Shown: positions 1 through 64,000 of the stretch, one piece after another
Layout of the letters: each line of letters starts with the position of its first letter
Numbering within the stretch: position 1 is the stretch's first letter
Notes under the pieces: model-generated
Database searches by the model: none
What the model was told of the DNA's origin: nothing
Seen by the model: the letters and a program-made list of their open reading frames with translations, nothing else
Source of the DNA: Torpedo marmorata
Taxonomy: Eukaryota
Assembly: GCA_977017645.1 (NCBI GenBank)
Contig: OZ360239.1
Span: forward strand, 7,688,001 to 7,752,000
Direction: 5' to 3'
Length of the DNA stretch: 64,000 nucleotides
Program-made: the position numbers and the translations under genes

Positions 1-1079
1 TTATGGTTTTGACATGTCTCATCTGGTGAAGAATGTCTGCAGACAATGATTTCAGTCCCTGAGAGAAACCATCCAACACTTGCTGTTGCATGCCGCCTTG
101 GCTTCTTAAGCATCATATTTTTGTAACAAAAGAACTACACGCTTGACAAAAGGTTTGCAAGCAACAACCTCAGTGTGGTTAAATGAATGCTTTTTACATT
201 AAGGTGTGAATGAAAGGATGACATTTCTCTGTTCTTCAAATGTCATGAACTGCATGTCAAATAATTTATGTCACTTGACGTTTGTCATAAAAGGTGTTAA
301 ATTTTCTTTAGCTAATACACATGATAAATGCTAAATATTTGACACAGTTTCAACCATCAGTGTCTTTCTGCGAGATACTTTTGCAACAATGTGAGACAGT
401 TTCATCTTTAAGTTTAAAAAAAACAGTGGCAAAAGTAATGTGAGGTACTCCAGGGAATTTTCGTTAAAAATTTATTAACAGAACAGATACAATTATAATC
501 ATATTGTAATCTTAACAAGATGGATTTAGATGGCGAGGAACTTCAGCTTATTAGATATTACCCAGCTGTGGCCACGGTTACTCTATTGGATAATCTATTC
601 CTCTGTTTATTGTGTGGTGCAGTGATCAATGTCAGACAAAAAATCCTCCAAGACCTGTATTTTTATGACCAATCGTTTTCAGCAGCAGCAGAAAACTCCT
701 ATCCTCAACAATCATTAATATTGCATACTAATTAGCATTCAGAGGCCTTCCTGTGCACATTTGCATAAACACCATAGCAAAGACAGGTTGGGGAAGATCC
801 TTGAGTCCATTGAGTCTGACCTGTACACCCATAGAGAGCCTTAAATTGCAAGATTAGGAAGACGTTATTGATAGCAGCACATTTATCAATCGTGTCACAT
901 CCGGGATCTGTTCATCTACACAAGTCAGCAAACAAAGTATCACAGATAAAGTAATTGCACTTACACAATCTGAGATTGTCTCAATGTGCTTTTAAATATG
1001 GTGCTGAAATGTCTCAACTGCACAGCCAATTTCGGCACAGCCAGCTTTCACTGACAACAATTAAATTGGTTACCAGATT

Positions 1080-1430
1080 GAGTCATAGAGTCATAGAACA
1101 GGCTCTTCAGCCGAACTTACCCAAGTTGGCATTCTGGGCTAGACCTATTTGCCTACATATGGTCCATATCCTTCTAAACCCTTCCTATCCATAAATCTCT
1201 CAAAATGACTTTCGAACAATGTGACTGTGCCCCTTCTACAGCTTCCTCTGGCAGCTCGTTCCAGATACGGTCCACCCACTAAGTGTACATGTCCCCCCTC
1301 AGGCCCCTCTTAAATCTCTCCGCTCTCATCGTAAACCTGTGTCCTCTGGTTCTCAGTGACCCTACCCTGTGACAAACACTCTGCATTCATTTTATCCACC
1401 CCTTTTCATGATTTTATAAACCTCTATATT
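1080..1430 (-). mobile_element. CR1 LINE 3' fragment (degraded)
   Basis: Similar to the 3' end of the 9122-12775 element, with an ACTCTATG-type tail at ~1081-1097. Confidence 0.7.
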
Positions 1431-1431
1431 A

Positions 1432-1594
1432 CAGTGGTTCTCAACCTTTTTCGTTCCACTCACATACCACCTGAAGTAATCCCTTACTAACCACAGAGCA
1501 CCTATGGCATATAGGATGCCATAGTTGCTCTGTGGTTAGTAAGGGATTACTTAAGGTGGTATGTGAGTGGAAAGAAAAAGGTTGAGAACTACTG
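1432..1594. mobile_element. Palindromic hAT/Charlie-like MITE (163 bp)
   Basis: Termini CAGTGGTTCTCAAC...GTTGAGAACTACTG; almost the whole element is one inverted repeat; related copy at 59405-59535. No clean 8-bp TSD. Confidence 0.85.
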
Positions 1595-1801
1595 CTCCAC
1601 ATGAAATAGTGCGTCCGATAAAGCAGGCGGATGGGTTAACGCCTCATTTGATAGATGCCAACCCCTACAGTGAAACAATTCCTCGGTGATGCACAGTGCT
1701 TAAATACCCATACTGGGTTTTAACTCAGGGCCTTCTGATTCACAGGTACGGCCATGGAGATAACACAGTGTTCTTTTTCTAGTGGATAATTCTTGTCTAT
1801 T

Positions 1802-2068
1802 GGGCGACACAGTTGGCGTAGCAGTTAGCGCAACGCCTTTACAGCGCCAGCGATTGGGACCGGACCGGGGTTCGAGTCCCGCGCTGTCTGTAAGTAGTTT
1901 TTACGTTCTCACCATGTCTGTGTGGGTTTTCTCCGGGGGCTCCGGTTTCCTCCCACCGTTTAAAAATGTACCGGGGGCGTAGGTTAATGAGGTGTAAATT
2001 TGGCAGCATGGACTCATGGGCCGAAATGGCCTGTTACCGTGCTGTATGTCTACATTTTAAAAAATAAA
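1802..2068 (+). mobile_element. tRNA-derived V-SINE (HE1-like)
   Basis: A box TGGCGTAGCAGTT, B box GGTTCGAGTCC, V-domain-like GTTCTCACCATGTCTGTGTGGGTTTTCTCCGGGGGCTCCGGTTTCCTCCCAC, CR1-like tail GGGCCGAAATGGCCTGTTACCGTGCTGTA, A/T-rich end. Confidence 0.9.
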
Positions 2069-2585
2069 TATTACTCAATGGTGAAGAATTCTCCCCATCC
2101 CACATCTTTTCATTACTCAGGACTGTCCGTAGCCATGCGTGAGAGACACATCTTTTCCATCACCATCCAACAGGGCTGTCAACTCTGCACTCAAGTGGAT
2201 TCTGTTAGTCTTAGTAAATCCTTTTAGCTTCCAAGAAGGCAATGCAACCAAGCTCAACAAAGAGTATACAAGCATCCAACACTGTAAAACAGATATGAAA
2301 CAGAGACAGAAAATGATAGTAATATCTTGCAAGTCAAGCAGAACCTGCAGAGAGAGAAAAATAATCTTTCCAGGCACCAGAACTGGTAAATGTTAATAGG
2401 TTTTAAAGTACCGAGGAAGGAATGGGAAAAGAGAAAAGGGAATATTGGAAGGGAGACTGTAAACGACCAGGGAGATGATTAAGCAAGGATAACAGAGTAG
2501 TAGCAGGTGTGTAAAAGAATGAATGATTGGTCTGAAAAAGTTGAACCATTATCTAAAATCACCAAACAGCATGGTGTTCGATTCC

Positions 2586-3360
2586 ATAAGAACATAAGAT
2601 ATAGGAGCAGAAGTAGGCCATTCGGCTCATCGAGTCCGCACTGCCATTCCATCGCGAACTGATCAATTCTCCCAATCAGCCCCACTCCCCTGCCTTCTCC
2701 TCATAACCCTGACTATTCAGATACCTATTCATCTCTGCCGTAAATACACCCAATGACTTGGCCTCCACAGCAGCCTGTGGCAGCAAATTCCAGAGGTTCA
2801 CCGCTCTCTGGCTAAAGAAATTCCACCGCATCCCTGTTCTAAATGGGCGCCCTTCAATCCTGAAGTTGTGCCCTCTTGTCCTAGACTCCCCTACCATGGG
2901 AAACAACTTTGCCTCATCTACTCTGTCCAGGCCTTCCAACATTCAAAATACTTCTATGAGGTCCCCCATCATTCTTCTGAACTCCAAGGAGTACAGTCCA
3001 AGAGCAGTGGCGGATTAACCATTAGGCTGAGTAGACTTAAGCCTAGGGGCCCAGAAGGGAGGGGGCCCGGCAGGAGCAGGGACCTCAGGCTCCTGGCAGG
3101 AGTTGTTATCGACCACTTTGGAGACCCCTAATATGTTATTTAACGTAACTTAATGTCACTTTATTCTATTCAACGAAGGGTGGGGCAAGGGGGCAAGGTC
3201 AGGGGGAGCCTTACTAAAGCTCAGCCTAGGGGCCTGGGTGGTAGTTAATCTGCACTGTCCAAGAGCCTTAAACGCTCCTCATATGCTGATCCCTTCATTC
3301 CAGGAATCATTCTTGTAAATCTTCTCTGAAACTTCTCCAATGCCAGCACATCCTTTCTAA
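2586..3360 (-). mobile_element. CR1 LINE 3' fragment interrupted by a hAT MITE
   Basis: ORF 2676-2942 (GLDRVD..LFPMVGESRTRGH..FFSQRAVNLWN.LP) is a CR1 ORF2 C-terminus; ATGTTCTT-type tail. Confidence 0.9.
3005..3257. mobile_element. hAT (Tip100-like) MITE with 8-bp TSD
   Basis: Imperfect TIR CAGTGGCGGATTAAC / GTTAATCTGCACTG; TSD TCCAAGAG at 2997-3004 and 3258-3265; the CR1 sequence resumes after it. Confidence 0.88.
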
Positions 3361-3521
3361 AATGAAATAAAAAAGAGGACATGCTGGAAATTCGATCTGA
3401 AATTAATCAACTCAGAAAGCTGTTATGCATTCATTCAATCTTTAATGAAAATGCTGGATATACACACTGAAATAAAAAGGTTTGCATTTACTTAATGCTT
3501 TCCATAATCTTATGGCAGAGT

Positions 3522-4031
3522 GAAACACGAAAGTCACCCAGAGATGCTGGAGGAACTCAGCCGGTCTTGCAGCGTCTATAGGAGGTAAAGATATATTACC
3601 GATGTTTTGGGCCTGAGCCCTTCTTCAAGGTATAAGCAAATAGCAGGCAGGCATCTGAGCAAAGACTGGGGAGAGAAAGGGGCAAGAATGGGAGGGGGAG
3701 GAGTCCAGACCAACAGACTAAAAGAGTTAATTGGATATAATAAGAGGAATGGTGAGAATTGATTTTCTCTGTGAAAGGAGACAGAGGGAAAAGGGAATAG
3801 AGAGAGAGAGAGAGAGAGAGAGAACTAGAGGAAAGGAGACAGGGGCATGAAGGGGGTGTTTTAACAGAAACTTGAGAAGTCGATGTTAATGCCATCCGGT
3901 TGGAGGGTGCCCAGACAGAAGATGAGGTGTTGTTCCTCCAATTTGCGGGTGGGCTCAATCTGGTAATGCATGAGACCATGGACAGACATGTCAGCAAGGG
4001 AATGGGATCGGGAATTGAAATGGGTGGCCAC
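3522..4031 (-). mobile_element. Penelope-like element 3' end (GIY-YIG endonuclease C-terminus, pyrimidine-rich UTR, hammerhead-like terminus)
   Basis: 4031-3861 translates VATHFNSRSHSLADMSVHGLMHYQIEPTRKLEEQHLIFCLGTLQPDGINIDFSSFC*, a PLE endonuclease C-terminal pattern in a frame not shown in the ORF track; followed by CCTTGAAGAAGGGCTCAGGCCCAAAACATC and the CTGAGTTCCTCCAGCA arm. Confidence 0.85.
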
Positions 4032-4429
4032 TTAATCTTAAGGTGGTTCAAGGAACTTCACAGCTGATTAAATACTTCCATTTGATCACTGTTTCAATGT
4101 GAAAAATGCATCAGACGATTTTCACACAGCATGGCTCTTGAAATCGGAATGAGAAGATGAGTTAAGGGGAAAACGTGGCTTACTCCACCATTCAATATGA
4201 TTGTGGCTGATCTTTTACCTCAACACCACTTCCCTCTACTTATCCCAGAGCCCTCGCGTGCTTAAATGTCTAATCATCAACTGTTGCAAATGGATTCTGT
4301 AACTAATTCTCCACAGCCGTCCTGGGTAGAGAATTCCAAAGATTACTTTCAGCATAGCCTGGAGAGGCTTAGTCCTGATTAGAGATTTTGCGCTCGCAAT
4401 GACAGATCCCTTATTTTGAGATCATGATG

Positions 4430-4735
4430 GACTGACTGGAGAGGAGGTTGGTTTGTGCGATGCATTCACAACTCTCTGCACTTTCTTGTGGTCTTGAGCG
4501 GAGCAGTTCCCGTCCCAAGTTGTGATGCATCCTGATAGAATGCTTTCTTTGGTACATCTACAAAAATTGGTAAGAAACCTCAGAGACATGCCGAATTTCC
4601 TTAGCCTTCTGAGGAAGCAGAGGCATTGGCGTGCTTTCCTGCCATAGCATCAGCGTGGTTGGAGCAGGACAAATTCTTGGTGATATTTATGCCAAGAAAC
4701 TGAAAGCTTTTGACCATCTCCACCTCAGCACTACT
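4430..4735 (-). mobile_element. Rex1/Babar-like LINE fragment
   Basis: Minus strand reads ARQCLCFLRRLRKFGMSLRFLTNFCRCTKESILSGCITTWDGNCSAQDHKKVQRVVNA, homologous to ORF 36012-36401. Confidence 0.75.
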
Positions 4736-4889
4736 GACAGCAGACCAATAAGCATTTGAACTATGAAGTGGGTATTGTCAGAGATTTGATGGTAATAATA
4801 TTTTTCACCAAGGATCTCAGCGTGAGCATTAACTTTCTCAAATGCATGCAAACACCCTGTTGTATGGTCACAGTCAGGGTTCTTTTTAT

Positions 4890-5380
4890 CAGTTATGTAT
4901 GTGCTATTGCGTAATGTAGAGAAGGTTCATGGGGTTGATTCTTGGGATGAAGGAATTACCTCAGCAGGGAGAATGAGTAAGGTTGATGCTATCTAGAGCT
5001 GAAAACAATGAGAGGGGGATCTCATTGAAAGATAAAAGATTCTGATGGAGCCTGACAGAATCACCACTGAGGAAGCTAGAATTAGGCAGCGAATGGGTGA
5101 CCATTATCCTGAGAGTAAGACTTTGAAGAGGAGAAATTCCTTCCCTCAGTGGGTTATAATCTTTGGAATTCTCTACCTTAAGGAAATGTGGGTGATATGT
5201 CCTGAAGACTTTAGGGTTGAGGTGGGTCTTTTACAGAGAATCAAGAATAATGAAAGTCAGGCAGGGAAGTGCTAAGGTCAACGTTAAAAGCAACCATGAT
5301 CTTACTGAGTGACAGAACAGGCTCGGGAGTCCATATGGCTCTTAAATCCAACTCCTGATCCGATTTCTTCTGTTCTTGTG
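4890..5380 (+). mobile_element. Old CR1 3' fragment
   Basis: AGAAGGTTCA..GATTCTTGGGATGAAGG, GGGGATCTCATTGAAA and GGTTATAATCTTTGGAATTCTCTACC match the CR1 ORF2 3' end seen in other copies. Confidence 0.65.
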
Positions 5381-5574
5381 TTTCCAGCTTTTCTCTTGAT
5401 CCACGTTTAAAAAAAACAAACCCCATTGTAACATGGGAATATTGACAGGCTATGAGGCGCTGACACAGAGTTAAAGGAGACCTTTTAGAAAGCTGCCAAC
5501 ATAACAGTGACTGACTCTGATTATGGTGGGAAAGTAGAATTCACTGGTTGTGTTTTAAATCCTCAACCTCACTC

Positions 5575-5935
5575 ACTCCTGAGTTCAAGTCCCCTATCAG
5601 AGAATTGGACCAGAATCAAGGCCGCATATTGCTGCTGGACTCAGGGAGTGCTGCTCTGCTGAAGTGTTTGGAAAAATGCACCAATCATGCTTGCCTTCTC
5701 GAGTAAATACAAAAAAATCCATGCCAGTATTTTGAAGAGCTGAGAAATACCCCGCAGGCCACCATATATCACTCTAACCAACAGCACTGATACAGTTACC
5801 TATTTATTAATATTTGCATTGTGGGTTTTGCTTCACACAAATTAGCTGCCTGTAATTCTTTCAAGATAATGGTGATGAAATGTTTTAAGCAGTTTCAGAA
5901 AATCCTACCATCTGGAAAAATATGTAAATGCAATA
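5575..5935 (+). mobile_element. Degraded Deu-domain SINE (SacSINE1/AmnSINE1-like)
   Basis: B-box GAGTTCAAGTCCC, then GGGAGTGCTGC, AAAATCCATGCCAGTATTTTGAAGAGC and TGTGGG..CACACAAATTAGCTGCC, ending TAAATGCAA; resembles the recalled DeuSINE consensus. Confidence 0.5.
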
Positions 5936-6015
5936 TTTTTTCCTTGATAAATGTATAGAACCTTTGGATACTTCATGAAATAATTTTTGCAATAACCCTT
6001 TTAAGTGCTGTTGAA

Positions 6016-6252
6016 CAGTAAAACCTCTGTTATTTGGAATTCAAGCAACTGGCAACCTCAAGCAACTGGCAAAATAAATTGCAGAAAATAAATAGTAAAA
6101 AATACGGAAGTTTAAAATTGGCGCACCTCGCCATTAGTTCGCCAATCCACACAACACGCAATCCATGCAACACGCAATCTCAAGCAACCGGAGAATTCAC
6201 TTATCTGGCATCTACCAATCCCCGTAGGTGCCAGATACTGGAGGTTTTACTG
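6016..6252. mobile_element. Tc1/mariner (Tigger/pogo-like) MITE
   Basis: TIR CAGTAAAACCTC / GAGGTTTTACTG; TA on the right flank; internal repeats CAAGCAAC(T/C)GG. Confidence 0.8.
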
Positions 6253-6336
6253 TATTTAGATACATTTCTGAAAATGTTTACTTTGGTCAATCCCAGAATA
6301 AAGGAGTTATGGTGGATGAAAGGTTGAGGAGTCATA

Positions 6337-6685
6337 CAGGAGACTGCAGATGCTGGAATCTGAAGCTAAAAAAAGTCTGCTGGCAGAACTCAGCAGGTCG
6401 AGCAGCATCCGTGGGAGGAAAAGATTGGTCAATGTCTGGAGCCGAAACTCTTCATCAAGAGTGAGGGAAGTTTGAACACAAGCAAGTGTGAAGAGGGTGG
6501 AGGTGGGAGGGGTGGGACAGGTTCACCAATCCTGTGTGGGGGTCCCTATCTCACCCTCCCACCCTGTCCTCGTTACACTGTATCTGTTCTATGTCCTGAT
6601 GCGCTTTGGCCTGAAATGTCGACCATTCTTTTTCTCCCACTGATGCTGCTCAACCCTCTGAGTTCCTCCGGCAGAGTGTGTTTGA
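6337..6685. mobile_element. Old Penelope-terminus fold-back element
   Basis: Arm GAACTCAGCAGGTCGAGCAGCATC and inverted arm GATGCTGCTCAACCCTCTGAGTTC, with two decayed hammerhead-like cores (~6437-6460 minus, ~6595-6622 plus). Confidence 0.7.
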
Positions 6686-6759
6686 AAAGTTGAGGTGGTT
6701 GGATTTGTACTCCTGAGGCTTCAGAAGAATGACAGGTGAAGCACATAAGATCGTAGAAT

Positions 6760-7485
6760 TTTAAAGCACAGAAATGGGCCCTTTCAGATCACCTTTCCAT
6801 GTCGAATATGATACTTATCAATGCTAACTCCGTTTGCCTACATGAGGCCGATATCCCTCTATGCATCTCCTGTCTGATAACCTGTCCAAATGCCTTTTAA
6901 ACATTGTAATTGTATCTGCTTCTCTCACCTCTTCCAGCACCTCATTCCAGAAAATTATCACTCACTTTGTGAAAATCCTATCCATCCTTTAAATTTCTCC
7001 CCTATCACCGTAAACCTATCTATACCCTTTAATTCTAAACTCGCCTGTTCTGGAAAAAGACTCCATCTATGTCCCTCATAATTTTATAACCTCTATAAGA
7101 TTCATATGTTTCTGTGAGATTAAACCAGAGCATTCAATCTCTCCTTCTAACTAGAGCCCTCCATTCCAGACAGCATCCCAGTGAATCTTTTCTGCACTCT
7201 CTCTACTGCTACCACTTCCTTCCTGTAGTGTAGGGTAGTGATCAGCACTGTATGTGGTCTGAACATGGTTTAACCAATATTTTGTACAGTTGCAACATGA
7301 TATCCCAACTTTTATACTCAGTGCCTCATCTTATGAAGGCAAGCATACAAATCAACCCCTAAGTGTCTTGACATTTACTGCATCTATCGTACCAGAATTT
7401 GACTTCACAAAATACATTGCCTCCCACTTGTCTGGATTAAATTCCACCTGCTAACCTACTCGCCCAAATTACCATCTGATCCATG
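6760..7485 (-). mobile_element. Old CR1 3' fragment
   Basis: GTGAATCTTTTCTGCACTCTCTC, ACTTGTCTGGATTAAATTCCA and TCATCTGCAA (FADD region) parallel the 9122-12775 element. Confidence 0.75.
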
Positions 7486-7901
7486 TCTTTTGCTGCATCT
7501 TCTTCTCTATTTGCAATTTCACCAATGTCCACGTCATCTGCAACAGATTCTGAGGGGCTTGAGAGGTGGATACTGAGAAGATGTTTTGCCTCGTCATGGA
7601 ATCTGGAGGCATGGGGTTGAAGTTTCAGAAGAAGGAGGTGCCCACTTACAATGGGAAGAAAATGTTCATCGCTCCAAAGGCCTCGAGTTTGAGGGATTAT
7701 CTAACCCAAACATCCAAGGAAACTGAACTACTGTGGGGAATGGGCAGAACTTCATTGATGAGAAGGGCTAGCAGAAGGGGCCAAATGGCCTGTTTCTTGT
7801 GTTATTATGTATTAAGGCAAATTAACAACCACATTAACTTTTAAACATTTCTACTTACAATTCTACTGTTGAACAGTAATTTCCTCTATACCCTGCATGA
7901 A

Positions 7902-8150
7902 GGGAATCACAGTTAGTGTAGCGGTTAGTGCAACACTGTTACAGCGCCAGCGACCCGGATTTGAATCCGGCGCTGTCTGTAAGGAGTTTGTACATTCTCC
8001 CCGTGTCTGCATGGGTTTTCATCGGGTGCTCCGGTTTCCTCCCACCCTTGAAAACGTACGGGGGTTGTAGGTTAATTGGGTGTATGCGGCGGCACAGGCT
8101 TGTGGGCCGGAAGGGCCTGTTGCCGTGCTGTATGTCTAAATTTTAAAAAA
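7902..8150 (+). mobile_element. V-SINE (HE1-like)
   Basis: Same head, V-domain and tail as 1802-2068. Confidence 0.9.
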
Positions 8151-8604
8151 ATGCTTTGCAAATCTTTGACTAATTGTAATGCCACACCTTGCACATTTGT
8201 CTTCTTATTGCACTATCTGTTGCATTTAAATATGGGTTGACTTGCCTGGATAGCATGCTAAACAAAGCTTTTCACTGCATCTTGGTACCCATGACAATAA
8301 ACAATTCCATGAGCAGAATTTGGCCAATCCAATCTGCTCCAATCATGGCTGATGTATTTTTTGGTTTAACCCCATTCTCCTGCCTTCTCCCCATAACCTG
8401 TGACGTCCTTACTAATCAAGTACCTTTCAAACTCAGCTTTAACTACAGCCAAGGACAGCCTCCACAGCCGTCTGTGGCAACAACTTCCACAGTTTCACCC
8501 CCTTCTGGCTGAAGAACTCTCTCATCCTCTCTGTTCTAAAGGAATGTCCTTTTATTCTGATGCTGCACCCTCTGGTCCTAGATTCCCCCATTCAAGCCCA
8601 AAAC

Positions 8605-8905
8605 GTATCAGAGCCAGCACCACCAGGCTGAGGAACAGCTTCTTCCCACAGGCAGTGAGAATGCTGAACGACCAAAGGAACTGCTCACACTAACCATCTG
8701 AGACTTTCATTTGAACAAAGCAATATCTATTTATTTATTTATTTATTTATTTTTATAGATATCATACTTGTCCTGCATATGTATTGTTTGTCTGTATGTG
8801 TGTTAAGTCTGGTTGTATGTCTGTGTGTTTTTCACCAAGGACCGGAGAACGCTGTTTCGTCGGGTTGTACTTGTACAATCAGATGACAATAAACTTGACT
8901 TGACT
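8605..8905 (+). mobile_element. Rex1/Babar-like LINE 3' end
   Basis: IRASTTRLRNSFFPQAVRMLN C-terminus; 3' UTR with (TTTA)n and tail AATAAACTTGACTTGACT; same family at 25340-25792, 28078-28310 and 47220-47365. Confidence 0.8.
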
Positions 8906-9003
8906 TTATCTTTGCTATATAAGGACACTGTTTGACCTGCTGAGTTTCTCCAGCGTTGTGTTTTTACTTCAACCACGGTGTCTGCAGACTTTCATGTTTT
9001 ACT
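8905..9003 (+). mobile_element. Penelope-terminus mini-element, 5'-truncated (no hammerhead core)
   Basis: CTTTGCTATATAAGGACACTGTTTGACCTGCTGAGTTTCTCCAGC...GTCTGCAGACTTTCATGTTTTACT matches 55649-55791. Confidence 0.85.
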
Positions 9004-9121
9004 ACTGGAAACATCTCCATGTCCACTCTCTCTAGCCCTTTCAACATTCGGTAGGTTTTAATGAGATCTCCCTCATCCTTCTAAACTCCAGTGAGTTTCG
9101 GATAACCATCATTCAAAACAA

Positions 9122-12100
9122 AATAGAACCATAGAACACTACAGCACAGAAAACAGGCCATTCGGCCCTTCTAGTCTGTGCCGAAACATCATACCGCTAG
9201 TCCCACTGACCTGCACCTATTCCATAACCCTCCAGACCTCTCCTATCCATGTATCTATCCAGTTTATTTTTAAAACTTAAGAGTGAGCCCGCATTTACCA
9301 CGTCAGATGGCAGCTCGTTCCACACTCCCACCACTCTCTGAGTGAAGAAGTTCCCCCTAATGTTCCCCCTAAACCTTTCCCCTTTCACCCTAAATCCATG
9401 TCCTCTTGTATTTATCTCTCCTAATCTAAGTGGAAAGAGCCTACTCGCATTTACTCTGTCTATACCTCTCATAATTTTGTAAACCTCTATCAAATCTCCC
9501 CTCATTCTTCTACGCTCCAAGGAATAGAGTCCTAACCTGTTTAATCTTTCCCTGTAACTCAACTCCTGAAGACCCGGCAACATCCCAGTAAATCTTCTCT
9601 GCACTCTTTCAATCTTACTGATATCCTTCCTGTAGTTTGGCGACCAGAACTGCACACAATACTCCAAATTTGGCCTCACCAATGTCTTATACAACCTCAC
9701 CATAACATCCCAACACTTGTACTGAAGACTTTGATTTATGAAGGCCAAGATGCCAAAAGCTTTCTTTACAACCCTGTCTACCTGTGATGCCACTTTCAGG
9801 GAACAATGTATCTGTATTCCCAGATCCCTTTGTTCCTCCGCACTCCTCAGTGCCCTACCATTCACCGTGTATGTCCTACCTTGGTTTGTCCTTCCAAAAT
9901 GCAACACCTCACACTTGTCTGCATTAAATTCCATCTGCCATTTTGCCACCCATTTTTCAAGTTGGTCCAGATCCCTCTGCAAGATTTGAAAGCCTTCCTC
10001 GCTGTCCACAACACCTCCTATCTTAGTGTTATCAGCAATTTGCTGATCCAATTTTTTACATTATCATCCAGATCATTGATATAGACAACAAACAACAATG
10101 GTCCCAGCACCGATCCCTGAGGCACACCACTAATCACAGACCTCCAGTCTGAGAAGCAATCATCCACTACCACTCTCTGTCTTCTACCATTCAGCCAATT
10201 TCGAATCCATTTTACAATCTCTCCATGGATACCTAGTATCTGAACCTTCTGAACTAGCCTCCCGTGTGAGACCTTGTCAAAGGCCTGACTAAAGTCCATG
10301 TAGACAACATCCACAGCCTTTCCTTCATCTACTTTCTTGGTAACCTCCTCGAAAAACTCTACAAGATTCATTAAACACGACCTGCCACGCACAAAGCCAT
10401 GCTGACTATTTTTAATCAACCCTTGGCTGTCCAAATCCTTGTATACCCGATCTCTCAGAATGCCCTCCAATAATTTACCAACTACTGATGTCAGGCTCAT
10501 CGGCCTGTAATTTCCTGGTTTACTTTTGGAGCCTTTTTTAAACAACGGAACAACATGAGCTACCCTCCAATCCTCCGGCACCTCACCTGTGGATAAGGAT
10601 GTTTTAAATATTTCTGCCAGGGCCCCTGCAATTTCTGCACTAGTCTCCCTCAAGGTCCGAGGGAATATCATGTCAGGCCCGGGGGATTTATCTACCTTTA
10701 TTCACTGTAAGGCAGCAAGCACCTCTTCCTCTTTAATCTCTATATGTTCCATGCCACTATTGCTTGTTTCCCTTCCTTCCTTATACACTATGCCAGTTTC
10801 CTGAGTAAATACTGATGCAAAAAAACTGTTTAAGATCTCCCCCATTTCGTGAAGCTCCACACATAGATGACCACTCTGATCTTCTAAGGGACCAATTTTG
10901 TCCCTTACTATCCTTTTACTCTTAACATACTTGTAGAACCCCTTCGGGTTTACCTTCATATTATCTGCCAAAGCAACCTCATATCTTCTTTTTGCCTTCC
11001 TGATTTCCTTCTTAAGTATTTTCTTACATTTTCTATACTCTTCTAGTACCTCATTAGCTCCTTGTTGCCTATACCTGCTATACACCTCTCTCTTCTTCTT
11101 AACCAGATCGCCAATATCCCTTGAAAACCAAGGTTCCCTATGCCTGTTAACTTTGCCTTTAATCCTGACAGGAACATGCAAACACTGCACTTTCAAAATT
11201 TTGCCTTTGAAGGCCTTCCACTTACTGAACACATCCTTGCCAGAAAACAACTTATCCCAATCCACTCTTCCTAGATCCTTTCTCATTTCCACAAAATTGG
11301 CCTTTGTCCAATTTAGAATCTCAACTCGAGGACCAGACCTATCCTTATTCCTAATTAACTTGAAACTAATGGCATTATGGTCACTGGACCCAAAATGTTC
11401 TCCTACACATACTTCTGACACCTGACCTGTCTGGTTCCCTAAAAGGAGATCCAGTATTGCATTCTCTCTAGTTGGTACCTCTATTTACTGATTTAGAAAA
11501 CTTTCCTGAACACATTTGACAAACTCCAAGCCATTAAGCCCTTTTACAGTATGGGAGTCCCAGTCAAAATATGGAAAATTAAAATCTCCTACTATCACAA
11601 CTTTCTGTTTCTTACATCGGTTTGCTATCTCTTTACAGATTTGCTCCCCCAATTCTCTCTGACTATTGGGCGGTCTATAATAAAACCCTATCAGTGTGGT
11701 CACACCTTTCCCATTCCTCAACTCCACCCATATGGCCTCTGTAGATGAGCCCTCTGGGCTGTCCTGTCGAAGCACAGCTGTGATATTTTCCCTGACTAGC
11801 AATGCCACTCCTCCCCCTTTCATCCCTCCCCCTCTATCATGTCTGAAACAACGGAACCCCGGAACATTGAGCTGCCAGTCCCGCCCCTCCTGCAACCAAG
11901 TCTCACTAATAGCAATAATGTCACAATCCCACGTGCCAATCCACGCCCTAAGCTCGTCTGCCTTTCTGACAATACTCCTTGCATTGAAATAAATACACCT
12001 GAGAACATTTATATCACGTACAAACCTTTGATTTCTGTCTATACATGCAGTCCTCGCATGACCTTTATCCTTTACCACCTCACTGTCTACTCTAACACTC

Positions 12101-12775
12101 TGGTTTCCCTCCCCCTGCAAATCTAGTTTAAACCCACCGGAGCAGCATTAGCAAACCTTCCCTCAAGGATATTTGTCCCCCTACAATTCAGATGCAAACC
12201 GTCCCGTCGGAACAGGTCCCACCTTCCCTGGAAGAGAGCCCAATGATCCAGAAACCTGAAGCCCTCCCACCTACACCATGTCTTTAGTCACGTGTTGAGC
12301 TGCATTATCCTCCTATTTCTAAACTCACTAGCACGTGGCACGGGTAGCAATCCTGAGATCACTACCCTGGAGGTCCTGTCCTTCAACCTTGCGCCTAACT
12401 CCCTGAACTCTCCTTGCAGGACCTCCTCACCCTTCCTACCCACGTAGTTAGTCCCTACATGGACCATGACATCTGGCTGCTCACCCTCCCTCCTGAGAAT
12501 GCCGTGAACTCGATCTGAGATATCTCGGACCCTGGCACAGGGAGGCAACATACCATCCGGGATAATCGATCTCCTCCACAGAACCTCTTATCTGTCCCCC
12601 TAACTATGGAATCCCCTATCACTACAGCTCACCTCTGCTCATCCCTTCCCTTCTTAGCCACAGAACCAGACTCCGCGCCTGATCGCCTTGGCTTGTGCCT
12701 GGTAGGTCGTCCCCCTCAACAGTATCCAAAATGGTATACTAGTTTTTCAGGGGAACGCCCACAGGGGTGCCCTAC
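9122..12775 (-). mobile_element. CR1-clade LINE (HER1-like), 5'-truncated, nearly complete ORF2 and 3' half of ORF1, inactive
   Basis: ORF1 SGNH esterase blocks (VIGDSIVRG, HVGTN, DGLHLN; TAG at 12123-12125). ORF2 12120-9197: APE (FNARSI, ISETWL, VGDFN) and RT (PGNYRP, DFSQAFD, GVPQGSVLGP). Lesions: stops at 11485 and 10702, a 1-nt deletion near 10038, FADD changed to FADN. 3' tail TGTGCTGTAGTGTTCTATGGTTCTAT. Confidence 0.95.
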
Positions 12776-13857
12776 ATCTTGCAAATGCTCTGATTTTAAT
12801 TTAAAAGAACCAAAATATTTTATGGACATCCACGTATATTTTTTAATTCTGCACTCTCGTTGTACAGACCCTTTCGTTGCTTGTACAAGAGTAGGGATTT
12901 GGGCGCAGATAAAGGAATGAATGTGTTTTATTTTGAAACATCGCAATTCCATCCGGGAGTTTATTGTTTTGGATCTCCCTGAGCTAAATCCTGGAAGCTG
13001 GGTGGTCTCGGGATTTCTCTGACATGCGTCTCACCTCCTGCAAACAATTTATCACCCGCCAGACGAGACGTGTCACCTTCACCAGCTCTTAATTTATGGC
13101 GAGTTTGTTTTTTGTAGCAACCAGACTGCCAGTTCAACAGGACAGTAACAAATTCGGGAAGGGACCGCGCTGAAAGTTTTATGAAGAGAGTTTAAAAATA
13201 TATATATATAGATAGACATATTTAGTTCAGGGATAAGAAAATAACCAATGAATTAATGTACTTACTCACTACCCGCTTGAAACAGGACCTTCTCATCATT
13301 TAATAGACGTTAGTGGCTATCCTGCCGCAGGTGTGTGTACTGGAGTTTCGAGTCGCTGACAATTACAAATAATGACGAGAAAATTAACCTTGAGTTGAGG
13401 TACGCAGATCATTCTCTGCAATGCTTTGTGTAGGAAGGAAGCAGAATTAAAACAGTGTAATTTCCCTTTGTTGTTTGAAGATGAGGAATTATGTCTCTCG
13501 TCTTGTTCGCTCCACCTGTCATAATACCCTGGAGTTTTCCCTGCACATAATTGTCTCAATAGCAAAGAGGACCCGTAAAATACTTGCCCAACGCGAGAAA
13601 TCATGTTTGCCTTGAAAAGTCACGTTAAGTACCATTGGGTTCTCCTCAGACTGCCTTTGTAGAGCTGTACAGTATCACTACAGTAGAGGATATTTATAGC
13701 AAACTATTGCTGTCTGTGCGTAAAAATCTGTAAGTAGGAGATGCATAAATTGATATATATTGTGCGTGACATTGCCGACTCGTCATAAGCAGAATCCTTA
13801 TAAATCTATGAAAAGAGATTGTAATAATTGACTCATTTGACTGTGTGTGAGGTTGGA

Positions 13858-14074
13858 TCAGCGTTAGCGCAAAGCTGTTACAGCGCCAGCTCCGCGGGTT
13901 CGAATCCCGCGCTGTCTGTAAGGAGTTTATAGGTTTTCCCGGGGGCTCGGGTTTCCTCCCACCCACCCTTCAAAACGTACCAGGGGTTGTAGGTTAAGTG
14001 GGTGTAATTGGGGGGCACGGGCTCGTGGGCCGGAAGGGCCTGTTACCGCGCTGTATGTCTAAATTAAAAAAAAA
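13858..14074 (+). mobile_element. V-SINE (HE1-like), internally deleted
   Basis: B box GGTTCGAATCCC and tail GGGCCGGAAGGGCCTGTTACCGCGCTGTATGTCTAAA. Confidence 0.85.
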
Positions 14075-14589
14075 TATTAGGTGCTATTCATGTGATGATA
14101 TGGAGTGTTTTTCTCTGTTAAAAGGAGCTAAACAAAGGAGCGGTATTCCAGCAATTTAACGCCACGTGCACATTACCCAAAACCACCCCCAAGCAACGTT
14201 ACTTCTGACGATCAGAATACGCGATAAAAGTACCAAGAGTAATTAAAATATGACAAAATAAAATATGGTCGAACTAATGTATTCACTCAGCGAGTGTAAA
14301 CTGTTTTCTCGGGGAGAAAAGAATGTCAAGATCCCAACTGCATAATTAAATCCGTCTTTGATTATAAATACAAAATATGCGGCTCAAAGACGAGTTTGGT
14401 TTCGAAAATTTCACACATTCCATCGAATGCTCAAACGTATCTCTCTTTCAAGCTTTATACCTGCTGCAACACACATATACGTTTATACGTTTCGGTATTT
14501 AACCTCTAGTAAAAACGAAATACAAAACAAAACTACATGGAAATATAACAGACATTACAATTTTGTTAAATAACCAAAGCATTTTCATG

Positions 14590-14722
14590 CCTTGATGAAG
14601 GCCCGAAACGTCGGTTATGTATCTTTATCTTTGCTACATAAAGAACGCTGCGAGACTTGCTGAGTTTCTCCAGCATTTTTGTGTGAACAATCACAGCATC
14701 TGCAGATTTTCTTGTTTAACTC
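14590..14722 (+). mobile_element. Penelope-terminus mini-element with hammerhead-like core (stem II deleted)
   Basis: CCTTGATGAAGGCCCGAAACGTCGGTTATG...GCTGAGTTTCTCCAGCA...TCTGCAGA. Confidence 0.85.
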
Positions 14723-15896
14723 CTTATGCATACATCTATTTATTTTAAAGTACAAATATATTGCAGTAACTATGCATTTTCAGAATTTGTAAATGCCATG
14801 AGATCTGGCTAATGCGCCTTTGAAATGCAAATCTATACTCCAGTATAAAGAGATGATAAAAATCTTAGTCATTCGCCTCAAAGAAATGCTTGGGGAACGG
14901 TATGTGATTATTTGAGGCTTTGCTGTCCCTTTACAATTTGACAATAAGATAGCGTTGATTTCTTATCACATAGACAAAATAATGTGAAATCAAACTACTG
15001 TACACTGGAGGAATTTTATTCTCCAACCTTTGGCTAGCCAGAAATGAGCAAAGAAATTTGACTAACAGCGCCTCGTGGTGGCCAGGGCTGGTAGAGCGGT
15101 TGAATTAAATCCTGAAGCTCAGGCGCATATCAGACAGCAATTTCAAATAACCAGCCTTTCCAGGTTTTTAACAGAACGGGCCTGTTCCAATGAAAGATCT
15201 TCAAACTGTTAACTCATTTCTCCTTTGTTTGACTTCAGATTTCCAGCGCCTTCAGTTTCCTATCTTCCAAGACCAGCGTTGTCTTTCAGTTCCCGCACAG
15301 CTTCAGCGGGCAAGAGAGCATTGGTCTTCCACAGTTGGAATCCATGACGAGTCTCCATTGGAGGACATGTGGAGAAACTCGACATTCTGAAATCGCAAGA
15401 AGCTTGGGATTTCAGAATTCATCCTGGTATTTTGAGGTACACGTTGGAAGTCCGGTGTGGAACTGCTCACATTTCCCAGCAAGTTCTGACAATGGGTTAT
15501 TGATTCAGTAAAGTCTTCCAAAAGTATAATGAAGTTTCTGAACCATAAAATGTTGAAACAGATGCTACCATATTTGTTCGTTGTTAGTAAATCATAAACT
15601 ACTTCAGAAGCACCAAAAGGGGAAGTCCCTGAAGCAACAGAGTGGGGGTGGGGGTGGGGTGAAATGACAAGGTTGCCACAGTGGTGGCAATGGGGTATTG
15701 AGAGAACAAATGTAACAATGTACATTGATGAGAATGTATAGATGTGACTGACATTATGGGTGTAAAAAAGACTTTGAATGGTTTTCTTTTTTGTAAATAA
15801 TTTATTGTGAATAAAGTCTATTTTTGGTTAAAAAGATCTGTATGCACAACTGAAACACCACATTTTTTCTTGCAATAACTACAACTGTGAATATTT

Positions 15897-16134
15897 AAAT
15901 TTAATTTTTTTACATTTAGACATACAGCACGGTAACAGGCCATTTCGGCCCACAAGTCCATGCCACCCAATTTACACCCAATTAACCTACAACCCCTGGT
16001 ACGTTTCGAACGGTGGGAGGAAACTGGAGCCCCCGGGGAAAACCCAGGCAGACACGGGGAAAACGTACAAACTCCTTACAGACAACGGTTCTGATCGCTG
16101 GCACTGTAACAGCGTTGCGCCAACCGTGCCGCCC
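15897..16134 (-). mobile_element. V-SINE (HE1-like)
   Basis: Reverse complement of the 1802-2068 family. Confidence 0.88.
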
Positions 16135-16389
16135 ACCTTTTATCCATACTTTTATATTTAGTATATCTTTTTCTGATCGGCATGATGTGGTAATATAATT
16201 GATGCTATAGTAGTTGGTGTATCTTATGTACTGTGTGGTTAGAATTTCGGTGCATCTGTACGTTGTACTTATGTATAAGACAATAAACTCTCATCATCAT
16301 CACATCTTTACATTTATCACACATTTCCTGCTGGTGTTTTCCACTGGAGGGTAACCCTAAAACACATTTTACATATCTTTCAGAGGATG

Positions 16390-17066
16390 TAATCAAGACC
16401 AGCTGGAATACAGTATAAGAGCAAGGATGTGATGTTGAGGCTTTATAAGGCACTGGCGAGACCTCACTTAGAGTAGTGTGAAAAGTTTTGGGCTCCTCAT
16501 TTAAGAAAGGATGTGCTGACGTTAGAGAGGGTTCAGAGAGGTTCATGATGATTCCGGGAATGAAAGGGTTATCATATGAGGAGCGTTTGATGGCTCTTGG
16601 CCTGTACTCGTTGGAATTTAGGAGAATGAGGGGGATCTCATTGAAACATTTTGAATGTTGAAAGGCATGGACAGCGTAGATGTAGAAAGGTTGTTTCCCA
16701 CGGTAGGAGAGTCCAGGACAAGAGGGAGATTAGAACAGAGATGCGGAAGAATTTCTTGAGACAGAGGGTGGTGAATCTGTGGTTGTGGAGGCCAAGTTAT
16801 TGGGTGTATTTAAGGCAGAGATGGATAGGGTGTTGATTAGCCAGGGCATCAAAGGTTGTGGGGGGAAGGCCGGGCAGTGGAGCTGAGAAGGGGTCAGGCC
16901 CAAAACATCAGTTATTTACGTTTACCTCCTATGGACGTTGTGAGATCTGCTGAGTTCCTCCAGCATTTCTGTGTTTTTACTAAAGGAAAATAGATCAGCT
17001 CATGATTGAATGGTGGGCAGTCTCAATGGGCTGAATAGCCTATTTCTGGTCCTATATCTTATGGTC
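16390..17066 (+). mobile_element. CR1 3' fragment with nested Penelope terminus (~16883-16981)
   Basis: AGGCTTTATAAGGCACTGG, GAGAGGGTTCAGAGAGGTTCA, GGGATCTCATTGAAAC; tail CCTATATCTTATGG. Confidence 0.85.
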
Positions 17067-17282
17067 CAGCAAGTAGTTGTTCTCTTCATGAACCTCTTAC
17101 GCTCATCCACTTTAACTTTCCACTCTCCCACCCCCACCCACCACCCCCCCCACCCACCCCCCCCCACCTTCTTGGAATGATCCTCTGCTAGCTAATGCAG
17201 GTTACCACCCAGAGATTTTGTGAAGACCACATTTGGGGTATTGAGTGTAGTTCTGGTCGCTTAGCTGGAAAGGGTGCAGAAA

Positions 17283-17511
17283 GGGCGGCACGGTTAGCAT
17301 AGTAGTTAGCGCAACACTATTACAGCGCCAGTGACTCAGGTTCAAATCTGGCGCTGTCTGCAAGGAGTTTGTGGGTTCACCCCGTGACCTGCCTGGGTTT
17401 TCCCTGGGCGCACCACCCTCCAAAATATATGAGCTTCGTAGGTTAATTGGGTTTCATGGCCTGAAAGAGCCTTCCAACTGTGCGGTGTCATTAAAAAAAT
17501 TAAAAATTAAA
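17283..17511 (+). mobile_element. V-SINE inserted in a CR1 fragment (CR1 ~17220-17960)
   Basis: Head GGGCGGCACGGTTAGCATAGTAGTTAGCGC; the flanking CR1 reads through GGGTGCAGAAA / ACATTCACAGGA. Confidence 0.8.
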
Positions 17512-18333
17512 TAACATTCACAGGAACTGGAGGGCTTGAGTTACAAGGATAGGCTGGACTCTCCCCCCCACCCCCCTCCACAAACCCGGAACATAGGAAA
17601 CTAAGAGGTAACCATGTGGAGGTGTTTAAAATCATGAGGGGTATGTCAGTCTTTTACCCAGGCCAGGGGAGTCTAAAACTAAAGGACATAAGCTTAAGTC
17701 AAGAGAGGAAAGATTTATAGGTGACATGAGAGGCAATTTCTTTCACACAGAGGGTAGTGGGTATGTGAAACAGGCTGCTAAAGGAAGTGGCAGGTGTGGC
17801 TATAATTCCAATGCTTAAATAGACAGGTACATGGTTAGGAAAGGTTTAGAGATATATGGGCCAAATGCAGGCAAAAGAGACTAGATCAGGTATGACATTG
17901 GCCAGCATGGATGAGTTGATCCAAAGGACCTGTTTCTATGCTGTATAGCTCTGTGACTATGATTTGAGCATAAATATCCAGTCTGATACTCCAGGGCAGA
18001 AATGAGGGAATGAGGGAATAGTTTTGGATGGAAAACAAAGGATCTCTTGCTGGATTTGAAAGATTCAATGTCACAATTAAGGAGAGCAAGGAAATACTGG
18101 CCAATGTTCATTGCCTTCTCAATTTATTAAGAACTCAATAATCCTTCTTCGGAGATACCTTTTGTGGATATCATGGTGCGTAAGGTTAGGAAAGCACTGC
18201 GAGTACCTCCCTTAAAACCTCATTTGATACAGCCAATGTGTATTTTATTTTTGATGATGCATAATGCTTTCAGTCATATTTATTTTTAGTTGAATCAACA
18301 TGGAGTATGAATTAACCAGACAAAATTATAGAC

Positions 18334-19179
18334 TAGGGGTGGCCAAACCGCAACTTGCGAGCCACATGCGGTTCTTTGACATATAATGTGCGGCTCACGG
18401 AAATATGTTAGCTGAGACCGGAATCATACGAGCCAGTGCTCACAATGGTAGTTTTAGTGGGCGCAACTTGCAATTGAAAATATTTGGTATGTACACCGTA
18501 TATATGCGTGTAAAAGTCAACCCCCTATTTTTGTCCACAGCTGCCCTCCCATCCGGGTTCCCGATGCCCAACTGTGGACTCTCGTCTAGGCCCCGACCAC
18601 CCGCCCATCCGAGCTCCCGACACCCCGAACGACGCAGGTAATTTTGTGGTCGCATGTAATAGTCAACCCCCTAAATTTTATCCTAAAAAGTTGGTCCACA
18701 TAATTCGACTATGTGTACTTTTCAATTATTGAAACTAATATAAATGAGCTGTTGCCGGGAAGCTTTGGAGTTTTTCTTTCTTTTATATTTGAAATTAGTA
18801 ATTATATAAACATTGCCGACCACTTGTTTCATTTAGTTTTTTTTCTTTGTGGGGGGAGGTTTGGGGTAATTGGGTTTTTTAATTTTTTTATTATATATGT
18901 TACTTTTATTGTATTACTATATAATGTGATATCTGTTTTTGAAGTATTTTGTTTTATTGTTTGTTAAAAATGAAAATAAAATATTTTTTTAAAAAACGAC
19001 ATACATGAATAAATATTATTACATACATGTATTTCTTAATATTTGCATAACATTTTTGTAACAAAATGTGCATGTAAGAGTAAAAATGTGTATGTAATAT
19101 TTTTTCATGTCTTGCAGCTCTCAAATATCTAAAGTTTATCGCATGTGGCTCTTACGTTAAGCAAGTTTGGCCACCTCTG
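18334..19179. mobile_element. Non-autonomous hAT (Charlie-like) element with 8-bp TSD
   Basis: TIR TAGGGGTGGCCAAAC / GTTTGGCCACCTCTG; subterminal GAGCCACATGC / GCATGTGGCTC; TSD TTATAGAC at 18326-18333 and 19180-19187; probable nested MITE ~18495-18715. Confidence 0.88.
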
Positions 19180-19788
19180 TTATAGACCATTCATTATATA
19201 CTGTAAGGTTGTGATCACATTGGTGTAGGTGGGATCTTGGTGTGCACACAAGGCGGCTCTGTGGAAGCGAGGTCGTTGGGTGTATTTAAGGCAGAGATTG
19301 ACAGGTATTTGATTAGTCAGGGCATCAAGGGTTACGGGGAGAAAGCCGGGAGGTGGGGCTGAGTGGGAGGATGGATCAGCTCCTGATTAGAATGGCGGGG
19401 CAGACTCGATGGGCCGATGGGCCTACTTCTGCTCCTATATCTTGTGATCTTTATTCAGGTGTCTGCCTGCATTCTTTTTATTCCTGGCAAAGGGCTCAGG
19501 ACTGAAACGCTGGTCACCCTTCACTTCCTATGGACGCTGCGTGACCTGCTAAGTTGCTCCAGAACATTTGTGTACTGCTCAATACCTGTTCCCTTTCAAC
19601 AAGGTTTCCATTGTGAAGAACTATGTTGGTCACCACATAGTTATTTCATTTCTGAGACGGGGCGGGTTGAGTGGGAGGGGGCATGTTTCAATCTTGTTCT
19701 CCTACAGTGCAAGGCTTATCCTTCCTGTCCTCTCTTTACAAGTTCTCTCCCTGACTCAAATGTCCTGCAGGATTTTAATAACCAGTTA

Positions 19789-20415
19789 CACTGGACAATG
19801 AAGATTTTGCTTCCAGAACACTTTTGGAATTTATGGATTATTTTATGTATTTTATGGATTTTGGGCTGCTGATCACGAAAATCACCTTAAAATTTTCCTA
19901 TCGCATACCGTTTTTTATATATAACCTATTTTTGTGATTTACTGTCATATTTTAAGTCTACTTCAAGCATACAAAACCATGAAGTGCAACATGTCATTGA
20001 AAATTCACTTTCTGCATTCACTCTTGGACCTTCCCTGCTGATCTTGGTGCAGTCAGTGACGAACATGGTGAAAGGTTTCACCAGGACATTGCGACCATGG
20101 GAAAGCAGTATCAGGGCAACTGGAATTCATCAATGCTGGCTGACTATTGTTGGACACTGACACGAGAGGCATCAGATGCTGAGTGCAAACGAAAATCAGC
20201 GGCAAAACATTTTTAGGTCAGTTGAACTAACGCAATGTGTCAGCATCATTATGCGATTAAACATGTTAAATTCAATAAAAGTTAATTTAATGTTTCTCCA
20301 ACTTCCTATGTGATACAGCAAATCTGAAATTATCTTTGTGTTCAGCTTGAAGTTATCTATCATAATCCCCAATTTTCTTCCAGGAAACAAACCTTCTCAA
20401 ACCAATTGTCCAGTG
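19789..20415 (+). mobile_element. Chapaev3-like (CMC superfamily) DNA transposon, internal-deletion derivative
   Basis: TIR CACTGGACAA / TTGTCCAGTG with TTA / TTT flanks; 19961-20216 translates (one frameshift) LQAYKTMKCNMSLKIHFLHS../FPADLGAVSDEHGERFHQDIATMGKQYQGNWNSSMLADYCWTL...*. Confidence 0.75.
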
Positions 20416-21339
20416 TTTTGTTTGATTTGATGTTAACTACCAGAAGGAGACCTGATTTTTGTCAAATGCTACAGATGGCTTCTATTGAAAATCAACTAAC
20501 AATTTGCAAATAAAATGTAAGCCAGGAATTTAACACAGAATAAATACATGGCCCCATCATTATGTGCTGTCAGATTGAATAGACGGTACATGAACAGTCT
20601 CCTGCATGGTAGAGGTCTATTTAGAATTCATCTCCAAGATATTGTTAAAATCTTATTAAAGTGCTTCTCCGATTTCCATTCTCTTGAACTGTCCTGGAGG
20701 CATTGACTGGGTTTGGTGTGGACCTGTGCTTTTTTTTTAGCCTTTGTTACTAACGAACAATAACTTTTGTTTGCAACTTGAGATAACTTGCAATGTGCAG
20801 GTGCCTCCATATCAGGTTCTCTACAGGTGCGGTGGGCATATTAAACATGAAGAGGTCTGTTCAAAAATATATGTAATGGTGTCAGCTATTAAATCCAAAT
20901 CAGCCCCTAATAGTAACAAAAGTGATTCTAAATCTTCAATTTGATCTTTAATGTGACATTGTTTCAATTATAATTTTCTTTTAGCCAATAGGCATAAGTA
21001 CTGGGGAACCTTTATGAAGTAGGCAGTGGCTACTTTACTGGGCTAATAAGACAGATTGTCAGACTAATAATTCAGTCGATTGATAGTTTAAGTCCCTCTG
21101 TGGGAATTTGTAATGAGATTAAAAACATCTGGAAATGTTTTAAACTGCTGTCAGTAAAACTAAGCATAAATATGCAATAAAGAATGTGATACAAACCTCA
21201 GATTCAGTATTGTCTCCTAAGGAACTAAAATCTTCTTTTCTTGCCCAATTTAGCCTTCAGACTCCATTTAGTGGGGTTTATAAGTGGTCTCTCTGTCCTT
21301 GACAAATTAGGGAGAGCTTCATGACTTTTGGGGAAAGAA

Positions 21340-21545
21340 CAGTGCAGCTAATAAACTTACTGTCTCACAGCTTCAGCGACCCAGTCCAATCCTGACCTCC
21401 ACTGTTGTCCGCATGGAGTTTCCTTGTTCTCCCCGTAACCGTATGAGTTTCCTCTGATGCCACGGTTCCACCCATATCCCAAAAAATGTGTGGATTGTTG
21501 GGTCAATTGGCCATTACAAATTACCCTGAGGGTGTAGATAAGTGG
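21340..21545 (+). mobile_element. Degraded V-SINE
   Basis: GGAGTTTCCTTGTTCTCCCCGTAACCGTATGAGTTTCCTC is a V-domain remnant. Confidence 0.6.
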
Positions 21546-21677
21546 TAATATCTGGAAGGAATTGATGGAATGTAGAGACCATAAAATGGGATTTGTGTAG
21601 AGGAGGTTCCAGAGTCAGGTTCAATTACAATAGTTCAAAGACATTTGGACTGATACATCAATGGGAAAGGTTTAGAG

Positions 21678-21883
21678 TAGCCATTCTCAACGGGGGCCAC
21701 AGCACATTTAAGTAAAAGCCTTGTTTTCTTTTCACCTCACTTAACACAATTTAAAAAAAATGTTTTTAAAATAAGTATGGAAGAAACCAACTAAACTTGA
21801 CTGTTTCACAGGGAAGGGGGCCCATAAACTTTGAGCAGAGTCCTCAGGGGGCCATATCCAAAACAAAGAGTTGAGATTGGCTG
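21678..21883. mobile_element. hAT MITE with 8-bp TSD, inserted in a CR1 tail
   Basis: TIR TAGCCATTCTCAAC / GTTGAGATTGGCTG; TSD GTTTAGAG at 21670-21677 and 21884-21891. Confidence 0.85.
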
Positions 21884-23695
21884 GTTTAGAGGATTAAGGG
21901 CCAAATGGAAGAAAATGGGATTAACATGCATTGATGTCATGGACAAGTTGGGCTGAAGGGCCTGCTTCCTTGTTGTTCAACTGTATGAATCTATAATTGG
22001 AATAAATGGATGGTTGATGGTTGGAACAGACACTGTTGGCCCATTTGGACTCAGTTGTCAAACCGTATGAGTCTATGAACCCTTATCCCAATAGTTCAGT
22101 CTGACATCAATGCATCTGACACTTGACTGATAATGCTGATTAGCAAGCCAACCAGATGTACTGCACAGCAAGTACAAAATCTCATGACAAGCTCCTTCTC
22201 TGGACCATTGGGGGTGGCCAAAAACAGCAGTCATTGCCTGGGAAAAAGTGTGTAATGATAGAGGCAAACAGTATTTGCTTCCAGGAATTCAGGGTGAATC
22301 ATGGCTTAAATGGAAAGTAGAACTGCTTCTACTCTACTGCAGCAATGTGCTTAATATCACAGTGTGCAACGTTAATAATCAATGTCACTATCTCAGCTAG
22401 AGTCTTAACTTTAATATTAATTCTGTTTTTATTTCAATGGTGGAAACTGGGCAGTTTATCGATAACGATTAAGACAAGTGGTCTCTCCCTCTACCTATCT
22501 CTCCACCTCTCCCACCTTCTGTCCATTATCCTTTCACCTCTTGACCCCTCCCAGCTTCTTCCCCCTTCATATTTGTAATGTCACCCCCTTTTTTACTTTA
22601 GTCTCTGTAAAGGGTCCCGACCCAAAATGCTGACTGACCATTTCTACCCATGGATATTGCCTGGCCTGCTGAGTTCCCCAAGTAGTTCATTGTTTAATGA
22701 AGACAATTGACTGGTGCAATAAAAGACCCCTCTTTTGGCCATTTCTAAATTCAATGTACCTGTATATCCCGCGTGAGACTTCAGAATGAGACAGAAAATA
22801 ATTGTCAGTTGCATTTAGGTAAGAAAACAACAAACATATTTACTGGGACAGGAGTTGAGGTATCTCGTTCAGCTGATTCGTGGCAAGTTTAGTCTGTGCC
22901 TTGCTCTGCTGTACCTCTTCTGACAGTGTTTGACATTGATGTTTGGGTACCTGAAGATTTTCATTCCTTGTTTCACCGGTTATTACTTGCTAATATTGCT
23001 CTGTGATAGACACAATTGTGCCAAAACACCAGATTCAGTCGAATCTACTTCATCCCAAATCACCTGTTTGTATGGTCTGTCTGGAGGTAAAGGATTTTTC
23101 ATTTACATAGCACCTTTAGTGGCATCAGGGTGATCCATTCTGGTTTAAAATAATGAAGAGTACATTCTCTCTTCTAAGGTAGCAAAGGCAGCTGCCAGTT
23201 TGCACATAGCAAGGTTACACAAACAGCCAAAGGTTGCATAATATTAACAACACGAAAAGCTGCAGATTCTAGAACCTTGATTAAACAAAGAGAAGCTAGA
23301 GGCTCTCAACATGTCAGGCAGCATCCATGGAGAGAAATCGTCAGTTAATATTTTGGGTCAAGAATTGGGACCCTTTCTCAGCCTTGACTTGGTTGACAAT
23401 TTAATGCATCCACAGGGCTAAGAGTACCCCTCCAACTATAGCTTGTTTCAACAGGTAAACCCGGGTTTCCCCATTAGTTCTAAGATCAAGAGGTTAATTG
23501 TTGATTTAATTCACAAGTTTGACATTGGTACTAAACAATGATGTATGTTTTTTTTGCAGATACAGATTGATTTACATTGCCTCTCGGACAATTCAACCCA
23601 AAACACTAACGCTGTTTCCCTCTGCACAGATGCTATCTGACCTGCTGTAAATTTGCAGCTATCTTTAGTTTTACAGTATGTTTGTTTGACATGGT

Positions 23696-24560
23696 NNNNN
23701 NNNNNNNNNNNNNNNNNNNNNNNNNNNNNNNNNNNNNNNNNNNNNNNNNNNNNNNNNNNNNNNNNNNNNNNNNNNNNNNNNNNNNNNNNNNNNNNNNNNN
23801 NNNNNNNNNNNNNNNNNNNNNNNNNNNNNNNNNNNNNTGAGAGAGTGAGAGAGAGTGAGAGAGTGTGTGAGAGAGAGAGAGTGTGTGAGAGAGNNNNNNN
23901 NNNNNNNNNNNNNNNNNNNNNNNNNNNNNNNNNNNNNNNNNNNNNNNNNNNNNNNNNNNNNNNNNNNNNNNNNNNNNNNNNNNNNNNNNNNNNNNNNNNN
24001 NNNNNNNNNNNNNNNNNNNNNNNNNNNNNNNNNNNNNNNNNNNNNNNNNNNNNNNNNNNNNNNNNNNNNNNNNNNNNNNNATGTTTTCCAGGAGGCCACC
24101 CTTGTCAATGTTCACATTTATGTGGGTTATATTTGTGCATGTGTTTAGCAAATGATGAGTGTGATAAGTGTGTATGATCGCATATTTATTGTGACAATGT
24201 AACAGTGTACGTGTGTGTGTCAGCATATACATTTGTCTGTTAGTGTGTACATGCTTGTATGACTACACCANNNNNNNNNNNNNNNNNNNNNNNNNNNNNN
24301 NNNNNNNNNNNNNNNNNNNNNNNNNNNNNNNNNNNNNNNNNNNNNNNNNNNNNNNNNNNNNNNNNNNNNNNNNNNNNNNNNNNNNNNNNNNNNNNNNNNN
24401 NNNNNNNNNNNNNNNNNNNNNNNNNNNNNNNNNNNNNNNNNNNNNNNNNNNNNNNNNNNNNNNNNNNNNNNNNNNNNNNNNNNNNNNNNNNNNNNNNNNN
24501 NNNNNNNNNNNNNNNNNNNNNNNNNNNNNNNNNNNNNNNNNNNNNNNNNNNNNNNNNNNN
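23696..24560. repeat. N runs interleaved with (GA/GT)n simple repeats
   Basis: Unmasked islands are GAGAGT- or GT-rich; the hidden content is unknown. Confidence 0.6.
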
Positions 24561-25339
24561 GTGAGTGAGAGAGACGGAGCTGGTGGGACGTTCACCATCA
24601 CAGTCATTGTACCACGGGTAATTATAAGTACACGGTAACTATATCTTGGGACCTGCCTTTAACAAAGCAGGAAGGCTCAGTTGTCCATTCAGCAACACCT
24701 GCCCCAGCTCAGAAGGCCGGGGATGAAGGGGAGCAGGTCGACTCCAATTTCACACGAACGAATTGACACATGCCAAGGTCAGGGTGAGCTGAAATGTTAA
24801 GTATTTGGGGCCACAGCTGTCCAGAGGCCGAGCTGTATTCAAGTGTCAGCTAGTGCGGCCGGGGGGGTTAAACATGTGTCCGAACTTCCAGGGATGTTGC
24901 TGCTGGTGAGAAGTTATTCCGGCCTCAGGGGAAAACATTAACTCCGAAATGAAGTGAAACTTAATTTTGGATGAATTTGGACTGCCACCGTAACTTGTTT
25001 CACACAAAAGCGTTACTACTTTGTGGTTCGTTCCAACCAAGACACGCGCGGTTGTTGTTAGTGCAACAACTTTCCCGTTTAAATCCATATTGAACTACAA
25101 CCCGGCGTCGGCAGACTTTCGTGTTTAACGTGGCTGTTAACAACTGTTGTCAAATCATAACAAAAAAATCTGTGTGGAATTGTATGCGTTAGGCTCTTCA
25201 CCGCTGTGTATTCTATACATTGAATAGATCAATGAGATCGCTGTTTCGTCGGCATGTACTTGTGCAATCAGATGACAATAAACTTGGCTTGATTTAGTCG
25301 CCCACCCGTTTCCTTGCTCATCAACCTTGATTACAACAT

Positions 25340-25792
25340 CCTTCAGCTGCTCCCGTCGGGGAAGAGATACAGGAGTATCAGAGCCAGCACCACCAGGCTG
25401 AGGAACAGCTTCTTCCCACAGGCAGTGAGAATGCTGAACGACCAAAGGAACTGCTCACACTAACCATCCGAGACTCTCNNNNNNNNNNNNNNNNNNNNNN
25501 NNNNNNNNNNNNNNNNNNNNNNNNNNNNNNNNNNNNNNNNNNNNNNNNNNNNNNNNNNNNNNNNNNNNNNNNNNNNNNNNNNNNNNNNNNNNNNNNNNNN
25601 NNNNNNNNNNNNNNNNNNNNNNNNNNNNNNNNNNNNNNNNNNNNNNNNNNNNNNNTCCTGCATATGTATTGTTTGTCTGTATATGTGTTATGTCTGGTTG
25701 TGTGTCTGCGTGTTTTGCACCGAGGACCTGAGAATGTTGTTTCGTCGGGTTGTACTTGTACAATCAGATAACAATAAACTTGACTTGACTTT
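25340..25792 (+). mobile_element. Rex1/Babar-like LINE 3' end
   Basis: QLLPSGKRYRSIRASTTRLRNSFFPQAVRMLN; CTTGACTTGACT tail; the N run falls where other copies have an AT microsatellite. Confidence 0.85.
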
Positions 25793-26609
25793 AGATGTCC
25801 TGGAGGCATTGACTTCCTATATGTATATTGTTTGCCCTTCCTCCATCTGTAGCTTGCACTCATCCAACTATCTACTCGTGTGCCCGTCCACCTATGATCG
25901 TACGGTTAACAAGTTTCTGCCGTGATCTGCGCATCAAACACCGAAGGTTTCTTCGGTTGATTGACGTTCCTCGGTGTTCCTCAATCTGACTCCATTGCTC
26001 CAGCGAATACGTCAACTACTGAGCACGGCTGAGTCTCCCGATCCAATTATTTATTTCCCAACTCCCGACTCTCTGGAGTTTCCAACTTGCCCAGATCATT
26101 GTGTCCCATCGCGTTTTAGGGTCACGGATTTGGCCCCTCCAACCTGTTCCGCCTTTCATTTAGATCATTATTATCGTTAGAATTCCCCCAGTTTCCTTCA
26201 TGCCCCACCCACCTCCTTCCTTCGGCAGCACTCCCACCCCCTCATCACCCCTGCTTCCATCCGCCTTGTTTTCACTCCCCATCTCCATTACTTTCCTGCC
26301 TCTGTCTCCCAACTCCATCCTTCCTGCTCCCCTACTGCATCCTGGAGGTCGTGGACTTCAGGCTTCTGCGCCATCTGCCCGAAGACAGCAACGAGAAGAG
26401 ATGGTAACCTGGCTGACGGAGATCCTTCAGGACGCTGGCTGCGCTCTTGAAGCACTGCCTTACATCAATGGGACTGGAGGTAGGTGCCGATGATGGACAG
26501 AACTAGGATTTGCCGCTGCCTAGAGGAACTGGATAAGAACTTCAGGGGAATAATTTGAGACTTGGGAATGGGACTGGAAAGATTGATTTACTTGTAGCCG
26601 TCAGGAAAG

Positions 26610-26930
26610 AGGTACAGGTGCCAAAAGACTCGACCCACCAGGTTCAGGGACAGTCTACCCCTCCACATCAGAGTCCTGAACAACAAACTCAATCAGAAAC
26701 TCATTTAAGGACTCTTACTTTTCACATTATTTATTATTGAATATTTATTTCTGTATTGTACAGTCAATTTGTTTACATTTCTTTCTTTACTTTTCTCTCT
26801 TTGTATACCTATCTTTACTTGAGCACAGTTTTTTTTTGCACTACCGATAAGTGGAGATTCTGCCTGGCCCGCAGGAAAAACAATTTCAGGGGTGATGTCA
26901 TATATGACCTCTGACAATAAATCTGAACGT
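26610..26930 (+). mobile_element. Rex1/Babar-like LINE 3' end (second subfamily)
   Basis: Reverse complement of 35780-36130 (CACCAGGTTCAGG..CAACAAACTCAATCAG..GCACTACCGATAA..AATAAATCTGAA). Confidence 0.8.
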
Positions 26931-27043
26931 TGACATTTCAAATGACTCAGATAGTCTGTTGTAACCTAATAATTCCATCTCCGTGTTCCTGCCGTATTCC
27001 GTGTCTCCACACATTTTTGGTTCTAGTTCTGGGCTCACGTTAA

Positions 27044-27192
27044 CCCTTTGGATTCCGGCCAATTTTTAACCTTTCATAACATAGACACCGGACTGGGTCC
27101 ATGGGTAAACTACAGTACGAACACCAGTACGAACCAGCTGGTGGTTGGGTATAAAACCAGTCCCGGAAAACTGGGACACGGGGCCCAAAGGG
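27044..27192. mobile_element. piggyBac-like MITE (TTAA TSD)
   Basis: TTAA(27040-43)-CCCTTTGG ... CCAAAGGG-TTAA(27193-96). Confidence 0.8.
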
Positions 27193-27589
27193 TTAAACCC
27201 CAAATTTTGCCACCACCCCATCAATACTTCCCGACCCTCTTTAAACTTTTCCCCTATAATTTAAAACTCTTAATCATACAGCAGGGAAACAGACCCAACT
27301 CCGCCGCGCCAACTAAGTTGCTTGATGAAGGGCTCTGCCCGCCTCGCTGCCCATTCTTTTTCTCCCACAGATGCTGCTCGGCCCGCTGAGTTTCGCAGTG
27401 TATTTATCTTTGCGCCAAGTTCTAGCATCTGCAGTCTCTGGTGTCTGCAAGTTTGCTTCGCTGCATTATTCCCATGTTCCTGTGTTTGGTCCTCGTCGCT
27501 CTCAAACTTTCCTGCTCATTACTTTTATCAGAGCTTTATCTAAAATGAAAAATGCACTGCTCTTAAAAGAAGTTTTATAAACAGATCGG

Positions 27590-27810
27590 TGTGTTGGACT
27601 TGGTGGTATCATCTTTCCGATGGGATGTTAAACCGAGGCCGAGTCTGCTCTCCCGGACGGCCGTGAAATGATCCAATGGCATTACTACATTTCGACGAGA
27701 GAGAAATTCTGACTTCATGCCATCAGCACCGTCTCCTACACGTCAATTATCTTTCAAACAGAATGACTGAAACAAATAACCTCACAGTGGGGGCTTGTTC
27801 TGTGTGTGTG
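27590..27810 (+). mobile_element. Degraded Deu-domain SINE
   Basis: TCTTTCCGATGGGATGTTAAACCGAGGCC..GATCCAATGGCA resembles the recalled Deu-domain core. Confidence 0.55.
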
Positions 27811-27827
27811 TGTACATTTCTCAGCAC

Positions 27828-28050
27828 TAAAACACACACAACTGCTGGAGGAACTCAGCCGGTCTTGCGACGTCCATGGGGGGTGAAGATTTATAACCAA
27901 CGTTTCGGGCCTGAGTTCCTCTTCAAGGTAAGGCTCAGGCCGGAAACAACGGTTATATTTCTTTACCTCCCGTCGACGCTGCGAAACCTGCTGAGTTCCT
28001 CCAGCATTTTTGTGTTTTTACAACATCTGTAGGCTTTCATGTTTCACTCT
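27828..28050. mobile_element. Penelope-terminus fold-back element
   Basis: Arms TGCTGGAGGAACTCAGC / GCTGAGTTCCTCCAGCA enclose two back-to-back hammerhead-like remnants centred near 27925. Confidence 0.85.
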
Positions 28051-28077
28051 CAGAGCAATGCACCCCGTTTCTTAAAA

Positions 28078-28310
28078 GAATGAGAATGCTGAACAACCAA
28101 AGGAACTGCTCACAGTAACCATCTGAGACTCCCATATTCATGAAACAATATTTATTTGTATATATATGAATACTTGTCCTGCGTATGTGTTGTTAGTCTG
28201 TATGTGTGTTATGTCTGGTTGTGTGTCTGTGTGTTTTGCACCGAGGACCAGAGAACGCTGTTTCGTCGGGTTGTACTTGTACAATCAGATGACAATAAAC
28301 TTGACTTGAT
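28078..28310 (+). mobile_element. Rex1/Babar-like 3' UTR
   Basis: Near-identical to 8657-8900. Confidence 0.85.
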
Positions 28311-28734
28311 ATAAACTCAATGCCCTTCTTTTAATCTTGATGAAGGGTTTCGACCCGAATCGCGAAGCATTCTTTTTCTGCCACTGATGCTTGTTTCACA
28401 CGCTGAGTTAGTTCCTCCAGCAGGTTACGTTTGGCTCCACATACAAGCACCTGCAGTCTCCCGGGTGTCGCCTTCTTTTCATCGTCTTCTTGTTTATTTT
28501 TACAGGATCTCGACGCTGACCAATGCAACACCACGGTGAGATCAGAAGGTTATGCAGAGCTGTATTGCTGTTATTGGGGGAGCTGGTGCCTTGGCGTTTG
28601 AGCATTTAGTTCTGTGCGGCCGCTGTCCAATACTATCTCTTTCACACCAGATTCATCCCAACGAATCAAATGGACCGACACCATGATGCGATGGCTTTCC
28701 CCAATATTAATTAGGACCCGACTATTCTGGTCTT

Positions 28735-28923
28735 ATTTTGGACTCCGTGTCCCTGTTTTCAGGGACTACCAACAAGCGCATATACACCGTGTCCCCATTT
28801 TCCGGGACAGGTTTTATACCCAACCACCAGCTGGTTCGTACTGGTGTTCGTACTATAGTTTACCCATGGACCCAGTCCGGAGTATATATTATGAAAGGTT
28901 AAAAATAGTCGGAGTGCAAAGGG
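28735..28923. mobile_element. Second piggyBac-like MITE copy, inverted relative to 27044-27192
   Basis: 28787-28923 is the reverse complement of the first copy; ends CAAAGGG-TTGA; carries an extra subterminal CCGTGTCCC..TTTTC.GGGAC repeat. Confidence 0.8.
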
Positions 28924-29417
28924 TTGATTTAGATTCTTGTTGATAAAAGCCCCTTACCTTCTTGAATTGCTTGTATAAACTCTTTTTAAAAGCAAAAATA
29001 GACTTTATTCACAATAAATTGAAACTCATTCAAAGTCTTTTCCCACCCTTAGTTTGGTATCCATACATTATCTCTGTACATTGTTACATTCATTTCTATA
29101 CACCATTACCACCACTGTGGCACCTTGTCGCTTCTCCTGAACTCTTGCCAATCAGTTCGGTTGCACCGAGTAAACAGGGGGCGGAAGTATTAATAAAATT
29201 GTAGTATTGTGTCGCGTGTGTGCTTTTTTTAAGTGAGTTGAACATGGAAATATGTTTACAAATATTTGTATACATACCATTTTCAAGGTATTTTAGTATG
29301 CTGATAATAAAAATAATAGCGTTTTTTGAAAGATTAAGTGAAGAACGTAATTCTGTAACACGGATAGAGAAAGAGTGTGTTCAGACGCAAGGTTGCGTGC
29401 GTGACGTAGAACAAGGT

Positions 29418-29695
29418 GGTAGCCAATCTGCGCACAGCAAGGTCCCACAGGCACCAATTTGGTAATGACCTGCTGAACTGGTGTTTGTTGAGGGACTAAC
29501 TTTTTCAGGGCGGTCGTGTTTGAAAGGTCCCAGGGCACCGATTGACGGCCACCCGTGGAGGCAGGGCCTCCGTACATCTCCTCCGTGGAAAGGAAGTCAC
29601 TCCGCAGTGTGGAACCTCCCTCCGTTTGCCATGCGTTTCTGGATTTGGGGCTGAATCCGACCACCTGTTGACTCTAAGGTGAGAACGTTGCTCTG
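29418..29695 (-). mobile_element. Degraded Deu-domain SINE
   Basis: GTAGCCAATCTGCGCACAGCAAGGTCCCACA..TTGTTGAGGGA is the reverse of the recalled DeuSINE 3' region. Confidence 0.55.
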
Positions 29696-30721
29696 AAATT
29701 TTATTTAAATGTATGACATTTAAAAATGCATAGGAAAACGTGTTCATAAAATTAAATCCTATATTAAAATGGTTAGATTTATAATCTATTCTTCTGTCTT
29801 GCATTTGTGTTAATTTAAATTTGTATTATTGCAGTTAGTGTGCCTTGCGTACACGTGTAGTTGCAGAAAGAATTTCGGTGCATTTGTACATTTTATTTGT
29901 GTATCTGACAACAAACTGACGTTGAACATTGACGTGAGATATTTGCAGAAAAGCCTGCTGGATGTTGTGATACTTTAGGAAAGACCGACATCTACAGGTG
30001 ATGGCAGGGACTTCAACGTGAGCTCAAGAGCTGCTGAAATCTAAGTATCTAAATTTACTTTTCATTTTTAACCATTTGGAACCAATTAAGACAAAGGCAA
30101 ATGACATTTAGAATACAGGTACTCGAACGATGAAGACACAGAACTCAAAAATAAGGTTGCTTGGATTGAAGATTTTGAAGCGGTCAGTCGCAGTGAGGTT
30201 TAAGAATGCAGGTTTCGATTTTGTCGAAGAGAACTAGAGTCCCCACCGCCATTTTCGTGAATTAACCCTCCCGCCTCGTTAATGTCTGTGTGAAAACGCC
30301 AAGTTTCCTTTTAAATAAGTCGGGCACATGGTTTACACATACTAGATTCAAATCGAGGGTGTTGGAAACGAGTGAAGATCTGTGTTGGAAACTGCCTTTA
30401 CAGAGGTTACAATTTTTCGTAATTTCTATGGTTGTCAGCATAAATATGCCGCAATCTTTCATTCTTGACTGGGATTATAACAGACCAAAATCATAAAATA
30501 GACGAGGCTGTTGTTCTGGGGAAATATTATGGTTTTAGTTCACGGTTTGGAACAAAATGATTGAGGACAAGGCACGCGGATGTTGGAATCTACTTCACCC
30601 AGCAGTTTGTTTGTTGTAATTGAACAATAGATAAGTCTTGTAAATACTCTGCTCTTTCCCCTCTAAATTCATGATTTAAAAAACATAATTCTATAAATTC
30701 AAATGATAGAAAGAAAGAGAA

Positions 30722-31200
30722 TAACAAAAGCTGCAGATGCCGGAATCTTCCAGGAACTCAGCGGGTCAGATAGCATCCGCGGATAGAAATGGTCTGTTAA
30801 CGTTTCGGGCCGGGTCCCTTTGTCAAGAAGGGTCTGGCGCGGCGCGGGAGGCAGAGATGAACGCGGAGTTAGAGAGGTAGAATCGGACAGTGGATACAGG
30901 CCCAGCGAACGATGAAGAGGGCGCAGACAGAGCGAAGGGGAAGGGCACGGGGGCCGTGGAAGTGCGGGGACACATTGGAACAGATGAGCACTCCAAACAG
31001 GTCAGAGCGACCCAGATCTCATGCGCAGGAATGAAGGGGGTGGCCGGAGAAAGGGCCCGGCCGGCATCATCCTCGGAGAGAAAGGCAAAACCTCCATTTG
31101 CGGGAAACTTGAGCAATGGAGGAACTCCGCGGGTCCGGCCGCATCCGTGGTCAGTCAACGTTGCGGGCCGGAACCCTTTCTTCAGACTGAAATAGGAAGG
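30722..31200 (-). mobile_element. Two same-orientation Penelope termini separated by a purine-rich spacer
   Basis: Hammerhead-like cores at ~30798-30827 and ~31157-31190, both on the minus strand. Confidence 0.7.
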
Positions 31201-31307
31201 GGTGATATCAAGAATATTGGGGGGGGGGGGGGGAGAAAAATACAATGTCAGAGAGATGCCGGTGAAAGATTATAGCCCAGCAGTCACAACAGGTCTCCTC
31301 ATGTAAC

Positions 31308-31451
31308 TCTTTGATGAAGGGCTCAAGCCCGAAACGTCGGTTATGTATTTCTACCTTTGCTACATAAAAGACACTGTTTGACCTGCTGAGTTCTCCAGCT
31401 TTTGTGTTTTTTACTACATTATTACGGTGTCTACAGATTTTCGTGTTTACT
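31308..31451 (+). mobile_element. Penelope-terminus mini-element with hammerhead-like motif and 9-bp TSD
   Basis: TTGATGAAGGGCTCAAGCCCGAAACGTCGGTTATG; TSD TCATGTAAC at 31299-31307 and 31452-31460. Confidence 0.88.
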
Positions 31452-32913
31452 TCATGTAACAGAGCACCCGCTTTGCAAAGCTAATAAAATTGTGTTGTAC
31501 TCACATTAGTTGACATACACTTCTTTATATTTGATTTAAGTTAACACCGGCAGAAATCAGCGTGGGTGCATTGTTGCCTGTGACACACTGGTGAGGTGGA
31601 GACTCTGATACGTAAAAGGATCGGTGTCGGGCCAGGTAGAGCGGGATAGNNNNNNNNNNNNNNNNNNNNNNNNNNNNNNNNNNNNNNNNNNNNNNNNNNN
31701 NNNNNNNNNNNNNNNNNNNNNNNNNNNNNNNNNNNNNNNNNNNNNNNNNNNNNNNNNNNNNNNNNNNNNNNNNNNNNNNNNNNNNNNNNNNNNNNNNNNN
31801 NNNNNNNNNNNNNNNNNNNNNNNNNNNNNNNNNNNNGGGATGGGGAAGGAGGGGGAGGAAGGGGGAAGGGAGGGAGGGAGGGGGAGGAAGGGAGGGAGCG
31901 GAGAGGAACGAGAGAGGGGGAAGGGATAGCGGAGTGAAGGAGGAAGGGATAGGGGAGGAGAGAGAGAAAGAGAATTGGTTGAACCACAGAGTGTGGACGA
32001 GAGAAAATAAATGATTTCTGGCGGTGCAGAAGCAGTGATCCAGCAACAGGCAGATTACAGTATATATCGCAAAGCAACCGCATTGCCCAGAAGTGAAACA
32101 CCGCCCAAACCCTGTGTAACAAAGAAGGGCAGCCGCGGGCGCACTTGGGAGTTAGACCCGGGCTGTGGACACCGCTGACGCTGCGGTCTGACCGAAAGCG
32201 AACAGGCCGTGCGTTTAAACGCTCGGCTTTTCAATATCGGGCGTGGGAAATTGCACCTCCCTGTTTGGAACGACGTTAAACGCATCGAGCAAAATGCTCA
32301 TCGAATCCACTCCCACAAACACGTTGGAGCACCATTGGAATGTGGGGGGGGGGGGTTGAAAGCACTTGAAATGTGCTGATTTTCGTGTCTCTGCTCAGTT
32401 TAAAATTTCAGTCGCTTTGGAAAAATGTGGAGGATGCAGTTTACAGATGTTTCATTGGACGTGGGTGTGTTTGTGGGGGGTCAACATGATTGCCATAGCA
32501 ACTGGTATTTTCCAGCGCTCATACGGCGCTGCTAAGCATTTCCACATAGCAGACACAAACATGACAAAAATCTCATGCTGTCTCCAGGCCGAGAGATCTT
32601 CGCAGGCGGGCTAATGAGGACAGCGTAATCCAATTTGATTGGAAATACTTTGATATTGCAGAGTGAGGAGATCGAAATTTGGGATTGTTACAATAATGAT
32701 TAACCTCGAAGGGATTTGAAAATGTTTTCCGGTCTTTTCAGGAAAGGATAAACGAAAGACGGATTGGGGGAGGGGTGACGCCGCATTAAAATGTATATAT
32801 CCGGGATGTATACTGAGAGCCGACTTCACACAGTGATATGACGTGTATAAAGAAATATAAATAAACAAGAATACATGGACATAGGAATGACCACTGCCAG
32901 GTGCATACAGTTT

Positions 32914-33180
32914 ACACAAAAAATGCTGGAGAAACTCAGCACGTCACGCAGCGTTCTTTATGTAGCAAAGATAAAGATACATAACCTACGTTACGGGCTT
33001 GAGCCCTTCATCAAGGTATGAGCAAATTGCAGGCAGGCGCCTGAATAAAAAGATGCATACACTTGTAGACACGTGTATCAATGTAAAAAACACAATGCTG
33101 GAGAAGCTCAGCGGGTTATACAGTATAGCAAAGATAAAGACACATAACCAACGTTTCGGGCTTGAGGCCTCCATCAAGGT
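32914..33180 (-). mobile_element. Two adjacent Penelope-terminus copies
   Basis: AATGCTGGAGAA(A/G)CTCAGC arms at ~32922 and ~33094, each followed by a mutated hammerhead-like core. Confidence 0.85.
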
Positions 33181-33194
33181 CCGTGTATTAATGT

Positions 33195-33409
33195 GTCGAT
33201 TAGCGTAGCGGTTAGCCCAACGCTGTGACAACGACTCGCAAACCGCCGCTGTCTGTCAGGAGTCTACACGTTCTCCCCGTGACCCGCGTGGGTTTTCCCC
33301 GGATGTTCCGGTTTACTCCCACCCTCCAAAACGTACGGGGTTGGCCGGTGTCATTGGGCAGAACGGGCTGGAAGGGCCTTCTACTTGGCTGTATTTTTCA
33401 ACATTAAAA
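33195..33409 (+). mobile_element. V-SINE (degraded)
   Basis: TAGCGTAGCGGTTAGC head and V-domain GTTCTCCCCGTGACCCGCGTGGGTTTTCCCC. Confidence 0.8.
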
Positions 33410-34019
33410 ATCATATGCACAAATACGGGCATGAATAGACAATATAGAGTCATACATACAATCACATGCACCAGGAAATATCCCGCATGTCTATACAGAG
33501 ATGTAGTCACAGATGATGCTGACACCGGATTAAGTTGTAAAAAGATATCTCCTCCTCCGTCTTTCATTGAGAATCTGTTCTGTTGCTAGTCTAATCTGTT
33601 CGGTCCACGGCCGCCCGCTCGTTGATTTCCAAACGAACAATGATGTTTTTGAAAATGTGCATTGTTTGCTTGTTGGTGTCGGTGCAATGTGCTTTGTTCA
33701 TGATTGCGTGCATCTGCTTATCCGTGTGTGTGCGCGCATGAGACGGGCGAGAAGGGGCGCGCAAGGCTTTGTTCAAACCCAAGAGTGCAGCTCCTGAACA
33801 TGATTTCCTATTCATGGCAGGACCACATGAAGAGAAATTTGGTTTGTGTTTTCCTGGGGGGCGGAGACGTAGAGAGGAGAATGAATATTATTCGTTATTC
33901 ATATCTTATCTCGTTGTGTGTGGTTCAAGACACACTTGTCTCTGTTCAGAGTGTGTCGAACTTTTTCTATTGCCTAATAAGTATCCGTGGTTGTACATTA
34001 TAATTGTTAACGATTTTTA

Positions 34020-34228
34020 ATTTTTTTTAAAATTTAGACATACGGCACTGTAACACCCGACGAGTCTGTGCCGCCCAATTCACACCCCATTAACCTACAC
34101 CCCGGTACCTTTTTGAACGGTGGGAGGAAACCGGAGCCCCCGGGGAAAACCCACGCAGACACGGGGAGAACGTAAAAAATCCTTACAGACAATGTGGGAT
34201 TCGAACCCCGGTCCCGATTGCTGGCGCA
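34020..34228 (-). mobile_element. V-SINE (5'-truncated)
   Basis: Reverse complement of the family, including B box GGTTCGAATCCC. Confidence 0.85.
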
Positions 34229-34259
34229 GTAATGAAACTAAGTGGTGAGTCGTATGAAA

Positions 34260-34730
34260 TGTGAACAGAACGTTCGGCACACGATTTCTGCGCCGAACAT
34301 GATGTCAAATTAAATTAAATCTCATCTGTCTGCGCATGGTTGAAATCCCTCCATTCCCTGTATATTCACGTCGATCGAGAAGCTTCTCAGACGTCACTGT
34401 TGTATCTGCTTCCACCACTAGCTACCCTGGCACCCACCTAACCACTCACTCTGTGTAAAATAAAACCTTGTCCCGCACATTTCTTTAAACTTTCTCTCTT
34501 TCATCTTAAATTTATGACATACAGTATTTGACATTTTCCCCTGGGTTTAAAAAAAACTAGATACTGTGGATACTATCACTGCCTCTCATAATCCTGTAAA
34601 CTTCTATCAGGTCTCCTCTCAGCCACGGTCGCTCCAGAGAAAACAACCCAAGTTTGTCCAACCTCTCCCTAAATCTCATACCCTCGAATCGAGGCAGCAT
34701 TCTGGTAAATCTATTCTGTACCCTTTCCAT
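34260..34730 (-). mobile_element. CR1 3' fragment
   Basis: MERVQNRFTRMLPRFEGMRFRERLDKLGLFSLER..LRGDLIEVYRIMRG at the end of ORF 34557-35075. Confidence 0.88.
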
Positions 34731-35779
34731 TAGTGGATCTTGATTAAGCGTGAACCATAGCTCCTGGTCTCGCGAGGAGCGGGGATCGCTGCTCTCCTGT
34801 GAACTTCTGTGAAATATATTGCCTACGGTAAACAACTTGGTCGGCGTGGACGGGTGGGGACGAATGCTCCATAACCTCAAAGTACTAGAGATGAAACACC
34901 AATGCTGTCTCTCTAAAATCTTCCAAATGCATTTGAAGTGTCCTCTCCCATAACAACTACTTAAGCCCAATAACACTCCAGTTCCATTTAGGATGTAGCT
35001 CAATGGGTCGGCAGAGTAATAGTTGGCACAGACTGGATGGGCCGAAGAGCCTGTTTCTGTGCTGCACTGTACCATAGTTCGATGGTTCCGCGGGCAATCT
35101 CCTTCACTTGCCCGACACCAGACCCCAAAATAGACATTCTACTCCGAGTCCCATCAAAGCTGGGCCGGACAAAGGAAATAACAATGATGATATCAAAAGT
35201 TCGTGATTTAATTGAATCCTTGCCCCAGTGGCTCTCAAAATGGAGGAGAATGCGGGATCGCACTGTCCATCCATCAGGAGGACCAGTACCAACGCAAAAC
35301 ATCTACCCGCTGGCTCTCTCAAGCACTTCCTCCTTCACCCGTCCCTCAACTTGGTCTCACCAACCGCCTCATTATCCACAGAATATCCTCCACCCCGTAG
35401 GGACTTCTTCTGGACCCCCTCAGACACGCTTGATAGAGTGTAGCCAACGATGCAATTTGCTGAGAAATTCTGCGGGGTGTAACGCATTGGAGAGAAGGAC
35501 GGCGACGGCAGGGCGAAGCCACGAAGTTCTCCCGTAGTCACAAACAACCATCCAGCGGCATTTCTTTATATTGGTACAATACTGAAATTGAAATTCCCTG
35601 CTTGATTGGGTGGTTGGAACATTTTAATGTGCCTTAAAACAAGGTGATTGGTTGGTATTTTCTCAAGGGGAGTAAGTGAATGGCAGGAAATGCTACCCTG
35701 CGTCTGAAATTAGTACATCTTTGGGCAAAGCAACATAACACGCTGCCTGTTTGTATTTATCCCAACACTTACGTTTCTT

Positions 35780-36410
35780 AGATTCAGATTTCAGGTTTCA
35801 GATGTATTGTCAGAGTACATACATGACATCACATACAACCCTGAGATTCTTTTTCCTGCAGGTCAGGCAGAATTTCCATTTATCGGTAGTGCAAAAAAAA
35901 ACACAACTGTACTCAAGTAAAGATACGTATACAAAAGAGAGAAAAGTAAAGAAAGAAATGTAAACAAATTGACTGTACAATACAGAAATAAATATTCAAT
36001 AATAAATAATGTCAAAAGTAAGAGTCCTTAAATGAGTCTCTGATTGAGTTTGTTGTTGAGGAGTCTGATGGTGGAGGGGTAGCAACTGTTCCTGAACCTG
36101 GTGGTGCGAGTCTTGTGGCACCTATACCTCTTTCCTGATGGTAGAAGCGAGAACAGAGCGTGTGCTGGGTGGTGTGGGTCTTTGATGATTGCTGCTGCTC
36201 TCCGACAGCAGCGTTCCATGTAGATGTTCTCGATGGTGGGGAGGGTTTTGCCTGTGATGTGTCAACTACCTTTTGCAGGGCTTTATGCTCAGGGGTATTG
36301 GTGTTCCCATACCAGGCCGTGATGCAGCTGGTCAGCACACCTTCCACCACACATCTGTAGAAATTTGCCAGGGTTTCCAATGTCATACCAAACCTCCGCA
36401 AACTCCTGAT
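35780..36410 (-). mobile_element. Rex1/Babar-like LINE 3' portion (DUF1891-type C-terminus)
   Basis: RRFGMTLETLANFYRCVVEGVLTSCITAWYGN...IIKDPHHPAHALFSLLPSGKRYR..RTTRFRNSCYPSTIRLLN across two frames; AATCTG-type tail. Confidence 0.88.
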
Positions 36411-36815
36411 CGTTGTTTTAGATATAATTCTGCATCATGACGCGGTTGACCTTGCTAACTAACGCTTCTCGGGACCCGCGTTTAGTATTGACTTGCAATG
36501 CTGTCTGTATGGAGTTTGGACGTTTTCTCTGGGTTTGGTCCCGTTGCTCAGATTTACCCCTACGACGTGTTGGCTGTTAATTACCCCTAGTGTGGGTGGG
36601 TAGCGGAGAGGTGGGACAAGCTGATGGGGATGGAAGGAAGAACAGGCTAAATGGAAATATGTGGAAAAGGGAACTGTTGAGAATGATGCTGGGAATCCTC
36701 TGGTCAGCATGGACTCGATGGGCCAAATGACCCCATATGATGTTTGAAGGTTGGTGCATTGTCATATACGTAAGTACAGTGCGCATATGCAATGGAAGTC
36801 TCACTTGTTGCAGCT

Positions 36816-37151
36816 AAAACACACCGAAATGCTGGAGGAACTCAGCCTGTCTTGCAGCGTCCAGTTTTGGTGCTGCCTCATGCACCCATGATGAGCTCGT
36901 CGACTTCACCCACTTTGCTGCCAACTTCCACCCAACCTCAAATTCACTTGATCCATCTCGAGCAACCTCTCCCTTTCTTCGATCTCTCTGTCTCCATCTC
37001 GGGAGACAAACTCTCCACAGATATCTTCTACAAACCCTCCAACTCCCACAGCCATTTAAAAATATATGGGCGCAGCGAGACCGGCTGAGTTCCTGCAGCA
37101 TTTCGGCATGTTTTCACTGCAATCACAGCGTCTGCAGACTTTCCTCTTTCA
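36816..37151. mobile_element. Penelope fold-back element enclosing an RT fragment, long TSD
   Basis: Inverted arms AATGCTGGAGGAACTCAGCC / GGCTGAGTTCCTGCAGCATT; the interior encodes ELVDFTHFAANFHP..LPFFDLSVSISGDKLSTDIFYKPSNSH (PLE RT-like); direct repeat CTCACTTGTTGCAGCT at 36800-36815 and 37152-37167. Confidence 0.85.
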
Positions 37152-37702
37152 CTCACTTGTTGCAGCTGCCCAGGTACACAACGCAAAACAACATATTAGA
37201 GAAAATAAAGGTGATAGTACAAAAGAGGAAAATAAATAATAACATCATAATAAATAAATAATAAGATATAAATTACTAATACCAACTAATAATAAATGGT
37301 AATAATATATCACAAGGAATTGGGAAATAAAATTATCCAATACCCTGCACCCGGTTTGTAGGCAACTTAACTTCTGTTATTTTTGCCCCACTTGTTTTCA
37401 CCTGGAATCCAAAAGTCCAAGGAAAATGGATCTGCTTTCCCTCTTAATTCTGGGTGTAATTTACATAAAACAGATAAACCTCTTGCCAGTTGTAAAGCGT
37501 AATTTGATTGATTTACTGACTGCTCTGATAATATTTCCAGCTCGATTATCTTCCACGTGCACATTAACAGCACCGTGCATTTCCAACTGAAACAGTTAAT
37601 GGTGGGTCTATCTAACGGCACATCACTGCCACCTTCAGCTAGATACTCGTTGCTCGCCGGGCATTTCTCCACCACACACGCGCGGGGGTGGGGGGTGGGG
37701 GG

Positions 37703-37741
<39 letters not shown>

Positions 37742-38833
37742 TATCTGACCTGCTGAGAATTTGCAGCTATTTTTAGTTTTACAGTATGTTTGTTTGACAT
37801 GGTANNNNNNNNNNNNNNNNNNNNNNNNNNNNNNNNNNNNNNNNNNNNNNNNNNNNNNNNNNNNNNNNNNNNNNNNNNNNNNNNNNNNNNNNNNNNNNNN
37901 NNNNNNNNNNNNNNNNNNNNNNNNNNNNNNNNNNNNNNNNNNNNNNNNNNNNNNNNNNNNNNNNNNNNNNNNTTAAGATCATTCAGCCTGTCGTGCCTGG
38001 GCTTGTTTTTTTGAAAGAGTGATAGATATCAAATCACGCGTCATAACGCAGCATTATTTCCCTTTTGAGGTACGTATCCAATTTGAAAGTTGCCATTGAA
38101 TCTGCCTCTCCGCCCCTTTCAAACCGGGGACTCGAATTAATAACAACTCGCTGCAAAGATGAAATTTTCGCCTCCTCTGCGGTTGTTTTGTCAATTGCCT
38201 TGAGACCGTGGCCCACTGGCACTGCAAATAAAGACTCCTTGTTTACTACACGAAAGTAGGCGTGAGTCTGAACAACTCCACATTAGACCTTCACTCCTCA
38301 GCATAACCATCAATAGCCTCTCATATATTCAACTCGCAGAGGGCTCAGGCGGTGCTTCATCGGTGTTGGGACCAGTTGGACTGTTGTTGAGATATTCGCC
38401 AGCTTTAGCCAGAGAAGTTGTTGGGTTCGAATTGCATTACTTCATTCGGCGATTTTCTTTTCTCCCTTCTCCCTCGACGTTCCGCTTTCAGGGGCCCTGG
38501 GATCCGACGCGCACCCATCATTGCAGGCTGGTTTTGAAAAATGTGGGAAGGGCTTGGAATTGGCTATTGGATACTCGAAGGACAATAAATTGGGTCGGTA
38601 AGCTAATCGGTGATCACTTGGAGTGGAGGTACGCAGTTACTCAGAGAGGAACCACGCAAAGTTTGAGTGAACATCGAGCTGGAGGGACTCAGCGGGTCAA
38701 CCAGCATCCAGGGATACAATTAGCCAGTCGAGTATATACCATTTATCGAGACTCCACCACCCCACAGTATCCACCCAGTCCCACAGTGCCTGCAGGACGT
38801 TCCCTGCTTCCTACTGCCTTAATGAAGGAATTA

Positions 38834-38960
38834 CCTTGATGAAGGGCTCAAGCCCGAAACGTTGATTATGTATCTTTATCTTTGCTACATAAAGTACACT
38901 CCAGAGTTTCTCCAGCATTGTGTTTTTACTTCAATCACGGTGTCTGCAGACTTTTTTATT
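38834..38960 (+). mobile_element. Penelope-terminus mini-element nested in an older fold-back (~38675-39120)
   Basis: CCTTGATGAAGGGCTCAAGCCCGAAACGTTGATTATG..TCTCCAGCATTGTG..GTCTGCAGAC. Confidence 0.85.
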
Positions 38961-41900
38961 TTATTTCCCCACTGCCTTAAGTACGTGGTCAAGGGTGTTT
39001 GGAACAACGTTTTCTTGACTGGCTATTATTTCTCTCCGTGGACGCTGCGTGACGCGCGGAGGGCCCTTCCACAGCTTCTCATTGTTTGTTCCAGATCCCA
39101 GCAACTGTGGTTTTTGTATTCCTCACGCAAATATGAAACTTATCAACATGAGACATACTTGTCCATAACAGTGCAATATCATTGATACTATTCATTTCCT
39201 CTCCTCTGTTTTATTTTTTTAAATTTCCAGTTGAAAAGCAATTGAAATGTCTTTCGTGGGATCTTGCTAACCCTTGGTGTTCATTTGACCTTGCCGTTTG
39301 TTTTGGAACAAAAATTATAGAAAAAGGTTTGCATTGCAGAGTTTCGGGTCAGGTGATGTGATACCAATCTGAAACTCCAATTGCATTGCAAACACTCACC
39401 AGCTCTTGGTTAAAGTGGGTCCGCGGGCATCGCCACTCTGTCGCCACTTTTATTTACTCGGATTCAATGCAAGGATCTTATCCTGCTAATGCGGGTGTAT
39501 CTCACCGGTAGTGAAGCAGCCGGGAAAGTGGGCCCGTCTTCTGGACAGTCACCACTTAAAGACCATCCTATTGTTTCCTACTAATTACCTCCCCATTAGA
39601 CCCTCGGACCCACAATGGTAGCAACAGGTCCCATCTTATCTCTTCGGGATGATCGGTGGATGTGTCTGTCCCTGTAAGCAAGCCGTGTCTGCTGAACACA
39701 TTGACAGGTCCAAATGAGAATAATATATGACTACCTTTTCAAGCTAATCACAGTGCCGGTGTAAGCAACACTCTCTGCTGTCGCATCCATTTTTAACATC
39801 TATTTTTACTGTGTTTTTATTACTATTAGTCCTTGCCTGTTTGAATAATGAGGCCCACGTTTCTGGTCGTAACTTGTGGGGCCACGTAAACACGCTGCTT
39901 AGCCCGTTTCCTTTTTTAAATCTATTCCACCGAAACCTTTATCACGTGTTTATTTCACAGTTCTGCAAGATCGCAGAAGTGGTTCGTAAATTAGGATAAC
40001 AAACAGCTGGTTCACTACTAAACGAAGAGCATCAGGCTTGCAACGGGAGACTGGGACATGACACAAAGTGTGCCCACCACTGCAGCTGGGAAGTCTAAAT
40101 TTAATTAAATGCATTTCGAATGCAAAGTTGGTATTAACATTTGGGCAATAGCACAGCCGGGTTGTTTTTTTAAAAATAAATGTGATCACTACTGTCGGTC
40201 AGAGGTAGATATCTATCAATGCCTCGCGGCCTGGCCAGAATTACCTCCAGACCTAGTGCACTGTGTAGTGTCATCTTGTTGGTTTCTTAGTTCAAGGACA
40301 GGTAAGGATAATTGAGGGTGACCCTATATACCAGAAGTGAGCGAAGAATTAAGACGACAGATCCGTTGTTAGGTGGAAAATCGACACATTTTCTTCCAAA
40401 ATATGGACGAAATTTATGAAAATATGGACAAAATATATGAAAAAAGAGCAAGGAAGTTTGTTGCCCATACTCCCCTCAACCCTCACAGATGGAAACCCCA
40501 TCTCGATTTCTAACCCCACTCCAATTTTCCGTTTCTTCTCAAATATATAAAACAAAAACAAAACGCGGTTCACGAGACTGTTTGCCATCTGCTGTTCGAT
40601 CTATTGCAAAGGAACCGAGAGTTACTGTTTGGGTAACGGAATCTGGAGTTTTCCAGAGCCGTGGCTCACAACCAGAAAGAATAATGTAGCGCGTCGAATT
40701 GATCAGAACTGTGAAATGTAGTGAAGATGGTTAATGAACTCCCATTACTGCTTCATTTGAACTTAACAGTGGTGCGGATCTATAAACTCTCTTGTTTGGG
40801 ATCAAAGGGAGAGAGAGAGAGAGAGAGATGTTTCTGTGTTTGACAAACAGACCCCCGTGAGTGTGGCTGATGTACTTGCAAAATTCTATTTACCTGAAGG
40901 TATGATTTCTGTATGCACGTATAATTCCCATGTGTTTACAGGTTTGCGTATATTCCTGTTACAGCCTGAATGTATTTCAAATAGTGCATGCACGTGCGTG
41001 GAGCATTATTCCATGTGAATGAGTGCGTGAGAATGCCTTCTGGGACAGATGAACACACTCCGAATACTTTGCATTCACGAATGAAACATTCTTCAAATAT
41101 TACGAGAAAGTAAACCCGGTTCTTTATATAATTAAATCAATCGTTTTTAAAAAATATATAATAAAATCTGATTACATTAGCAAACTATTTTAATATGCAA
41201 TAGAATGTGCTGAGATAATTTTCTAAAATAATACTTTGTATAAATTCATAGTTAAAATACTATCAATAATTTCGTTAAGGGAAGGGTTCATGCGAGCGAC
41301 TCTGCTGGAAAAGAGAAGTCTGATCTAACTGACTTCAGAGCTATGTCTGTGAGGTATTACATGTAGTTCAGTGGAACATGACATTTCCGGCTTTCTCGCC
41401 ACCGCGTTCAGTTTTAGTTTTGCACGTTATGGTTTTCCTTGCACAATTGTGAAAGAAACTTTTCCCATTCAATTGGGGGGTTCCGGTTCTTTAAAACGAG
41501 GACCAGCTCGTCAAATAACAAAACATAAAGCCCATTAACGCTCTCGAGCAATTTTCCGTGCCTGCTGTAAATTGTGGTTTCAATGCACTGTTTTACTTCC
41601 CTCTCGCCTGTTCTCTGCCTCCCCCTTCCCATTTCTGTGCCTCGCAAAGTTGCAACGAGGAGGGACTTGAAACTTTTTTTAAAAATCCCAGCACAAGTTG
41701 ACAGACTTGCAACAATAATAATGCCGCCCGGGCCAGTGTACCTCCCGCTGAATCCTTGGCCTTAAGGCGGCGAGTTGCTGCGGGAACCTCCCCTCTCCCT
41801 AATCAGACGCTTTTCACCGAGGACACACACACAAAAGTTAAGATGGAGACAAAAAAAGCAAACAGATTTTGGGCATCGTTCTATTAATCAGCCTATTAAA

Positions 41901-42825
41901 TGAGGCATATTTACAAACGTCAATCTCGGCGCTTTAGGGTTTTGTTTCCGAGCGAACTCTCTGTCCCTCCAACACACAACTTTTGTTCAAAAACTAATAA
42001 AAGCCATTGTACGTACGTTGCTCCCGAATTCGGACATTCTTTCAGCGTATTTAGGGATCCTAATCACACCTCTCAAAGGGCTTTTTTCCCTATATAATAA
42101 CTTTCTCTTTCACCGCGCTTGGCACATGAACAATTCGTGCCGAGTGTGGCAGGAGATATCCTCCCCACCTCTCTTTGAGAGGCGATTTAGCAAAGGACAC
42201 GCTCAAACAAAAGCAGCTTTTTGGGCGGTTTTGGCACAGCGTTTGAATAAACATGTAATTATTTTTTTTAACACAGAGAATTAAATTTCGTCCAGAGATA
42301 TACTCTCTTTTAAAAAAAAACATAACAATTTCAACTCCCCCTCCCCCAAACAAAACAAAACGATGGTTTCCGTACCTGATGTTATTCATGTGACTCGTTA
42401 GTGTCCACAAAAAGTTGAGGTGGCGCTTTCAGTCTTTTGCTGAACTCTCCACGTTGCTAACCTGTCGTCTCCCTTCACGAGTACTTGGATCAGTTAAAGT
42501 GTGGAAAAATGCAAGCACTGTGCGCTCTAATAACCTGCAGGTGAAGCGGCCTTTCTTTCCATTGCGTTTAAGTGCATTTGTATGTTTATAGCGAAGTTTG
42601 CGCTCTTACCGACGGTTGTTGTCAGGTACAGATATCCAATCACCCGGCAGATGGGGAAGACATTTTAACTGCTGCATTTAAACGAGCAACGTTTGCTAAC
42701 GTCCCTCTTGTTTTTTTTTGACGGAGCTGTTGGATTTATGTTAAGGTCGTTGCCTGTCAAAAATAATGGACCCAAAACAAACATGTCTACACAGACTACA
42801 TGTATGAACATATTGCACCTCAACG

Positions 42826-42831
42826 TTTATT
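42826..42831 (-). terminator. Candidate nkx2-3 polyadenylation signal (AATAAA)
   Basis: First AATAAA I find downstream of the stop on the minus strand (~1.17 kb 3' UTR), followed by a GU/U-rich tract (ATGTTTGTTTTGGG). ATTAAA variants occur earlier. Confidence 0.55.
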
Positions 42832-43993
42832 TTTTTTAAAACTTCATTTAGTGTATTCCAACTGTTCTTTGTATAGTAGTATGCATTGTACAAGCTGGGG
42901 GAGGGGAAATCCTTCAGTAACAATGGGCTATGCTCTCTACACAACTTTATACATGTGGTTTAAATTTTTAGTCATAACTGGAGTACAATTTTAAACGAGG
43001 CTTCGGATGCACAATACATTTCTAGACAAAAATGTAGATGCGTTGATATATTTCTAGCGCATGTTAAAGAAACCCTGTCCCGAAACTTTTAAGTTTTAAC
43101 GCGTTCTTTTTGCTTTTGTGGTGTTTTGAGACATTGAACCTGCGCACAACCTCTACTCTAAATGCTGTCCGGGGTCTCTTGTATCACTCTCGAAAGTAGG
43201 GGAACGCAACTGCTTCTATCTGCGGTGCCAATGGCGATTGGAGGCTCAGATGAGGCGTCGCCGCCCTCCATTCAGAAAGAGTGTGGGGGAAATGCCCTGT
43301 GTAAAATCCAAGCCGAGCAGTTGGAAAACTTGAACTCAGGATATAAAATCTGGAAATAAACATGGTAGCAGTTAAATCCCGCAAATACCCTGTTTACCAT
43401 GTTCTTTGGAGCAAGTAGCCTTTTAGCGAGTCTGGTCCCACACCTACATGATTGCTTCTCAAGTGGACCTCATCAGTTCAAGAAGGCGCCACGCCACCTT
43501 TAGAGAAGAGTGTGGGATGATGGTCAGAGTCCAAACACATCTACATAGCTTGTAGGCCCCTTTTCTCTTTGTCACCTCTGCCCAAACGTGGTGGCAGGGA
43601 TAATGAGTCGTCAGGAATCTACAAACGGCTGCAAAACCAAAGCCGAACACCACTATATTTGGGGTGTAGCTGGAACCCCCTCCCCCTTTATCTTCCTAAC
43701 ACCCCATTCCCCATTCATCTGCGGTGGATCACACAATTCAAGAGGGCAGATATGGCTTTGGTGCCTGGGGGAAGCTTAATTACACGGGTTAGGAGATATT
43801 AAGCAAGAGTCAGGCAGAGGACCTGGTTAATATTTGGCATACAGCTCCCCGCCGATGGTATTTAATACTGGCTTCTCCAGGCAGGTCTCTTGAAATGTAT
43901 TTGTAACGGTGGCCGTTTTTGTTTCAAATGACCTAATTTAATATGGTTAGAGCAGCTGAATACATCCACAAGCGTCTGCTGTCACAAGTTTGC

Positions 43994-44622
43994 TCACCAG
44001 GCTCTGATACCCTGTAGAGTTCCTTGGCAAGCAGGCATGGCGGTTGCTTGATGAGACTGGGCCTGCATCGCGCTGTTAACGTTACTGAGGTCCACGTTCA
44101 TGAAGGCGTTGGGTGCCGAGGAAGGCTGCAGTGAAGGTATGCTGGTGTATGTGTAGTTTGCGTTGTAGGCCGGGCTGCCGCCGTAACCGGCGTATGATGA
44201 TGGGTAACCGTTGTAAGCGTACGCGTTGGCGCCGACGCTGTAAGGACTGGCGTAACTCTGGGATCCCGCCATGCAGGGCTTGCCGTCCCGGACCAGGACC
44301 GGGACGGCCACACGTCTGGGAGGAGGTGGGTGGTGATGGCCCGCGAGTTCCAAGGATTTGTCCTGACGTTGCCTTTTGCACTTGTAGCGCCGGTTCTGAA
44401 ACCAGATCTTGACCTGAGTGGAGGTGAGTTTGAGAGTGTTGGCCAGATGTTCCCTCTCCGGGGCGGACAGGTATCTCTGCTGCTTAAACCTTCTCTCCAG
44501 TTCGAAGACCTGGGCTTGTGAGAAAAGCACACGGGGTTTCCGTCTCTGCCTCTGCTTCGGTCGCTCGGCATCTTCGCTCTTGTTCTCCTCGCTTTCTGGA
44601 GACTTCTTCAAACTGCAGTTTT
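43994..44622 (-). CDS. nkx2-3: NK2 homeobox 3, coding exon 2 (homeodomain, NK2-SD, Tyr-rich region, GIRAW end)
   Basis: Acceptor TTTTTTTTTCTCTGCAG| ends at 44623 and its phase matches exon 1 (942 nt total, 313 aa). Homeodomain [60 protein letters not shown] with NK2 Tyr54; VFEL, EREHLA and QDKSLEL are NKX2-3-type; NK2-[17 protein letters not shown]; ends GIRAW-TGA. Confidence 0.97.
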
Positions 44623-45987
44623 CTGCAGAGAAAAAAAAACCGCCCATTAATAGCATGATTGTCATAAACCCTAGGCTTCTCCACCTCCTACAAGAGGGAA
44701 TGAGATTTCGGGATCCGGGAGTAAATTTGTTTAAGATTGCATCGATAATGAATTCAGAGTTATGGGATTAAAATCCACTTCAAAACAGACAGATTTAAAG
44801 AGGTGCTTCTCACAATGTCTGGAATTCAGGAACTGCATTTAGTCTAAAGTAATATTTTAGACTGCTTAATCATTACGCTGATTTAAATTCAAATTGAGTG
44901 TTAAACTCTCACCGCTCGCATTATATAGAAAATCATTTCAATTACGCTGAATGAAATAAAATCACCCTGTTTCCTCACAGGATTTTTTGTGAAGGCAACA
45001 TTTTCATGAAAGTACAAGGTTTTGCCTACTTCGAAGTGTATGATTCGACAACGGTACAGAACTAGACCTCAGTATGATACGTTAACACCAAAGCACAACA
45101 GTAAATGTCTTCAGCAAATACTTGAGTTTATAACACGTTTGAATAACTGTGGTAAGCGATCACTCTGAACATAGATCGAAAATAAGGACACGTATTTTTG
45201 CAGCTTGTTTGAACCTACATCTGAACGCATTGTAACAACAGCAGCAATAATAAAAATATAGGCGTGACAGGAACGTAAGCGATCAGAAATTACAGCCTTA
45301 ATTATTATTTGAATAAGACGAGTTATAATTTGTTATAAATCGTTATACTTCGAGGTTGCCAGTGGAAACCAACCCCACTTTCCTGAATAAGACTTTTCAA
45401 CATAAAACACCCCCCTAACTGAATCGTCATTTGTCCCCACGTAATTAAAACTAGTTCGAGCCCTCAGAGTTTTTAAACGTTCTCGAAAATAAATTTAAGG
45501 AGTGATTCTGGACCCAAACGAGGTTAATTTTGACGCCATATCAATAGGCTCGGCGAGGGCTGTATAACTTCCATCGAAGCGATAATAGAATTAGCAGGTT
45601 TTTACATTGGAACTCAGCATCAAAACAAATGCTGCAATAAAACACGAAAGTCTGCAGACACCGTGATTGAAGTAAAAACATAATGCTGGAGAAACTCAGC
45701 AGGTTAAACAGTGTATTTTATATAGCAAAGGTACCTTGATGAAGGGCTCAAGCCCGAAACGTTGGTTATGTATTTTTATCTTTGTTATATAAAGGACACT
45801 GTTTGACCTGCTGAGTTTCTCCAGCATTGTGTTTTTACAAATACTGCAACGCCGGCTTTGCAAAAGCACATTTTTAAAACAGTTGCAACAGGGCCGTGGT
45901 ATTAAACTGGAAAAAGCAGAGATATACGACATTGTTTAACAGACCAATGAAATGCTTTACAACAAAAACGTGTTTTCGAATACTTAC
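44623..45987 (-). other. nkx2-3: nkx2-3 intron (1365 bp, GT-AG, phase 1)
   Basis: GTAAGT donor and polypyrimidine tract plus CAG acceptor; a single intron upstream of the homeobox is typical of NK2 genes. Confidence 0.93.
45638..45836. mobile_element. Penelope-terminus fold-back with hammerhead-like loop, inside the nkx2-3 intron
   Basis: ~59-bp inverted arms (45672-45730 / 45780-45838); loop ACCTTGATGAAGGGCTCAAGCCCGAAACGTTGGTTATG; TSD ACAAAT(G/A)CTGCAA at 45625-45637 and 45837-45849. Confidence 0.9.
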
Positions 45988-46300
45988 TCTTGTCCGCACT
46001 CCGTAGAATCACGTCCTCTAACTTGTTTTCACACGGACTCCTGAGAGCTCCGTGAACATAAAGCTCGGGAGAAAGACTGACGTCCCCGTGGCTGTCTTGC
46101 GCCGACAGAGAGTTCAGAAAGGAGATTTTCTCCTCGCTGTCTTCGAAACTAGACATTTCTCCCGCGGCGTGCATGCAAGAAGACGGAGACTGGAACTGAG
46201 ACGGTAAATCCGGCCGCAAATGATGGTGCGACTGCTGCTCCAGATTCAGGATATCTTTGACCGAGAATGGCGTCGATGTGACCGGACTTGGAAGCATCAT
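45988..46300 (-). CDS. nkx2-3: NK2 homeobox 3, coding exon 1 (TN/eh1 domain)
   Basis: MMLPSPVTSTPFSVKDILNLEQQ is the NKX2-3 N-terminus (NKX2-5 starts MFPSPALTPTP). ATG at 46300; the exon ends at the canonical donor AAG A|GTAAGT (GT at 45987), phase 1, 313 nt. Confidence 0.96.
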
Positions 46301-46539
46301 TGAGGAAGATGCGACGAATTTAGGAATGAATCCGCCAGTTTAAACGCCTTTTCTTTGGAAAAATCCAGCACGCTTGTTCTTCCTCTTTCTAAATTGCAAT
46401 AGAAATGCAAAAGATTTAAAACTCCCCGTAATTGCAAGTGATTCTCCTGTCGTGTAAAAAGAAAAATTACATGCAGTCACCGTGCATGAGGTGGGAATTT
46501 TTTGCCCCACATCATTCACTGTGGAGGATCGACCAGTCC

Positions 46540-46800
46540 AGTTTTGTTACTGCTCGGCCACCCCGGGAAGCGGGTGTCGTCACAATGGAGAGAGGCGGAG
46601 CAGAGCCCGGGGACGTCGCTCGTTCACTTGCGCCTCAGATGGGAGGGAGAGGGGTGGGAAGCAGGGAAAGGAGCCCAGTTGTTACCCGCTCTCCGATTGG
46701 CCGAGCCGGGCCTTTCACGTCTGCTCCACATCAACCTCCCCCGGGCAAAGGAAGGTCGCGCGCCTTAAGGTAGCAGCTACATTCCCCCTTGCGCGAAGTC
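46540..46800 (-). promoter_or_regulatory. nkx2-3 proximal promoter region (GC/CpG-rich, CCAAT box)
   Basis: GC/CpG-rich block 240-500 bp upstream of the ATG; CCAAT on the minus strand at 46696-46700; NK2/E-box-like CAAGTG at 46625-46630 (another at 46435-46440 in the leader). The TSS cannot be determined. Confidence 0.6.
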
Positions 46801-46979
46801 ATGCAAAGTATGATTCCAAATGAAACCTTTTAATCCTTGCTTTGAGACTGTAGATATTAAGTGCCCGGTCAAGCTGTTCTTCATAAAAATATAGATATTT
46901 AAACAAAGCTCGAAAACAAATATACGTTTTACTAAATCTCATACTTGCATGATAGCCATTCCTGTTAAATAGAAAACAG

Positions 46980-47175
46980 AGTAAAACACAAAAGTCTGCA
47001 GACACCGTGGTTGAAGTAAAAACACAATGCTGGAGAAACTCAGCAGGTCAAACAGTGTCCTTTATATAGCAACGTTAAAGATACATAACCGACATTTCGA
47101 GCTTGAGCCCTTCGTATCTTAATTTTTGCGATATAAAGTACACCGTTTGGCTGTTTCTTCAGCATTGTGTTTTTA
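46980..47175. mobile_element. Penelope-terminus fold-back upstream of the nkx2-3 promoter
   Basis: Full arm 46980-47112 (core truncated) followed by a degraded inverted arm. Confidence 0.85.
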
Positions 47176-47219
47176 TATATATATAAATTAAACCTTTCCA
47201 GCTTATTAATACGTAAGTA

Positions 47220-47365
47220 GTCAAGTCGTCAAGTTTATTGTCATCTGATTGTTCAATTACAACCCGACGAAACAGCGTTCTCCTGTCCTCGGTGCAAAAC
47301 ATGCAGACACACAACCAGACATAACACACATGCAGACAAACGATACATATGCAGGACATGTATTT
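47220..47365 (-). mobile_element. Rex1/Babar-like 3' tail
   Basis: Reverse complement of 8765-8900. Confidence 0.85.
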
Positions 47366-50300
47366 TTTTTTGTAAAACATAGTATTAATTACTATGTTTT
47401 ACAATAACTATTAAGTGTGTACAAATCAAATAGTCGCTAGAAGTGATTATCTGAACAAAAATAAACTATTCATTGTGATGATCTTACTCTGATAATCCTC
47501 AACATTAATCGGAAGAAACCGACAAGTTAGTGAATCTTCGGAGCTTACGTTTAAGCCTGTGTTTATTTATCACAGTGCACCTATGGAGAGTTGCAAAACA
47601 AGAACACTTTGGAAGAGATCGATACATATAGTTTATATGTCAAAGGAATCAAAGGCTAGGAGGATAGTGCGGAAACGTGGCGCCGATGTAGAAGAGCAAT
47701 GATCTCATAGAATCGTGAAGCTGTCGCGAGGAACCGAATTGCCTATTACTTCGATTTCTTCGATTTTTTTCTCTGGTTGCTATTTTTATGATTAAAAATC
47801 TAAAGGATATGTACAAACGTATATGCAGATAAAAGTGAAAACACAGAAATGCTGGAGGAACTCAGCAGGTCTCGCAGCGTCCACAGCACGTTCACATACA
47901 GATAAAAGTAATTGGTTATTTACACAAATCGTCTTTTCTTCGGTTATAAATGTATCATGTATAGTTAATGTTTAATTGTAGTTCTGGTATAAAAACAAAA
48001 TTAGAAGCACTTCCCAGCTGCAAAATACATCACAATATATAAATTAGTTTACCCTTTTTTTGCGAATTTCAAACTTTAATCAGAGATCACGGTGAACATG
48101 AAGCAATACTGCCACGCTCGATTCATTTTGTAAATTGGACATATTTAAACAAAAACTATCAGTGAATAAATACTAGTTTGTTCAACAAGCGCCTGTGGAC
48201 TGATTTTCACCACAAATCATCTTACGGGTTGAACAGTTCAGAACCGCGTTGAATGCGGCGGGACAAGGCGACAATGAAGTTTTCCCGTGGGACGATTCTT
48301 TGGGGAAAGGGAGTCATTTAGGAGAAAATTGGAACTACAAAACCACCACAGGCCTGAGTTTTATCGCATTTTTTTTTTAAATGGAAGACCTTCGAAAAAA
48401 CCGACGCCTTCAACTTAATCTCCCTCTTATTTGCGTTTCCTTCGACGGTTTAAACGCAGACTTGGAATAAGGGAATTAAAGGCGCTAAATTTATAAAGCG
48501 CCCACACAAAATATCGACTTATTTTTTAAAAAATATTGTTTCGATTATAATGCCCTCAAAGCAAACTCAAGCTGCTTACTGGGGATGGTGGGGATGGCGA
48601 ATATCGGGAACATCGCGGCTGTAATTATCCCACTCTCTCCAAAACTGAGAGGATTAACTGGAAACAGTCGCCGTAATTGAGAAGGGCGGCTTTATTGGGA
48701 CCGGTTCAATATTAAGAATAAAAAATGTATGAACAAATGCAGTTGTTTAAATAGAATTCCAATCATCGTTGATGCCTCCACGATTCAATACGCATTATCG
48801 CTGTTCAAAAAATAATAAAGGAAGTGTCGTATAATTCACCCACAATATAAACTACTCAATCCACTTCAATCATAATAACCACCATCCTTGCTCATTGAAT
48901 TGTTTATATTTCTGTAATCTACTGTCTTTTAAAACTTGAGATTAGTGCTATCTTATCAACAGCTGTTCCATCCGCCCCATTTCTTTAAAACAGCTGCCGT
49001 AAATATGAGAAACGCGAATTAGAAACAATATTGTTTCGAGTACGTATGTAACTTTTGGGTGGCGGCAGCTCGGTTTGCGCGAGTCTTCTCGCAAGATCGG
49101 AAACAGCCGATGGAATTAGTAAAGTGGCTGTGGTAATGGTGCTTCTCGCTCCGTTTCATTCATAAAATAACACGCATGCTTAAATTAAAACAGCGAGAGT
49201 GCGGGGAGCTTCGTACGCGTGGAAGCTTCCACTGTATCTCAGCTTCCTTAACACCAGTAAAGAACTGGGATAAATCTAAAGATATCTCTTTGTTCCTCTC
49301 TGTAACTCAACCCGCACTCAGCAATCAGAAGCAGATTACCACGATGATATCATTAGGAAGAGCTATTTCCGAACGCGGATGTTTCCTTTGCAAAATAATA
49401 TTTAAATAATATTTACATGTCGGTTAATTTCGCAATGCCTCAATTTCTCGGGCAATTGCAATCCGAAATATCAAAAGCATTTTCCGACACTAAACCTACG
49501 AGCTCTGTGAAGTATGGCCAAAACTGAACTCTTGTTGCTAGAAATTAGTCGGTAATTTCACTAACCGCTATTCTATTAATCATTTCAATTATTTGCAAGA
49601 GCTGAAGCCGCTAAACTAGTCGCTTCTTCATTCAAGAGTTCTGTTAAAACACGAATTACCATGATGGTCGTCAGGACTCAGGCCTGTCAGCAAACGCATT
49701 AGTTCATTAATGCTTTTCAGGATTGGTAAAGCGCTGGGGATCAAACAATTTGGGCGGATTCTAACCAGAGACAATGTAATTAGATCCCATTGCAATTTTA
49801 CCACAAAAATTAGGAAACGGATTGGTGGGTACTGGCAGTTTAAAGAATCAATCATTGACGGGAAACCATTAATAATATTAATTCATGTAGCGTCTGATCA
49901 TTTATTTAAACTTATGCTATTTGCCAGCATGGACGAGTTGGGCCGAGTCGTGCTGTACAACTCTGAGACTTCAAACAAGAATTTTCTTTATTTTTTCTCT
50001 CTCTCTCCGAATTTATGGCGGCATTTGCTCTTGTTTCAAACGTTCACTCGCTTTTCCTTAAACACGCGTGATTTGCATATGGTTAGGACCTGTTGGAATC
50101 AGAAGTAATTTCAAAAGCCTGCATCCTGCCAAACCGCAAACTACCGATAACAGGAGCGCAGAGGCACTTAGGGCAGATACTGTAACACCTCTTTCCTCTG
50201 AAACACCTCCCTCCATTCATTCCTTCAACTGAACTGGGAACTACAACCTCAAACTTTGGGCGAGTTCCCAGATGAACGAGCACGAGCACGACTGTCGATC

Positions 50301-52719
50301 TATTCATTCGGAGTATAATTTAACTAATTACCATGAATATAGAAAGGGTACAGTTACAGTAATGGTTATAAAAGGTTGCAGTGTCGGTGCACGCAAAGAA
50401 GATCAATTTAATTGATACGTGCGTTTGACAGTTTCCACCAGCACTTTTTAAGACATCAGTATTTAAGTGATGGAAAAAAGTATTTAAAGCATGTATCATA
50501 TAGGGTAGTCCCACAGAACTAAAGAGTCGTTTTTAAATCGCCCCTTTTTCATTTGTTTGCAAAATAAATTGTGGAAAGCAATTACTTTAATCCACTATTA
50601 TCTATTTAGAATCTCGCAAACCGATGAATTAGGATTTACTTAAAACTATTTAAAGAGCAATCTGATAGAGGTTCACCTGCCTTGTTGTTTTACCGTGAGC
50701 CGTTTTGGAGCAAGTTTTATTGCGCACACTATATGACCTCCTTTAAGTAAGCATTTAATAGGATCATAGATTTTTTTAAAAATATTTTATTTAAAATTTT
50801 TAATCACACGATAGTAGATTTGATTTGATGAGTTCCAGTTTCGCAATCAGAATACAAATTGTAAACATATTTCAAAGTTACTTTCGCAGCCCCAGTACAT
50901 GTGCCACTATCGATAATACAACTCCTTTGCACATTCCGATTTCTGTGCTCCGGGAAAAAGAATTTGTGTGACGGGTTGTTTCGAATATTTTAGTCCTCCG
51001 GAATCACACAGCTAATTTTTATCAACTTCCATCGTACTTTTTTTTTGTCTTGTAAACCCCGCTTTTACCTTTTGCATTTAACGCTAAGGCGCAAAAAAGA
51101 GTAAAATAAAAGAAACGAGTTGCAATCTTTTCAGTTTTAAATCTTACGAGCAGTTCATTCGCCTCTATTTTACGAGCCTCTGTTTAAAAAGGACAGAGGT
51201 TCGTTTTACTATCTTTGCATAATTAATGTTGTTTTTCCCTCGTGTGGTAATTTAATTTCAATTTACTGTTTGTTAGTGTATTGTACGCACCTGTGCAGTT
51301 ACAGCAAGAGGAATTTCAGTACATTTGTACACTGTACTTGTGTGTATGACAATAAAGTCTTATCGTCATTGTTCGGAACCGCGACCATTGGAGTTGCGAC
51401 CAAGGTGCTGCGTTGTTTCCAACAGTCATCAAACGGGACATTACAAATCGAGGTCTTCTATTCATCCATACATGCCTTTCTCAATGTATCCTTTCCAAAT
51501 CACTGCATTTTAACGATCAAAGTTTGTAGCTGGCCAACCGAGCGAACAGATTACTCTCAATTATGAATCTTCTCCCAATAGTCTGGATTGCCAATTTCCC
51601 AGTCAGAAATCTTCGCATATTTAACAATTAATACAGACGTGGGTTTAAATCAACATTTAACGAAATTTAGGAATGCTTCCTGTGCTGATTTTTAATTCGC
51701 TTTGGGTGCGAATAAAATCCCAATAAAAGCAGCGACCGTTCCTGGAGCAGCGATGAATGCCAGCAACATATTACATTACGCCTGCTTCCATCTGACTCCC
51801 AGGCTTTCGTTTAAATCGACATTTAATAGGCCCATCACGTGATGGTTGTCAAATTATAAATTGTTAAAGCTATTGGAAGTTACTTTATTAATCTGACAAT
51901 ATTTATACGTCGACTCTGCCTGCGACGTGTTAACTAGATCTTTCCGAATATAAATAGTAGCGTGGCTTTAGATTTCTTCAATCAGTTTCACAACTCAGGG
52001 GAAGTATCTCAATATTGTACAATCTCTATTGCCTGTGCTTGTCTTTTAAAGCCGATAAGCTCTGTTTATTAATATCTTATCACGTGAAAGACGCCCATCT
52101 ACTTCAATTAAAATTCCTACAGCTAACAGTGCTGGTGGTGTTGGCCGACAGGATCTGACACTCTCAAGGCTGACTTTCCGCTATGGACCAACTACGGAAT
52201 CGTCGGAGATTTGGCAAGACCCTTCACACACTAAGAAGCGAAGGGGTTTCAAGAGAAAGTGAGAAAGAGAGCAGTTAAGCGACCGATAAACCCCAGTTTT
52301 AAAAAAAGAGATAGAGCGACTGCAGATAACATAATCGCCAAGTAGGTTCGGGTAGCCTGCTATATATAAACCAGCTTTGAATAGAACATTGGTGGTTTAA
52401 AAAAAAAGTAAAGGGAACAGGAAGCTCCTAGTGTTTACGGTATTCATTGTAATGGGATTTCAGAGGCCTCATTTATATCTGTTAAAGTGCGGTAGTTTAT
52501 CCAAACTGCTGATCTTCCAACTGACTTAATAACAACACACACAGATATGCAGCTGTGAAACATATCAGACGAAAGAACTCGGTGAAAGGCTCAGGCCCGA
52601 AAGGGCGACTGCCCTTTACTTCCTCTGGATGCTGCGTGACCTGCTGAATTTCTCCGCCACGTTTGTGTACAGAACTCGATGGTAACAGGGTTCCGTTTAG
52701 AACCTTACTGTTTCGACTC

Positions 52720-53550
52720 NNNNNNNNNNNNNNNNNNNNNNNNNNNNNNNNNNNNNNNNNNNNNNNNNNNNNNNNNNNNNNNNNNNNNNNNNNNNNNNNN
52801 NNNNNNNNNNNNNNNNNNNNNNNNNNNNNNNNNNNNNNNNNNNNNNNNNNNNNNNNNNNNNNNNNNNNNNNNNNNNNNNNNNNNNNNNNNNNNNNNNNNN
52901 NNNNNNNNNNNNNNNNNNNNNNNNNNNNNNNNNNNNNNNNNNNNNNNNNNNNNNNNNNNNNNNNNNNNNNNNNNNNNNNNNNNNNNNNNNNNNNNNNNNN
53001 NNNNNNNNNNNNNNNNNNNNNNNNNNNTTCCCGGCGCAGCGCAAGCACCTATTTCTACACACANNNNNNNNNNNNNNNNNNNNNNNNNNNNNNNNNNNNN
53101 NNNNNNNNNNNNNNNNNNNNNNNNNNNNNNNNNNNNNNNNNNNNNNNNNNNNNNNNNNNNNNNNNNNNNNNNNNNNNNNNNNNNNNNNNNNNNNNNNNNN
53201 NNNNNNNNNNNNNNNNNNNNNNNNNNNNNNNNNNNNNNNNNNNNNNNNNNNNNNNNNNNNNNNNNNNNNNNNNNNNNNNNNNNNNNNNNNNNNNNNNNNN
53301 NNNNNNNNNNNNNNNNNNNNNNNNNNNNNNNNNNNNNNNNNNNNNNNNNNNNNNNNNNNNNNNNNNNNNNNNNNNNNNNNNTTCCCGGCGCAGCGCAAGC
53401 ACCTATTTCTACACACACACACCGACACGCACACGCGCGTACACACACACACACACACACACACGCCGACACACACTCACACACACTCGTACTCACACAC
53501 ACACTCACACACTCCCACACATTCTCACACACACGCACACACTCACTCAC

Positions 53551-53628
<78 letters not shown>
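52720..53628. repeat. (CA)n-rich tandem repeat, partly N-masked, period ~354 bp
   Basis: Identical spacer TTCCCGGCGCAGCGCAAGCACCTATTTCTACACACA at 53028 and 53382, followed by degenerate then pure (CA)n. Confidence 0.8.
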
Positions 53629-53629
<1 letters not shown>

Positions 53630-55648
53630 ATGCTTTATGAGAGCAAATATATTACCGGAGCTCTAACACGATGCCGTCATAAGGGGGTAAATAATTAATA
53701 GACTTTGTGGATCTACATCTATGAACGACCAGGTCATCATTTTTGCATTTTATACGAGGAATAGTATCTTCTCCGATGTGACCCACGTTTCGGATGTGCG
53801 AAAAGAGCAAGGTTCCTTGTTTCAGAGTAATATTGCAAATACCAAGCAGACGGAATGCATGTTAAAGTTTTCCACTGTGTCTCGCTACACGTGTTATTGC
53901 ATTATTCTGTAAGGGCGATGGAGACTTGCTATCCTTTATCCCTTACAGACGCCATTCCAAACAACACGAGTAAAGATGTTTCAATTCATGTTGTTTATTC
54001 TGCGGATACATGAGCATCCGGGGCCTTTAAATGATTTTTCTCCCTCCCTTCCAACAGTATAAACAAAAATTCTCACTGCCTCGCTGCGGTCAGCTGGTAA
54101 TAAATCACAGGACACTTTTTGCTGGGAAAAAGTCTGTTGCCGAGAGCTTTCCGCGTTTTTGCTGTCATGCGATTAGGAACTTTTTTTTTCCGCTCTATTA
54201 TTTCCGAACCGAGCCGCGCTGTTTCCAAATTCTTGAAAATCGAAACTGTAAGAATTGAACCTCGTGTTGTCTAACTTCCTAAATATAAATTACCAGCGAA
54301 TTTATAAATATCATGCTCGTAATCATAGTCGTCACAATATATACTGCTACCTAATCGTGATATCTATTTATGTGTGCGCGCAAAGCTGTGTTTGTGTCTG
54401 TAAATATGTAAATATATGCGATAAATATATGTAAATATATGTTTGTATGTATGTGCGTTTGCGCCAGTAAGTAAATATATAATGTATACGCACAGAGAAG
54501 TTTATGTTGCTAAATACATAATCTACCTAATTGTTTGTGGGTCTGTGTATAAATACATCGATACTAGCATGGATCCGTGGATATATATATAATTTGCCCC
54601 AATGTTTCAGTGCGCCTGTACAGAAAAGTGAATGGGCGCTAATTTTACCGTCGTACATAATAGTTATTGGATCTTGGAATCACCATTTGCGATGCAATGA
54701 GACCAGGCGATAAAAATGCCCTTTCTGTTTAAAATAATTTCCCTTAATTTTATTCATGCCAATCTTCCCCTCGGCAATAATCACTAATTAAACAAATTTA
54801 AAAATAGGAGTAATCTTTAAAAAAAAGTATAGTGGTACAACTACCGGTATATGGATCTACAGAACATGTACTCAAAAGCAAAGCCGCTCAGCGAAATTAG
54901 TGATCAGGGTAACTGAGGTGATTTCAGATACTTTAAACTAACTAACTAACCTTTCAATTACATTGTAAACATTTGTTATTTTCCAACAACCAGCAACGTC
55001 TTCAATTTTATCAGCGCACAATGAGACCTATAATATCAAATACCTCAGCAATAATCACAATATCCTCCCCCCCCCCCAATAAATATGGGTTCTGTGAGCG
55101 ATACCGTTTGTGGTGTTTTCACTTGATTTCTCTTCCAACGTTGGGAGATGCGGCCGATCATCTCTTGGCTGGATAACGCGGAGTCGTCGTATTATCAGGG
55201 ATCCCTACGGCACTTGCATGTGTGCATCCTTTACCTGGCTCAGAGGGGTGTGTAAAAAAAGCAAAGAGGAAAGCTACACCTGTCACATAACTCGGCGCCA
55301 CTGGCAAATGCTTGGACGCTACTGAGACTCCGGCAGAAGACGGCTTGATAATCCCCATCCGCTTGCCATCAACAATATCTTGTTTAGATTGAAAACTCCG
55401 CGCTCTTCACGGCGCTTCTACCCCAGACTGTTAGTGCAGACAAATAGCTTTTGTCTTTAAATGGAGAAATCGAGACACGAGCTATTTTTTTCCATGATGC
55501 AATACCTCGCCGACAGTCTACAACCTTTGGTAAAGAAACAATAGAAATAAGTACTTCTTCCCCCCTGCCTCTAATGCACCCCAACCTCCCCAAAATGTTT
55601 CGTTTTACCATGGCGTTGCAGAGACCTGAACAGTATGCACAACAGTAC

Positions 55649-55791
55649 AGGAGTAAAACACGAAAGTCTGCAGACACGGTGATTGAAGTAAAAACACAAT
55701 GCTGGAGAAACTCAGCAGGTCAAACAGTGTCTTTTATGTTGCAAAGATAAAGATACATAACCGACGTTTCGGGTCTGAGCCCTTCATCAAG
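55649..55791 (-). mobile_element. Penelope-terminus mini-element (143 bp) with hammerhead-like motif and 12-bp TSD
   Basis: Minus strand starts CCTTGATGAAGGGCTCAGACCCGAAACGTCGGTTATG; TSD GCACAACAGTAC at 55637-55648 and 55792-55803. Confidence 0.92.
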
Positions 55792-58499
55792 GCACAACAG
55801 TACTTATGCATTAATCTATTAACATATACAGGTAATATTAATTAACAGGACATTGTTGATGAGGTTGGGGGTCCATACTGGTTTCGTCACCTTTTCACGT
55901 ATTTTACCTGATCCTCCACCACTATATGTACAAAACTGTCCATAATCTGCAAAGATAAACCGGCACAGTTGAAATAATCTCAAGTATAGGCGTTACAAGT
56001 TTTTAACTTCTCCCTATCAATTCCGACAAGCACTACAATTAAGAGTTTAAGGGGAAAGCGTATTTTAATTTAATCCACCCTCTTTATTTGTAAATTGTTT
56101 TGCGAATAGAACGGGGTTATTGGAGGCACAGGAGGGACCTGCAGATGCTGGAATCTGGAGCAGTTGTTCGATATTTCCTTGTCTCGCCTCAAACACATGA
56201 AAGATCCAACAACTGGCTTTTATGAATATACATGCAAATAAAAAAATAGGGCTGCAATCCCGAAGACGAGGTGGGTAACGTTGAGGCGTTTAAAAGGTCC
56301 CACGCGGTGGAGTTGGCAATGATTAAAAAAAATAGTACTGAACTTTCGCGGTCGTAATAAATCACGCCGAAAGATGCGCTATATGTTCATGGGAAGATTG
56401 TTCTGAATGGAGTCACGTCTATTAATCTTTATTTTTTAAATCCGCTTGGACCAGTGTAAATCTGTGGGACATCGCGTAACCAGCTTTGCGTGTATCCTGT
56501 TTGGAGAAACAGAGAACTATTACAACAAACTTCACGAACAGCAATGACGAGTGCTCAGAAGAATGAAGATGCTCTTCTTAGCAAATGTGAACTTAAACGC
56601 AGAATAATAAATCGATCCTGTCCGCCTGCTGCGACAGGCCCTGATAACAAATGTTAGCGAATTCTCAATTCCCCGCTCTCCAGGCTAACTCATGACACAC
56701 ATATAATCCTTCCAACGATCATTGTTTCCATTCTAATGGACGTGTTTGTCCGTCAGCTCACAGCTTCCAGAGAAGCGCATGTTAAAGTGAAATAGAACCA
56801 AATTCCATATAGAAAATTGTTCTCATTCCTCACGGAGTCCGGAATCTCCACGTCAACAACCCGTCAGATTTGGCAGGAACTTTTGGAAAATTGATGTGTG
56901 CTAACAAACTTCAATAATTCATAGAGGCGACTCCTTCAAAAACATGGATATCCTCAGAATTTCCACGCGGCCATTCGGCCCACGAGCCCTCGCCTATCAT
57001 CAGCGCCCATCAACAATAATCCTGCACGTGGCTGCCGAACGATTGCAAGAACTGGTAATAGGTTAAACTCCACGAAAATTCTTTCCCAGCATATGTACGT
57101 TTATAGATGTGGCGAATTTATAGCGAATAAGAATTTGTTTGGAATTTGATTTTGTTTTCCATTTTATTCTCCTCCGGTTAGTTTAATGTAATTTAGCGAT
57201 GTATGGTCGAATTATTTAATGCATGATTGTTGAGCTTCAGTCAGGGTTAAACAATCATATAATTTGAACTAGCAGCTCTTGATTATATTTTTTGCTCGTT
57301 TTAATGTCCAGGGGGTTGAAAGAAGTGTGTTCCCGCTAACATCTCTGATCTGAATGGCACACCTGCAAAATTTAGGTTTTGAGCCGGTTAATACATTACA
57401 TTTGATTTATTCTGCCTGTTATTACATCCTTTACTGGAATTCTGGTTCTTTATTGTGTACAGTACTTCTATCACCCATGGGTGTGCGTTTAAATATTTGG
57501 TTGCACGCTTTTAGGAGCGCGAGAAAATGATTAGAAATTGCCCGGTCAACAGTTGAAATCTGACTTCCGAGGAGACAAAACATGTCCGAAATCCCAACAA
57601 ACCGGCGTTTCAACATCTGTCGAATGATGGCTGACAAATATAATCTCTGTGTTATAGCCTTGATGTTACGTTTCACGTTTCAACCCTATCTTTCAAATCA
57701 TATCCCTGAGCCGTGAACTTCTCACAATATCCATTTACAGTGATCCGGCCCAGAGCTGCCATCGGCATGGATAAATTGGAAACATGGTTGGATAAAGCGA
57801 GGGTTCATCTGTAGGCAGCAAAGAACTGTTGATGTTAAATAAAAAGCAAATTCGGGAATAAAATATTCTGAAGGATAAAAGTGACCTTTCACAGAAATTG
57901 CACGTTGCAAATAAACCACTAGGAATGTAACGATCGTGCATTTCTGTAGCGTGTTGAATTTGAGATTCGCAGCGGGGTTATACTGTGTGGGTGGACAATT
58001 AATTCCAAGGGCTTTCGGAATCCCGTGAAAGTCCAGGAGGGACCCAACCTTCGGTGGCATGCCTCAGCCGGGTGAAGGCTGAGTTATTTTTAATCTCTGA
58101 ATCCGTCAATATTTGCTCTAGAAAATCAACATGCCCACATACACAGACTTTCTTCGAATGATAGAAATATGTGTGCCATCACGGACTTTTTAAAATTCCA
58201 TTTGTAGCCCTATTTGAAATGTCTTCCAGAATATTATTTTAACATCAGCTGAATATTGCGATTTAACATAAAGAGAACATTGTGATTAATAACAGGATTG
58301 GATAGTTTGTCTATTTTATGTGGAGCAGAATATTGGTATACATGGCGCAACCTAAAGAAAATAGCGACAGGAAGCCCCAATAACACGTTGCCCATGACTG
58401 CCGATGGAATTACTGTTAATAAAAAATTAAAAAATAAATATAACTATATAAACACACACATACATAAATCAATAACTCTATAACACGGGAGATATGTAC

Positions 58500-58710
58500 A
58501 CAAGTTAGACGCCGATTGCGGCCATTGAAACCCGTGCCGCCTAATTACACCCAATTAACCTACCAACCCCGTACGTTTTTGGAGGGTGGGGGGACCGGAG
58601 CACCCGGAGAAAACCCACGCAGGTCATGGGGAGAACATACAAACACCTTCCCAGCCAGCGCCGGATTCGAACCCGAGTCACTGGCGCTTGTAATCGCTTT
58701 GCGCAACACC
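58500..58710 (-). mobile_element. V-SINE
   Basis: Reverse complement of the family, B box GGTTCGAATCC. Confidence 0.8.
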
Positions 58711-58821
58711 AAATTGTGCCCGGATTTGGTCGGGAATCGGAACTTCCTAAAACCCCGCCCTTCATTTAGAGGGAATATCTTTCCCAGTTACTTCCAAAGA
58801 CAATTCTCCATAAACTAGTAA

Positions 58822-58950
58822 CCCAGTCTCGACGAAGTGTCCCGGCCCGAAACGTCGGCTGACCATTTCTACCAATTGCCTGACCTGCTGAGTTCCCTCG
58901 GCTTCACAATGTTTGCTCGAGATTCCAGCATCTGCAGTTTTTGTGTTTCT
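58822..58950 (+). mobile_element. Penelope terminus (older subfamily)
   Basis: CAGTCTCGACGAAGTGTCCCGGCCCGAAACGTCGGCTG..GACCTGCTGAGTTCC..GATTCCAGCATCTGCAG. Confidence 0.8.
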
Positions 58951-59404
58951 CTCTTTTTCAACCCAACTCCTCATTGGAAGGAAGAGGTGGTGCCTGTTAA
59001 CGTGGATTCCCTGTGCAAATGAATCCATCAAAACATTTCGAATGTTGTTCATTTTTTCAAACGAAATCTTCAAGGACCTCCAGAGAGAGTAAAACACAAA
59101 TTGGGAGCAGACCAATCTGTTTTATGCACATTTGCCAATTGATGCCAAGAAGAACCAGGTTACTCATGAATAGAGTGGCCTTTCCATTCTTGCAATTGGG
59201 TGTATGTGTTTAGAATTAAATTGCAACCTCGGGTAGGCGACACGAAGACACAAACTACCCACCCGCCCGTTTTGTAGGAAACATCCCGTCCCCCCATGTG
59301 AGTGGAAAGAAAAAGTTTGAAGACCACTGTTCATAATTCCAAAGGAAATGGGCCAATGACAATTTTTCTCAAGCAAAATATTTCAGTAACAATTGGGTCC
59401 AGAG

Positions 59405-59535
59405 CAGTGGTTCTCAACCTTCCCTTCCCACTCACATACCACCTTAAGTAATCCCTTACTAATCACAGAGCCGTTATGGCATAGGGATTGCTTAAGGTGG
59501 AATGTGAGTTTAGGGGGGCAGTTTGAAAACCACTG
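59405..59535. mobile_element. hAT/Charlie-like MITE (family of 1432-1594)
   Basis: CAGTGGTTCTCAAC...TTTGAAAACCACTG; shares CACTCACATACCACC.TAAGTAATCCCTTACTAA. Confidence 0.85.
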
Positions 59536-59549
59536 CTCTAAATCCATAG

Positions 59550-60268
59550 ATCTCTCAAGTTTGCAGCGCAGCTTGATAGGGTAGTTAAGAAGGCTTATGA
59601 CGTGCCAGCCTTCATTAGTCGGGGGATTGAGTTCAAGAGACATGAGGTAATGTTGCAGCTCTATAAAACTCTGGTTGGACCACACTTGTGGTTCTGGTCG
59701 CCTCATTATAGGAAGATTGTGGAAGCTATGGAGAGGGTGCAGAGGAGATTTGCCAGGATGTTGCCTGGATTGGAGAACATGTCTTATGAGGGCAAGGTTA
59801 ACAACGCTAGGGCTTTTCTCCTTGGAGTGAAGAAGGAGAAGAGATGACTTAATTAAATCTTCAAGGACCTCCAGAGAGAGTAAAATACAAATTGGGAGCA
59901 GAATGCGGTCTACTAGATTATGAGAGGCATAGATAGGGTGGACAGCCAGCACCTTTTTTTTTGGGCGACAGTAGCAAACAACAGAATACATCTGTACAAG
60001 GTGAGGGGAGGAAAGTTTAGGGGAGATGTCAGGGGTATGTTTTTTACACAGAGTGGTGGGTGCCTGGAATGCATTGCTGGGGGTGGTGGTGGAGGCTGGT
60101 ACAATAGGGGCGTTTAAAAAACCCGTAGGCAGGCACATGGATACTAGAACAATAGAGGGTAATGGGTGTGAGGGAGGAAAGGTTCAGATTGTTGAGAAAG
60201 TTTATATCAGTCGGCACAACATCGTGGGCCGAAGGGCCTGTACAGTCCTGGGATGTTCTATGTTCTAA
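59550..60268 (+). mobile_element. CR1 3' fragment
   Basis: AFISRGIEFKRHEVMLQLYKTLVGPHL..WSPHYRK..AMERVQRRFARMLPGLE; tail GGGCCGAAGGGCCTGT..TGTTCTATGTTCTA. Confidence 0.9.
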
Positions 60269-60754
60269 CTCCATTGAAGATCATTGAATGTATTAAATTC
60301 CGAACACATTCAACAATATGATGGTGTTTCAAAATAATGGATTATTTTGGAGTTTCTTTTTTGGATTATCGCAATTATTTATCGGGTGTAGAGTTCTGAG
60401 GGATTTCGCAGCGATAATCCGTTGTGGGTTCACTTTCATTGTTTGCATAAAACCTGGATTACGATCGCTTTTTTTGTTACTAACCCACTGAATTTTTGTG
60501 TCAGGACAATAGAGCGATGCGGAACATCGATGTGTCTGTTTCAAATCATCAGGTCGCCGTTGTTAGATAACGTGGAGAGATGGGATGGGGAGAGCAGGAC
60601 TAAACATGACTACACGACTCAAGAGTGAAACGTTGGACCAATAAGTTAAAAAAAAGTTATTAGAACTGAGGACATCGAATTCAACTGAAATCTGGTCTGG
60701 ACACTAAATGTGAGTGCCTCAATAAGAGGGTCCCGACTCAATACGTCAACTGAC

Positions 60755-61060
60755 CCATGACCATGAAACCATTAGACATAGGAGCAAAGTTCGGCCAGCC
60801 AGCCCACCGAGTCTGCACCGTCATTCATTTCCTCTCAAATCCATTCTCCCGCCTTCTCCCCATAACATTTGATGCCGTTACTGATCAAGAACCTATCAAG
60901 ATCTATTTAAAATATATCAAATGACGGCCTCCGCAGCCGAATGTTGCAACGAATTCTACAGATTCACAACCCTCTGACTGAAGACATTTCTCCTCATCGC
61001 TGTTCTGAAGGGACGTCCTTTTACTCAAAACCTGCCCTCTCTGGTCCTAGATTCTCCTAC
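60755..61060 (-). mobile_element. CR1 3' fragment
   Basis: Parallels 2586-2890 and 8310-8590. Confidence 0.75.
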
Positions 61061-63479
61061 TATGCTGTATGTGCCGTCTGGTCCCAGACTCGTGGATGCT
61101 GCCTGACCCGCTACGTTCTTCCAGCTTCTCTTTGTTCATACAAGATTCCAGGATATGCAGCGTTGTGTTGCACTACATACGAGTGTACGTGTTGGGGGAA
61201 GGAGGGGGAACTCTGTTTATGATCATGTCCCTTTGTAAATGACGTTCAAATCAGTAACCCCAGAGTTAAATTTNNNNNNNNNNNNNNNNNNNNNNNNNNN
61301 NNNNNNNNNNNNNNNNNNNNNNNNNNNNNNNNNNNNNNNNNNNNNNNNNNNNNNNNNNNNNNNNNNNNNNNNNNNNNNNNNNNNNNNNNNNNNNNNNNNN
61401 NNNNNNNNNNNNNNNNNGGACCAGAGAGCCAGGAGAGAGAGAGAGAGACAGAGAGACCATGGAGTAATTGTCCTGTGTAGCCTAGAGCCAGAATTTGGGA
61501 TATTTTTATGTAAAGTATGAGATTCCAACGCCTCGGAGTTCAAAGTAAAACGTTCAGAAGCACATGCCATGGAGTAGACAGTGCTGTGGCTGGATTGAAA
61601 GAGCTCAGTGAAATCCCCAGACATACATCAAAGGGACGGCAATCTCGCTGAAGTGCAGGATAGAAACCGGGCAGATCAGACGCACGGTTTAAAGTGGTTA
61701 ATAGTTGCACCCCCCCCCCCGCCCGCCCACCAAAATGTTAAAAGTAATAATGTAGAGGAGAAGAAACGAGTTCCCCGAGCCAGTTTTCAAACCACGCAAT
61801 CTTCAAATCATGTCCAAAGTCAAGAGCGTCAAGGAAACCATTTTCTCCATGGAAGGTTAAGTGATCATGGGATGTCCTGTTAGAATCCAAACGATTTTTT
61901 TTTAGCGTGATACAAATAAGTAATTGGAAAAGGTAAAATCAGAGTAGTGGAAACCTCCAAGGCATCGATCTGAGGATTCTTTCGCCGCGCCCGCTCAAGC
62001 CTAATAAATGCTATGGTTCCATTAAACTATTGGTGCAACAATAAGATTAATGAATCACTCTCCATCTAAAATTACAGACGATTGTGTTGAAGGTTCATTT
62101 GAAATTCTAGTCCAATAAACTCTGGAAGCATCTCATTATCTAATTACAATGCTGTTAAATGCAATCTGCATCATAGTTATGAGACTCTACACAGTGCTAT
62201 GTGACAACTGTAGATAGATCCCATAGCATCTTGTAAAGGATCTTATTTGTGAGTCCACACGTATTTTATTGCACATCGTTTAGTTGCTAAATTTAATTTG
62301 TTTAATTTTATTTGCTTTAACTGCATCTTCTCCCAATTGACTGGACAGAACCAAAGGCCACTTCACTTAACTCTTCCTGGGATGGAGTCACAGTGGGAAT
62401 TTATCGCTGGTCTTTGATTATGAAGGGTATTGCACATGGCATTAAGGAATTCACGGGGCAAGGAAACAGGGTCGGTGAGCTAAAAAATCTTCCTGATTTG
62501 TCAAGAGCACATCCAGTTGTTTGATCTCCCATGGTAAGTGGCAAAGGATTTTAAAAACAGACCATCTTTCTTCTCGTCTGAAGTCATAACTTGAAAACAA
62601 CTGTCGTTCTGCAAATATCTCTCACCAAATGGAAGTATCCACTTGCCTTTCCGATTTATAGCTCCTCATTATGGATATCACGGAACGACATGCTTCAGAC
62701 TCGCCTGCAAGCTACCTTGAAGTAAACCGCAGCACCGAATTGCCGCAGGTTCCACATAGTGACTTCTTGGAGAACTTCTTGGAGCAATACAGTGTCTCAA
62801 ATTGTATATGAAGAAATTACATTACGATTAGTGATCAATACACAATTCTCACCTTGAAACAGGGTTTCGCAATAGAATTTCCGATGCCCCCAAAGAAAAA
62901 GAAAAAGACGCAGAGGCGACGGAAGTGAAATAGGACACATTTTCCAAATTATTATATTTATTATTAAGAGTGTTTTCCGATTTCATCCGTTTATTGTAAT
63001 TAATTGGTGAGTGAATTGATCGAACAAAGGTCAAAATAAAGTGCATTTTATTGATTAAACAGGGGGTTCAATAGTCCTTTTGTGAAATTAAAAACGTACG
63101 TTTATTTTCAGTTGGAATTGGAATTTTCTGGATTCAATGAAGAACTGATTGGACAATTGCAAATGTGAATGTTTATTACTGGTTGCGAATTGTCTCACCA
63201 TTGTTCATGAATGCCTCAGAAAGCTTCTTTAGTGGAGGAAATACTTCAAGGTTCCAGAACAAGTTCTACCTGCAGCCAAGGTGTTGCAGTACAATGGTAT
63301 CTACCTAACAAAGTGAAATACGCCCTCCCCCTTGTTATTACCTTCTTGGGTTCCCTGATCCCTCCGGCCCCATTCATTTTCGTTCCCCTCCCAGCCCTCT
63401 CGACCTGCCCGTCACCCACCCCTTCCTTCCTTTCGCTCCCCACCCCTTCCCTTCTTTCCACAGTCCTCTCCAATCAGAG

Positions 63480-63785
63480 TGCATTTTCCTAAGACCTCTG
63501 CCTCTTCCTCATCACCTCCTAGCTTCTTATATCATTCCCATTTCTTTCTCCCCCCACCCATCTTTTTTCCCCCTCCAACCTGCATTCACTATCACATGAC
63601 AGCTCCTGCTGTCCCCTCCACCATCTTTTTATCCTGGCTTCTGCCCTCTTTTTTCCCAGTCCTGATGAAGGTGTTTGGCCCGAAACGTTGACCGTCTATT
63701 GTCTACAATGAATACTGCCTGAGTTCCTCCATCATTTTGGACGTTGCTCCAGTTTTCCAGCATTTGCGGCCTTTCTTGTTTGCCA
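63480..63785 (+). mobile_element. Penelope 3' end: pyrimidine-rich UTR plus hammerhead-like terminus with canonical CTGATGA
   Basis: CCAGTCCTGATGAAGGTGTTTGGCCCGAAACGTTGACC..TGAGTTCCTCCA..TTCCAGCATTTGC. Confidence 0.75.
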
Positions 63786-64000
63786 GTGTGAACAAGGTTT
63801 CCCATGCCTCTAAATGCATGAAAAAAAATCAAAGTGTTAAAGTGAACCCGAGGTTGCTCCAAAGCAAACACGAATACAGCTGCACATACACACTTTTAAT
63901 CACTTTGCAAAGCATGAGAACTCCATTACAGAAAGAAGCACTTCCACAAGCAGCAAACCTACTACAAAGGAGTCTAACTCGTGGCTTACAATATTACCTC

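Follow-up and report, generated by a model that had tools for sequence, protein, structure and literature searches.

The focal repeat, at 55651..55792 on the minus strand, is the 3' terminus of a Penelope-like element (PLE), running from -1 to about +141 and comprising a pseudo-LTR (pLTR) and a tail. Here, +1 is position 3 of the hammerhead and equals position 55790 (minus strand) of the window, i.e., of the whole 64-kb stretch analysed. As stated in the initial annotation, the copy has no poly(A). It is flanked by a 12-bp target-site duplication (TSD), with the left copy at 55637..55648 and the right copy at 55792..55803, the latter overlapping the element start by 1 nt. Sequence and covariation assign a minimal type-I hammerhead motif to 55756..55792 (minus strand), in which the core (55790-55784, with U3) is followed by stem II (55782-55771, one mismatch), GAAAC (55770-55766), GUC (55765-55763) and the 3' strand of stem I (55762-55756). 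The predicted cleavage site is 55763/55762 on the same strand. In tandem junctions, the sequence of the 35-bp tail (+105..+139; 55652..55686, minus strand) opens the element body that follows the pLTR.

Further copies are spread over the window. On the plus strand we found a stub of the youngest subfamily (31310..31449; start about +1, 9-bp TSD), a stub starting at -3 (38832..38963; 13-bp TSD with one mismatch, 5' junction with a few additional bases), a stub without the hammerhead that starts at +39 (8904..9003), an old-subfamily copy with a GUC/GAC stem I (63656..63782) and a copy with stem II deleted (14585..14722). The last of these begins at -6 or somewhat further upstream, and no TSD was found in its flanks. 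Two adjacent minus-strand copies at 32917..33180 start at -2 (33180, 13-bp TSD) and -35 (33050). Head-to-head pairs lie at 45638..45848 (arms +42..+137 and -3..+103, tail on one arm, 13-bp TSD with one mismatch), at 46979..47175 (arms +6..+140 and +35..+102) and, older, at 27834..28048. The TSDs of 9 bp (31311), 12 bp (55791) and 13 bp (38834, 28336) annotated earlier were recovered, but one of 16 bp could not be reproduced in the window.

Judged from the sequence, the module, made up of a pLTR and the 35-bp tail, forms the 3' end of an autonomous PLE of the Neptune type. The tie to Penelope, already noted from an older 5'-truncated copy at 3520..4031 (minus strand; GIY-YIG C-terminus at 4031-3864, 3' UTR and module; 11-bp TSD with one mismatch), is borne out by 43% identity of the encoded GIY-YIG C-terminus over 51 aa to a full PLE protein. 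Long copies read as a single ORF with RT, a C-x4-C-x2-C linker (in L095) and GIY-YIG. The decayed ORF copies gave no direct match in Pfam or PDB; 13 homologues (26-46%) carry PF00078, and both of the two tested carry PF01541. No RNase H domain was seen in the element. RT with C-terminal GIY-YIG, partial-tandem pLTR, inverted truncated copy and a 30-40 bp tail identify an EN+ PLE, and the linker fits the CX2-5CxxC pattern of the Neptune/Nematis clades, in line with a putative Neptune placement. Described Neptune/Nematis-type EN+ PLEs share all these traits, including the adjacent position of the inverted truncated copy and the tail at one end, as well as the hammerhead in the pLTR and heavy 5' truncation (PMC8557442). 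The module precedes the body junction at 20/20 loci, and the element body begins with the tail sequence. The 3' ends are bimodal (+101..108 and +132..144), with the same terminus in copies of all lengths. The repeat family itself is ordinary, and its architecture is already published.

In the window, nhmmer detected 32 module matches (37 at a looser threshold), confirming the initial count of more than 20. Other stretches gave 190 matches in 1.2 Mb, about 10 per 64 kb, from which a copy number on the order of a million per genome is extrapolated; exact motif matches genome-wide number tens of thousands. A TSD of at least 9 bp was present in 32/88 simple copies, compared with 1.2 in shuffled flank pairs, and TSD lengths in simple copies were 7-15 bp (mode 12). 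The module is covered by assembled contigs of four sequencing runs guessed to be RNA, and contigs cannot show starts.

We examined the 5' ends in 154 young copies, obtained from 257 anchors after 102 had failed the filters (3' end before +99, <40 aligned nt or <85% identity) and one duplicate was dropped. Of these, 88 extend upstream by up to 2.5 kb and continue into the 3' UTR, endonuclease and RT, 34 begin within the module, and the start of the other 32 falls at -6..+2. The ends are non-random and cluster just upstream of the core, as had been noted initially. The peak lies at -5..-2 (mode -4/-3), with a stop rate of 3.3%/nt compared with about 0.4 on either side (7-8-fold, p 8e-16). It persisted without the window (7.4-fold), when inverted copies were left out, when two flagged mis-calls were removed and in each of the samples taken alone. 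In by-eye tallies, 7/11 independent stops of a younger subfamily between -33 and +11 fell in the peak (100 rows listed), and the ratio of truncated to mutated-but-extended rows was 36:11 at -4 versus 34:50 at +29 (Fisher p 1e-4). Genome-wide, about 7% of the copies that reach -4 end there. Among 16 independent long-bodied copies, 13 start upstream of -6 and none in the peak.

Self-cleavage was rejected as the source of the 5' ends, in agreement with the initial annotation: there is no pile-up at the cleavage site, the stop rate at +25..+32 (0.37%/nt) equals background, and the genomic ends bear no trace of cleavage at +29. The hammerhead sequence is conserved, yet it would not determine the genomic ends. 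Splicing was likewise rejected as the source of the peak, as there is no AG at -5/-4 and no common upstream exon.

A(-4) is +1 of a YYANWYY motif, which is kept in 5/6 subfamily groups while stem I covaries. As an initiator consensus, YYANWYY is a weak motif, and within the 181 nt scanned it also occurs at -36 and -15. A second initiator at -36 would account for 5/18 nearby starts, a weak post hoc observation. An extra G precedes the start in 22/56 copies (p 0.02) and, once self-derived junctions are removed, in 13/47 (p 0.45); as a cap signature, it is only suggestive. Sequence of the 5' body stands directly upstream of peak starts in 3/56 and 3/about 58 cases; hence, the body adjoins the template in use.

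The composite insertions were selected as best matches to body queries; one contig holds three of them within 340 kb, and composite L352 requires the bridging of a 266-bp later insertion. Both segments start within 8 nt of each other in 7/12 composites (permutation p 0.00015), at -6/-5, -4/-2, -52/-50, -16/-15, +37/+36, -52/-45 and +38/+31, and 5/12 have no common segment start. Three composites each lie within one TSD of 10-17 bp. Stopping twice at the same variable position points to the 5' end of the RNA template. Among inverted pairs, 37/40 are tail-discordant (48% expected, p 2e-9), the arm starts are correlated (rho 0.47, p 0.004), and back-to-back pairs almost always use one 3' site per arm. 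Neither the sharp 5'-end peak nor shared-start composites are among the Neptune/Nematis features in the accessible part of the description (PMC8557442), and the full-text literature searched contained no report of this family or of strong-stop products or shared-start composites in PLEs.

The short repeats represent what truncation has left of the tail end of an ordinary, abundant Penelope-type element. They had been annotated as a SINE-like, non-autonomous family mobilised by a PLE, but most young copies (88/154) run on upstream, and long and short copies are both present in each subfamily tested. Comparison of 32 short with 83 long copies revealed no allele diagnostic of the short class (26 Fisher tests, best p 0.13) and no clustering within it (nearest-neighbour p 0.50; short-short distance 12.5, short-long 12.0). 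A single defined length is not seen either, with 32/154 copies in the peak and about 7/98 by eye in the youngest subfamily. As the short copies have no lineage of their own, the SINE-like reading fails. Non-LTR retrozymes resemble them in being short, non-coding and pLTR-derived, with a type-I hammerhead and dispersed monomers, but are defined by tandem arrays with at least two hammerhead units, as far as the accessible text goes (bioRxiv 10.64898/2026.07.22.740005). No such array was seen in 1.26 Mb, of which one scan covered 0.86 Mb; the copies here are dispersed stubs and inverted pairs, and same-orientation module neighbours abut in 4/154 copies.

We read the stubs as 5'-truncated insertions of the autonomous PLE, and on the sequence evidence we find it rather likely that the excess 3-4 nt before the core marks the 5' end of the copied RNA, probably the transcription start. 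How such stubs would arise can be proposed more tentatively. The RT/endonuclease, likely as a dimer, would prime within the transcript, at two sites where the 5' pLTR meets the ORF, and copying would then run off at the RNA 5' end. Integration after run-off would leave a stub (about 7-21% of copies). A seamless downstream jump into the 3' pLTR by homology would give long copies and partial tandems and regenerate the pLTRs, and a visible downstream jump into the 5' body would give composites. That no long-bodied copy starts in the peak weighs against this model, which would have to assume either highly efficient transfer by homology or circular templates. The Anolis carolinensis Poseidon element PAc is alike in that RT begins at two internal sites, which bracket the tail close to the beginning of the ORF, RNA downstream of them is needed, hammerhead cleavage is dispensable for insertion in vitro and the protein is a predicted dimer (PMC11167929). 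Its ORF starts inside the hammerhead (PMC11167929), whereas here a stop codon comes after the ATG in the core, and an in-frame ATG is first reached about 40 nt past the tail. The D. virilis Penelope counts against the proposal, as its start is reported at a distance of about 120 nt on the upstream side of the hammerhead, with an intron in the interval (PMC2377424, PMC4209133).

In LTR retroelements, minus-strand strong-stop DNA is primed near the RNA 5' end, runs off and is transferred to the 3' terminal repeat in the first strand transfer. It is possible, at somewhat below even confidence, that the stubs are strong-stop-like cDNAs from run-off at a start site on hammerhead stem I, that the pseudo-LTR is rebuilt by a target-DNA-primed template jump and that same-start doubled insertions are failed jumps. 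Compared with the LTR case, the proposed primer would be nicked target DNA, RNase H is missing from the domains seen, and the short product integrates.

With the same autonomous origin, the end at -4 could instead reflect 5'-to-3' trimming of uncapped RNA, halted at the base of stem I in a folded or protein-bound hammerhead. The peak lies at the same position as the 5' base of stem I, common composite starts are explained equally well, and a PLE protein is reported to help the hammerhead fold in vitro (PMC11167929). We nevertheless regard trimming as unlikely, because the isolated motif is predicted to fold only weakly (-10.8 to -12.4 kcal/mol, z -1.6 to -2.3) and the initiator-like motif and slight G excess fit a capped start better.

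The stalling idea of the initial annotation, taken here as RT that primes in the 3' pLTR, pauses at about -4 and dissociates although the template continues, is quite unlikely. A partial pause would let most copies pass, as 88/120 of those reaching +2 do, and long copies would need no jump. However, RT would first run into the 3' side of the hammerhead, entering stem I at +35, and ends are not enriched there (0.31-0.37%/nt, background), and the common composite starts at -52, -16 and +37 are not pause sites. In addition, the jumps land in 5'-body sequence, which is absent from a 3' pLTR template, and the tail, which about 40% of copies would lose in each round, would have to be restored from the 5' junction.

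In another version of our preferred explanation, circular unit-length RNA templates formed by hammerhead cleavage and ligation take the place of the homologous jump (model of PMC4209133); these would give long copies and partial tandems, and stubs would come from uncleaved linear RNA. The hammerhead is conserved and covarying, a sealed circle predicts the lack of genomic ends at the cleavage site, and the 0/16 long-bodied copies in the peak fit as well. We consider circles very unlikely, as the U3-G8 core without stem III predicts slow cleavage, low activity of such motifs is reported (PMC4209133), the Anolis reads described neither began nor ended at the cleavage site (PMC11167929), and composites show that non-homologous jumps occur. 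A SINE-like family of some 140 bp that has source copies of its own and relies on the PLE in trans for mobilisation would account for the defined 5' peak, TSDs and high copy number but is largely refuted and barely credible, given the minority of peak copies, the lack of private alleles and clustering, and the absence from stubs of RNA downstream of the priming sites, which the Anolis protein requires (PMC11167929).

The value of the family lies in its record of mechanism, as the preferred start and some doubled copies likely record the RNA start and template jumping. The rebuilding of pseudo-LTRs in PLEs has been called unexplained (PMC2377424), and the Anolis in vitro study, in the part available, leaves the steps after priming open, including the passage of cDNA from the 5' junction to the 3' end (PMC11167929). 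With a nucleotide-exact predicted transcript start and a countable failed-jump class in the genome, the pseudo-LTR question becomes directly testable.

The hammerhead motif has the minimal type-I layout described initially, with core boxes and covarying stems I and II. In the covariation check, 83% of 385 cells were paired and 36 had changed on both sides, and 0/500 shuffles scored as high; two pair-level covariation measures were not above shuffles (301/500, 369/500). The module had no match to Rfam models at the gathering threshold. The focal copy lacks most of the stem I 5' strand and has a mismatched stem II, and its predicted fold is not a hammerhead. Metazoan PLE minimal hammerheads share the unpaired base between 9 and 10.1, G10.1-C11.1, the palindromic 15.2-16.2 and the absence of stem III, and there, too, most motifs are single and probably truncated copies (PMC4209133). 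Stem II has 4 bp here instead of 7-8, and the core is mostly U3-G8, whereas a U3-A8 variant is reported there (PMC4209133); rare core variants exist elsewhere, one of them with U3 (PMC3088659, PMC7151607). U3 is not confined to the young subfamily, for which it had been noted, but is clear in 4/6 subfamily groups (30/33, 27/30, 25/31 and 9/14); one group is mixed, and in another C3 predominates (11/14).

Profile search recovered 32 matches to the ~140-bp module in the window, a density roughly threefold that of other stretches totalling 1.2 Mb (190 matches), which agrees with the repeated short module described in the initial annotation. Across the 6.2-Gb genome, an exact 40-mer of the module occurs 9,397 times and a 27-nt module motif at least 64,152 times, with 0 control matches. 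The focal copy (window 55651-55792, minus strand) has a 12-bp target site duplication (TSD) and no poly(A), and 32 of 88 simple young copies have TSDs of at least 9 bp, compared with 1.2 in shuffled controls.

Copies extended outward from the module reach up to ~2.9 kb and encode an RT, a C-x4-C-x2-C linker and a GIY-YIG endonuclease, followed by a pyrimidine-rich 3' UTR and the module, which confirms the proposed tie to Penelope. The linker type is diagnostic of Neptune/Nematis according to the available part of PMC8557442. Homologues (26-46% identical) carry RVT_1, and both of the two tested also carry GIY-YIG. As the module lies directly upstream of the body start at 20/20 loci holding that start, and the element body itself begins with the module's 35-bp tail, the module represents pLTR plus tail. 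Stubs, i.e., short copies starting in or near the module, almost certainly derive from an autonomous Penelope-like element (PLE), and the module is a real feature of an ordinary class. At loci L131-L160, the N-terminal coding region in the 5' part of the ORF contains variable ~60-bp tandem repeats and a proline-rich low-complexity run.

A separate, non-autonomous SINE-like family, as initially suggested, is not supported, because short and long copies have alleles, distances and nearest neighbours in common. Stubs form afresh, from the sources that also give long copies. A single PLE stub whose 3' UTR is shortened is shared by loci L013 and L030; with flanks 96% identical, it sits within a bigger duplicated unit or a different repeat.

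Of 154 young copies whose ends were mapped, 91 were anchored on an exact internal 40-mer and taken in genome order; the other 63 came from contiguous stretches totalling 1.26 Mb, the window among them. Positions are counted from hammerhead position 3 (+1; window 55790, minus strand). The 3' ends are bimodal, with the tail present in about 54-61% (94/154). The 5' ends lie upstream of -6 in 88 copies (as far as -2561), inside the module in 34 and within -6..+2 in 32, most commonly at -3/-4. Within this peak, stops occur at 3.3%/nt, against ~0.4-0.5%/nt over 60 nt on each side and 0.1-0.2%/nt farther upstream, so the expected non-random 5' ends near the core are present. The peak persists without the window copies, the inverted copies or two flagged mis-calls. 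It recurs with lower weight in a younger subfamily (7 of ~98 copies, tallied by eye). In the first 8 Mb of contig G000:C1, the youngest subfamily, which has a GUC triplet and a stem I closed by a U-G pair, is dominant, and near-core truncation is far rarer in it than in the GUU subfamily.

Self-cleavage had been doubted as the source of these ends, rightly so, since the stop rate at the predicted cleavage site (between +28 and +29) equals background in the 154 copies. Genome-wide, matches with a purine at +28 number only 106, with true starts in 34/100 among the matches listed, and the corresponding -4 count is 527, with 56/100 (both tallied by eye). Internal deletions ending at +29 were seen in 16/100 of the listed +28 matches; many remove +10..+28 via GG microhomology, whereby stem II and the catalytic boxes are lost. 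In the window, copy 14590 is missing part of stem II.

The core boxes are kept in six subfamily groups, while stems I and II change in pairs. Across 55 distinct natural copies, whose relatedness inflates the test, 83% of cells are paired, more than in any of 500 shuffles or any slid control. The claimed stem covariation therefore stands for these paired changes, but not for pair-level counts, which do not exceed shuffles. U3 is the usual state across the groups and not a mark of the young subfamily. Positions -32..-26 of the reference (upstream 3' UTR) are predicted to pair with +17..+23 (stem II/GAAA side), more weakly in the youngest subfamily; hence, the hammerhead may be kept from folding within the 3' pLTR but able to fold in RNA that starts at -4.

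In twelve composites, start a is followed by the module and 200-440 nt of 5' body, after which a second segment opens at start a' and carries the module again. The two starts agree within 8 nt in 7/12 and within 2 nt in 5 (permutation p 0.00015; composites were chosen as best matches, three being neighbours on one contig) and disagree in 5/12. Matching starts fall at positions as unlike as -52, -16, -5 and +37, and one TSD bounds each of three composites. Read most simply, a single RNA whose 5' end was fixed served as template twice, first from an internal site and then following a jump downstream. Genome-wide, 5'-body sequence directly precedes ~5% of peak starts. Among inverted pairs, 37/40 have the tail on exactly one arm and arm starts are correlated, which fits two subunits on two start sites of one RNA. 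Short A-rich untemplated runs occur at 2/11 composite jump sites examined (L344, 1141; L355, 1775), as if RT had jumped to oligo-adenylated RNA 3' ends. Composites L351, L352 and L353 lie within 340 kb (G000:C78, 11.34-11.68 Mb) with differing ends and bodies 94-97% identical, a hint that they inserted close to a local source.

Judged from sequence, the peak probably marks an RNA 5' end. That it is a transcription start with jump-based pLTR renewal is about evenly balanced. The modal start, A(-4), occupies the +1 position of an initiator-like motif, YYANWYY; the motif is kept here in five of six subfamily groups and is also present at -36 and -15. Priming would occur at the 5' pLTR-ORF junction of the RNA, in line with the available part of PMC11167929. 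RT would run off where the RNA begins, at a dispersed promoter used mainly at -4/-3, and integration or a jump would follow. Jumps guided by homology into the 3' pLTR would leave no trace and would rebuild partial tandems. Because none of 16 long-bodied copies starts inside the peak and 13 start upstream of it, the model calls for repeated jumping or a circular template. Exonuclease trimming of the RNA back to the stem I base is a fair rival for setting the 5' end. RT stalling at the hammerhead fold, as originally proposed, is not supported: it predicts ends near +35 or +20, whereas the peak comes only after the whole fold is copied, and the shared starts of seven composites lie at varied positions.

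For PLEs, truncation, pLTRs, tails, inverted copies, solo pLTRs, pLTR initiator-like motifs and minimal hammerheads are published (available parts of PMC8557442, PMC3846280, PMC4209133 and PMC2377424). According to bioRxiv 10.64898/2026.07.22.740005, retrozymes derived from pLTRs form tandem arrays. Neither the 5' peak nor composites with shared starts turned up in our literature search, and a look-up by sequence yielded no match. Stubs and composites provide a useful mechanistic footprint.

Elsewhere in the window, 2600-3010 and 3260-3350 are fragments of another repeat; a GC-rich insert at ~3010-3260, whose ends look inverted, separates them.
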